From positions 57,237,684 to 57,291,787 of the forward strand of contig NC_057726.1 of the NCBI RefSeq assembly GCF_004010195.1: a stretch of DNA of 54,104 nt, in the 5' to 3' direction. This document shows positions 1 through 54,104 of this stretch, piece after piece. Every line of letters begins with the position of its first letter. Position 1 is the first letter of the stretch. Source of the DNA: Chiloscyllium plagiosum. Its lineage: Eukaryota. The notes under the pieces are model-generated. The model saw only the letters and a program-made list of their open reading frames with translations. It had not been told where the DNA came from and did no database searches. Both the position numbers and the translations under genes were made by a program.

Positions 1-44
1 AGAGGGGGGGCGGGGGAGAGAGAGGGGGGGCGGGGGAGAGAGAG
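1..44. repeat. G-rich 20-bp tandem repeat (agaggggggg cgggggagag) x2, truncated by window edge
   Basis: Bases 1-20 and 21-40 are identical. Confidence 0.8.
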
Positions 45-84
45 GAAGCTTGGCACCTCCCCCCTTCAGTACAGACTCAGGTGT

Positions 85-1095
85 TTATCGCATCGAGGGC
101 GGCCATTCCGCCCATCGTATCTGCTCTGTTCAACAATGCGGGTGAATACCTAAACAGCGTTTAAATGTTTCCAGATCGCGGCAGGGCCTCCACCCCCCTT
201 CTGGGTGAAAACATCTCTCAACATTCTTCTTAACTTTCTACCTCGGGTCTGCGGCGGAGGGACGGGGGCCTCGAGGTTTTGTAGCGCCGTCAAAGCTCGG
301 AACACAGCGGGCAGCCTCGGAGAGGCCGCGGGTAAATGGAGCTGCGGCCGCTCCGGGTTCCTGCAGCTCACTGCCCGGACACTCACAGCCAGACACCGGG
401 GGGAAGGGAAGGCCAGCGACCACCTCTCCCCCGGGCAACCAGCTCCAAATAACTCAACACCGGGAACGCCTGTGAAGGAAAGGCCCCTGAGGAGCACACA
501 GCCCGGCACAATAAACCACCCTGTCACCGTCCGCTCGACCCGCCGAAATTCTGATCCAGAACATTCCAGGAGGAGGCGTAGCAAGAACCACGCATGCGTA
601 GCTTGGGAGTCTCCATGGAGAAGGGGGCGGGGGCAATAGAGCGGCGCAGGCGCATCACGCCAGCCAAAGGGGCGGGGTCTCAGGGACCGATTGAGGGAAC
701 TGGCAGCGGCGCAGTCGCGTGCATACGCGCTGGGAAAAGGGGCGGGGTCTCCCCGCAAGAGTGGAGCGGGTCTGGATCCGGAGTGACGCAGGCGTAGTTA
801 GGTGTTTCCGGACGGAATGGGCGTGGTCCCGTCGGAGGGGGCGGGGCCGAGCTGCCCGTCGCCGTGTTCCCGCCGTTACGCCGAAACTTTGCACGAGAGA
901 GGACGGAGAGTACGCGGCGGGAAAGTGCGGGGTCGGGGTTTGGCGTCCGACCCGGACGAGAGGAGCCGTGTCCGGGACCGGGCGGGGCCGCGCTTTACGA
1001 CCGAGGCTCCGCCGCCGCTGCGCCTGGGAATTTCCTGATGTTACGCCGCTGATGCACTCTGGGAAACTTCCTGCGCTCACGTGATCGCAGGCGGA
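85..1095. promoter_or_regulatory. CpG island / TATA-less housekeeping-type promoter, possibly bidirectional
   Basis: Very GC- and CpG-rich against a CpG-depleted background. GC boxes GGGGCGGGG at 624, 669, 739 and ~837; NRF1-like CGCATGCG (591) and GCGCAGGCGCA (644); CRE half-site TGACGCA (784); E-box TCACGTGA (1077). Confidence 0.8.
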
Positions 1096-1352
1096 TGTGA
1101 GGCAATTGGAAGGTTTGAGGATTCCCCTCCTCCTCCTCCTCCCCTTACAAACAATCTCCTCAAAGTTTGCTGCATCTGGCTCCACAAGGAGCAAATTCCC
1201 TTCCCATCTCTGCACAGGCTTGTTCACTGAGACTTTGCACTTGAGCATCTCTCCCCTCATCACCCCACTGAGTGCAACAGTCTCACCATCATCATCACCC
1301 TTACATCTTGTAACCCACTCCCACTATCACCCAACAAGAGACATAGGACACT

Positions 1353-2510
1353 ATGGCATTCCCCATGGGCATTCCTCTCTACACAATTATTGTGGAAGAT
1401 GAGGAGGAGGAGGAGCAGCAGCGAATGGAGGCCAAGAGGATACGGCAGCATGGCAAAAGACATCACCCAACCAGGTACTATCCACCTCAGCGTATCTACA
1501 GGCAACGCAGGTCCTTTGAGGACCTGTCGGAGGATCTCTGCATTCGGAGGGTGCGATTATCTAAGGGTGCCATTGCCAATCTGTGTGAACTCCTTCGTGA
1601 AGATCTTCAGCCGCACTCCACTGCCAGGACAGCCTTGTCTGTTGAAATGAAAGTGACCACCGCTCTGAATTTTTTTGGCACTGGATCCTTTCAAGGCGCC
1701 ACAGGGAACATGTGCAATATCAGCCAAGGAGCGGTGAGGGCAGCTATTCAACAGGTCACGGATGTGCTCTTTAACAGAGCTCCAGGATTCATCAACTTTG
1801 GCATCACGCCGAGGCAACAGAGGGAACGAGCGAAGGAATTCTGTTACATTGCGGGATTTCCCAAAGTTCAAGGTGCCATAGGTGGCACCCATGTAGCACT
1901 GAAGGCACCAGCAGAACAGCCACTTATATTTGTGAATAGGAAAGGATTCCACTCATTAAATGTTCAAATTGTCTGCGATGCTCACCAGAAGATCCTGTAT
2001 GTAAATGCTAAGCATGCAGGAAGCTGTCATGATGCTGTAATTGTACAGCACTCAACTCTCCCTGACCTCTTCCATGAAGATAACCACGTTCAAGGATGGC
2101 TTCTTGGAGACCAGGCATACGCATTGCAAACGTGGCTCATGCCTCCACTCAGCCAACCGAAAACCCAGGCCGAGGAAGCGTACAACAAAGCACAGGCAGC
2201 AACGCGGGCTGTGGTGGAGAGGACCATAAGACTGTTAAAAAGCAGGTTTCGTTGCCTGGATAGATCCAGTGGAGCTCTGCAATACACACCCCAAAGGGTG
2301 GCACGAATTGTCATAGCATGCTGCGTGCTGCACAATTTTGCGCTGCAGGAAGGCCACCTATTTAACATAGATGATGAGGAGCCACTGCTGCCTGAGGAAA
2401 GGGAGTTGCAGGCCCCCCCGTTTGAGGAGGATGAACAGTTGGAGGATTCATCTCTGATTGCTGCGAGGGCCATCCAAAATCAGATTGTGCAGGAAGAGTT
2501 CAGCCATTGA
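1353..2510 (+). CDS. Harbinger/PIF transposase-derived nuclease (HARBI1-like, DDE_Tnp_4 family), intronless, 385 aa; first catalytic Asp replaced by Gly
   Basis: Uninterrupted ORF with Kozak ACTATGG. Harbinger motifs: ALSVEMKVTTALNFFGTGSFQ (HTH region), FPKVQGAIGGTHV, FVNRKGFHSLNVQIVCD, GSCHD, WLLGDQAY, RAVVERTIRLLKSRFRCLD, CCVLHNF. AATAAA at 2726-2731. The N-terminus does not resemble canonical HARBI1, so no symbol is given. Confidence 0.9.
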   Translation: MAFPMGIPLYTIIVEDEEEEEQQRMEAKRIRQHGKRHHPTRYYPPQRIYRQRRSFEDLSEDLCIRRVRLSKGAIANLCELLREDLQPHSTARTALSVEMKVTTALNFFGTGSFQGATGNMCNISQGAVRAAIQQVTDVLFNRAPGFINFGITPRQQRERAKEFCYIAGFPKVQGAIGGTHVALKAPAEQPLIFVNRKGFHSLNVQIVCDAHQKILYVNAKHAGSCHDAVIVQHSTLPDLFHEDNHVQGWLLGDQAYALQTWLMPPLSQPKTQAEEAYNKAQAATRAVVERTIRLLKSRFRCLDRSSGALQYTPQRVARIVIACCVLHNFALQEGHLFNIDDEEPLLPEERELQAPPFEEDEQLEDSSLIAARAIQNQIVQEEFSH

Positions 2511-3874
2511 CGATGTAGCAGTTTTCTCTTTCTTTGTCAAATACCAAGCAAGTTATCTTCCTTGAAACCACTACCAACCTTAGTACATGACTGCTGAGCA
2601 GCCCTCAATGCCCAAAAAGCACTGTGACAATATTTATGACCGGAGTATATATGTTCACGCCAGTTAAATGTTCCTGTTCTGAAATGACTTTGTTATTCAC
2701 GAGTGACCAGTGCAAAATGTACAGTAATAAAGACATGTTGTACAGTAGAAGCAAATGGATATAGTGCTTGTTATTTACATCCTGATTCATCTTGATGATA
2801 GGCTATCACTTCCGATCTCAGTCATTGGTTACTACTGCTTTGTACAACCTGAGGGCCAGGCTGACAGGTGATGAGTGGCACCACCTGCTGTACTGAAGGG
2901 GCCATAGGACTGAAGTGGCTGTCAACCCATTGGCGGCTGGGGCGTATTGAGGAGCTGCTGCTGGCTGTTTATCTGGACGGAGCTCATGGGCAGCCTGGTC
3001 TCGTCTATTGTCATCAAAGCGTGAGGAGGACTGGCATATGCCATTGTCCTGAGAGGTGCCAGGATCAGGCAGGTGGATTTGAGTCATCAAATGGAGCTTA
3101 AGCTGCCCACTGCACTTTCAGGCCAGAACACAATTAGGCCAGAACTTGCACCACCTCATATGTAGCTGTTTACCCAGGAAATTTGCATGAGATACCTGCT
3201 CCTGCTTGTGAACAGCATAACTTTCTAATGCAGTGGACGTAGCAAATTGCAGTATTAACAGCATTGTTTTGGGTAATTGGATTGTTTGCAAACTGCTCTT
3301 TCAAATCTCTAGCAAATGTAGGTGTAGTGTTTACATAATGAATGCAAAACTTTTCTAAACTCATAACGCTAATTGTTTTGCAAATATAATGGATCTCCCC
3401 ATACCTGTCAAAGGGAGTGTTCTGTGATAATTCTCACATTTGCTCAAGGATGCACTGGTGTTTGCAGTGAATGTGTCTTCTCCTGTTTGACTTTGTGCAT
3501 TAAATAACTTCAAGTCACTAATGGACAAAACAGCAAAATACTATTTACGGTAACCACTAACTTTAACTTAATAGCTGTACGTTTTACTATTCCTATGAAG
3601 TAGAAAATGTCAGTGTTAGTGAACTGATGGATCAAAATGGACTTGAAGTAAAATCCTCCAGGATTACATATAATAAGGTTGTTCACCTGCTTACTACATC
3701 AATTACAAATACAGTAGCACTATGTCAAATATGCACACTGCATGTAGCTGTGCTGTAGCTTGTAGCTCTACTTTGGAGGAGAAATCTCTAAATCTGGTGC
3801 ATTGTAAATAAGGGAGGGCTCTTGTCAGAAGTAATTGTTTTTAGACCATTCCTGAGATTTAGAGAAAATAATCT

Positions 3875-4100
3875 AAGCTAACACTTCATTGTGCACTGTG
3901 GGAGGTCAGAGATGTTGAAGCTTGGCCTATCGGTCCTTTCAGTGGTTGTCAAAGATCCAGGAACATTATTTAAAGAATGGCTGCAGAGCTTTCTTGGCTA
4001 ACATTTATCCTACAGCCAACACCATTAAAATGGAATATCTGTTGCCATATCTCATTGCTGTTTGCCTTGCATTGCAACAGTGAATACACTACAAAAAAAG
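3875..4100 (+). mobile_element. Ancient Deu-domain SINE (SacSINE1-like) remnant
   Basis: Degenerate resemblance to the DeuSINE core (aaagatcc...gcactattt...aacatttatccc...tctcattgctgtttg), recognised from memory. Confidence 0.45.
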
Positions 4101-4639
4101 TACTGTACCCCATTGGTACTGAACCATCAGGGTGCCCTGATCTAAATGGTGCTACCTTAACACAGATTTTTCTTTTTATATACTGGCATTATATTGGGGT
4201 TCCTTGCTGAATGCTTCATGAGTCCGAGCATCAGGATTACAGTGTGCAGAAGCACATAAGATTTACTGAGCAGAAGGAGACCATTTGACCATATGGCTCT
4301 CCCATATCTGTCAGTGCTGCCTGCTGCACAGAGAATGTTAAAAGGCTATTCAAGTGAAATTTCCACTTCTGTCAGCCTGAACAAAACAGGAATGTTACAG
4401 CACAAGAAATGGGTAGGGAGAACTTAAAGGACAATTACAAAATTGTGATGTAAATCAGAAATTGTCAGAAGTGCAGATCAGATTCCGAAAGAGAAATCAA
4501 GTGAGAATTTACTCTTCAAGAGGTTGATTGGGTTTTTTAGAATTAGTTTTTTTAATGAAGCATGTGTTAATTCCTGCATCCTAAAGTTCCATGTATAATG
4601 TTTCTTCTAAATCAGTGCTAACCATATGCAGATTAGTTT

Positions 4640-6250
4640 GAATTACTGAAAACTCTCATACTTAAGAAACAGGAACAGGATGTGTGGTTCTTTGAGTCTG
4701 CTTCATCATTCAAGATTTTTCCTTGGCCTTAACTCCCTTTTCCTTGGCCTTAACTCCCTTTCGAATTCCATCCATCATATTCTGTGATTTTCCTAGAGTC
4801 CAAAAATCTGTTTATCTCGGCTGTGAATATAATGAATGAATGAACGTTCACAGCTTGGGTACAGAATTCCAAACATTCATAACCTTCTAAGTGAGGAAAT
4901 CTCATTTCAGTCTGAAATAGCCATTACCTTATTCCAGGACTGTGCCCTAATCCCAAGCATTCCTGCCAAGGGAAAAATTGCCCTTCAGCATCTACCTTGT
5001 CAAGTCCTCGTATGTTTGCACGATATCATCTTTTATTCTTTAATACTGCAAAGTATTAAAAAGTATTACTGCAAAGTATGGGCCCATTCTACTTTTGTAG
5101 GACAATGTCTTATCCCTAGGAATCTAGTCAGCCTTTATTGCGCCATGGTGGGTGGCACAGTGGTTAGCACTGCTGCCTCACAGCGCCAGAGACCCAGGTT
5201 CAATTCCTGTCTCAGGCAACTGGCAGTATGGAGTTTGCACATTCTCCCCGTGTCTGCGTGGGTTTCCTCCCACAGTCCAAAATTGTGCAGGTTAGGTGAA
5301 TTGGCCATGCTAAGTTGCCCGTAGTGTTAGGTGAAGGGGTAAATGTAGGGGAATGGGTCAGGGAGGGTTGATGTGGACTTGTTGGGCCGAAGGGCCTGTT
5401 TCCACACTAAGCAATCTAATCTAATCTAAATGTAAAGAAAATCATTTATTTTGAGGAATAAAACTCTGCATGATATTCTACGTGCAGTCTCTCAAAAACC
5501 TGTACAAATGCAGCTAGAATTCCCCTCATTTATTTTCAAAAGCCCCTTGCAATACATGCCTGTGTATCATTTACCTTTGTAATTACTTGCTGTATCTACT
5601 GTATATGTGAACTTTCTGTGTATCTCGTACAGGACATCAACATCCTTCTGAACACCAATATTTAACAGTTCCTCACCATTAAAAGGAAATATCTGAAGTA
5701 AATAACTTCACATTTCCCCATACTATTATTCACCTTGTTGTTCTCTCACCTAATCTATATCCCATAACAGACCTATCTTCCTCAGAGCTCATTTTACCAC
5801 CTAGCTTTGTGTTGTCAGTAAACATGGATATATTACACCCAAGCCTTTCATATAAGTCATTAATAGAGGTTGCAGATAGATGAGACAGCATTGCTAATCC
5901 CCGCAGTACCATGCTAGTTCCTTTTTGTAAAACCATGTTGCTTTTGTCAAATCATGCTATGATCTGCTAAGTGCAATATGACTTCCTTAATAATAAATCC
6001 CAGCTGATGTTAGGTTAGCTGGCCTGTACCTTATTTTGGGTAATTCCCTATTTTCTATCTCCTTTTTATTTGATTAGCGTTGTGACATCCAATTTCCTAT
6101 TGGGACCATTCTAGAATCTGGAGAGTTTGGAAAGTCATTGCCAGTGCAACTGCCTCTAGAGCCCTCAGATAGACACCATCAGGCATTGAAGGTGTGTTGG
6201 ATTTTATTTCAAGATTCTCCAACATGTTTTCTCCGCTGATATTAATTACC
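4640..6250 (-). mobile_element. Old CR1/HER1 LINE 3' fragment, interrupted by an HE1 SINE
   Basis: Minus-strand RT remnant INDLYERLGCNISMFTDNTKLGG (degenerate FADDTKLGG) at 5730-5936, with CR1-type 3' tail near 4650-4760. Confidence 0.6.
5147..5430 (+). mobile_element. HE1-type tRNA-derived V-SINE
   Basis: Box A/B head (tggttagcac...ggttcaattcc), V-domain (tggagtttgcacattctccccgtgtctgcgtgggtttcc), LINE-derived tail gggcctgtttccacact and (aatct)n end. Confidence 0.9.
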
Positions 6251-9200
6251 TTGAATTCTCATTGCTTGGCTGTCTATTCCCCCTGTTTAACCATCTGTAT
6301 GCCTTTTCCGTTGGTCTAAACAAGTTCAGAATTTTCTCTCCTCAAACCTGTATAATTGGCTTTCATTAAATTTAAAATTTTTATCTGCAACTCGCAAATG
6401 TTGCTTTCAAACTTGGAATTTAATTATATTCTGCTGAAATTACTAATTAAAACCCGCCCCATTATATGATGCTAAATCCAAGTTGCTTTATCCCAAGTTA
6501 GTTCCACAACATATTGTTCTAAGAAATTATTGTGAAATTATTCCCCCAATTTGGCACCACCCTCTTGACCTGTCCATCATCTTTCCCATCTATCCGCTCC
6601 ACCTTCCTCTCCGACCTATCACGTGCTTTTTCAGCACCACACTCTCGACTCTGATCTCCAACATCTGCAGTCCTCACTTTCTCCTTCCAGACCATCTTTG
6701 CTTATTTGATGCAACAGTCGATACAGAGATTAATTACACCACAATTTTCAATTGCCTTTTGCTCCAAGCTCTGATTATTTCTTCCTCAATGCTCTGTTGA
6801 GTGGTAGTACAGGGATCCTATAAACTACTCCCACCAGTGTTTTCTCATCATTGCTATTTCTAATCTTTGTAAAGATTTTACTTTGTGATCTTCTGAACCA
6901 GATCCGCTTTGAGTGATGTCGTTATGTCATCCTGTGGCTTTGGGACTACACCTCCCTTTCCTTTCTGTTTGTTTTTTCAGAGTGTTGTGTACCCTGAAAT
7001 GTTTATTTTCCCAGCCTTGGTTACATTGCAATCTTGTCTCTGTAATGGCAATTAGATATAAACCATTTATCCCTATTTGTGCCACTAATTCATCTACTTT
7101 ATTGAAAATATATTGTTCATTCAGATAAACGTTTTTTTCACTACTGTTGTTTGCATGGTCCTTATTCACTTACGCCTTGTTGTCTTTAAACACTACGTCC
7201 TGCTCCATTTATCATTATTTACATAATTAAAATTTTTTGTTGTCTTGACCTTTACTTTAGATTTCTAACTCTCCATTTGCCTTGAACCCTGTCCCTTCTT
7301 TCTCTAGTTTAATAGCATATTCTCAAGCCCTGTCAGACAATTCACCAGGACAATATTCTTTGCACAATTTAAATGGAACAATGGAACAACTATTCCTTAA
7401 ATGACTACTGATGCCACTGATCCATTAATCTTTAATCTGCTTGGCCCTATGCTAAGAAAATATTTATTTCAATATTCACAAATCTTCCACTAGCATAGTA
7501 TCTGTTAACCTAATTTTCAAATCTACCTCAGTCAGTTTGACACTAAGATTTATGTAATTGGCTTTGTTTGAGTTCAGTACTTTAGCTTGGGACTTTGTGT
7601 GTTCCTCAAACTCAGTGTGAGTTCTATCACATGCTTACTGTTTCCCAAAGGGTCCATTACTATGCGATTACTAATTAACCCCAACATAAAGATCCCAATT
7701 CCCTGGATTGCTCAAAGATATATTATTTTGGGAAACTGAAATGCATTTTATAAGCTTATCTTCTAAACTAATTTTACTGAAATATTTTGTCAAATGTAAC
7801 AGAAGTTTAAACTCCCCTCTGAATACTGCATTGTTTTTGATAAAATCTATAATAATAGCTTTGTCCAAAAGACGTTTTAGTGGACTAGTTTTAGGGGCAT
7901 ATTTTTGGTAGGTTCATATGGCTGGTGAGGCATATCAGGCCTATGGACAACTGTAGGACCTCTTGCATAGGTAGGGACGTGGGATAAGGTGATGATGGTA
8001 TAGAACGGTGAGCAGTGGAAGGTAAAGAGAGTCCAACGACAAAGATACCAAGATTGTAGATAATTTTCTTTCATGAGTGATGGGGGTCCAAAAGTGGGAT
8101 GGCAATGGTAGGTAGAAGGTATGGAATTTGTATGATTTAGAGGTGGATGCCATCTGGTGGATGAGATAATGGATTTGATTACATATGGTAAAATCAAAAT
8201 AATTATTTGGTGGTACTTATCAATTGGATGCTTTTCAACATGCTGAAAATTAGGATTCACCAGATTTGAATGAAAAAAGTCAAATGTTCTTAGGTTAATT
8301 AAATAAATGCACTAATGTTGGTTCTATAGACAAAGATTATAAAATTCTTTCACCTCCAGAGTTTCTACAGTCAACCTTCAATGACAATTCCATCTCACAA
8401 CCTTAAAGTCCACGAAGGAGCAGTTACAATGTTGCTTGAATCCTAAACAAGGATTTTGCCATGGAACAAGAATCATGATGGTAGATGCTGAAATTACACA
8501 ACAAGTAAATTTCAAGGAAATAGTGTTTTTATTTCTTAAAAAGAAATTGAACCCATCAGATGTAAAACTGCCTTTTCAACTCAGGAGAAATCAATTCCCA
8601 ACTTATTATTACTTTTATTATAATTAAAAAGTCACAAGGCCAGAATCTTGACAAAGTTTGTGTTTGTATCCCGAGATCTGATTTTACACGTGGACAGCTC
8701 TATGTAACTTCTTCTGGAGTGCAAAGTTTTGATTTTGTTAGAGTCTTTGGTGAAAGAATAGCTAGTAATCCTGTATTTAAAGAAATATTGTTGAAATAAA
8801 GATATCAATTTGACTGTAAGTTTTCAGGTTTCTGCTAGTTTCCTCTTATTTGTTGATTGGTTCACCGCCCAAAAGTGTAGCTCCTATCATTATAAGTTAT
8901 TCTCACTCATATTTATTTCTTTTTCTATCCATATTGGTGCTACTTCTCTTCAAAGCCAAGATCCGTCCAAACTACTGACTCTGATGCCAACCTTTCATAT
9001 CTAGCCTTGTCCATTTTACCTGTAACATTTTGAAATGTCAAGTACTCTGGAACATTTAGTTTCCAGCCATGGTCTCTGTGCAACTACGTCATTCAGATGG
9101 ACATTAGATCAAGCACAGTAATCACGAACTGTCTCTTGCATTGGCATTGTGTATTCACATGAAGCACTCCTAATTTTACCTTATTGTTTTGTCTGAACAG

Positions 9201-10177
9201 TTTGATTAAAAAATATCTATCTTTACCATTTTCCTTGATTTGACCTTATTTCACAGATGCACTGTTAGAGTTAAAACATTTTGTTCCTTCCTGACACAAT
9301 GTCTATCTTGATGCAAATTGTTGCACAACTTTATGGCCTTCACTTTACTCCTCAGGTGTATAAATGGCCCATTCATTGTACCCTCCCTATATATTTCTCC
9401 ATCGACAGCCCTAATTATAACTTTGCCAGGATATTAGCTCAAAACCTGGTTTAAATAGAGCCCACCCCAATGGGAAAACTCATTCTTTCTCCACTACTGG
9501 TGTCTGTGTCATGTGAATCAAAAATCCGCTCTCCCCACCATTCTTTTGATCATACACTCTACCTGATCTGTTTGAACACCTGCCTATTTGGATTAGGTAA
9601 CGATTCAGAGATTATTACCTTGGCGGTTCTGCTTATTAATTTGAAATGTCACCCCTCGAACTGGTAAGATCATCATGCCTTGTTCCACATGTGCCAACTG
9701 ATTTTTCAGCATCTCCAGTTGGAAGGAGATATCTTTAACTGTAGCATTGATCAGGCATCACATCCTTTGGGCACTTGGATTCACACTTGCAGATAAGAAT
9801 ATCTTTTGATGACTATACTGCCTCTAGTATGTTCCATTTCACTGCCCTGGTGAAATGGCCCTCTGTACTGTGGCCAGTTGGCTCATCCTTCCCGAAGACT
9901 TTGTCTTCATTGATGAAGGCATCAAGAGAACCTTGCACCTACAAAGGAAAATACTGCAGATGCTGGAAACCTGAATAATAAAAAAAATGCTGGCAGTACT
10001 GAGCAGGTCAGGCAGCGTCAGAGAAAACTAAAAGCTGAAACCTCTGGGACTACCTGGACCTTTTAGAAGGACAAAGTCAGGGAACTTATTTGGGTATGAG
10101 GCTGAAATTCTGTTTCCAACAGCAGGTTATAGTTTTTCTATTTAGCTCTCAGAATATGTCAGGCAGGGCAGCTTTTG

Positions 10178-10492
10178 GTGGGTGGCACAGTGGTACAGTG
10201 GTTAGCACTGCTGCCTCAAAGTGCCAGGGACCCAGATTCAATTCTCTCTTGGGCGACTGTCTGTGGAGTTTGCACATTCTCTCCGTGTCTGCATGGGTTT
10301 CCTCCGGGAGCTCCGGTTTCCTCCCATAGTCCAAAGATGTGCAGGTTAGGTGAATTGGCCATGCTAAATTGCCCATGGTGTTAGGTGAAGGGGTAAATGT
10401 AGGGGAATGGGTCTGGATGGGTTGCTCTTCGGAGGGTTGGTGTGGACTTGTTGAGCCAAAGGGCTTGTTTCCACACTGTAGGGAATCTAATC
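10178..10492 (+). mobile_element. HE1-type V-SINE, full length
   Basis: Same head, V-domain and tail as the 5147 copy. Confidence 0.9.
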
Positions 10493-13400
10493 TTTTGTGG
10501 CTTTCAGGAAACTCCTTTGCATTCATTAGCACACCTTGAATACACAATAATACCCCAGCTTGCTGGAATCTCATTCATAAACAGGAAACATGTTCATAAA
10601 CCCAACTGTACATATGAAGTGTGTAATTCATGGGCTAGTCTTCTTCTTTCAAGTTCCAGTGAATACAAACTTCTGTTACTTGGGTCCTTCATAGCAAAGC
10701 TGCTTCCAAGTACACTTAAAGTTCAAAGGCTGAAGCCTCACCAGGTCAACCAGCTCAACAGAAGGCTCTGTCTCTCAAGAATGTAAAAGGTGAAAGCTGA
10801 TCAGGCTCAGTAACCTGCCCCAGCGAAACAGTCACACTGGTTGACACTGTCAAACCTGGGGCAGGCAAGTGGGGAATCAATTGAAAAGGCATGTGAAATG
10901 AAAAGGGGACTTAAAAGGAGTCTTAAGAGAACAGGAGTCTGAACAGAAAAGTTTCCCAGAGAGATGAGGAATAACACTTAAAGGCTTTGATTGTTGGGGT
11001 TATAGGAAGAATCCTGGGAAGTAGAGGAGCAGACTCGGATGCAGAGAGCGGAGTCAGAGTGACATGAGGAAAGGGGCAAGAAGTGGTGGGATGTGCATAT
11101 AAGGATGGGGAAAGAATGGATTAACCAGGTGTGCTAGGAAAGGAGAAAGAAAAAGTGAATCAAAAATAAGGGGCAATGTCAGGAAGAGGCTAGGAATGTG
11201 ATCTGGATGGGAGTAGGGGATTAAGGGAATGATCAGCAATATTGAGGGAAACGGGAAAATTAACTGAACACATGTGACATGAACCAGCAGGATTCTTGAA
11301 CAGGAAGGGATTTCACTCCCTCAATATCCAGTTTTTGTGTGAACAAAGGCAAGAATTTCTTAGCTATGTACCCACTATTAAAGGAACTATCTGATGCTTA
11401 TATTTTGTACAATTCCTAGATGCGTCAAGTATTTAGTCCCCTGCATCATCTCTCAGGCTAGCTTGTGAGTGACAAGGTGTGTCTCTGGCAGACGTGGCTA
11501 AAGACGCCAGTGTGAAACCCTTTGATGCTGAAAAGCGCTACTGTGCTGTCCATGTATCCATTAGAGCCATCAGTGAACAGACAATTAGCTTTCTGCAGAT
11601 ATGCTTCCATTGCCAAGTCTGCTCAGTCGGAGCGCACTAGCCCTCGGGGGACAGGGTCTGTTGAAAAAATAAATATTTGCTGTGCGCTGCACAAAACAGC
11701 TCAATGAGAAGCTGTGAACATAGAAGATGGACGAACCACCACAGATGCTGAGGGAGCCAATGCAGTAGAGCCAGGTAGCAGTGGAATGGGAGAAGAGAGG
11801 AGAGAGAAACAATAGCAGCTAGGTTTGAGGGCAATTGGCTCTGCATGAACATGTGTCAACGATCAGAACCATGGGCCAATTATGGTGCCAAGGCATTGCT
11901 GCCCTGAAGGAAATCCTTGGTTTATAACTTTCAAAAAACATAACTAACTTTGTATTGATAGATTGTGAATGATTTTGTTCCTTTTGCACCGATACTTTCC
12001 TGTTCATTTTTCTGGCCAAAGCACCATGGGCTTCACTCACATGATTCAAACCTTCATTTGAAAATGGTAGTCATTTATCTTTCAGAGAATCTACTAAACG
12101 TAGAGAATCTATAGAGAATACCATAGATACTGTAGACAATCTATTGTGTGTGGGTTCACTCCCAAAACCCAAATGTTGAGTTTAATTTTGTGGTTATGTG
12201 TTGCTGCCTGAGAAGGTGTGTTGGGAATGCATTTTTTAAAATTTGTTTCAGAACAATATGAAAAACTGGAAGTTATAGAAATGTTTGGGCATTTTCTGGA
12301 TTGAAAAGATTTCACCATGTTCTTTCTTGGGAAGGACGTCTAATCTTTAATGTGTGCTGCAGCTAACTGGCTGTTTACAGAAAGCGAATTGGAGAAAAGA
12401 TAAGAAAGTGTTCAGGTTGATAAGAGGTTGGGTATACGGCCTTTAGTTGCTGAAGAAATCCCTTCACCCAAAGCGTGGTGAGTCTGTGGAATTCTCTGCT
12501 GCAGAAAATGGATGAGGCCAAAACATTGAATGTTCTCAAGAGGGAGTTAGGTATAGTTCTTAGGGTAAAGGGGTGAAAGAATGTAGTGAGAAATCGGGGA
12601 CATGTTACTCTGAGTTGGACAATAAGCCTTGATTATACTGAATGGTGGAGCAAGCTCAAAAGGCCAAATAGTCCTGCTCCTTTCTTTCCATGTTGCTATT
12701 AAAGCCTGGTTTTGAAATAAACTATGAGAGCCTCTCTGCAAATTGTTATCTAGCAACAATGACCGGTTGATAAGGTAGACACCTCAGGAGCTTCAAGTCT
12801 TTCTCTATCTCTCTCAGCAGAGGTATCTGGGAACCTGATAAAGCATCCAAGTATCTGTACTTATGGCTACCTTATAAACCCTAAAATACTCAAGTGTGAC
12901 CACTTTCACAAGACTCAGATCCAGCTTGATTTCAATCTTCCTCAGTTTACGATCATCAGTAGTTATTTTTCATTCATAAGAAATTTGATGGAATGTTGAA
13001 GTAATTAAATTCTATCCTTTATTTTCAGACCTTTGGCCAACATGGGTGTTATTACCTTTTGAGTTGTTGTTAAACATTGTTACGGCAGAGACTATTGTCT
13101 TTTTGTATAATGTGATTATATCTGTGGACAAATGGGGACGAGTTTAATTTGGGTAATTCGGTCAGCATGGATGAGTTGGACCAAAGGGTCTGTTTCCACG
13201 TTGCATAACTCTATGACTCTATATGACAACGTAGTGGAATATTTTTCATATGCTTGGATGAGTATGTGTCCAACAACATAGGAAAAGATTGACCCTGTCC
13301 AGGATAGTGCTGTTTGGTTGATTATCATCCTATCCATCATCTTAAACATTCATTCCATTATTCACCAAAATGCAGTTGCCACTATCTGTACCATCTATTC

Positions 13401-15856
13401 AATACTCTGGAGAAAGTGACTAAGGCTTCTTTGACAGTACTTTCCAAAGCCACAACATTTACCATCAAGAAGAAATAGAGCAGATGCACTGGAATACTGG
13501 CCATTTGCAAGGTCCCCGACACTCACTAGTTGATTCACTCTCCTATTGTCCTACCATTGCAGCATATTGTAATAACTGTTGATGCTTTCTCTGTCTGGGA
13601 GTAAGCAATTATGTAGTTTTGTATCTCAAGTCTCTTTTTAACAATAGCACAGTTCACTAAATCTAAACCTGGCAAGGATTACTAAACTAAAATTTTATCC
13701 CCAGTTTGTCTTCAGGCTGTCCTATCCTTTTGATCTTTCATTACTTTTTGGGAACTTTAAGATAGTCTGGAGCCACCTTTTTTAAAAATGTTTTTATTGA
13801 GAATTTTTTTCTTTACAAAATTATAAAATTACAAAAGTATAACAATTTAAAATTATAACAACAACTACAAGGAACTATCTATCTACTACCTTACTCTACA
13901 AAACAAATGAAAACTACACTCACTACAAATCTACCAATAAATAATGCCACTCAGCACAACCACACTGAGGCTCCCAACCTTCAGGAACATTAATTGTTAC
14001 ACCCGTATTTATTTGGGATTCTTCCTCCCAGGGCACAAGGCTCACTAAACCTAACCATCATGGCTAAACAAATGCCCTAATTAAAATGGCAGACAAGTCT
14101 GCCTCCAGGTAATTCAAAAAGGGTTGCCACGTCTTATGAAAAAGTTCCATTTTATGGTGCACTATGTTTGTGAGGAAATCCAAAGGGGGACGTTCCACAA
14201 TTAACTTGTGCCATCCCAACAGGCCCTGAGGGTTCTCAGACACCCAGCTCATCAAAATATTCTTCCTCGCACAATGTTAAATAGCTTCTTCCCATGTGCG
14301 TCTAAGGAAGATAAATTCTGCAGATACAAGAGCAGAGAGACCAGGTCTACTTTAACTTCTGTCCCCAGGACCCTCTCTATTACTCCTGCCACAATACTTC
14401 AGTACCTACAAAGCTTGTGGCAAGGCCACAAACAATGAGTGAGGGTACCTACGCTTACTTTGCACTTGGGGCATATTGGAGATGCTCCCTTTTTGAATTT
14501 CGCAAGACAATCTCGTGCCAAATGAACCCGATGAAGAACATTCAATTGCAGAGTGTGTGTTCTGTTACAGATCGAGATCTTTCTCGCATTCTCCCAAATG
14601 TCCTCCCATGTCTCTGAGGGAATCTCCACTCCCAACTCTTGCTCCCAGACCTTACATAGTCACTCAGTGTTGCTCAAGGCACCGCACCCTTGTAGATAGT
14701 AAAGAGTACTAAACGAGAGAGTGCTTGTGGCATGAAGCACTCTCCTCTCTGTGTTGGACCTATAGGGGTTGGTCAAAAGTGTAGTCTTTCTTTGGATGAA
14801 GTCCCTAACCTGAAAGTAATGTGGAAGATCTCTGCTGGGCAATCCATACTTGCAGCTCATTTGGTCGAAGGACATTGTGACCTCCCCCTCAAACAGATCT
14901 CCCAAACAGGAGACTCCCCTCATTCCCCATAGTTTGAATCCAGGGTCCATCATCCCTGGCCAGAATCCCAGCGTACCAACTATAGGGCTAAGAAAGGAGC
15001 TTTGAGATAAACTGCCCTCACTCTTGTCGCATTGCTCTCCATGCTTTGACCATATTAATATTGATTGGATTCTGACAGTATTCCATAACTGTCCTCATAT
15101 TATCCATAAACAACAAACTAGTAAGGGGGCACTTTGTTTGAGTGGCCTCGATATCCAACCATATTGATCTTGGGTCTTCACAAGCCCAATCGCTCACAAA
15201 GGTCAGAAGGGAGCTTAGTTGGTATCTCTTAATATCCGGAAAGTCTACGCCCCTCCCACCAACCCTTTGAGTAACTGCAATTTGGCCAGTTTAATGCAGG
15301 GCCGCCTGTGACGCCAAATAAAAGAACTAAACCAACCAGTGAGACTCCACATTTGACTGGGAAACATCAGAGGGAGCATTCACATACGATATAAAAGATA
15401 AGGAAGGACATTCATTTTGATAAGAATTGAGAGTGTGGTGCTGGAAAAGCACAGCAGGTCAGGCAGCATCCAAGGAGCAAGAGAATCAACGTTTCGGGAA
15501 AAAGCTCTTCATGAGGAATGAGTCCATCAGCACGTAGTCCTGGACCTTGGGGAATGTGCCGGTCTGCAATACTTGGTCGAGGTCAGCTCTGCGCCTGGAA
15601 GATCAAAAAGCGTCTTTCACGGAGTTGATGGTCCCAGGCGCAGTCAGTGCTTGTCTCAGTGTGCACCCCAGGGAACAGACCATAGGGTACAGAGTCCTGT
15701 GTCATGAAGCTGCTCAAGACAAACCTTGACAAAAAACACTGCATCACTCTCTAGACATTCTTCACAAAGGCAGGACCATCACTAACCTAACCATGTATGT
15801 TTGTGCACATGTCTGTTCTCTTGTATTTACGGAAATTTGACTTGTCGTGGTGTTTG

Positions 15857-16182
15857 ATTAGATTAGATTACTTACATTAGATTAGATTAGATTAGATTAG
15901 ATTAGATTAGATTGATTAGATTAGATTAGATTAGATTACTTACAGTGTGGAAACAGGCCCTTCGGCCCAACAAGTCCACACTGACCCGCCGAAGCGCAAC
16001 CCACCCATACCCCTACCCCTACATTTACCCCTTTAACCTAACACTATGGGCAATTTAGCGTGGCCAATTCACCTGACCCTGCACATCTTTGGACTGTGGG
16101 AGGAAACTGGAGCACCCGGAGGAAACCCATGCAGACACGGGGAGAACGTGCATACTCCACACAGTCAGTCGCCTGAGTCGGG
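15857..16182 (-). mobile_element. HE1 V-SINE with expanded (ATTAG)n tail
   Basis: Reverse-complement HE1 body; (attag)n microsatellite at 15857-15935. Confidence 0.9.
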
Positions 16183-16232
16183 ATCAAGCATAGGTTTTCA
16201 ACAAGTTACGAGATTGATGTGCTTATGTTCAA

Positions 16233-16463
16233 CTGGGCGAAACTGACGACTGCAGATGCTGGAGATTCGAGTCGAGAGTGTGGTGCTGGAAAAGCACAGC
16301 CGGTCAGGCAACACGCGAGGAGCAGGAAAATTAACGTTTCGGAAGGGCTTTTACTCGAAACGTTGATTCTCCTGCTCCTCGGATGCTGCCTGACCAGCTG
16401 TGCTTTTCCAGCACCACACTCTTGACTCGAATCTTCAGCATCTGCAGTCCTCACTTTCACCTA
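16233..16463. repeat. Fold-back (inverted repeat) Penelope-derived element, family B
   Basis: ~100-bp arms ctgcagatgctggagattcgagtcgagagtgtggtgctggaaaagcacagc... and ...gctgtgcttttccagcaccacactcttgactcgaatcttcagcatctgcag are near-perfect reverse complements. Confidence 0.85.
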
Positions 16464-17194
16464 ATTCATTTTGATAAGGGCTACTCGACCTAACCAGGAG
16501 ATTGAAAGGGCCTCACATCTTTGAAGATCTTGTCTAATCTTGTCATGCCAATGAGCAAAATTGGCCATGAATAAATGATCAAAGGTGGGAGGAACAAAAA
16601 TACCTAAATAAAGAAAAACCCCTGCGACCATTTAAAGGGGAATCATAATTCACCTTTCAGATCAGGTATTCCCTTCAGACTTCCCACGGGCATAGCCTCT
16701 GATTTTGCTAGATTGATCTTATATCCGGAAATAGAGTCAAATAAATTAATACATTGTATTAAATGGGGTACAGAAACTGCCGGGTTTGATAAGAGGAGGA
16801 GATCTTATGAGCCCTTGATCCCACTTCCGGGGCAGCTATGTTAGGGGTCCTTACAGATCGCCTCTGCCAGCTGCTCAATCACCATTGTAAACAGTAGCGG
16901 TGAGAGGGGACAACCTTGCTGACTGCCCCTACCAATTCTGAAATTATTGGATCTTTCACCATTGGTGAGAACCGCAGCCAGTGGATCATGATACAGGACC
17001 TCCACCCATCTGAGAAAAACATCACCTCAACCAAACTGTTCCAGAGTATAAAAAAGATATGGCCACTTCACCCGTTCAAATGCCTTCTCTGCATCCAAAG
17101 AGATCACCAAACCCTGACCTGATCGTTGCTGACACATAATTAGCAATCTTCTAATATTATTAGAGGACCTACGGGCCTTTATAAAACCCGTCTG

Positions 17195-17708
17195 ACCCGG
17201 TACGGAGGAAGGAGGGCAGGTCTGAAGATCTCCTCGTGGTTCTGCTCCTGGGCCTGGCCAAACTGGCCATCAACAGGTCCAGGCAGCGGGCCGTGGAGGG
17301 GGTCGTTAGGGCCGACTGCCTGCCCCTCTTCCGCGGTTATGTTAGAGCCCGGGTGTCCTTGGAGAAGGAGCACGCGGTGTCCACCAACACCCTGGAGTTG
17401 TTCAGGGAGAGGTGGGCGCCGCAGGGAGTGGAGTGCATCATTTCTCCCTCCAACTCTATTTTGATTTAGTCCCTACCCTCCCCTTCACTGTTTTGATCAC
17501 ACAGCACTGTCCTTTGATGTGAAGGGCAGCGCTTGTCACTGGCCACCCGGGTGTTTTCCTATCTTCCTGGTGGTGGAAATTGAATAAAGATTGGTGCACT
17601 TTGTGTCTTTCACTGTGTCTCACACCTGCACACACACACCATGGGTGCTGGGGATAAAATAAGCACTACCGCACTTAGGTGGTAGTGTGGGGGTTAAAAG
17701 AAAAAAAA
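17195..17708 (+). mobile_element. 5'-truncated Tx1/L1-like LINE 3' end inserted antisense in the L1
   Basis: ORF2 C-terminus (LGLAKLAINRSRQRAV...FRERWAPQGVEC...*), AATAAA, poly(A) at 17701-17709, and 14-bp TSD ataaaacc(c/t)gtctg at 17181-17194 / 17709-17722. Confidence 0.85.
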
Positions 17709-19762
17709 ATAAAACCTGTCTGGTTTTCCTTAACAATATGGGGCAACACATTCTCCAATGTCTTGGATAAAATTTTAAAATCCGAATTTAATAGCGAAAT
17801 GGGCCTATACAAAGCATAGGGTCTTCCCTTTCTTGAGGACGAGAGAGATGTTCGCTTCTCTCAGGGATGGCGGGAAGCAGTCATGACTGTTCGAATAGTT
17901 GGACATGTCCAGCATCAGCCCTGACAGGATTTTAATAAATTCTTTGTGGAATTCACTCAGGAGACCATCGGGGCCAGGCGCCTTCCTACTTTGGAGTTGT
18001 CTTACTGCCTCCTGTATCTCTGCACTGTCAAGGGGGCGTTAAGAAGAAACATCTGTTCTGAGGTCATACCTGGAAGGTCCAGGTTCTTATAAAAAGATTC
18101 TACCTTAGCCCACCAATCCTGCAGCATTCCGACCGATATAGCTCAGAGAAAAAACTCTGAAATATTTCATTGATCCTTTCAGAGTCACACATAAGAAATC
18201 CAGTGCCTTCTCTAAATTGACGTAATGGATTGGGTGGGGGAGGCGTTCTTTTTCTAGGCCAGATATGCCAGGTATTTGCCTGGCCTAACGCCATGCTCAA
18301 ACAGCCTTTGTTTTGCAAAGGAGAGTTCTCTCTTCGCTGTCTGAGTGAGTGTGGAGTTCAAAGCAACCAAGAGGGCTGCGACTTGCTGCAATTTAGTCAT
18401 TGACGGCCTGTCAAAATATACTGTCTCGACTGCCTTCAAACGGGCCCCAAGCAGATGTTGCTGCTTTCCCTTCTGCCTATTCTGGCTAGCCGAATAAGAG
18501 ATAACTCTCCCCCTAGCATAAGCCTTCGCAGTCTCCCAGAGTATAGACAGGTTGCTAGCCGTACCCAAATTCATAGCGAAGAACGCTTTGACCTCACTTG
18601 AGAAGTACTCGACAAACTTACTGTCCTTGAGTTTATAAGGATCCATCCGCCAATACCAGGAACCTAGTCCGCTGCCCTTAATTTCAACCTTCAAGTACAT
18701 TGCTGCATGATCGAACATGGATATGTTTCCAATTTTTCAGGACATCACTAAAACCAGAAAAACGGAAGATGCTTAAGAAAGGTCAATCCTTGTCCGAATT
18801 AGTGAGAAAGGTGAAGTCCCTACCTGTAGGGTGGAGACATCTCCAAATGTCTACCAACCTCAATTCCACGCATAGGTCAACCAATTGCGTGGATTGCGGA
18901 GAGACATTTGGGGGACGTTTGGGCATTCTATCCTCTGTGGGATCCATGAGGTGATTAAAATCTCCCCCATGATACTGTGTCACGTTCCGAGGGCAATCAA
19001 CATAGAAAGTGCATCAGTCAGGAATGTGAGGGGGTGTGCCAGGGGAGAATAAACGTTTAGAATGCCATATTCTTCACCAAGTATTAACGCTTTAAGGATT
19101 ACAAACCACCCATATTTCATCTTTAGCTTGATCTAATAACTTAAATGGGAGACTCTTCTGGATAAGTATGGCCACTCCTCTCCTCTTAGTGTTAAAGGAT
19201 GAAGAAAACACCCGATCAAACCAATCTTGTTGTAACTTTAGATGCTCCTTATCATTAAGATGGGTTTCTTGCAACAGGGCAATATCAACCCTCTCCTTTC
19301 TGAGACACAAAAGTACTTCTTTACTCTTAACTGGCGAGTGACTCCTTAATATTCCAGGTGCAACATTTAAGAGGACACTTAGCCATATCCCTCGATAACA
19401 ACTCTTAAACCCCTGAGAGGAAGACCCCAACAAACTAAACCAATTACAGCATACAAAAAACACTTGGTCAGAGACTCTCCCCTGCCCACAGCGGGTGCTT
19501 ATACTACTTGCATACACATCCATAACTCCTTCTAGCTTGAGCCACACCCAAACTCAGGCGAACGATAAACAACATAAATAGGTATTATAAACAGAAAAAT
19601 TAAAAGTGGGCACTTCACTCATCCACAAACCTCAATTATCACTGTTAAAAAAACAATACTTTCTGTAATAAAATAATAGAGAAAAAGAATTACACAAAGT
19701 AGAGAGAGAAAAAGGAAAAGAAAAGAGAACCATTATTGTCTATGGTCTTTGGACCATCCAGT

Positions 19763-20618
19763 CTATTTCAAAGCATGCAGAAAGTTCTTTGCTTTTTCTG
19801 AGGAGTCAAATACATGCACAGATCCTTCCTGATTAAACCGGAACACTGCGGGGTACCTAATGGAATATTGAATATCCAGATCCCTGAGTCTCTGCTTCAC
19901 CTTATCGAAGGACTTCCTCTTGCAGATCACAGCTGCAGAAAAGTCCTGAAAAAACATTATCTTTGAACCTTTATAAATCAGGGCCTGTGGATCCTTTCCC
20001 AGCGATCTGGAGGCTTCCATTACCTTCTGTTTGTCTCTGTAGGACTGGAATTGCACTAGAACCAGGCAGAGGCACTGGTCCAAATTGGGCCTGCACACTG
20101 CCACCTGGTGAGCTCTCGCAATCTACACCCGGCCCACCTCAGGCCTACCAGCCCAGAAATTGCGGCAGCCATTCTTCAATGAGAATTGGTGCCTTCCTCT
20201 CGCTCCTGCAGCCCGACCAGCCGGTTGTTTCTTCTTCAACCTCGATTTTCGAGTTGTCGACCTGTTCTAGTAAGGCCCGTACCTGCTTCTCCATGGCCTG
20301 CATACTTCATGCTGAGGACTCGACAGTGGTGTCCGCGTCGTGGTCTGCTGCTTGACCTGCTCCACTCGCTTCCCGAGGCTCTGCAGCTCCTGCGCATGCA
20401 TCTGCAGCATGGCTGAGATCGGTTGCAGCCTGGTGTGGCTCTCCACCATCGATGCCACGATCATCTGGAGTATTGCAATCTCCGCAGTCAGGCCTTGTTG
20501 TGTACGTGAGTCCTTCGGGATTTCGGGGGAGGCCGCAGCTGCGGCTGTGGGCATGTCCGATGCTGCAGGGGAGTGACCTGCCTGTTGTGATTTATTCTGT
20601 CCTTTTGCCTCTAGTCAT
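19763..20618 (-). pseudogene. L1 ORF1p (coiled coil + RRM + CTD), disrupted
   Basis: IMFFQDFSAAVICKRKSFDKVKQRLRDLDIQYSIRYPAVFRF matches the L1 ORF1 C-terminal domain. Stops and frameshifts upstream; ATG at 20618. Confidence 0.8.
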
Positions 20619-21189
20619 CTTCCCTTACTAAAAAAAAAAGGTATGTAGCCCTTCTACTAATATTAAACTATTGATTTTCTTCAACATAACTTAGTTGGGG
20701 AGGGTAAAAGCACCACTTTGCCTGAGTTGTGGTGCAGAGTTCAGCAAGGCAGACCTGCTAGATCACTGCCATCTTGGAACCTCAAGCGACTTTTTAACAG
20801 GCTTTCTCAGAACTTGTAATCTGAAAGAATGACTTATATTTCCTGGGCTATGATTTTCTCTTCAATGAATTTAAGTTGTCCCTTTTCCCCCATAGACTAT
20901 TGCCAATAGACTAACTGAAAAGGTCTGAAACCAGTAGATTTACAAGAGCTGGTCAAAACAATACAAGAGTTGAAGCCAGTTAGTCAATCAGTCACATCCT
21001 TCAAATCATTCAACATTTTGACTTGGAAATATGTCGCTGTTCCTTCATTGTCACCAGATCAAAATTATGAAATCCCTTTGACTCGGTACCAATTTCTCAA
21101 GGGTAATTTGAGATTAACTGACTTGCCAACTTCCTCGGATCCTGCGAAATTGGACCATGATTAAAAAGGACAGAAGCAGGACAAATAAT

Positions 21190-21371
21190 GGATTTCAAGG
21201 TATTTTTCAATGTATAATTTCAGTTACATCACACTGTAAACTTTTGCTATAAATTCTATGCCATACAATTGTGCCCTCCACAATCACCTGATGAAGGAGC
21301 GATGCTCCAAAAACTAGTGTGCTTCCAATTAAACCTGTTGGACTATAACCTGGTGTTGTGTGGTTTTTAAC
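21190..21371 (+). mobile_element. Penelope-associated family A element with decayed hammerhead motif
   Basis: cacCTGATGAaggagcgatgctccAAAAacTAgtg at 21285-21319 (GAAA mutated), followed by the family A tail aaacctgttggactataacctggtgttgtg. Confidence 0.75.
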
Positions 21372-21461
21372 AAATTAATAGATTGAAGATACATTGATTT
21401 GGAGGGTCTGAGAATAAAGTGAAAGACAAAATAAACTGGATAACAATCTTGACAGAAAATA

Positions 21462-21772
21462 TAGATTAGATTCCCTAGAGTGTGGAAACAGGCCCTTCAG
21501 CCCAACCAGTCCACACCGATCCTCTGAAGAGTAACCCACCCAGACCCATTTCCCTCTGACTAACGCATTTAACACTATGGACAATTTAGCATGGCCAACT
21601 CACCTGATCTGCACATCTTTAGACAGTGGGAGGAAACCAGAGCACTTGGAAGAAACCCACACAGACACGGGGAGAAAGTGCAAACTCCACACAGTCACCC
21701 AAGGCTGGAATCGAATCTGGGACGCTGGTGCTGTGAGGCTGCAGTGCTAACCACTGAGCCACCGTGCCACCC
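21462..21772 (-). mobile_element. HE1 V-SINE
   Basis: Reverse-complement HE1 head, V-domain and tail. Confidence 0.9.
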
Positions 21773-22599
21773 CAATAGAATACTAATGGGAAACACTCAA
21801 AAGGTTGATCAACTGAGTACCAGGAAAAGTCTATATTATTGAAAAGAAACAAGGATTAACCAAACACCACAGGTGAATAAGGACACAAGGGAAAAATTGA
21901 GGGTGTTGAATGTGATACAGGATTGGACAGCAGGGGACAGCAAGACAAGTACGATAGTTAATAGACTACCAATAAAAACAGAATATGTTAGGAAAGAGAA
22001 GACAAAAACTGTTAAATTATCAAGGAACATAAAAACGAAATGGCAAAATATTCCACAGGTAAGTGAATAAACAAGAAGTGAGGAGGGGAATAGCGTTACA
22101 ATGTGACAGTTCGGATATGAGCACTCTTGTCTCTTGTGATTGGATATTGATTTAAGTTGAGCTATAAGTGCAGTTTAAAAAATACATAGACAATTAATAA
22201 TATAGAACTTCAAAACAAACGTCCTTAACTTGATAGAATAAAGGGGTTCTCTTTGTTTCTCTGACATAAATAAGAGTTCAGGTCTGTGCACTATGTAAGA
22301 AATCCCAGCCCCAGCCTATTCAACCTCTCCCTATAGCTCAAATCATTACCCTGGCAACATCCTTGTAAATCCTTTCTGAACCCTTTCAAGTTTCACAACA
22401 TCCTTCTGATAGAAAGGAGACCAGAATTGCACACAGTATTCCTACAGTGGCCTAACCAATGTCCTGTACAGCGCAATATGACCTCCCATCTCCTGTACTC
22501 AATACTCTGACCAATAAAGGACAGCATACCAAACACCTTCTTCACTATCCTATCTACCTGTGACTACTTTCAAGGAGCTATGAACCTACACTCTAAGGT

Positions 22600-23940
22600 C
22601 TCTATAGAGACTCGGTGGCAAATGTTTATGGAGATATCTCATAACACTCAGAATAAGGATAGTCCTACAATAAAGAAAGACTCCAAAGGGATAACCTACC
22701 AGGGTTAACTAAAGAAATTAGGGAAAGCATTACACTTAAGGAAAAAGATGTATGGGCCAGAATCGAAAGAGTGGCTGAGAATAACCAAAACCCTAATCAG
22801 GAGAAAGTAATTAGAATAAAACCAGGAATGTGAAAATGCTGAGCCAGAGTTTCTACAGGAGTTTTACAAGGAAAAGAGTGATGTGAGTGTTGGCCCCCTG
22901 AAGAATGGGAGTAAACCATCAATTATTTTGAAATGGTGGATGAAATGAATGTAGGCAACACAAAAATATTCCAGTACTAGCTATAAATCAGGAGCCGGAA
23001 TGGAGAGAGGAATTTAGTAAAATTAGAGTTACTGGGGAGATGGTGCAGAGCAAACTAACGTAGCTATGAACTGACAAGTTTCCATGTCCAGGTGAATTCC
23101 ATCCTGGAGTCTTGAAAGAGGTTGCTAATAAGATCGTAGGTGTTAAGTTTTCAAAATCCTCTAGTTTCAAGATTGGTTCCATCAGACTGGAAAATAATAA
23201 ACATAACCTTTTATTCAAGAAGGGAGGAAGGCAGGAAACAGAGGAGACTGTAGGTATTTTGAGGAAGAGTCACAGTTGCTGCCAGACCTATTGAGCTTTT
23301 CCAGCAATTTCTGTTTTTGTTTCTGATTTCCAGTATCCACAGTTGTCTTGGTTTTTAATAAACCAGTTAACTTGATGTTTGCCATTGTTAGAATCAATTA
23401 TTGCTGCACACTTGGAAAAATCCAAGGGAACTGAGAAGAATCAACATGGTGTAAAAACAAAATCATGTTAGCCAGTTATTGGAGTTCTTCGAAGAATAAA
23501 GGGAAACCTATATTTGTACAATACTTGAATCTCCAGAAGTCATTTTGTAAGGTGCCACATCAAAGGCTATTGTGGAAACAAGGATAGAAGATTGGTTGGC
23601 TGGTAGAAAACAGAATATACATACATGGGTTTGGCAGGATGTGACAAATGTAATCCTTCAGGGGTCTGTGCTGAGCTCTCACCTTTTTACAACTTACATC
23701 AAAGACTTAGACAAGGGGGGATGGTGGTGAAGATGTGGTACCTAAATTCACAATCAACACCAAGACAGATCGGAACGTATGTTATGAAGCAGACAAAAGG
23801 AAGCTGCAGACAGATATAAATATGTTGAGAGAGTGGGCAAAGATCTGACAGAAAGAGTATATATGTGGGAAAATGCGAAGCTGTTGACTTTGGTAGGAAG
23901 CTTAAAAAAAGCAAAGCATTATATAAACATATAATGACTG
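22600..23940 (+). mobile_element. Highly degenerate CR1 ORF2 fragment
   Basis: Remnants of CR1 motifs such as PGxDxxHPxVLKEVA, LFKKGGR and FxKVPHxRL. Confidence 0.5.
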
Positions 23941-23949
23941 CAGAAGTGG

Positions 23950-24160
23950 AGACTGTCTGTGTGGAGTTTGCACATTCTCCCCGTGTCTGCATGGGTTTCC
24001 TCCAGGTACTCCCACAGTCCAAAGATGTGCAGGTCAGGTGAATTGGCCATGGTAAATTGTCCATAGTTGTTAGGTGCATTAGTCAGAGGGGGTTGGGTTA
24101 CTCTTCGAAGGGTCGGACTTGCTGGGCCTGTTTCCACACTGTAGAGAATCTAGTCTAATC
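23950..24160 (+). mobile_element. 5'-truncated HE1 V-SINE
   Basis: V-domain and tail ending aatctagtctaatc. Confidence 0.85.
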
Positions 24161-24174
24161 ATAACTTTGCAATT

Positions 24175-24742
24175 TGTTTTGGTCAGGGAAAATTACCTGG
24201 AGTAAGATAGCTAGGTTGACTACTAGATTTTGAAACAGGGAAAAATGTATTCACAAAATTACACAATGAAACACAAAGAACAGAAAAAAGAATGCCTACA
24301 GAACTCAGTTTATCTAACTAGACTTAATTATGCTGTTCTGAACATACACAACAGTCCCAATAAGCAAACTCCCTTTAAAACCCAGTATAAATGGAACACA
24401 TGCTTACAGGTTGAAGTTGAAGGGCAGGAAAGAGGGAGAGTTTCTAGACAGCTCCTTGTTGAACTTCCCAGTTCAAGACTGAACTAAAACTGCTCAGCTC
24501 AGCTAGAGAGCTGACCACGCCCCTTTCATTATACATGTCACTTCTAAAACCTGACTACTTTGGCCTGAAGTCTCATCTGTTTACATATGAACAACAGGCC
24601 TCTCAAAATCCTTTTCATCTCTGTACCAAACCAGACTGATTGGAGCCCGGCCCGGTTTATTGCCCCTCTGAAAAAAATCAAGGACAGTGTCTCCTTGAGC
24701 CAAGGAACAGCTTTTATGGAAAAAAGGCCTAGCTTTGTGACA
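24175..24742 (-). mobile_element. Probable solo LTR (LTR retrotransposon/ERV)
   Basis: ~570 bp bounded by TGT...ACA, with a TATA-like gtataatgaaaggggcgtgg on the minus strand. No clear TSD. Confidence 0.4.
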
Positions 24743-25694
24743 GTGAAGAATTAGATAGGGGAGCCGAGGGCACAGATAGGCACATTGGAATATGATGTTG
24801 CTATGACAAAGACTTGGCTGAAAGATGGGCAGGATAGGCAGCTCAATATTTCTTGTTAAAGGCATTCAGACAAGATAGAGAGAGAAATATAAGAGGAGAA
24901 GGGGTACAATATTGATCAAGAAATTGATTAAGGTGTTGAGAGAGGCAAGGGAGGTAATACCAGGGGCCCTGACAGTAATTTTCAGATCCTCTTTGGCCAC
25001 AGCTGAGATGCCAGAGGACTGCTAACATTGTCCCACTATTTAAAAAGGGAGGAAGGGATAGATCAGGAAGTTACAGGCCAGTCAGTCACCACAGTTGTGA
25101 GGAAGTTATTATAAAAGAACTCTGAGGGACAGAATATATCATCACTTGGAGAGACATAGTTTAATCAGGCATGATCAGCATGGATTTCTTCAGGGAAAAT
25201 TGTGTTTGACATATTTGATTGACTATCTTGAGACAGTAACAAGGAGTGTGGCTATGGACAATTTTACGTGGTTGAGAGGCAAGAAGCAGAAGCGGTGGTA
25301 GAGGGATGTTACTATTTTCAGTGGGATTCCACTGGGGTCCCACTGGAGTCAGTGTTGAGGATCTTGCCTTCTGTGGTGTACATTAATGATTTAGACTTGA
25401 ATGTAGGGGACATCGTGTAGAAATTTGAAGATGAAACAAAAATTGTTAGGATAATAAATAGTGAAGAGGATACCTGTAAACGGCAGCTGTACATCGGGGC
25501 AGTGGCAAATGGAATTCTACACTAGAACAAGTCAAAGGGATTACTGTACAAATGGTAGGATTTTAGAAAGTCCTGAAGACCAAAGGGACCTTGGTGTGTG
25601 TATACCCACAGATCCCTGAAGGTAGCAGGGCAGGTAGATAAGGTCATTTAGAAGGCACTTCGGGTACTTCTTTTATTACTGACTCGTAAGGTTT

Positions 25695-26270
25695 AGATTA
25701 GATCCCCTACATTGTCGAAACAGGCCCTTTGGCCCAACAAGTCCACACCGACCCTCCGAACAGCAACCGACCCAGACCCATTCCCCTACACATAGACCTG
25801 GACCCAATATACTGGCCACTACAGCGGACAGCTGAAACTGACAACCGGAAGCAGCAGGGACAGGCCACTATAAATGCCGGAGGAAACACCACAGAAGCGC
25901 TTCACAGGAGGCTCCCAAGCACTGAGGATGTCACCTACACAGGGGACGAAACGTTTGCAACAAAAACTTCCAGCTCGGCGAATAGAACCACAGCAACGAG
26001 CACCCGAGCTACAAATCTTCTCACAAACTTTGAATCCCCTACATTCACCCCTGACTAATGCACCTAACACCACGGGCAATTTAACATGGCCAATTCACCT
26101 AACCTGCACATGTATGGACTGTGGGAGGAAACCAGAGCACCCAAAGGAAACACACACAGACACGGAGAGAATGTGCAAACTCCACACAGACAGTTGCCTG
26201 AGGCAGGAATTGAATCCAGGTCCCTGGTGCTGTAAGGCAGCAGTGCTAACCACTGAGCCACCGTGCCGCC
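25695..26270 (-). mobile_element. HE1 V-SINE split by a Penelope insertion
   Basis: HE1 halves at 25695-25790 and 26035-26270 rejoin at the tcccctaca duplication. Confidence 0.85.
25791..26034 (+). mobile_element. Penelope-like element 3' end / pLTR (family C) with hammerhead motif
   Basis: 9-bp TSD tcccctaca (25782-25790, 26035-26043). HIDLDPIY resembles the PLE ORF C-terminus. Hammerhead gcaCTGAGGAtgtcacctacacaggggacGAAAcgTTtgc at 25919-25958. Confidence 0.75.
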
Positions 26271-26347
26271 TACAGAAAGGCAAGCAAATTATGTATAAAA
26301 TGCTGGTTTAGTCACAATCGGAGTCCTGTACATAGTACTGGTTATAG

Positions 26348-26583
26348 ATAAGGGGTCGGTTTAGTTCAGTTAGCTGGACAGTTGGTTTGTGAAGCAATGT
26401 GGTGCCAACAGTGTGGATTCAATCTCCTCATTGACTGAGGCTACTGTGAAGGATTCTCCTCTCAACCTCTCTCCCCTTTGCCTGAGGTATGGTGACCCAC
26501 ATGTTAAGTCACCACCAGTCATCCCTCTCTAATGAGAGAGCAGCCCTATAGTCTGGTAAGACTAAGGTGACTTGACTTGACTA
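26348..26583 (+). mobile_element. Second tRNA-derived SINE family (non-HE1)
   Basis: Box A (tagttcagttagctgg) and box B (ggattcaatctc), (gactt)n tail, and flanking duplication ggttatag (26340, 26584). A decayed relative lies at ~33625-33820. Confidence 0.65.
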
Positions 26584-28364
26584 GGTTATAGGAAGGGTAT
26601 GACTGCACTGAAAAAGGTAGAGAGGTCGTTACCTGGGCTGGAAGCTCTGAGGAAAGATTGGATTGGCTGGGATTGTTATCCTTGGAGCAGTGAAAGTTGA
26701 AAAAGGACCTGGCAGAAGTGTATAAGATTATGAGGGACAGGAAGGCACTTTTAGAGGAGTCAATAACCAGGGAGGCAAAGATTTAATGTAAGAGGTAGAA
26801 GATTAAGAGGAGAGTTGAGGAGAATTTTTTTCACACAAATGATGGTGAGAGCCTGAAACTTTCTGCCTGAAAGGCTAGTTGAGTCAGAAACTCTCCCAGC
26901 ATTAAAACTGTGTTTAGATACTCACTGGCATTGCCATAGCCTCCAGGTCTATGCGGCAGGGGCTGGAAACTGGGATTAGTGAAGGCAGACGCTTGGTGAC
27001 CAGCATAAACATAATGGGCCGAATGGTTTCATTCTGTGCTGGAAACATCTATGAATCTATTGTGCTAAACCCAAAGGCAGTTAATGGCAACAACATTAAA
27101 CAATCATTGCTCAGTATTTATGTGAGACATGGAGATGACATTGGTAAATGAGGTTCATGATATAATTGCATTAAAAATAAAAAGGAGAAACATTAAACAA
27201 ACTGAACCAATTAAACTCAGATGATGAAACTCAGAATGCAGCTGAATTATGCCTGTGCTGCGTGAAAGAATCTAGGGACGCTCATCAAGTTTGATACTTG
27301 AAGAGGATTCACTGCTTTGTACTGACAGGTAACTAATGTTATACGTTTAATTAAGAAGACAATCTGAAGACACCCAGACAGCTATGGACCAGTCAGTTTA
27401 ACATTGGAAATCCTACTAAAGAAGAAACAAAAAACGTCGAGACACAAAAACGATCATGAAATGAGTATGGATTTCAAAAGGGAAGATCTTGCTTAACCAG
27501 CCTAATTCAATTCTTTAAAGAGGCGGGAAGGAGAGATGATAAGGACAACACAGCCCCCAGTGTGGTACGACAGTAAACCATTGAATAAAGTTAGAATATT
27601 CAGAACCAGAGGTCAAGTCACTGTGAAATAGATGCTGGAAATTCAACATTAACAAAGCAAACGCTGGAGAAACTCAGCAAGTTTAGCAGCAGGCGTGGAG
27701 AGAGAAACAGAGTTAACGTTTCAAGTCCAACGTGACTCATCCCAGAATTGTCACAACTGGCTAACTGATAGAATACACGGCAGAAAAAGTGGTAAAGGGC
27801 AGCTATTCACTGTGGCCGAGGTCTTTGAGTCTTTCAAAAGTTAGTACGAGGACCACGGCCCTTGACACTTTATTTCAATATTTGAATCAAAAACAAATTG
27901 CTGTGTTTTCCACAGTGAGGACTCGTTAAAGACACTTTCACTGACAGTAAAGCGCCTTTAGACATTCGGGAGGTAGGGAAAGATGGATATAAATAATTTA
28001 TCTCACTGTAAGCCATTGACTGGTTATACTATGACTTTGATGTAATCTTACAAAAATGGAAATTTAAAGAACTGTTTTTTCAATGTAGTGACATTGGTGC
28101 GAACAAAAAAATGGACGGACTCTAATAACACAATTGTACAAGATCTTGGAATCTGCATTCCGCAGAGCGAAGCCCTCAACAAATACTGGATGCGTAGGCT
28201 GTAATAACTGCAGCCCCTCTCCCGTCGAACTTATCAGCTAGCTCAGGACTGAGTTGTGAATGGACGCCTCTCCCTTTCAAATTCTTACAGAGCTGGGTTC
28301 TCGTGGTTTGGCTTGAAATCTCGAATTAATTAAATCGAACTGTCTTCCTGAACAGAGGACAGGA

Positions 28365-28474
28365 CAGCTGAGGTTAATGTCCTTATCAGTGGCCCCTCCC
28401 ACTAACCCGCCAAGAAAATCTTGAAATTCGTTTGACCTGTGCTGAAGTAGTTGCTGAGGGAGTGGTATATAAAA
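28365..28474 (+). promoter_or_regulatory. ZP-gene promoter: TATA box with upstream E-box
   Basis: TATATAAAA at 28466-28474, about 70 bp before the ATG; CAGCTG at 28365; CTTATC (GATA) at ~28382; TGACCT half-site at ~28433. Confidence 0.6.
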
Positions 28475-28536
28475 TGGTATGTCTAAGTGTGTGCCTTTAT
28501 ACGTTTTGAAACCTTAGTAACTCTACAGAATAGAAG

Positions 28537-31500
28537 ATGATGTTTTATATGTTTTTGCAGGCGCTGTTCAAGGTGTTAACGCTATTATTTTGCGGAGCTT
28601 TTATTACGATCTATGGTTCAGGTAAGTTTGTAAATAAGGTGACTAAGTCTTTTAGTGTAGATAACGTCTCTAGCGGAAACCTGATGGTGACCGCTACTCT
28701 TTGCTTTCTGGAACATGTAAACTTCTTCTAAAAGCTAGTGCTAACAATATTCGTATAATCTATTAAGGTTGTTGGGGAAATAACGAAATGCTAATTTTCT
28801 TTCATGTAGGATGAACTTTGTATCTCAATTCCGTAAAATATTGCTTAAGGTTTTAGCTAAAGCAATTCTTGTATTTGGATTTCTTGTCATCTTTTAGTAA
28901 TGCTCTCTTCTAGACAACACGAACGTCTCATTCTAAAGTATGAATCTAGTTTAAGTTGTACAGCAATTAGCTTTATGACATGGGCAGTCATTAGGTTTGA
29001 AATACCAGTTTGTTTTTCTAGCACTAAATTTTTTTTTTGCAAACTTATGTAGATCTTTAAGAAGCACTTTAAATCTGGTGTGACTAGTCATGTAATGTGT
29101 AGACTATTTGCTTTAGTTCATAGCTACTAACTAGTTTCTTTTGGAGTATGACTAAAGTTTCCTAATAACTGACATGACTTTCCATGAAATGGAATCAAAA
29201 CTGTTCCTTTAGTACTTTTAATATTTCACATGTTTACAATTTTTAAAGTGGCTACTGAATTTTAACTTGCAGCAAGTAAGGTAAAATATTCTAAAAGCCT
29301 AAATTTGTGTTGACTTCATTCAGGCTGTGATCCCAATCCTTGTAAGAATGAAGGGACCTGCACTCTTGTAAATGGTGATGCCCAATGCAACTGTGCTCAT
29401 GGGCTTAAAGGAGCAACATGTGAAGGTAAAACTGTTTGCTTTTTGATGGGAGCAGCTGCCGGGCTGAGTGTTCTCACTTTTGGGATTTTCATACTCTAGT
29501 TTCTTATGAGTACACCATGGGTAGTCTGACTTCCAGCAACTAACATACAAATAAAGATTGTGTTTTTACAACACCAGCAAACAGTTCTCCCTGTAAGCTG
29601 ACAGTAAATGTAAGCTTTTCTCCTTCAGTGGTACTCACTGTCTAGCTGGCTTGCTCTGACCTTGCATAGTTTTTGCCCACATTCAATCAGAATGGTTTCC
29701 AATATTTATTCCACACTTGTCTCAGATTTTCTTTATCTAACCTTACTGCTGCTTGTTTCTCAGTGTGCAGCCCCATAAGTGTTCCCCAGAAATTTAGTTT
29801 GATAACTGTTTCCTCAATTCCATTGTTGTCTGAACTATCACTGCAAACCCTCCATGTTGGGGGGGAAATGGGTGAAAAACTCCAACCTGCTGCCTTACAG
29901 CAATGGGGTCCTAGGTTTGATTCCAGTGTCTGTGTGGAGTTTGCACACAGTCTTGTGTTGGTGCGTTTCCTCCGGGTACTCAAGTTTCCTCCCACAGTCC
30001 AAAGATGTGCAGGTTAGGGGAATTGGCCATGCTAAATTGCCTTTCGTGTTAGGTGCATTCATTAGAGTGAAATGGGTCTGGGTGGGTTACTCTTCAGAGG
30101 GTTGGTGTGGACTGGTTGGGCTGAAGGGCCTGTTTCCATACTATAGGGAATCTAATCTAAACCACACACTGAACAAATTGAAGCTATTGTCTTTGCTTCT
30201 CTTGCTGAGGCTAAACCAGTATCATTTATGGAGAAAGTGAGGACTGGAGATCAGAGCTTAAATGTGTTGGAAAAGTGCAGCAGGTCAGGCAGCATCAAAG
30301 GAGCATCCTACACCTTTGCTGCCTGACCTGCTGTGTTTTTCTAGCAACACACTCTATCACTCATTTATGCAAGGAAGAACTGTCTCTCTCCATCTGTCGC
30401 AGCATTTTGAGATTTTGCTTCTTTATTACTATGGAAACAATTACCCTAAAGTTAGTTACCCATGAGACTGAACTGTTCTAATGCACTCTTGGCTGGTCTT
30501 GGTTCTAGCAATGCAAAGCAACTGACCATTAACTTGACTAAGGTCTTGTTGAGCCATCTTGTATTTCTGTTGAGCAAAATCTCATTATCCTCTTCCCTCC
30601 AATCCTTCCTAGCAGTTATCTTTATCTGTTAATCCTAGTCTATATTTTGAATTTAGCTATTGATAGATTTCAATTAACATTCTGAAATTTCTTCTAAATA
30701 TCTGATCTACTTTGGGCACTCAAATTAAACCTTGGCTTCAAATTAAGTTGCAAAAGTATAGGTGTTCCTGTGTCAGATAGTTGATAGATTCTAACATCAC
30801 TTTTTATTATGTAAAACTATTTGGAGTAGGAAGAGATTTTATTTGCAATTCTTTTATATCCCCAGATATAAAAGTGGAAGTGATCTGTGAGCAGGCTTAC
30901 ATAAAAGTATTGGTCCCAAAGGATTACTTTGACTGGAAAAATGTAACCCAGGATGCTGTCCAGCTGTTTGAGGGTTCCTGCAAAGCTGCAAGAGAAGTTA
31001 AAAATGGAGAGGAATACTATGCAATCACCATACATCATAATAATTATTCAGACTGTGGTACTGTTGTAATGGTAAGATTTTATTGAATGTGTAAAAGTAT
31101 AAGCCAACTTCATTCTTTAGCACTCTGTCTTGCTCAACTTCCTGTGCTACCAGAATTCAGTGCAACTGTCTCTAATTAGACAGATGTCCCATAAGCATTC
31201 TAATTTAGCTGATCAGCGGTCAGCTGTAAACAGTCACAGCATCAAACACCTAGTTTAGTTTTGAGCTTAGCAGCAACTTAACAGTTGTACATTTCAACTT
31301 GTATTCATGTGATTCATGAAACTAAACATAGTTCAGGTGTATGAAAGAGGACTCCTTCCACTGAGGTTGACTGTTTTGGTTTTTTTGTGACCTCTTCCCA
31401 GCTAATGGAATGGGAAGTAGTTTAAAATTGAGAATGAGAAAATGGATTTTACTTTGGCTGACCCAAAAGTTCCCAAAATGGGATCATAGACCTGTGGTTT

Positions 31501-34500
31501 TGCATAACTGGACTGAATGCAGCTGACTTGTATCAAGTGTGCATCATTTGTTTGTAAAATCTCTTGGCATTTAAAAATTCATGCTTATTTCTAAAACTCT
31601 GGGCTTATCTTGCCAAGTTCCATGTTGAATTCTGCGTTACCCTTTCTAAACAAGCTACTGCATTGTATGATGTTTGGCTTTGTCATATGTTGCACTCATA
31701 AACTGTTTATGGTCAGAATTGAATTGAGCTAGTTAGGCCCTTGCGTGGTCTTTGACCCCATCCCAAAACTCATCTTGGGCTATAGATTAGCCCAATTGAG
31801 GCTGGTACAGTATAGTTTGGCCAGAAGGTGGGCTTGGTGTGAGGTAACACCAGTGCAGTAACCACAGGGAGCTCATGCCATAAATATGGCATGATAGATT
31901 GATCTAACCATACTGGTAGTACTTGGCAGAAAGCTCTTCAAGCATTCTACAATACAAATGGGTGCATTGTTTTTTCTTTGAAGTGTTAGTTTTAAGCCAC
32001 TTGCAGCATTGGTGTTGTCCAACTGGTGTACTGCTGTTTAATGTAAATTAATATCAAATTAACTTTTATGCAAAAGCTGTATTCCATTGGGGAGACTAAC
32101 TTGTCCCTGTGCTCATAATTAGCAATTTCAATTTTATTGTACATGTCTAGGATAAAATGGCTGATAAGTTTCTAACAAATTTTGTTCACTTTCAGAGTAA
32201 TGCTACACATGTCATGTACATGAATGGTGTCCAGACCAGACACATAACTGGAGTTATCACCAGACTTCCTTCCGAGTCAATTGACTTCACTTGTGTATAC
32301 ACTCGTGAAAGAATAGTGCGACTTGAATTCCCAATACAGCCGAAAACAACGCAAGTTCTTAATACTTCTGTTTGTTCAGTTTTTACTGTAGCTAATTTGC
32401 CTGTTTAGAGGAATGATAACAATGTGAAGTTTAAGTCTAATTCATTATTGCTAGTGCAGATATGTACACAATTGGCAAGATCCTCACTTGTCTTGACCAT
32501 AATATAACTGACTTCAATCTCTTTCTGTGGACTTCTAACTTTCTACTACTGTAGAAATATAATGTGGGGAAAACATTGTTTGAAGTAACTTTTGTGATCT
32601 GAGATCACCAACATTAGAGGAAGTGTTTGCAGCTTAAGGTATATCAATTTGCACCCCTGAGCATTATCAAGCTTTCAAGTTCTTGATTCTTTATTTCCTG
32701 TGAAAATGATTTTGTGATTTCTTCAGGATTGCAGTGTTACATGTGCAGGAAGGAACAGTCACTGTATCAATGGCCTTGTACAAGAGCTCAAAGTATGAAA
32801 ATGCTTATATGGAATTACCAGTTCTTCCATGGATGGAGAGGTTGTATATCAGTGTGAAAATTGAACCAGGAGAAAATAACTTTTTTGATTTAACTATCAA
32901 CGATTGCTGGGCCACACCAACCCAAAATCCAGATGACTTGCCCCAGTATTACCTGATTAAGAAGGGGTAAGCTAACACTACTAAAATTGCAGTGTCCAAG
33001 TTGGGCATTTTTTCCATGTCTGTATTGTAACATTGCAGAGTTGTGGTTAAATTACAGTTCTGAGTTTGTGGTCTATCTTTGAATATAAGAGGCAGGACAG
33101 CCCTTCAAGGATACTCCACCAGTCAATGACTAATCTGTCAAGCACAGCATTACCTTGTTGATTCCCTTAGCCTAATAATCTAACTTAACACTGGTTGCAA
33201 TTTCCACAGGCTCTTCACACTGGGTGAAAAGTCTTAAATGACCTTTTCTAACCATGGAGTCCAGATTCTGGACTCCCCAGTCATCAGGAACATGCTTCCT
33301 GCATCTACCTGTCTAAACTTTGTTAGACTTTAGATTTGAAGCTTCACCCACTAGTCCTATCCACACAAGGATAATATCCTCAAACTATCAAGGGTCGTTT
33401 CAATTGTCGGATTTTAGGAAAAATTGGAACTCAAATACAAATTGAAATTCAACTGGTCCTCCAGTGAACTTTCTGTGCTCTCCCATCTGAGTGTGCCTTT
33501 CCTTGGATAAAGAAACAAAACACTTTAAATTACAGCTGTCTGATTAGGGCCTTGTATAGTTTTAGCAATACCTTTTCACTCTGGAAATAAATATTTTGCT
33601 AGCATCCATAAAATGGTGAATCTGGAGGCCAGTTAGCTCTATTAGCTGGACACATGGTTTAAAAATGGTGCCAACTGCATGGTTCAATTGTCAGGACAGC
33701 TCTCCTTGCCATGAAGAACTCACCTCAGCCAGGAGAAGTTGAGAAGGAATGGTGATCTTTTTTGTAATTAAACTACCATCAGACTACACAGGGTCTGGTA
33801 GGGCTGTAATGGCTTTACATTTTTAACCCAAGTCTGGATATTAGCCCTTTTGAGTTGTGCACTTCAGGGGCCCCTAATATTTCTGCAGTCTTTAGCTTTA
33901 TTGTCAGACTTTTTTTTTCTAGTCTGACTACACTCTTGTTCACCATACTCTAATTTTGGGCACCATACCTCAGGAACGATACTAACCCTGGACTGGGCCC
34001 AGAGGAGGTTCGTGAGCTCTCTCTAGAATGAGGCTTATGAGAAAGGTTGAGGACTTTGGATCTGTACTTGGAGTTTAGAAGCTTTGGAGTGGTGGAAGTT
34101 AGTTCTGAAACTTAGAATACTGAATGGCCTGGACAGAGTGGACACTAGGACAGTCCTTCCACTGGGACTTGAGGGCACAGCCTTTAAAGGAAGATTGTTT
34201 TTAGACTAGAGATGGAGAAAATTCTCTCTGGCCAGAGTGGGGGAAATCTGGCCTTCACTAGCACAAGGCTGTGGATGCCAGGTAATTCTGAAATTTTAAA
34301 ATAAGATTTCTTTTGTCAAGGAAATCAAAGGTCACAGGGAGAAAGTATTTTCCTTATTGGTCATGATTGAATGGCAGAGCAGACTTGATGGACTGAAAGG
34401 AGCAGAAATTAGACTAATGTCTTGTGCATAATCTCTCCTGCCCCAACACTACATTCCAAATGTATGTAGTTAGCCTTGTATAATAGGAAATTTCTACTAA

Positions 34501-36462
34501 TCTACTCTTGGGCAAGGATTTTCCTAATCAACATAGTCTAATTTACAGATTGACTTGTCTGAGCCAAGTGAAAATACTTAATGTGACTTGCCATATGTAG
34601 TTGTGGCAGACAGGTTGGAAACAAATTGGGTTTTCCCATGCAGGTTCAAATCCCCTACACCTTTTTAGGGTGACTCAGTGATTATCACTGCCTCTGTACA
34701 AGGGGCCTTGGGCAACTCTGGAATTTGCACACTGCATGGGTTTCCTCAATATGCTTTAGTTTCCTTCCCCTTCCATCAAGTGGATGGGCAGTGTAGCATC
34801 GCCAATAGTCCAGGACCAGGAAATGTAGCAGGGATAGGGTAGAGGAAGAGTCTGGGTGGGATGCTGTTCAGAAGGTTAATGTGGACTCAATGGCAACTGC
34901 CTTTCTCCCACTCTACCGATTCTGGTTGTTTCATCCTTTCACAAAACTTCAAGAATTATCGGAAAAATGTTGGCCTTTCAGTTTAAATTGCCCACAAATC
35001 TTGATCAACCAGTTTTCTAACTGGTAAAAGGAGCTTTGTTCTCTCCACTAATCCACTTTACACCATTAGAGGAATGTCCCACTTTGGCCTTGTAAAAACA
35101 TGCTAGCAAGTTGCACCTAGTCCACTGAACATTAATTTGATTTCTGTTTTAGGTGCCCTGTTGATGACACTGTACAGTATCACAATCCAATAGGAAATGA
35201 GACTATGGCAAACTTCAGTGTGCAGATGTTTAGATTTGTGAAATATCCAGTTCTATTCCTACATTGCAAGACTGAAATTTGTGCAGCCAACAGCCTGGAG
35301 CCTTGCATGATTGTAAGTTTGTCAAAATCTTAATTGAGAATTCACCCATCCTCCAGCAGTATAATTAAGCAGCACTTAATCTAATACTATTCATTGCCTT
35401 TAGGACTGTGCCAGCCTACCATCCCTGAAAGCAAAGAGAGATACTAATACACAATATGAAGGGTTATTAACCTATGGACCTATTCGTTGGACTTTCTCTG
35501 GGACAAATGTATACCAAGTTGGCAAACCTAGTAAGTTGTGTAAAAATGGGATGAAAGTGCACCATATGACTCTTATCATGACCTAATCAAGGATGTTCTT
35601 TGCTTCTATACTAGTTGACTTCAACACTGTCATGCAACTACCAATCTAATGCCAAGTTAGCATTCTGCTTCTCAGTCAAAAAAGTGATATTAGCCAAAAG
35701 TCACATTAAAGCTCCCACCACAATTCCAAAATGGAAGGCTGTGTGGAGCTCTCAGAAATGGGAGGACATTCAGTTGTCATTGTTTTGAGGTGCCCTTGTA
35801 CTAAGCTAAGTGCTGCACTGGCTCAGTTACCAAGCAGGTTGGTCTGTGACCAGATTGTGGACTCAGTGGATGACATCTCTTAGATGTTGCTGTATAGGCA
35901 AGTTAACTCTGTCCTCTTTAGACAAAGGCAGCCAAGATTGCTTAGATTTAGGGTCCCACATGGGTTAGATCACTTAAGGTTGGAAGACCTTTTGAAGGGC
36001 ATAAAACAGATTTTTAAACTACAATTGACTGGCTACATGCATACTTAAGTTTATCAATTTCAAACTGTCACATCTTGTGGTAAGATGAAATCTAATGACT
36101 CCTGCACATTAGCCTGGGGTCTTGGACTAAATGTCCTGTGACCTCACCATTACCTACCTTGTTGCATCATTAACTCTTGAATGCAGTGTCTAAAACCAGG
36201 TAATTTAACAATCTAAATTATTTAACAGTAGTGGTTACTTGACCAAACATTAAGACTAAATGTCTTAACTGAAATTTTGTCTTCCTCAAAAGCTGTTTCC
36301 TGCTTTTTAAATGCTGTCAGCAATTGTTTTGGCAGAAACTAATGTAATTCCTCTTTTCCTTCTGCAGACTTGATGCTTGCAACTGTTCCTGGCATTGCTG
36401 TGATAACTGCCATGGTGTTTCTTGTCCTTGCAATTACTTTAGCTAAAGTAATGAGAAAGTAA
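28537..36462 (+). CDS. zpd: ZP-domain glycoprotein, ZPD/uromodulin-like (signal peptide-EGF-ZP-furin-like site-TM), 8 coding exons, 389 aa
   Basis: Exons 28537-28621, 29324-29425 (EGF: CDPNPCKNEGTCTLVNGDAQCNCAHGLKGATCE), 30866-31071, 32196-32350, 32727-32966 (INDCWATPT), 35153-35312 (FSVQMFRFV...LFLHCKTEIC), 35404-35530 (KAKR; EHP LLTYGPI) and 36368-36462 (TM + KVMRK*). All phases join into one open frame of 1170 nt. AATAAA at 36493. The symbol is inferred from domain architecture only. Confidence 0.88.
29885..30160 (+). mobile_element. HE1 V-SINE in ZP-gene intron 2
   Basis: HE1 body and gggaatctaatcta tail. Confidence 0.85.
30231..30360. repeat. Short family B fold-back element
   Basis: Inverted arms gcagcaggtcaggcagca / tgctgcctgacctgctg; flanking duplication tcatttatg (30222, 30361). 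Confidence 0.7.
34597..34657 (+). pseudogene. Degenerate tRNA-Ser-like pseudogene
   Basis: gtagttgtggcagacaggtt...gaaa..attggg ttttcccatgcaggttcaaatcc aligns by eye to vertebrate tRNA-Ser (GTAGTCGTGGCCGAG...GCAGGTTCGAATCC) with an internal deletion. Confidence 0.55.
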
Positions 36463-36719
36463 CACTAGCTGAAATCAAATGTAAAGAACAAAAATAAAGT
36501 AGACAATATGCATTACACTGTATAAGAAATTAGTCTTCTGCACTTTCATTTTAATGGGATTTCTAATACTTGGACCAGTTTAGTGGTATTAATTTGATAA
36601 ATGAGTTTAATTAAACTCTTGAACACTACAACCCATGGTTAACTTGTGCTGTAGACCACTTTTAGTCATGTAGGTTTCTAACCACAAGTTTTTTAACTTT
36701 AACCCACTTTTGTCTGCAA

Positions 36720-39400
36720 TAGTTATCAAACATAAGTCACAGCACAAACAACCCTTTGGTTGAACCAGTCCATGCTGAACATAATCCCACACTAACCTAT
36801 TAGCACTTGGCCCATATCCCTCTATTTCCTATTCTTGTACTTATCTCTATCTTTAACTGTAACTTCAACCACTTCCTGTGGCAAGTCCTTCTCCACAAAC
36901 CACACTTTTGTGCCTCCTATCCTAGAGCAATGACACTTGCCACTGGCCTTATCTACACCCCTCCTATAAACCTCTAAGGTCAACCCTCAACTCTATGCTC
37001 AAGCAAAAAGTCCCAGCCACTTTATTCAAACTCTCCATTCCTGGTAAGTTTCTCCTGAACCCTCCCCAGCTTAACACTTCATATGACAGGGTAACCAGAA
37101 CTGAACACAGGCCTCACCAACATTCTATACAAGCTCAACATAACATCCAACTCCTACCTTCAAAGGCCTAGCAATAAAGGGAAGCATAGTCCAGCATACT
37201 CAACCATAATCACCTAGTTGAGTGATTTAAAACTACAAGGAATTGTATCTGAACCCCTATATCTCAATTCTACAACACTAAGGCCTGACTATTCAATCTT
37301 GCCCTTGTATTGCATTTGGATAAAACCTGACATTTAACCAAGTTAAATTCCACCTGCTATTCATCAGCCCATTGACCTGATCAAGATCAAAAGGTAAAGA
37401 TAATTCCTTTACCATCCACTACACCAATCTTGGTATCATTATCAAACTTGATGATAACCATGCTTCCTATATCTAATCAATTATAAATGGCAATTGGTCC
37501 CACATGATCCCTATGGAACACCACTGCTTACAGGACTGAAAAGCAACCCTCTATCTCTAACATAGTCAATTTTGTATTCCATTGGTAAGCTCACCTTGAC
37601 ACGTGTGATCTAACTTGAATCAGTCTACTATATGGAACCTAGTGAAGGCTTTACTGGACATTTTACTTTAATATCTATTGCTGTCTTTGATCTTGGTTAC
37701 TTCAACTTAAAGTTTGAGATGCACTTCCCTTCCAACTAGACAACTAGCATTCTTCCCCTCCAAATGCATTTAATCTAATCTTTCAGAATTACTTTCAATA
37801 CCTTAGCCACTACAGGCAGACCTGCAGATCTATAGTTCCCAGGCTGCTTGCATTCTTTAAGACATGACATTAGCCACTTGTGATTCAGCACCTCAACCAT
37901 ACAGATAGATTCCTGAAGGGACCCTACAATTTCTTCCTAACATCAAGTGTTGGGATACACTTGATCAGGTCCTGGAGATTTTAGATTCCCTACAGTGTGG
38001 AAACAGTCCTTTTTTTGGCCCAACCAGTCCACACCAACCTCTGAAGAGTAACTCACCCACACCCATTTTCCCTCTGACTAATGCACCTAACAATATGGCC
38101 ATGCTAAATTGTCCAATCTGCCTGACCTGCACATCTTTGGACCTTATCTACCTCTTCCTTTCTAAGACCTCCAGCATTTCCTCTCTGTAACATGAACTCT
38201 TTTCAAAACATCTATTTATTTCCTGGAGTCTTCTAGCCGCCTTCTCCACTAAGATTCAAAATATACAGCTCTCTCATCTCCTAAAGTTCAACAAAGATGA
38301 CTTTTTTAAGGGCCTCCATTCCCTGGTCTGTTGCTCTAATGTATTTGTAGAATCTTGTGGTTTATTCTTAACTTATCAGGCTCTCAGCATCTGCCTTTCT
38401 GGTGTCTTCTCAATGCCACTATATATTTTAATGTTTTGAGACTGATTTGAACCTGCTGTTTTATATCTAAACCTCAGTCTGTCTTCACTTATTCTCTATT
38501 CCTACCAGCCTTCTCTTCAGTTCAAACAGAAGATAAATATTCTGAATGTCTTTATGCTTTTGAAAGCCCTCCACTTTCAGATGCCACTAACCCACAACTG
38601 TAATCAAATTTTTGACAGTTCCTGTCCCATACTACTAAACTTGTCTTGCTCCAATTAAACTGTTTTCCTCTTTTATGGAGGCTATCCTTCCAATTCCTTT
38701 TTTTAAAGAAAGAACAAGGATCACTACACCCAAAAGATTCTTCTCCCTTTTTTTTTCCCCACCCCCACCCATTAGATTAGATTCCCTAGTGTGGAAACAG
38801 GCCCTTGGCCCAACAACTCCACACTGACCCTCAGAGTAACTCACCCACTCATTTCAGTATATTTCCCCCTCACTGCACTTAACACTATGGGCAATTTAGT
38901 ATGACCAATTCACTTAACCTGCACAACTTTTGGAATGTTGGTGGGAAAGCAGAGCACCCCAGCAGAAACCCGTGCAGACTCCACAGTCATGCAAGGCTGG
39001 AATCAAACCCAGGTCTCTGGCACTGAGGCAGCATTGCTAACCACTGGGCTGCCAATTATTCAGCCAATCACATCTTAAGAGGTCAAGTGTTGCTCCTAGA
39101 AATGTTTCATTCCTCTTCAGTAGCAACATGGTTTTAAGCCTGACACCAAGAAGCCGTGCATATTCAAGATTCTCACTACCACAATCTCCTGTCCATGCCC
39201 TCGCTAGGAGTCTCTCATTGATGAAAGCACCACCAAGATTCCCTCTTTTAATGCCCAAATATGCACACTCTATTTTCCTGAGCTCCTTTCCAATGGTACC
39301 CAGAACTGGGCTTCTGTTTGACAATAGCCATAGTGACTTCTGACAGTCACCTCTCTGATCATGCTGTCTAGCACTTGAGTCTACTCTCCTAACTCTCATG
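36720..39400 (-). mobile_element. Old, deletion-riddled CR1 LINE with nested HE1 copies (37980-38140, 38771-39045)
   Basis: CR1 3' tail at ~36730-36830, degenerate RT remnants (SGVPxGS, FTRFH), and reverse-complement HE1 sequences. Confidence 0.6.
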
Positions 39401-40763
39401 TGCTGTTGACATTAATCATAAGAAACTTACAATAGCACCTTGTCATACCTCTTTGCCTAAAGAAATGTATTAATATTAGCATGCAAAAATAAGTCAAACA
39501 CTTCAGTTTTAAACAAACCTAGTCTCTTGGCCAAACGACTGAATTAAAGAGACTCTTGCTGACTCTGCTTTCCGTGTTGGTTTTTTTAAACACCACTTTC
39601 CTTTTTGAGAGCTTTCTCCAAGTTCTCAAGCTATTAGCATAATTATTTTCTAAACAATCCTGTGACTTTTTTGAAATAAGTAAAATTATTCCAGTTTCAT
39701 AGAGCAAAAAAAGCCCATCCACTTGTAGATCTTTCAAAGAAACCTATTAACAAAACCATTTTTGGACAAATGTACATAGTTTTTTGCTGCACAGTATCAG
39801 AATCGCTTAGTTTAATGTGAAAGTAAATCTCAAAAGAAGCCTGAATTTCGGGAGCAGCTGCAAGGTCTCCACTATTCTTAATCTCATTTTCCAAAATTTG
39901 GCTTGTGGCGTTTGAAGTGCTCTTCTAATTGAGGATTAACTAAAGGTTCTGAACTCTACCCTGAAGCAGTGAATTCCAGATAACCACCCTCCAACTGAAA
40001 AGGTTTCCTCCAATCTAACCATGTTTTGAGAATTTAAAGCTGACATCTTGGAGGAAACTTTCCTCACCTACCCTGACCATGCCACAATGTTTACACAATC
40101 TGAGCCCACCCCAAAGTCATGACTAGAGCTCCCCATCTATCCAGTCTCATGGCTGATTCACTGCAACTCCTACCACTTTCCTGATCACTCCTCTGCCCTT
40201 TATAGGGTCTTGTAATTGCACTACTGTGGTAACCAGAACAGTAACAGCATTCTACTGTAGTCCAGCTTACATTTAATCTTCACAACCAATAATACTTTGA
40301 CCAATAAAAGCAAACACTCCAATATGTTGTCTTAACCATAGTTTTCATCTACCTGTGGTTGCCTGAAGGGTTTATGGGTATGCTCTCTGGTTCTCTTGAC
40401 TTCCTATAGTCATGTGCCAATATGGCTTCACTTTTAAATCTCCTTTCCTACAAATTCAATGGAGATGGTCTGTCTGACCAAAAGCAGCAAACTTCAATGC
40501 GATATTGAGGGAAGAATTATCAGCAAAGCTGACCTGTAGAGCATGAGTTGCTATTCATTCAGCTTCACTGCAGCAAGCTGATTGAGCAAAGAGCTAAAGC
40601 TGAAACAAAAAAAACCTTGCTGGAGAAAATCGGCAGGTCTGGCAGCATGGATGGAGAGGAAAGTGGAGTTAACACAAAGTCCGGTGACTCCTTCAGAACT
40701 GTTTGAAGGTGGTTTATTAAAATGGCAAGTGACTGAGTCACTCACCTAATATTAAAAAAAAGT

Positions 40764-40950
40764 CATGATTTGGAGATGCCGGTGTTGGACTGGTGCGTAC
40801 AAAGTTAAAAATCACACAACACCAGGTTATTGTCCATGGTAATTAAACTTGTTGGACTATCACCTGATGAAGGAGCGGTGCTCCGAAAGCTAGTGTGCTT
40901 CCAATTAAACCTGTTGGACCATAACCTGGTGTTGTGATTTTTAACTTTTT
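40764..40950. mobile_element. Family A fold-back element with intact hammerhead motif
   Basis: Inverted arms aaagttaaaaatcacacaacaccaggttat / ataacctggtgttgtgatttttaacttt enclose the hammerhead at 40861-40895. Confidence 0.8.
40861..40895 (+). ncRNA. Minimal type I hammerhead ribozyme motif
   Basis: cac CTGATGA a ggagc ggt gctcc GAAA gc TA gtg: complete core, 5-bp stem II, palindromic AGCU stem III, cac/gtg stem I. Confidence 0.75.
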
Positions 40951-41980
40951 AAAAAAATGTCTTTTGTAAAGATTGCCCTAAGTTTGCATTTGGGTTGTCT
41001 GTTTGTGCTGTTAATGAGCTGAGGTGACTGCTGAGCACCTATTCAAGCACTTGAATCCAACTTAATGATTAACTTTGTATAGTTCACTTTTGGTATTTCT
41101 GTCCCTTCAACTAAGTGATTCTGATACTGTTTTATATTTTCCTTTGTTACTGGTAACCATTTTTTGAAAATTTTCTGAATAGTAAGTTCCTATTACTTCA
41201 TCTGACTAAAACCTTAACACGTTCCACTACACTTGTTACTATAGATGTTGCCAGGACCTTTTTTTTTCCCCCCCCCAGCCCTTGTTTCACATGAGTAATT
41301 GGTCAGGATTGGGAATACATCCTGTAAACATTCAACAGGGCATTCTATAAATTGAATATATGGAGACATAATTACAGGGAGATGGGAGAAGAACAGGATT
41401 CAAATTATCTCGAAGAGCTGAGCTTGGAGGTTCCCTCTTCAGCTTTTGTGTAGCTGTATTCTGTTGAGTAACTTTTAATATCTTTTTAGTGGAAGTTTTC
41501 GGAATTTGTTGACAATTCTTGTACGAACTAGTGAAGGCTGAATGTCAACTGTCTTTATTTCTTTCCCCAGTTTTCAGTTAGATGGGCATTGCTCTGAAAC
41601 TACTTAACCCAATGTCTTACACCATTGATCAAGGTCCCTTTTTAAGGTTGCAAGATTTTTTGTTCACTCCAGGGCCATGGGCCTGTTCCTTGTTGTTCCC
41701 AAAACGTCAATTCTCCTGCTCCTTGGATGCTGCCTGACCTACTGCGCTTTTCCAGCAACTCATTTTTCATTCCTGAAGGTGGTAAGCTGCCACCTTTTGA
41801 ATAGTTGCAGTTCACTGCCAAGTGATCTGTCTGGTTTCATTTCTTTGAAACTTTGTAGTGGCATAGAGACATACAGATGTGTGGCATGGAAACAGACCCT
41901 TCAGTCCAATTTGTCCATGCATACTAGGTATCTTAAATTAATCTAGTCCCATTTGCCAATACTTGGCCCATATCCCTCTA

Positions 41981-42356
41981 GAGCCAATATCAGAATGGTG
42001 CTGGAAAAGCATAGCAAGTCAGGCAGCATCCGAGGAGCAGGAAAATTAACATTTTCGGGCAAAAGCCCTTCATCACGAAAGAGGCTGGAAGCCTCTGGGC
42101 TGGAGAGATAAATGGGCTGGGGGAAGGTAGCTGAGTGTGGGTGGAGTAGATACGTATGAAGGAAGATTGACAGGTGAGATAGGTCATGAGGATGGTGCTG
42201 AGCTGCAAGGTTGGAACTGAAGTAAGGTGGGGGGGTGGGGGGGGGGGAGGGCACATAAGGTGGAGGAGGCCCAGGACCTGGATGTCCTCAGCAGAGGGGA
42301 AGTTGAAATGTTCGGCCACGGGGCGTTGAGTTTGATTGTTGTGGATGTCCTCTGAG
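41981..42356 (-). mobile_element. Penelope-like element 3' fragment (GIY-YIG C-terminus + family B pLTR)
   Basis: PVAEHFNFPSAEDIQVLGLLH resembles the PLE endonuclease C-terminus. Decayed hammerhead at ~42048-42080; 8-bp TSD tccctcta (41973, 42357). Confidence 0.75.
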
Positions 42357-43519
42357 TCCCTCTAAACCCTTGTTACAATGGAGTGGTTTGCTCGGCTATT
42401 TCAATGGGCAGCTGAGAGACTCCTAGAACATTACAGCGCAGTACAGGCCCTTCGGCCCTTGATGTTGCGCCGACCTGTCATACTAATCTGAAGCCCATCT
42501 AACCTACACTATTCCATGTAAGTCCATATGCTTGTCCAATGATGACTTAAATGTACATAAAGTTGGCGAATCTACTACCATTGTAGGCAAAGCATTCCAT
42601 ACCCTTACTACTCCTGAGTAAAGAAACTACCTCTGACATCTGTTTAAAGTAGCCCCCTTGTGTTCGCCGTCACCATTCTTGGAAAAAGGCTCTCCCTGTC
42701 CAACCTATCTAACCCTCTGATTAAGTCACCTCTCAACCTTCTTCTCTCAAATGAAAACAGCCTCAAGTCCCTCAGCCTTTCCTCGTAAGATCTTCTCTTC
42801 ATACCAGGCAACATCCTAGTAAATCTCCCCGGCACCCTTTTCAAATCCTTCTTAAAATGCAGTGACCAGAACTGTACACATTACTCCAAGTGCGGCCACA
42901 CCAGAGTTTTGTACAGCTGTAACATAACCTCATGGTTCTGGACCTCGATCCCTCTATTAATAAAAGCTAAAACACTGTATGCCTTCTTAACAACCCTGTC
43001 AACCTGGGTGGCAACTTTCAAGGATCTGTGTACCTGGACACCGAGATCTCTCTGCTCATCTACACTATCAAGAATCTTACAGTTAGTCCAGTACTTTGCA
43101 TTCCAGTTGCTCCGACCAAAGTGAATCACCTCACACTTGTCCGCATTAAACTCCATTTGCCACCTCTCAGCTCAGCTCTGCAGCTTATCCATGTCTCTCT
43201 CTAGCCTACGACATCCTTCGTCACTATCCACGACTCCACCGACCTTAGTGTCGTCTGCAAATTTATTAACCCACCCTTCTATGCTCTCATCCAGGTCGTT
43301 TATAAAAATGAACAGCAGTGGACCCAACACCGACCCTTGCGGTACACCACCGGTAACTGGATTCCAGGATGAACATTTCCCATCAACCACCACCCTCTGT
43401 CGTCTTTCAGCAAGCCAATTACTGACCCAAACTGCTCTATCTCCCACAATCTCATTCTTCCACATTTTGTACAATAGTCTACTGTGGGGAACCTTATCGA
43501 ATGCCTTGCTGAAATCCAT

Positions 43520-43890
43520 GCAGGTAGTGAAGAAGGCTAATAGTATGCTGGCCTTCATAACAAAAGGGATTCAGTATAGAAGCAAAGATATCCTTCTGCA
43601 GCTGTACAGGGCCCTGGTGAGGCCACACCTCGAATATTGTGTGCAGTTCTGGTCTCCAAATTTGAGGAAAGACATTCTAGCTATTGAGGGAGTGCAGCGT
43701 AGGTTCACAAGGTCAATTCCTGGAATGGCGGGACTACCTTACGCTCAAAGACTGGAGCGACTGGACTTGTATACCCTTGAGTTTAGAAGACTGAGAGGGG
43801 ATCTGATTGAGACATATAAGATTATGAAAGGATTGACAATCTGGAGGCAGGAAACACGTTTCCGCTGATGGGTGAGTGCCGAACCAGAGG
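43520..43890 (+). mobile_element. Opposite-strand CR1 fragment of a different subfamily
   Basis: [12 protein letters not shown]...LVRPHLEYCVQFWSP...RRLRGDLIETYKI on the + strand; runs into the gap. Confidence 0.8.
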
Positions 43891-44799
43891 NNNNNNNNNN
43901 NNNNNNNNNNNNNNNNNNNNNNNNNNNNNNNNNNNNNNNNNNNNNNNNNNNNNNNNNNNNNNNNNNNNNNNNNNNNNNNNNNNNNNNNNNNNNNNNNNNN
44001 NNNNNNNNNNNNNNNNNNNNNNNNNNNNNNNNNNNNNNNNNNNNNNNNNNNNNNNNNNNNNNNNNNNNNNNNNNNNNNNNNNNNNNNNNNNNNNNNNNNN
44101 NNNNNNNNNNNNNNNNNNNNNNNNNNNNNNNNNNNNNNNNNNNNNNNNNNNNNNNNNNNNNNNNNNNNNNNNNNNNNNNNNNNNNNNNNNNNNNNNNNNN
44201 NNNNNNNNNNNNNNNNNNNNNNNNNNNNNNNNNNNNNNNNNNNNNNNNNNNNNNNNNNNNNNNNNNNNNNNNNNNNNNNNNNNNNNNNNNNNNNNNNNNN
44301 NNNNNNNNNNNNNNNNNNNNNNNNNNNNNNNNNNNNNNNNNNNNNNNNNNNNNNNNNNNNNNNNNNNNNNNNNNNNNNNNNNNNNNNNNNNNNNNNNNNN
44401 NNNNNNNNNNNNNNNNNNNNNNNNNNNNNNNNNNNNNNNNNNNNNNNNNNNNNNNNNNNNNNNNNNNNNNNNNNNNNNNNNNNNNNNNNNNNNNNNNNNN
44501 NNNNNNNNNNNNNNNNNNNNNNNNNNNNNNNNNNNNNNNNNNNNNNNNNNNNNNNNNNNNNNNNNNNNNNNNNNNNNNNNNNNNNNNNNNNNNNNNNNNN
44601 NNNNNNNNNNNNNNNNNNNNNNNNNNNNNNNNNNNNNNNNNNNNNNNNNNNNNNNNNNNNNNNNNNNNNNNNNNNNNNNNNNNNNNNNNNNNNNNNNNNN
44701 NNNNNNNNNNNNNNNNNNNNNNNNNNNNNNNNNNNNNNNNNNNNNNNNNNNNNNNNNNNNNNNNNNNNNNNNNNNNNNNNNNNNNNNNNNNNNNNNNNT
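43891..44799. other. Assembly gap (N run)
   Basis: Contiguous Ns. Confidence 1.
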
Positions 44800-46091
44800 A
44801 TCTCAGTATTCTCCTCGACAACATTGTCGTTTTCTCGAGTGAATACTGTTGAAAAATATTCATTTAGTGCTTCCCCTGTCTCCTCTGACTCCACACAACT
44901 TCCCACTACTATCCTTGATTGGCCCTAATCTTACTCTTGTCATTCTTTTATTCCTTATATACCTATAGAAAGCCTTAGGGTTTACCCTGATCCTATCCAC
45001 CAACAACTTTTCATGTCTCCTCCTGGCTCTTCTGAGCTCTCTCTTTATGTATTTCCTGGCTACCTTGTAACCCTCAAGCGCCCTACCTGAGCCTTCACAT
45101 CTCATCCTAACATAAGCCGCCTTCTTCCTCTTGACCAGAGATTCCACTTCCTTTGTAAACCACGGCTCCTGCGCTATACAGCTTCCTCCCTGCCTGACAG
45201 GTACATACTTATCGAGGACACAGGAGCTTTTCCTTGAATAAGCTCCACATTTCTAATGTGCCTATCCCCTGTAGTTTCCTTCCCCATCCTATGCTTCCTA
45301 AATCTTGCATAATTGCATCGTAATTTCCTTTTCCCCCAGCTGTAACTCTTGCCCAGTGGTATACACCTATCCCTTTCTATCACTAAAGTAAACTTAACTG
45401 AATTGTGATCGCTATCACCAAAGTGCTCACCTACTTCCAAGTCTAACACCTGGCCGGGCTCATTACCCAGTAGCAAATCTAATGTGGCTTCGCCCCCTTG
45501 TTGGCCTGTCTGCATACTGTGTCAGGAAGTCCTCTGCACACACTGGACAAAAACTGACCCATCTATAGTACTCATACTATAGTGTTCCCAGTCAATATGT
45601 GGGAAGTTAAAGTCGCCCATGACAACTACCCTGTCTCTCTCACTTCTATCGAGAATTATCTTTGCTATCCTTTCCTCTACATCTCTGGAACTATTTGGAG
45701 GCCTATAGAAAACTCCCACCAGGGTAACCTCTCCTTTTCTGTTTCTAACCTCAGCCCATACTACCTCAGTTGACAAGTCCCCAAACATCCTTTCTGTAAC
45801 TGTAATACTGTCCTTTGCCAACAATGCCAACCACCCCCCCCCTTACCATCTTCTCTGTTCTTATTGAACCATCTAAATCCTGGAACCTGCAGCAACCATT
45901 CCTGTCCCTGCTCTAACCATGTCTCCGAAATGGCCACCACATCAAAGTCCCAGGTACCAACCCACGCTGCAAGTTCACCCACCTTTATTCCAGTGCTCCT
46001 GGCGTTGAAGTAGACGCACTTGCTTGCCGGTGCCATCTTGCATCTCTGAAACTTGATTTTGGACCTCCCTACTCTCAACCTTTTTTTTTTT

Positions 46092-46272
46092 CGATTACTT
46101 ACAGCGTGGAAACAGGTCCTTCAGCCCAACAAGTCCACACCGACCTGCCGAAGTGCAACCCACCCAGACCCATTCCCCTACACTTAGCCCTGCTCCTAAC
46201 ACTACGGGCAATTTAGCATGGCCAATTCACCTAACCTGCACATTTTTGGACTGTGGGAGGAAACCCACGCAG
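46092..46272 (-). mobile_element. 5'-truncated HE1 SINE within CR1
   Basis: Reverse-complement HE1 tail and part of the V-domain. Confidence 0.85.
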
Positions 46273-48178
46273 TTGCTCCGACCAAAGTGAATCACCTCAC
46301 ACTTGACCATCCTGCTTGTAGAGGTCCCACCTACCCCAGAAAGAGCCCCAATTATCCAAGAATCCAAAACCCTCCCTCCTGCACCATCCCTGTAGCCACG
46401 AGTTCAACTCCTCTCCCTATTCCCCACCTCACTAGCATGTGGCACGGGCAACAAACCAGAGACAACAACTCTGTTCATCCTAGCTCTAAGCTTCCATCCT
46501 CGTTCCCTGAATTTCTGTCTTAAATCCCCATCTCTCTTCCTATCTATGTCGTTGGTGCCAATGTGAACCACAATTGGGGGCTGCTCCCCCTCCCCATTAA
46601 GGATCCCAAAAACACGATCAGAGACATCACGAACCCTGGCACCTGGGAGGCAACACACCAACCATGAGTCTCTTCGTCCCCACAGAACCTCCTATCTGTC
46701 CCCCTAACTATGGAGTCCTCAATGACTACTGTTTTGCTCCTCTCCCCCTTTCCCTTCCAAGCAGCAGGGACAGACTCTGTGCCAGAGCCCTGTGCCCCAC
46801 TGCTTTCCCTTGGTAAGTCGTTCCCCCCCCCCCCAAACGGTGTACTTATTGTTGAGGGGAATGGTCACAAGGGATCCCTGCGTTGCCTGTCGGTTCCCTT
46901 TACGTCCCCTGACAGTAACCCATCTGCCTTTTTCTTGCACCTTAGGAGTGACTACCTCCCTGTAACTCCTCTCTAACCCCCTCTGCCTCCTGCATGCTCT
47001 GAAGTTCATCCAGCTCCAGTTCTCTAACAGGGATTTTGAGGAGCTGGAGTTGGGTGCCCGCCCTGGAGATGTAGTCAGCAGGAACACTAGTGGTGACCCT
47101 TACCTCCCACATTCTGCACGAGGAACATTCAACTGCCCTAACCTCCATTCCTACTATTCTAAATTCCCAAAGAGACTGTTGAAAAAATAAGGAATAAAAA
47201 ATAAACGCGTTACCTTATCAATGTGGCGCACAGAACCTTTTATTTTGGGTTGAGGAGGTTGGGTGGGAGACACTACCCAAGTAGTGTTTCGGGTAACGTA
47301 ACCACACAAATATGTGACTTCCCAGAAGTCCTTCGCTCCTCGAGTTATCATGCACACCAGACCAGGTGAGCATGGCAGCTCTTCTTACCTGAAGGGCATT
47401 AGTGTGCCAGATGGGATTTTCCTGACCATCAGCAAAGGTTTCATGCTCATCAATAAATATCAAGAATTAAGAGCCAAGTGAAATCAAATCACACCATCTG
47501 CTCTAGTGCGAATCAAACCCAGGTCCCTGGAACCTTAACTGAGTTTCTGGGCAAATAGCTCAGCACTAGTACCTCTAGACCGTCACCTCAGTATTCGAGA
47601 AGTCTGACACCATCGAAAATAAAACTGCATGCATGGCACTACCTTCAACATTCACGACTGCTACCATGGTAGAAGTGTGTGCCATTGACAACATAGAGTC
47701 ATAGAAAAATACAGCACAGAACCTGATCCTTCAGCCTATGGAGTTGGTATCAGCTTTTGTTGAAAAAACAACTCTCCTCCTCCTTTTGACCTGCTGTCCT
47801 TTTCCAGTACCACACTCTCAACTCTAATCTCCAGCATTTGCAGTCCTCGCTTTCGACCAGTCAAAAGCAACTGCCTAACTGTCCCAATTAGAGGCTAAAT
47901 GCTGACAGATGGGACTAGATTAGTTTTGGGCAAGTTGGAGTGGAGGATCTGTTTCCAAGCTGTATGATTTCCTCCACGTGGAGCAGACTCGGACTTGAGC
48001 CGAAGGGACGGAGAGTTTGCTGTTGCACTGGTGGTTACTGCCAGCGTTGACTTTGGCGGGTGAACGGTTGATTTCAAAATCGCCACAACTTGGAGATGCC
48101 AGTGTTGGACTGGGGTAGGCAAAGTTTAACAAAAAACCACACAACACCAGGTTATAGTCCAACAGGTTCATTTGGAAG

Positions 48179-48213
48179 CACTAGCTTTCGGAGCGACGCT
48201 CCTTCATCAGGTG
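48179..48213 (-). ncRNA. Minimal hammerhead ribozyme motif
   Basis: Reverse complement reads cacCTGATGAaggagcgtcgctccGAAAgcTAgtg. Confidence 0.75.
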
Positions 48214-48331
48214 GTTATGGAGCAACAGAATTTACAGCAAAAGGTTGAAAGTGTGATGTAACTTCGGTGTATAATTTTAGTTATGATTTGGAGATGCCGG
48301 TGTTGGACTGGGGTGTACACCTGGGGTCCAT

Positions 48332-48366
48332 TACCTGATGAAGGAGCGTCGCTCCGAAAGCTAGTG
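48332..48366 (+). ncRNA. Minimal hammerhead ribozyme motif
   Basis: tacCTGATGAaggagcgtcgctccGAAAgcTAgtg. Confidence 0.75.
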
Positions 48367-48484
48367 TGCTTCCAATTAAACCTGTTGGACTATAACCTGG
48401 TGTTGTGTGATTCTTAACTTTAGTTACATCACACTGTAAACGTTTGCTATAAATTCTGTGTTTTATGATTTTAGACTTCACAAC

Positions 48485-48519
48485 CACCTGATGAAGGAGC
48501 AGCGCTCCGAAAGCTAGTG
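48485..48519 (+). ncRNA. Minimal hammerhead ribozyme motif
   Basis: cacCTGATGAaggagcagcgctccGAAAgcTAgtg. Confidence 0.75.
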
Positions 48520-48897
48520 CTTCCAAATCAACCTGTTGGACTATAACCTGGTGTTGGGTGTTTTTTTTTTAAAACAAAAATCAAAATCCTGAGATTTGCA
48601 TTTTTAACTTTGTCCACCCCAGTCCAACACCGGCCCCTCCAAATGCTGAGATTTGTAGGTCGGTTGAAACTCCCAGCCACCAGCCTGAGCAGCACAGTTT
48701 GGGGGGGGGTTTGTGACTGAGCTGGTTACGGAAGAGTTGCTCAACGCCCTTGAGGAAAGCAGCACTGTCGGAGCCTAGACTCTCAGGGAGGGAGGGACTT
48801 CAAAACTGAAACCTCCAAGGTGAAGTGAGCAGCTCGGCCGGCTGGGGGAGGCTTCCTTGCAGCACAGCAGCGGCGGGACAGTCTGAATGCTGCGGTC

Positions 48898-49106
48898 ATG
48901 GAGAGCACGTTTGGAAAGCAGCATTCTCCCGGGAGGGCTGAGGGACGGCTGAAGGAGAGCCCGGCAGGTCACTTCACTTCCATCGCGCCGAGGGACTTAG
49001 GGCAACGGTGCTGCATCGCCTACGGGGGCTTCGGGAAGGTTTACAAAGTCTGGCACCGCTCCTGGGGGATCTGGGTCGCAGTCAAGTTGCTCAGACTGAA
49101 CGGGAG
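48898..49106 (+). CDS. ripk3: Receptor-interacting Ser/Thr kinase (RIPK3-like), coding exon 1
   Basis: IAYGGFGKVYKVWHRSWGIWVAVKLL is the RIPK Gly-loop plus VAVK lysine. Kozak GTCATGG; donor AG|GTAAGG, phase 2. RIPK3 versus RIPK4/ANKK1 assignment is tentative. Confidence 0.8.
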
Positions 49107-50167
49107 GTAAGGAACCATTCTCTGTCACAGGGGCGTGGGCAGATCAGCGACTGGTTTACTGTAACTATGATTTCCATTAGTTCCCATTAGCGACCGTCCT
49201 GGTGAGGAAGTTGCTCACTGGTCACTTTTACACCTTCAAGAGACTTTCCACTCATCACTGTACAGCCCCACTGCGGCTGGTGAACGGATATCCAGCCGGA
49301 ATCTACTGACCAACACGCAACAGTTTCCACGAGATCTTTGCACAGAAAGTTTCATCGTCGCGCAGACGCCATTAAACTAGTTTGGAATTTCAGATGTCTT
49401 ATTGAATGCAATGCAGATTTTGCCATTTAGAATGATAGAGATGGACAACATACAAACAACTCATACTATTTCCGTACAACTGGTCCATACCGACCAGAAA
49501 TCCGCAATTAATTCGAGTCCCATTTGCTAGTATTTGGCCCATATCTCTCTAAACCCTTCCTATTCATATACCCACCCCAGATGCCTTTTAAATGTTGTAA
49601 TTGTACCAGCCTCCACCACTTCCTCTGGTAGCACCTTCCATACACCTGTGTAAAAATGTCACTTTGAAATCTTTCCCCTCTCACTTTAATATTACCCTGA
49701 GAAAAAGACCTTGGTTACTCATCTTATCAACCTCCCACCGTGATGCTATAAACTTCTATAAGGTCACCCCTCAGCCTCCTACCCTTCAGGGAAAATAGCC
49801 CCCTGTCTAATCTAGACCCTGCCTATTCAGTTTCTCCCTTTAGCTCAAACCCTCCAGCCCTATCAACATCCCAGTAAATCTTTTCTAACCCTTTCAAGTT
49901 TGAACCAAACGTCCAGAGACTTAGCTCAGTCTAATGGCCAACCTCGATTACTAGCGCAGTGACACTAGTACTGCATCCTCTCTGGTCATCCGGGTGAATT
50001 GGACTGGCAACTGTCGAACTTCCTGCAGCACTTTCTCCTCTGATTTGAAATTTCCAGCATCTGCGCCATTTTGCTTTTATTAGACAACTGGGTATCTTCT
50101 TAACCACACAGGACCACCGAATTAGTATGGTACGGAAGGAGGCCATTTGGCCCATCATGTGAGGTTT

Positions 50168-50257
50168 TGGCAGTACTGGGATTTAAACCAATAACTCAAT
50201 TGAGACTGGAGTTTTAAAAACCAAATCTAGCACCTTAGATCTTTCAGACATGTCACC
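50168..50257 (-). pseudogene. Degenerate tRNA-Leu-like pseudogene
   Basis: Reverse complement ggtgacatgtctgaaagatctaaggtgctagatt...ctccagtctc...ggtttaaatcccagtactgcca aligns by eye to tRNA-Leu (GGTCTAAGGCGCTGGATT..CTCCAGTCTC..GGTTCGAATCCCACCGCTGCCA). Confidence 0.6.
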
Positions 50258-50337
50258 ACAGATCAGTATCACACAGTACAGGATCTAAACATTTAGAATA
50301 ATGAATTTGATGTCAAATCAGGCACGTAAAGCAAAAT

Positions 50338-50810
50338 AAACCTTGAAAGGGTTCAGAAAAGATTTACAAGGATGTTGCCAGGGTTGGAGGATTTGAGCTA
50401 AGAGGAGAGTTTGAATAGGCTGGGGCTGTTTTCCCTGTAGTGTTGGACAGTGAGGGATGACCTTGTAGAGGTTTATAAAATTATGAGGGGCATGGATAGG
50501 ATAAATAGACAAAGTCTTTTCCCTGGGGTGGGGGATTCAGAACTAGAGGGCATAGGTTTAGGGTGAGAGGGGAAAGATATAAAAGAGACCTAAGGGGCAA
50601 CTTTTTCACACAGAGGGAATGGGCTGCCAGAGGAACTGGTGGAGGCTGGTACAACTGCAACATTTAAGAGGCATTTGGATGGGTATATGAAAAGGAAGGG
50701 TTTGGAGGGATATGGGCCGGGTGCTGGCAGGTGGGACTAGATTGGGTTGGGATATCTGGTCGGCTTGGAGCAAAGGATCTGTTTCCATGCTGTACATCTC
50801 TATGACTCTC
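50338..50810 (+). mobile_element. CR1/HER1 3' end
   Basis: LERVQKRFTRMLPGLE remnant and tail ctgtttccatgctgtacatctctatgactct. An opposite-strand copy lies at ~49430-49900. Confidence 0.8.
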
Positions 50811-51533
50811 TGAATGCAAAATTGGACTCTGCTTCTGATAGTTCCTTGAGACAAAGAAGATACTTACACCTTCTGTGCTCATTGAAGTTCTGGAGGGAGG
50901 CTTGAATCGTGAACGTCAGATTTAAGAGGTGGGGATACTATTGCATTGCACCAACAGCCCTTCGCTTAATCAATTAAGAGAGGTATGAGAGAGACAGAAA
51001 ATAGCCACAGTGATTGATGGGTTTTGCAGCACAGTGATAGTGACTGACTCACAGAGCTAAATAGTCCAGGTTTAAGTCATACCTGCCCAAGAGGTATGTT
51101 ATAACATGCCTGAAGAGATGAATTAGAAATTTTTGCTTTAAAGAAGGGAATTGATGTGTGTGGAGGGGGTGGGGGTGTTGGAGAAGAAAGCTACAACAAA
51201 TAAAAGCTGAAGGATTGAGTCTTCATAATTGCGATACTGAACTTTCAGGGGTTATTTGACAGAAATCACACCAGTAAAAGTGGTAATTAGAACGGGATGA
51301 AGCCCTGTGTGGAGTCTGGTTTAAAGCTGTCATATAAGGACATGTGTTGCAGCATGCAGTGAGGTGTTTCCAGGAAGTTAATGGCAGAACAGTGCGTCTC
51401 TCACAGCCACAGCTGTGCTTATCCAAGTACCTTGGGAATGGGCTGCCAGAGGAAGTATCCAAGTACCTGGCCCAGTTTAACATTGCTGTGTGATTTGTGC
51501 ATTAATGATGGTGGCTGCCATTAACCTCATCAT

Positions 51534-51733
51534 TGGGCGAGAGTGAGGGCTGCAGATGCTGCAGATCAAGTCGAGGGTGAGGTGCTGGAAAAGCACAGCA
51601 GGTCAGGCAGCATCCGAGGAGCAGTAGAGTCAACATTTCAGGCAAAAACCCATTCCTGATGAAGGGCTTTTACCCGAAACGTCAACTATCCTGCTCCTCG
51701 GATGCTGCCTGACCTGCTGCACCACACTCTCGA
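51534..51733. mobile_element. Family B fold-back element with hammerhead motif
   Basis: Inverted arms; ttcCTGATGAagggcttttacccGAAAcgTC at 51653-51683; 15-bp TSD cattaacctca(t/c)cat at 51519 and 51734. Confidence 0.8.
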
Positions 51734-52449
51734 CATTAACCTCACCATGACCTTCCAATAAACTCTTGACCGTTTGCAGAGGTTCCTGTAATTTGGTGCA
51801 GGTTCTGTCATTCTGTTTTATTCAGAGAATGATTGCTGTTTGTCAGGGTTTTAGATACAGGTAGCATTCGATTGTGTCTTCAACTTAACAAAGACGTTCA
51901 AGTTATTTAAAAAAAAACTTCAGTTTAAAGAAGAGGCAGTCATTTGGAATGGTATCTTTATTCATCGCTGACTAGGCAGCATTTATTGCCCATCCAGAGG
52001 GCAATTAAGAGTCAACTACATTGCTGTGGGTTTGGAGTTTAATGGCGGCCAGACCGAGTAAGGATGGCAGCTTCCTTCCCTTAAGGACATTAGTGACCAA
52101 GATAGATTTTCCCAATAATCGACAAAGGATTTGTGGTCATTGTTAGACTCTTAATTTCAGATACTTATTGAACTGAAATTCCACCATCTGCCCTGGTGGG
52201 ATTGGAACCCAAGTTTCTGGGTTAACAGAACAGCAATAATACCCCTCAGCCATTGCTTCACCTGTGGATAATATGCACCCCTACAAAGGGATAATAAGCT
52301 CACACCTTTATCAATCACAAAACTACTGGAGAAATGAGATGGGGGTACAATAATATTCTGACCACTGTTTTTCAATCATTTAAAAGAAACACACTTTAAT
52401 AATCTATTTTATTTCTCTTTGAGAAATTTGTGCTGCTGTCATTTTTTTT

Positions 52450-52745
52450 AGGTTAGACTCCCTACAGCATGGAAACAGGCCCCTTGGCCCAACAAGTCCA
52501 CACTGACCCTCCGAAGAGTAAACCATTTCCCCACCCTATATTTACCCCTGACTAATGCACCTAACATTATGGGTGATTTATCATGGCCAATTCACCTGAC
52601 CTGAACATCTTTGGATTGTGGGAGGAAACCGCAGGAAACTCTCATGCAGACGGGGGGGGAACGTGCAGTTTCCACACAGAGGAAACTGCCTGAGGTAGGA
52701 ATCAAACCCAGGTTCCTGGCCCTGTGAGGCAGCAGTGCTAACCAT
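52450..52745 (-). mobile_element. HE1 V-SINE
   Basis: Reverse-complement HE1 sequence. Confidence 0.85.
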
Positions 52746-53065
52746 TTGTCTACATCACACTGACATCTGTGCTTCAGAAGTGCTTTATTGTCTGTGAAGT
52801 GGTTTGGGGCATTCTGTGGATGTGAAAGGTGCCATGTTAATGCAGGAAAATGTTGCAGCAATGTTAATGTTTTTAGTCTAGTGAAGGTATCATTTGTGTA
52901 TGTTACTCTCGTAAATCCCAGCTGTGATATTGCCACGTGATTAGTTCTCGCTTGGCCACGGTAGGATTGTAGGGAACGAGCTGGATGGGATCTGAGAGGT
53001 TGAGGCTGGGATGGCGATGAACTATGTCACTGTGGTATCTCTCTGTGACCTGTTTACCATTACAG

Positions 53066-53375
53066 TGACAAAAAGGAGTTGTTGGAGGAAGCAAAGAAGA
53101 TGTATCGAGCACAATTTGAGCATATCCTTCAGTTGTATGGAGTTGTGGAAAATATGATGGATAGACATCCATCATTGGGATTGGTAACAGAATTCATGGA
53201 GGTCGGATCATTGGATAAACTCCTGAAGAACTATGATGTCCCTTGGCCTCTCCGTATGCGTTTTGCATATGAAATTGCTTTAGGAGTCAACTACCTACAT
53301 AACCTGGAGCCAGCTCTCTTTCACCATGACTTGAAACCTGCCAATATTGTATTGAATAATGACTATCGTGTGAAG
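53066..53375 (+). CDS. ripk3: RIPK3-like kinase, coding exon 2 (subdomains III-VIb); gene continues beyond the window
   Basis: Acceptor ttacag| joins in phase (SDKKELLEEAKKM...LVTEFMEVGSL...PWPLRMRFAYEIALGVNYLH...HHDLKPANIVL...RVK|gtatat), ending just before the expected DFG exon. Confidence 0.85.
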
Positions 53376-53431
53376 GTATATGGAGTATATTGTTCTATCA
53401 CCTAAAATGCCAATGTTGATGCCCTCTTTGA

Positions 53432-53916
53432 TTTAAAAAAAATCACACAACACCAAGTTATACTCAAACAGGTTTATTTGATAGTACTGGCTTTTGGAGC
53501 ACTGCTCCTTCATTGGGGAACTAGTGGGGCAGGATCATAGGAGACAGAATTTATAGGAAATGATCAAAGTGTCAGACAGCTGATGCAATCGATTGAACAA
53601 ACGGACATTGCTGTTAAGTCTTTAATCGCTTAGAATGGCGATACAGGTTTCGATTGATTAATGTATAAATCCGAGAATTTCTTTCAATCACAGCCCTGAA
53701 ATAACTTCAGGTTTTATCAGTTTATTAAAAAAGTGATACCTCAGATCATATAATGCATAAAAGATGTAAGGCTAGAGCCTGTCTGTATCTCAAACCTGAG
53801 ACAGACAGGTTCTATTACCAAAGAGGGAATTTATAAAATCTCACATGGACTGACAACCTACAGATTGGGTGGTTTTTGAATAAAATAGAGAGTATCTGTA
53901 AATACAAATCTGCAAA
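53432..53916 (-). mobile_element. Family A element (decayed hammerhead) with longer internal sequence
   Basis: aaaatcacacaacaccaagttata terminus and degenerate antisense hammerhead at ~53485-53517. The right boundary is uncertain. Confidence 0.55.
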
Positions 53917-54094
53917 NNNNNNNNNNNNNNNNNNNNNNNNNNNNNNNNNNNNNNNNNNNNNNNNNNNNNNNNNNNNNNNNNNNNNNNNNNNNNNNNNNNN
54001 NNNNNNNNNNNNNNNNNNNNNNNNNNNNNNNNNNNNNNNNNNNNNNNNNNNNNNNNNNNNNNNNNNNNNNNNNNNNNNNNNNNNNNNNNNNNNN
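53917..54094. other. Assembly gap (N run)
   Basis: Contiguous Ns. Confidence 1.
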
Positions 54095-54104
54095 ATGTGT
54101 GTGT

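What the first reader, a model, noticed from the sequence alone, without database searches (positions are those of the whole stretch)
591..2731. Candidate domesticated, catalytically altered Harbinger transposase gene under a CpG-island promoter
Seen: a fully open 385-codon ORF in a window where the other transposon ORFs are broken. It has a housekeeping-type CpG island upstream, a poly(A) signal downstream and no evident terminal inverted repeats. The conserved GAIDGTH reads GAIGGTH (GGT at 1881-1883, residue 177); the second D (GDQAY) and E (VVERTI) remain, and YNxAH reads YNKAQ. Known: Harbinger transposases have been domesticated repeatedly (HARBI1; plant ALP1, a catalytically impaired PRC2 antagonist) and work with Myb/SANT partners. 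Inference: a cartilaginous-fish domestication distinct from HARBI1, possibly a non-catalytic chromatin scaffold.
Basis: partly seen in the sequence, partly recalled or inferred. Interest (0 to 1): 0.75.

Follow-up and report, generated by a model that had tools for sequence, protein, structure and literature searches.

The report
Shark-and-ray tamed transposase, cutting site lost
A gene that sharks and rays took from a Harbinger jumping element is kept as a single, 93-100% conserved copy lacking its first DNA-cutting residue, and likely now serves as a non-cutting partner of a DNA-binding protein in gene regulation.

Summary
Observation confirmed and domestication well supported. The 385-codon ORF (1353-2510) is single-copy in this genome. 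It has orthologues in 7 named sharks and 5 named rays at 93.2-99.7% identity; the neighbouring kinase is only 48-71% identical. Both genes lie on the same contig in 6 of 6 testable species. The first catalytic Asp is Gly in 16 of 16 orthologues but Asp in 55 of 55 non-chondrichthyan homologues; D253 and E289 are kept. The fold is predicted intact (pLDDT 89.6). It is not HARBI1: 38% identity, and an AU test rejects a shared clade (p=8e-5). It nests in a cartilaginous-fish Harbinger radiation. Four other intact, conserved genes of that radiation exist in this genome; three have lost other catalytic residues. No TIR family, target-site duplication or neighbouring Myb gene was found. Expression, loss of cutting, a Myb/SANT partner and a chromatin role are inferred by analogy with ALP1, HDP1 and HARBI1, not shown. 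Nine literature searches found no description. The scan holds no note on this gene, only one on a similar pair in another genome. Verdict: new member of a known kind.

The parts
1..1100 (.). CpG island, likely promoter; GC boxes at 624, 669, 739, 838 and NRF1-like sites at 591, 644, 787, 1086 (consensus motifs recalled)
   Evidence: 64% GC and CpG obs/exp 0.92 over 1-1100; 1.15 over 591-1100
1353..2510 (+). Single coding exon, 385-aa domesticated Harbinger transposase (DDE_Tnp_4 domain at residues 177-328; helical N-terminal region about 60-147)
1881..1883 (+). Gly177 (GGT) in place of the first catalytic Asp
   Evidence: Gly in 16 of 16 orthologues, Asp in 55 of 55 non-chondrichthyan homologues
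2109..2111 (+). Asp253, second triad residue, retained
   Evidence: 16 of 16 orthologues
2217..2219 (+). Glu289, third triad residue, retained
   Evidence: 16 of 16 orthologues
2229..2231 (+). Arg293 in place of a Gly found in 52 of 55 outside homologues; a second fixed change, on the helix that carries E289
2726..2731 (+). AATAAA, candidate poly(A) signal (use not shown)
48898..49104 (+). First coding exon of the downstream RIPK-like kinase with death domain; synteny marker, not part of the element

Best explanation
This is a host gene of sharks and rays derived from a Harbinger transposase, fixed as one highly conserved copy with its first catalytic Asp replaced by Gly, that likely no longer cuts DNA and likely acts as a scaffold carried to chromatin by a Myb/SANT partner. 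Shown: origin, single copy, conservation, shared chromosome with the neighbouring kinase, and the fixed Gly. Predicted: an intact RNase H-like fold. Inferred: (1) a Harbinger element inserted next to a RIPK-like kinase gene before sharks and rays split, came under a CpG-island promoter and lost its ends and its Myb gene; (2) loss of Asp177 removed metal-dependent cutting while selection kept nearly the whole surface; (3) the protein binds an unlinked Harbinger-derived Myb/SANT protein through its N-terminal half, which imports it and targets it to DNA, where the pair would modulate a chromatin complex as ALP1-ALP2 and HDP1-HDP2 do. Rough odds: domestication 0.97, no cutting 0.85, Myb-partner chromatin role about 0.55.
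For: Single copy: of 107 scored candidates only the locus itself exceeds 49% identity; a DNA search gives only short 65-90% pieces elsewhere. Twelve named orthologues at 93.2-99.7%, against 47.6-70.5% for the neighbouring kinase in 7 matched species. All 5 listed coding differences in close relatives are synonymous. Of 59 family-conserved columns 51 are kept; the N-terminal helical region is invariant at 89 of 102 positions and the core at 140 of 165. Model pLDDT 89.6, pTM 0.85; best structural matches are DDE transposases (Z 9.6 piggyBac, rmsd 5.1, 232 aligned). Sixteen Myb/SANT-domain loci exist elsewhere in the genome (11, 6, one shared). Precedent: PMC4671723 (ALP1 has lost triad residues; one triad mutation drastically reduces Ping transposition), PMC5339849 (HDP1-HDP2), PMC7282668 (Ping nuclease N-terminal half binds its Myb protein), PMC9392472 (HARBI1-NAIF1).
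Against: No partner, nuclear location, chromatin link or expression was shown. No Myb gene lies in the window, the 60 kb upstream or the 30 kb downstream (these stretches contain N gaps), whereas insect co-domestications are often adjacent (PMC9710019). D253, E289, D209 and D227 are invariant in all 16 orthologues, more than a pure scaffold obviously needs. In Stegostoma the accession numbers are about 400 apart, and accession order is only a proxy for adjacency. Up to 12 differences in the organism-C contig were not displayed.
Confidence: 0.5

Rival explanations
1. Domesticated, but working without a Myb partner: it binds DNA through its own helical N-terminal domain, or binds other proteins.
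For: No neighbouring Myb gene here or within 20 kb of three of the four paralogues; the fourth lies on a 7-kb contig. Basic clusters at residues 28-68 could act as an import signal. Transposase-only domestications are reported in insects (PMC9710019).
Against: Characterised cases (HARBI1, ALP1, HDP1) all use a Myb partner; HARBI1 needs NAIF1 for nuclear import (as cited in PMC9710019). Unlinked Myb loci are plentiful here.
Confidence: 0.17
2. A dominant-negative guard against Harbinger transposons: it joins or sequesters active transposase/Myb complexes and poisons them.
For: Its sister lineage is a transposon-like family that mostly keeps the first Asp and left broken copies in this genome (L006, L007, L012). 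A dead active site in an otherwise conserved enzyme suits a poison subunit.
Against: No intact multi-copy Harbinger family was seen among the scored hits here (lower bounds), yet the gene stays over 99% identical among carpet sharks. Very slow evolution is unlike an arms-race gene (general knowledge).
Confidence: 0.13
3. It keeps a changed catalytic activity (one-metal nicking or end binding), with a nearby conserved Asp (D209 or D227) standing in for D177.
For: D253, E289, D209, D227, R285 and K296 are invariant in 16 of 16 orthologues, and the fold is predicted intact.
Against: D177 is present in 55 of 55 outside homologues; D227 is general to the family (54 of 55) and so is not a compensatory gain. 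Overall invariance is so high (312 columns) that keeping these residues says little.
Confidence: 0.13
4. It is the elasmobranch orthologue of HARBI1, rapidly diverged or retrocopied.
For: Databases label it 'putative nuclease HARBI1'. No closer HARBI1 match was found in this genome (best 40%).
Against: 38% identity to the HARBI1-like P0197; nested in a chondrichthyan clade with support 100/93; AU p=8.4e-5 against a joint clade. The same label is given to unrelated transposases from shrimp, ticks and oysters.
Confidence: 0.04
5. A recent or still mobile transposon copy, or an assembly error at codon 177.
For: A 14-nt perfect inverted pair flanks the gene.
Against: Single copy, orthologues in 12 species, Gly in independent data, and no TWA duplication or TIR family.
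Confidence: 0.01

Closest known systems
HARBI1 (jawed vertebrates; partner NAIF1)
   Same: Host gene from a Harbinger transposase; same Pfam domain; similar size; strongly conserved.
   Different: Separate origin (38% identity, AU test rejects a clade). The HARBI1-like P0197 keeps D, D and E whereas this gene has G, D, E. Single coding exon here; HARBI1 is listed with introns (PMC3257199). Seen only in elasmobranchs.
Arabidopsis ALP1 (with ALP2; PRC2 antagonist)
   Same: Domesticated Harbinger nuclease with a broken triad, conserved and syntenic.
   Different: ALP1 has DGA, losing the second and third residues (PMC4671723); here the first is lost. No PRC2 link or partner shown here; independent origin.
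Arabidopsis HDP1 (with HDP2; histone acetyltransferase complex)
   Same: Triad not conserved; no TIR or TSD (PMC5339849).
   Different: Partner and complex are known for HDP1 and unknown here.
Insect DPLG/APLG/LPLG/BPLG genes
   Same: Several independent PIF/Harbinger domestications within one lineage (PMC9710019), like the set of elasmobranch paralogues.
   Different: Several insect cases have the MADF gene adjacent; none is adjacent here.

Membership tests
PIF/Harbinger transposase protein family | DDE_Tnp_4 domain and Harbinger sequence motifs | tested here: met
   PF13359 E=8.8e-37; 51 of 59 conserved columns kept
PIF/Harbinger transposase protein family | RNase H-like DDE fold | tested here: met
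   Confident model; top matches of the first, shallower model are DDE transposases and integrases, Z 7-9.6
Active Harbinger transposon | Complete D-D-E triad | tested here: not met
   G177/D253/E289
Active Harbinger transposon | Terminal inverted repeats with TWA target-site duplication | tested here: not met
   Only a 14-nt pair without TWA flanks that is not a dispersed family
Active Harbinger transposon | Multiple near-identical dispersed copies | tested here: not met
Active Harbinger transposon | Second, Myb-like gene within the element | tested here: not met
   No Myb match in the window, 60 kb upstream or 30 kb downstream; N gaps limit the upstream part
HARBI1 orthologues | One clade with HARBI1 and high identity to it | tested here: not met
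   38% identity; AU p=8.4e-5. P0197 is unnamed in the calls; it was recognised as HARBI1 from recall
HARBI1 orthologues | HARBI1 genomic position (next to ATG13; recalled) | tested here: inconclusive
   The ATG13 family search rang nowhere; downstream neighbour is a RIPK-like kinase; upstream neighbour not identified
Domesticated Harbinger transposase genes (ALP1/HDP1/DPLG kind) | Single copy at a fixed, shared locus | tested here: met
Domesticated Harbinger transposase genes (ALP1/HDP1/DPLG kind) | Purifying selection | tested here: met
   93-99.7% protein identity across sharks and rays; 5 of 5 listed coding differences synonymous; no formal dN/dS
Domesticated Harbinger transposase genes (ALP1/HDP1/DPLG kind) | Transcribed and translated | tested here: inconclusive
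   Single contigs of 4 runs span the ORF, but the runs' RNA status is only a guess
Domesticated Harbinger transposase genes (ALP1/HDP1/DPLG kind) | Binds a Myb/SANT partner and a chromatin complex | not testable with these tools

The most novel reading that the evidence does not exclude
Sharks and rays run their own Harbinger-derived regulatory system in place of HARBI1: at least five independently tamed transposases, with different parts of the active site knocked out (GDE here; DDR/DDK, DSR and DDK in three paralogues; a DDE/GDE mix in a fourth), pair combinatorially with a dozen unlinked Myb/SANT proteins or with each other. This gene is the ultra-conserved core member.
Probability: 0.2. 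Interest if true: 0.78.

Novelty: new member of a known kind. Interest (0 to 1): 0.55.

Why it matters
Only one vertebrate gene derived from a Harbinger transposase (HARBI1) is described in the papers read, and its function is unknown. This is a second, independent vertebrate case, and it is hidden in databases under the HARBI1 label. It changes far more slowly than its host-gene neighbour, which points to an essential role in sharks and rays. Together with its paralogues it gives a natural series of active-site knock-outs for asking whether animal Harbinger domesticates are enzymes or chromatin scaffolds. That is testable in skate or catshark embryos. It also answers a stated gap: PMC9179366 found no Harbinger in elephant shark and asked for other cartilaginous fish to be examined.

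Tried and rejected
Expression: no RNA holder listed. Four runs were laid as contigs only and showed no splice joint; a DNA-versus-RNA control could not be run, so expression stays open. Orthologue DNA for dN/dS: a metagenome scan found none. Solved relatives: no PDB chain by sequence profile; Foldseek gave 0 and 1 matches at E<=0.001. True HARBI1 locus in this genome: seven candidate loci and seven were transposon remnants. Marker searches for ATG13 and thrombin light chain found nothing, and the one pleiotrophin/midkine hit was not followed. The upstream neighbour was not identified: 0 of 148 frames matched Pfam (142 of 161 upstream candidates plus 6 window frames). The 99-codon minus-strand frame at 2818-3117 was considered as a Myb remnant; it has no Pfam or locus match. 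A search for shorter forms gave 2 unrelated paralogue fragments; longer or fused forms were not searched. The 14-nt inverted pair was rejected as a TIR family. The ESM Atlas only confirmed the family.

Full report
Observation. The ORF runs 1353-2510 on the + strand and encodes 385 aa, with Pfam DDE_Tnp_4 at residues 177-328 (E 8.8e-37). Codon 177 is GGT. The CpG island is real (591-1100: 68% GC, obs/exp 1.15, window mean 0.31), and AATAAA lies at 2726-2731. The triad positions are G177, D253 and E289. The host is a carpet shark: four paralogues in this genome are 100% identical to proteins labelled Chiloscyllium plagiosum.

Copy number. A protein search of the genome scored 107 of 7787 candidates. 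Only the locus itself is above 49% identity; four other full-length open frames appear at 44-49%, one at 27%, and the rest are partial or carry stops (one search agrees). A DNA search with 1000-3100 found only short pieces elsewhere (7 of 7 scored). One perfect 14-nt inverted pair flanks the gene. It is rarer than chance in a post-hoc test (1 of 300), but it lacks TWA flanks and is no more common in the genome than its control, so it is not evidence of a live element.

Orthologues. Two 90% clusters hold 27 sequences, of which 17 were listed and aligned: the query, 7 named sharks (Hemiscyllium, Stegostoma, Rhincodon, Carcharodon, two Scyliorhinus, Pristiophorus), 5 named rays (Pristis, Mobula, Narcine, Leucoraja, Amblyraja) and 4 unnamed. 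Identity of the named ones is 93.2-99.7%. Gly177, D253 and E289 are present in 16 of 16. In 55 non-chondrichthyan homologues position 177 is Asp in 55. The His-to-Gln change is also fixed, but His is found in only 38 of those 55. No chimaera orthologue appeared (best Callorhinchus hit 43%). That absence is weak, since Heptranchias and Heterodontus orthologues were not listed either. The shark-ray split is roughly 250-300 million years old (recalled).

Shared location and selection. The next gene downstream is a RIPK-like kinase with a death domain (exons at 48898-49104 and 53064-53378). In 6 of 6 species where both records give a contig length, the kinase and the Harbinger gene share it. Their accession numbers are consecutive in Narcine and S. 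torazame, 5 apart in S. canicula and Pristis, about 400 apart in Stegostoma and not comparable in Rhincodon; reading accession order as adjacency is my inference. The kinase is 47.6-70.5% identical in 7 matched species, where the Harbinger gene is 93.5-99.5%. Five coding differences listed in close relatives are all synonymous; 31 table rows were not shown, so this is not a dN/dS.

Origin. In a 51-row maximum-likelihood tree (selected rows; near-duplicates left out) the orthologues form a clade (100/100). It is sister (100/99) to a group of shark sequences that mostly keep the first Asp, and it lies inside a chondrichthyan radiation (100/93). The HARBI1-like P0197 falls outside. P0197 is unnamed in the tools and was recognised from recall; it is 38% identical and keeps D, D and E. 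An AU test on 26 rows rejects grouping it with the query (p=8.4e-5). The sister family left broken copies in this genome (L006, L007, L012). Searching the genome with P0197 found no closer HARBI1 (best 40%; 116 of 3306 candidates scored), although PMC9392472 reports HARBI1 in cartilaginous fish; a gap in the assembly could explain this.

A family, not a singleton. Four more intact genes of the radiation have conserved counterparts in other elasmobranchs: L002 (88-97%; DDE in 4 of 6, GDE or GDG in 2), L003 (83-98%; DDR or DDK), L004 (67-79%; DSR, DST, DDR) and L005 (89-97%; DDK in the 2 checked). A further ray group is DDK. Their synteny was not tested. Myb/SANT-domain loci are numerous (11, 6, one shared), but none lies near this gene or within 20 kb of three paralogues.

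Structure. With a 140-sequence alignment the model has pLDDT 89.6 and pTM 0.85. The earlier 17-sequence model (pLDDT 75.8) matches DDE transposases best (piggyBac Z 9.6, rmsd 5.1, 232 aligned). The fold is therefore predicted to be kept while the first metal ligand is gone; 8 of 59 family-conserved columns differ, including G293R on the E289 helix.

Mechanism. Shown: a tamed, single-copy, strongly conserved gene with a broken triad. Inferred: no cutting, because one triad mutation drastically reduces Ping transposition (as stated in PMC4671723). Inferred by analogy: binding to a Myb/SANT partner and action on chromatin, as for ALP1-ALP2 (PMC7282668), HDP1-HDP2 (PMC5339849) and, for binding and import, HARBI1-NAIF1 (as cited in PMC9392472 and PMC9710019). 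Against this stand the lack of any partner evidence and the invariance of the remaining acidic residues. The rivals are a Myb-independent role, a dominant-negative guard and an altered enzyme. Expression is not shown.

Literature. Nine full-text searches found no description of this gene. I read parts 1-2 of 9 plus passages of PMC9392472, and passages only of PMC9179366, PMC4671723, PMC9710019, PMC5339849, PMC10288884, PMC3257199 and PMC7282668. Figures and supplements were not seen; those of PMC9392472 may list shark sequences. Kapitonov and Jurka 2004 and Sinzelle 2008 were seen only as citations. Subscription journals and Repbase were not searchable. The scan's notes hold nothing on this sequence and one similar case in another genome.

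Verdict. A real and apparently undescribed elasmobranch domestication, distinct from HARBI1, of a well-precedented kind. Interest 0.55.

Noticed in passing
G000 C1:69923286 (L002), C37:6093030 (L003), C88124:602 (L004), C11:67421373 (L005): Four more intact single-frame Harbinger-transposase genes with conserved counterparts in other elasmobranchs; three have lost the second Asp and/or the Glu, and one is mixed across species.
   Followed up: partly
G000 C31:21591956-21592885 (L047): A sixth intact, more distant Harbinger-type ORF (374-codon frame, triad D-S-D), outside the chondrichthyan radiation.
   Followed up: partly
G000, whole genome: No canonical HARBI1 was found in this assembly (best match 40%); either an assembly gap or a loss in this lineage.
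   Followed up: partly
L032-L041, L089-L093: About 16 Myb/SANT-domain loci, mostly with open frames, including similar pairs (L036/L037, L038/L040); candidate partners.
   Followed up: partly
window 48898-53378 and L079-L081: RIPK-like kinase with a death domain that evolves fast (48-71% identity across elasmobranchs) and is named inconsistently (RIPK1/2/4, ANKK1-like); it has its own CpG-rich start near 48750-49750.
   Followed up: partly
window 61-74 and 2888-2901: Perfect 14-nt inverted pair around the gene, origin unexplained; the same word occurs in a 114-bp tandem array on contig C97410.
   Followed up: partly
window 2818-3117, minus strand: GC-rich 99-codon open frame just downstream, convergent with the gene; no family match.
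   Followed up: partly
window 1038, 1052, 1095: Three upstream ATGs between the CpG island and the start codon; a second in-frame Met at codon 5 is the start called in two unnamed orthologues.
   Followed up: no
P0009 (Carcharodon), P0138, P0007: The same Asp-to-Gly change at the first triad position appears in other elasmobranch Harbinger genes on separate branches.
   Followed up: no

Follow-up and report, generated by a model that had tools for sequence, protein, structure and literature searches.

Penelope-like elements (PLEs) carry minimal hammerhead ribozymes with a nucleotide that separates positions 9 and 10.1, a G10.1-C11.1 pair and palindromic positions 15.2-16.2 (PMC4209133). According to the genome counts in that source, the coelacanth has ~4,000 of them and Xenopus 9,000; most are dispersed motifs and few lie within full elements, and in Schistosoma hammerhead pairs are also found 100-700 bp apart on opposite strands. 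As dimers, these minimal motifs cleave at low yet detectable levels (PMC4209133). The described layout of PLE insertions includes 5'-truncated copies, partial tandems, an inverted copy alongside and an optional 30-40-bp tail; target duplications, when present, measure 8-10 bp (rotifer examples, optional), and the secondary insertion of one Penelope into another has been described (PMC8557442, PMC3846280, PMC8969392). The pLTRs, the terminal repeats of these elements, may contain bidirectional promoter motifs (PMC3846280). The purified PLE protein of the anole nicks AT-rich DNA and extends both strands, with reverse transcription beginning at two sites that define the tail, and its own pLTR plus other sites were proposed as targets (PMC11167929). 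The anole hammerhead required the protein, and the RNA-seq data presented in that source had no ends at the cut site (PMC11167929). Among sharks, Penelope has been reported in the whale shark (PMC8455134); the passages considered from PMC6155905 add nothing on sharks.

Retrozymes are described as canonical hammerheads in self-paired circles of 170-400 nt, with the minimal motifs placed in PLEs (PMC7229834). A preprint, whose pipeline also accepts minimal motifs, proposes that animal non-LTR retrozymes derive from PLE pLTRs (bioRxiv 10.64898/2026.07.22.740005). In the parts of the preprint that bear on this work, retrozymes are present in the sole chondrichthyan surveyed, the mean consensus is 363 bp, and one of nine predicted Xenopus dimers cleaved in vitro, with no cleavage for the other eight.

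Minimal hammerheads in the cluster

We analyzed a 54,104-nt stretch of the Chiloscyllium plagiosum genome, here called the window. It has a cluster of three minimal type I hammerheads, all intact, with the sequence CUGAUGA-A-GGAGCnnnGCUCC-GAA-AGCU-A and C3 at 48335 (+), 48488 (+) and 48210 (-). Both a pattern scan and a structure-based census confirmed the initial annotation in this respect, namely two direct copies 153 nt apart and one antisense copy. The hammerheads are (pieces A to E of the cluster are listed further below):

48179..48213 (-), hammerhead in piece A: C3 48210, loop GTC, H17 48182; the sole minus-strand member of the trio
48332..48366 (+), hammerhead in piece C: C3 48335, GTC loop, cleavage predicted after 48363, 3-bp stem I
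48485..48519 (+), hammerhead in piece D: C3 48488, AGC loop, cleavage predicted after 48516, 3-bp stem I

The predicted H17 sites at 48363 and 48516 are exactly 153 nt apart, from cut to cut. Stem I has 3 bp, stem II has 5 bp including G10.1-C11.1, and stem III is a loopless AGCU palindrome. The catalytic core (CUGANGA, GAAA, UH) was present in 3/3 cluster copies and in 4/6 copies of the family in the window, and the bulged A and the G10.1-C11.1 pair in all three cluster hammerheads. All three also combine palindromic positions 15.2-16.2 (AGCU) with the lack of a closable helix III, an obligate dimer geometry. The earlier expectation that the minimal hammerheads are of the PLE type, have a palindromic stem III and act only as dimers is borne out by this geometry. 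The loops had been given as gtc/agc/ggt; those in the cluster are GTC, GTC and AGC, and GGT belongs to a separate copy at 40864.

A 30-nt pattern, searched with ≤3 mismatches, gave five matches in the window and none in 100 shuffles. The census recognized six minimal hammerheads with a perfect core; in five of the six, stem I had 2 bp or more, four from the family of the cluster and one from another. The window holds three families of minimal hammerheads. The same census found no perfect minimal hammerhead in 12 Markov samples. Together, the shuffles and the Markov samples exclude a chance origin of the motifs. Rfam at gathering thresholds gave no matches across the window, which shows that the curated models miss these minimal motifs. 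Bacterial and archaeal genomes, scanned for the exact pattern, also gave no matches.

A dispersed repeat family

BLAST of the cluster against the window recovered three more loci of the same repeat, at 21215-21371, 40761-40957 and 53427-53572. The copies are delimited as follows:

21211..21371 (+), sister copy at 21.2 kb: tail-less, hammerhead G12 lost at 21288
40761..40948 (mixed strand), sister locus at 40.8 kb: inverted tail plus sense copy, the layout of pieces B and C; intact hammerhead at 40864, loop GGT
53427..53572 (-), sister copy at 53.5 kb: in intron 2 of the kinase gene, older and decayed, core broken at three positions

Four loci in 54 kb, 5'-truncated and sharing their 3' ends, point to a dispersed repeat. 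The copies are 5-10% diverged from one another. Two 3' ends occur in the family, a short one and one that is 39 nt longer (the tail). The tail is present in A, B, E and the inverted piece at 40.8 kb, and absent from C, D, the 21.2-kb copy, the 40.8-kb sense copy and the 53.5-kb copy.

Over six hammerhead copies, stem II had no changes at 60 positions and its loop eight changes at 18 positions, five of them CpG-type (G>A or C>T). The initial annotation had called stem and core invariant. This holds for stem II, unchanged in 6/6 family copies, and does not hold for the core, which is broken in two of the six (21.2 kb and 53.5 kb), G12 being lost in both through a CpG-type change. The hammerhead is intact in 3/3 copies of the cluster versus 1/3 elsewhere in the window. 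An adjoining 26-mer outside the ribozyme had 0, 0, 0, 0, 1 and 3 changes in the six copies and was thus kept about as well as the hammerhead, so that the intact state of the cluster hammerheads needs no selection at the locus. Purifying selection on them was considered and rejected as unshown. The bias of changes toward the loop is compatible with selection that may have acted in the source elements.

Anatomy of the cluster and the 153-nt spacing

The cluster resolves into five pieces of the repeat, with short repeats around B+C and around E:

48090..48263 (-), piece A: inverted 5'-truncated pLTR-like terminal repeat with hammerhead, body and 3' tail; tail end leftward
48268..48283 (+), read as the displaced 5' start of piece D: agrees at 15/16 positions with the upstream sense sequence in the 21.2-kb copy
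48272..48283 (+), left 12-nt imperfect repeat flanking the nested B+C insert: 11/12 identical to 48415-48426
48279..48319 (-), piece B: inverted fragment made up of tail only, 38/41 identical to the inverted tail at 40761-40801
48320..48329 (no strand), B/C inversion point: 10 nt outside the assigned pieces
48330..48421 (+), piece C: sense, reaching from the hammerhead to the short 3' end that lacks the tail
48415..48426 (+), right copy of the 12-nt repeat: C/D junction producing the 153-nt spacing
48422..48571 (+), piece D: sense; hammerhead and body, preceded by 64 nt of upstream sequence, with the short end within a T run
48581..48598 (+), non-family spacer: repeated at 48638-48655 (16/18), a duplication flanking piece E
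48600..48644 (+), piece E: 45 nt, short end plus tail; forms the right "inverted terminus"

The motifs, the piece boundaries, the sister copies, the tail and the flanking repeats can be read directly from the sequence. Piece A starts ~50 nt upstream of its own hammerhead and extends to the 3' tail; A and D begin at the identical family position. The stretch 48268-48283 matches the sequence just upstream of D's start position in the 21.2-kb copy, hence its reading as the displaced start of D, and with A it makes a head-to-head junction. With B+C and E omitted, A and D fold as a single head-to-head hairpin. Piece C has two subfamily marks in common with the 21.2-kb and 40.8-kb copies. Non-family DNA separates E from D.

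Inverted termini had been proposed for the element. The arms do exist (48090-48129 and 48603-48642); they belong to different pieces, the left one to the tail of A and the right one to the 45-nt fragment E with its own flanking repeat. The candidate target-site duplications, 11/12 around B+C and 16/18 around E, are imperfect and overlap the element's own ends, and the 12-nt repeats around B+C are inferred to be a target duplication plus microhomology. The outer flanks of the cluster share an 8-nt match that is not flush with the ends.

The proposed 153-nt tandem unit was not recovered. Tandem Repeats Finder made no call for it with default settings or with those of the published retrozyme pipeline: it detected no array in 47500-49500 at score 30, and no array of the 153-nt type in the whole window at the pipeline settings. 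When the two 153-nt stretches were forced into a global alignment, 77 of the first 89 positions agreed, and then 38/67; the likeness of C and D ceases after ~86-89 nt of the 153. Piece C matched D at 74 of 83 positions, the 21.2-kb copy, the 40.8-kb copy and A at 77/83 each, and A matched D at 76/81. A 2-nt insertion with the bases following it was found in C and in the 21.2-kb and 40.8-kb copies, and was absent from A, D and the 53.5-kb copy. Pieces A and C, however, have the GTC loop in common and are identical over 34 nt, in conflict with this subfamily split, so that conversion or homoplasy is needed. The C/D junction occurs once in the window and is absent from 3/3 other loci; its nearest other match, with seven mismatches, is ordinary upstream sequence at 21208. 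The sister copies carry the tail and upstream sequence, both foreign to a 153-nt circle, suggesting that they were copied from a longer template. Judged from these alignments, the 153-nt spacing is a by-product, composed of 89 nt of C and 64 nt of D. An artefact of the assembly, a possibility raised with the tandem claim, is an unlikely source of the duplication, as C and D differ at 9/83 positions and the nearest N runs are distant (one ends at 44798, the other starts at 53917).

Likeness to PLE terminal repeats

The cluster hammerheads resemble those in the pLTRs of EN+ PLEs (Penelope/Poseidon, Neptune) in the minimal core, the bulged nucleotide 9.1, the G10.1-C11.1 pair and the palindromic stem III. 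Further traits shared with PLE pLTRs are the dispersed 5'-truncated copies, the inverted 5' copy, the partial tandem, the AT-rich targets and the nesting in related copies. The optional tail measures 39 nt here and 30-40 in PLEs, and head-to-head inverted copies, as in PLEs, are seen in A/D, in B/C and at the 40.8-kb locus. An anole-type protein activity, extending both strands and targeting its own pLTR, would give an outward-facing pair and nesting. Differences are found as well. In contrast to the Schistosoma PLE families, stem I has 3 bp instead of 4-5 and stem II 5 bp instead of 7-8, and, unlike the PLE examples, the cluster locus has no ORF and three pieces nested within 555 bp.

Full-length EN+ PLEs have a linked ORF with a telomerase-like RT and a GIY-YIG nuclease. 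Three-frame translations were read by eye upstream of the 21.2-kb copy and, as far as the N gap, of the 53.5-kb copy, and no RT or GIY-YIG frame was recognized. Upstream of a decayed hammerhead from a different family, a stretch of 42 aa at 42236-42361 (-) presumably resembled a GIY-YIG end. It was rejected as evidence, having no Pfam family (tested with the longer frame), no homologue and only unnamed Atlas leads.

Taken together, these traits suggest that the cluster repeat is very probably a PLE terminal-repeat remnant, and the shark source of the elements was correctly recognized in the initial annotation. A literature search of partial coverage returned no description of this shark repeat family; the specific family was not found under a name, and its kind is well known.

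Predicted folding

All folding results are computed. Folded singly, each hammerhead forms its stem II, yet with z between -0.8 and -1.5 relative to shuffles, which is unexceptional. In the construct 48320-48540, both stem II hairpins had P ≤0.001, because C and D pair with each other through their arms. When the active dimer was forced, it lay above the ensemble by 20.1 kcal/mol in this construct, by 21.6 with B and E and by 91.4 in the whole cluster, absolute gaps that are uncalibrated and of which only the comparisons count as evidence. RNAfold ignores tertiary contacts and penalizes open cores, and so the gap of 20 kcal/mol is no proof of inactivity. With shuffled spacers the dimer gap was 19.9 ± 1.9 kcal/mol, and 91 of 150 shuffles were equal to or better than the real spacer, indicating that the spacer is not tuned for the dimer. 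The 153-nt circle had a circular MFE of -26.6 versus -23.8 ± 3.5 for its shuffles (z -0.79, 200 shuffles), with 59% of its bases paired.

The whole cluster folded with an MFE of -293.8 kcal/mol (z -19.5, 30 shuffles). In this fold 155 pairs join A with D/E, the longest unbroken helix being 27 bp. In a growing plus-strand read-through chain, the C hammerhead was paired to A with P 1.0 when the chain ended at 48370 and 0.95 at 48520, and the D hammerhead with P 0.94 at 48650. On the minus strand, stem II of A had P 0.0. In these models the antisense copy A would sequester each hammerhead in turn, making dsRNA of the silencing type likelier than cleavage.

Two predictions made earlier for transcripts of the cluster thus part ways. 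Provided that the cluster is transcribed, long dsRNA is soundly predicted, given the 155 A-D/E pairs, the MFE of -294 kcal/mol and the z of -19.5. Cutting of read-through transcripts is not, as A is predicted to pair with C (P 1.0) and then with D (P 0.94), and the active dimer to lie 91 kcal/mol above the ensemble.

The neighbouring kinase gene

The cluster had been placed ~250 bp before the ATG of a kinase gene, and this agrees with our count: the ATG at 48898 lies ~255 nt after 48643. The first two coding exons are:

48898..49106 (+), first coding exon of the kinase: outside the element, 69/69 aa identical to XP_043563125.1
53064..53375 (+), second coding exon of the kinase: 100% identity over 104 aa to XP_043563125.1

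XP_043563125.1 is a C. plagiosum protein named RIPK2-like, and 4/4 listed isoforms start at ATG 48898. The protein is a kinase of the RIP family and has a death domain at its C terminus (E 1e-14 to 1e-15 in 3/3 orthologues scanned); no RHIM (E up to 1) and no CARD matched in the same three orthologues. Against solved structures, exon 1 matched RIPK3 best, weakly (E 0.001). Exon 2 scored 94 bits with RIPK2, 93 with RIPK4 and 73 with RIPK3. In the kinase-domain search, the top 17 rows were of the same kinase type, 16 of them named shark or ray proteins and one unnamed, and 16/17 had the death domain. They were followed by RIPK2-CARD, RIPK4 and ANKK1 at 41-45%, and no protein named RIPK3 was among the best 120 of 417 matches.

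The kinase therefore resembles RIPK3 in being of the RIP family and in the best structural match of exon 1, and differs from it in the C-terminal death domain, the absent RHIM match and the closeness of exon 2 to RIPK2/RIPK4. The neighbour is an elasmobranch RIP kinase with a death domain, compared with RIPK3 here by similarity ranks. The label "RIPK3-like", used in the initial annotation, is not supported by these domains, by the exon 2 scores or by the best 120 of 417 matches. The suggested link to necroptosis loses its support with the death domain present and the RHIM match absent. A literature search of partial coverage gave no description of this death-domain RIP kinase type.

Discussion

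We consider it highly likely that the cluster consists of nested, 5'-truncated pLTR ends of an abundant shark PLE, and that it is debris, probably silent. The order of events, the PLE parentage and the inactivity are what we infer from the alignments and the folds. A single insertion would have left the head-to-head pair A + D, with the same family start and the 3' ends outward. An inverted pair of another subfamily (tail B plus sense C) may then have entered D at an AT-rich site, 64 nt before its hammerhead, with the imperfect 12-nt repeats as a trace, bringing 89 nt of C and 64 nt of D together into the 153-nt spacing. The 45-nt tail fragment E would have entered immediately downstream and made a duplication of its own. 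A single complex event of template jumping may instead have produced the arrangement, since the repeats at the flanks are imperfect and run into the ends of the element itself. The hammerheads would be passengers of the pLTRs; in the parent element they probably process a tandem precursor RNA as dimers, weakly or aided by protein. In the cluster they are probably silent, and a full read-through RNA would form a long hairpin that hides them.

The initial annotation had seen here an established non-autonomous retrozyme family, spreading through a 153-nt circle. The cut-to-cut distance of exactly 153 nt speaks for it, as does the AT-rich site near which A, D and also the 21.2-kb copy start, so that truncated copies are of similar size, and the presence of retrozymes in the one chondrichthyan covered by the survey (bioRxiv 10.64898/2026.07.22.740005). 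The cluster also has traits of metazoan non-LTR retrozymes, namely two type I hammerheads close together on the same strand, no protein and a low GC, and its dimer dependence recalls amphibian retrozymes. Unlike non-LTR retrozymes, it has no head-to-tail unit, its hammerheads are minimal and not canonical, and inverted copies and tails are present. A canonical type I hammerhead has a helix I of 6 bp and a contact between loop 1 and loop 2; here helix I is 3 bp and open-ended, and loop 2 has 3 nt. The would-be monomer of 153 nt is shorter than the expressed retrozymes (170-400 nt) and not highly self-paired. A tandem unit, a canonical hammerhead and a self-paired circle, by which retrozymes are recognized, were thus not found. 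No array appeared at the published pipeline settings, the junction is missing from 3/3 other loci of the window, C and D are not duplicates, the sister copies hold tail and upstream sequence that such a circle would lack, and the retrozymes of PMC7229834 carry canonical hammerheads, with the minimal ones assigned to PLEs. With the z of -0.79 for the circle, this makes a retrozyme-like family with a ~153-nt monomer extremely unlikely.

An accidental proto-retrozyme is a related reading, which we hold to be very unlikely. A promoter at the head-to-head junction would yield a plus RNA without A, from which the C + D dimer would free a circularizable 153-nt RNA. Both cores and AGCU palindromes are intact and dimer pairing is geometrically possible; the proposed origin of retrozymes from PLE pLTRs (bioRxiv 10.64898/2026.07.22.740005), the possible bidirectional promoter motifs of pLTRs (PMC3846280) and the low but detectable cleavage of dimeric minimal hammerheads (PMC4209133) all fit. 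However, stem I has only 3 bp, both stem II hairpins have P ≤0.001 in the isolated construct, the active fold costs 20-22 kcal/mol relative to the ensemble and is no better than with shuffled spacers, and the circle is unexceptional at z -0.79. From the published record, the eight of nine Xenopus dimers uncleaved in vitro (bioRxiv 10.64898/2026.07.22.740005) and the protein-dependent anole PLE hammerhead, reported without RNA-seq ends at its site (PMC11167929), also count against it. The cluster could further have been co-opted as a regulator of the kinase gene, its hairpin or ribozyme pair terminating, cleaving or silencing transcripts that enter the promoter. The cluster does end ~255 nt before the ATG, C and D are on the kinase strand and the hairpin is very stable. 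Yet a nearby copy is unsurprising with four family loci in 54 kb, the hammerheads are no better conserved than the adjoining repeat sequence, and the antisense copy is predicted to block cleavage in read-through RNA. The 4/4 listed isoforms from ATG 48898 and the rise in GC, from 0.46 before the cluster to 0.59 between the element and the ATG, fit a promoter downstream of the element, and the kinase is common to sharks and rays, whereas the repeat copies are only 5-10% diverged. We give this regulator hardly any credence. The boldest combination, in which the C-D pair captures the birth of a retrozyme, with PLE self-insertion making in one step a dimer and, from a promoter in the repeat, a 153-nt circle, while also destroying repeat-initiated transcripts of an elasmobranch-specific death-domain kinase, is very unlikely.

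Read as nested PLE debris, the cluster has little significance of its own, as minimal hammerheads of PLE remnants occur by the thousands in fish and amphibian genomes (PMC4209133). Its hammerheads look like leftover PLE ends, neither a purpose-built circular-RNA cassette nor a gene switch, and only a demonstration of cleavage and circles in vivo would give it greater importance. What the cluster offers is a tidy example of how a hammerhead dimer arises when a PLE end undergoes self-insertion, a proposed step in the origin of retrozymes.

Shared start site and sequence identity within the cluster family

Three copies of the cluster family (21211, 48263 and 48268/48422) started no more than about 12 nt from one AT-rich site. 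The inverted tail and sense hammerhead copy nested in the cluster (pieces B and C) were inserted at this same site, which is possibly a nuclease hot spot or an RNA 5' end. The antisense copy (piece A) and piece C shared a perfect inverted match of 34 nt (48179-48212 / 48333-48366), outside of which they differed in subfamily marks. Conversion inside the palindrome is a possible source of this identity.

Other minimal hammerheads and repeats

Two further types of minimal hammerhead were found in the window:

51656 (+) and about 42070 (-), second family, ACGU palindrome
25922 (+), third type, CUGAGGA-U, longer stem II, ACGU palindrome, stem I of 3 bp

The copy near 42070 was decayed. A frame upstream of it may resemble a GIY-YIG end, a likeness that searches did not confirm. 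The stretches 14660-19553, 43125-44924 and 49734-50490 held fragments that by eye resembled L1/Tx1-type and CR1-type LINEs, and a second inverted-repeat pair in intron 1 of the kinase gene. N gaps were located at 43891-44798 and 53917-54094.

One intact transposase frame was recognized:

1347-2510 (+), Harbinger-type DDE transposase, 387 aa (PF13359, E 9e-37)

Just ahead of it, the first kilobase of the window was CpG-rich (GC 0.64, CpG o/e 0.91). The frame may be a HARBI1-like gene that has been domesticated, or it may belong to a young transposon.

The neighbouring RIP kinase gene

The gene downstream of the cluster, called RIPK3-like in the initial annotation, had the following coding exons:

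48898-49106 (+), RIP kinase coding exon
53064-53375 (+), RIP kinase coding exon

Between the element and the ATG, 48655-48830 carried GAAA-rich motifs, which we take to be like interferon-factor sites, and the GC content was 0.59 across 48645-48900. The 48655-48830 stretch may be the kinase's own promoter.

The gene product combined a RIP kinase domain with a death domain, and a domain search gave no match to a RHIM or CARD. By kinase domain, its nearest relatives were RIPK2/RIPK4. Among the best 17 of 417 kinase-domain matches, the kinase plus death-domain type was confined to sharks and rays; no description of it was found in the literature, which was partially covered. This neighbouring RIP kinase may be of greater interest than the hammerhead repeat.
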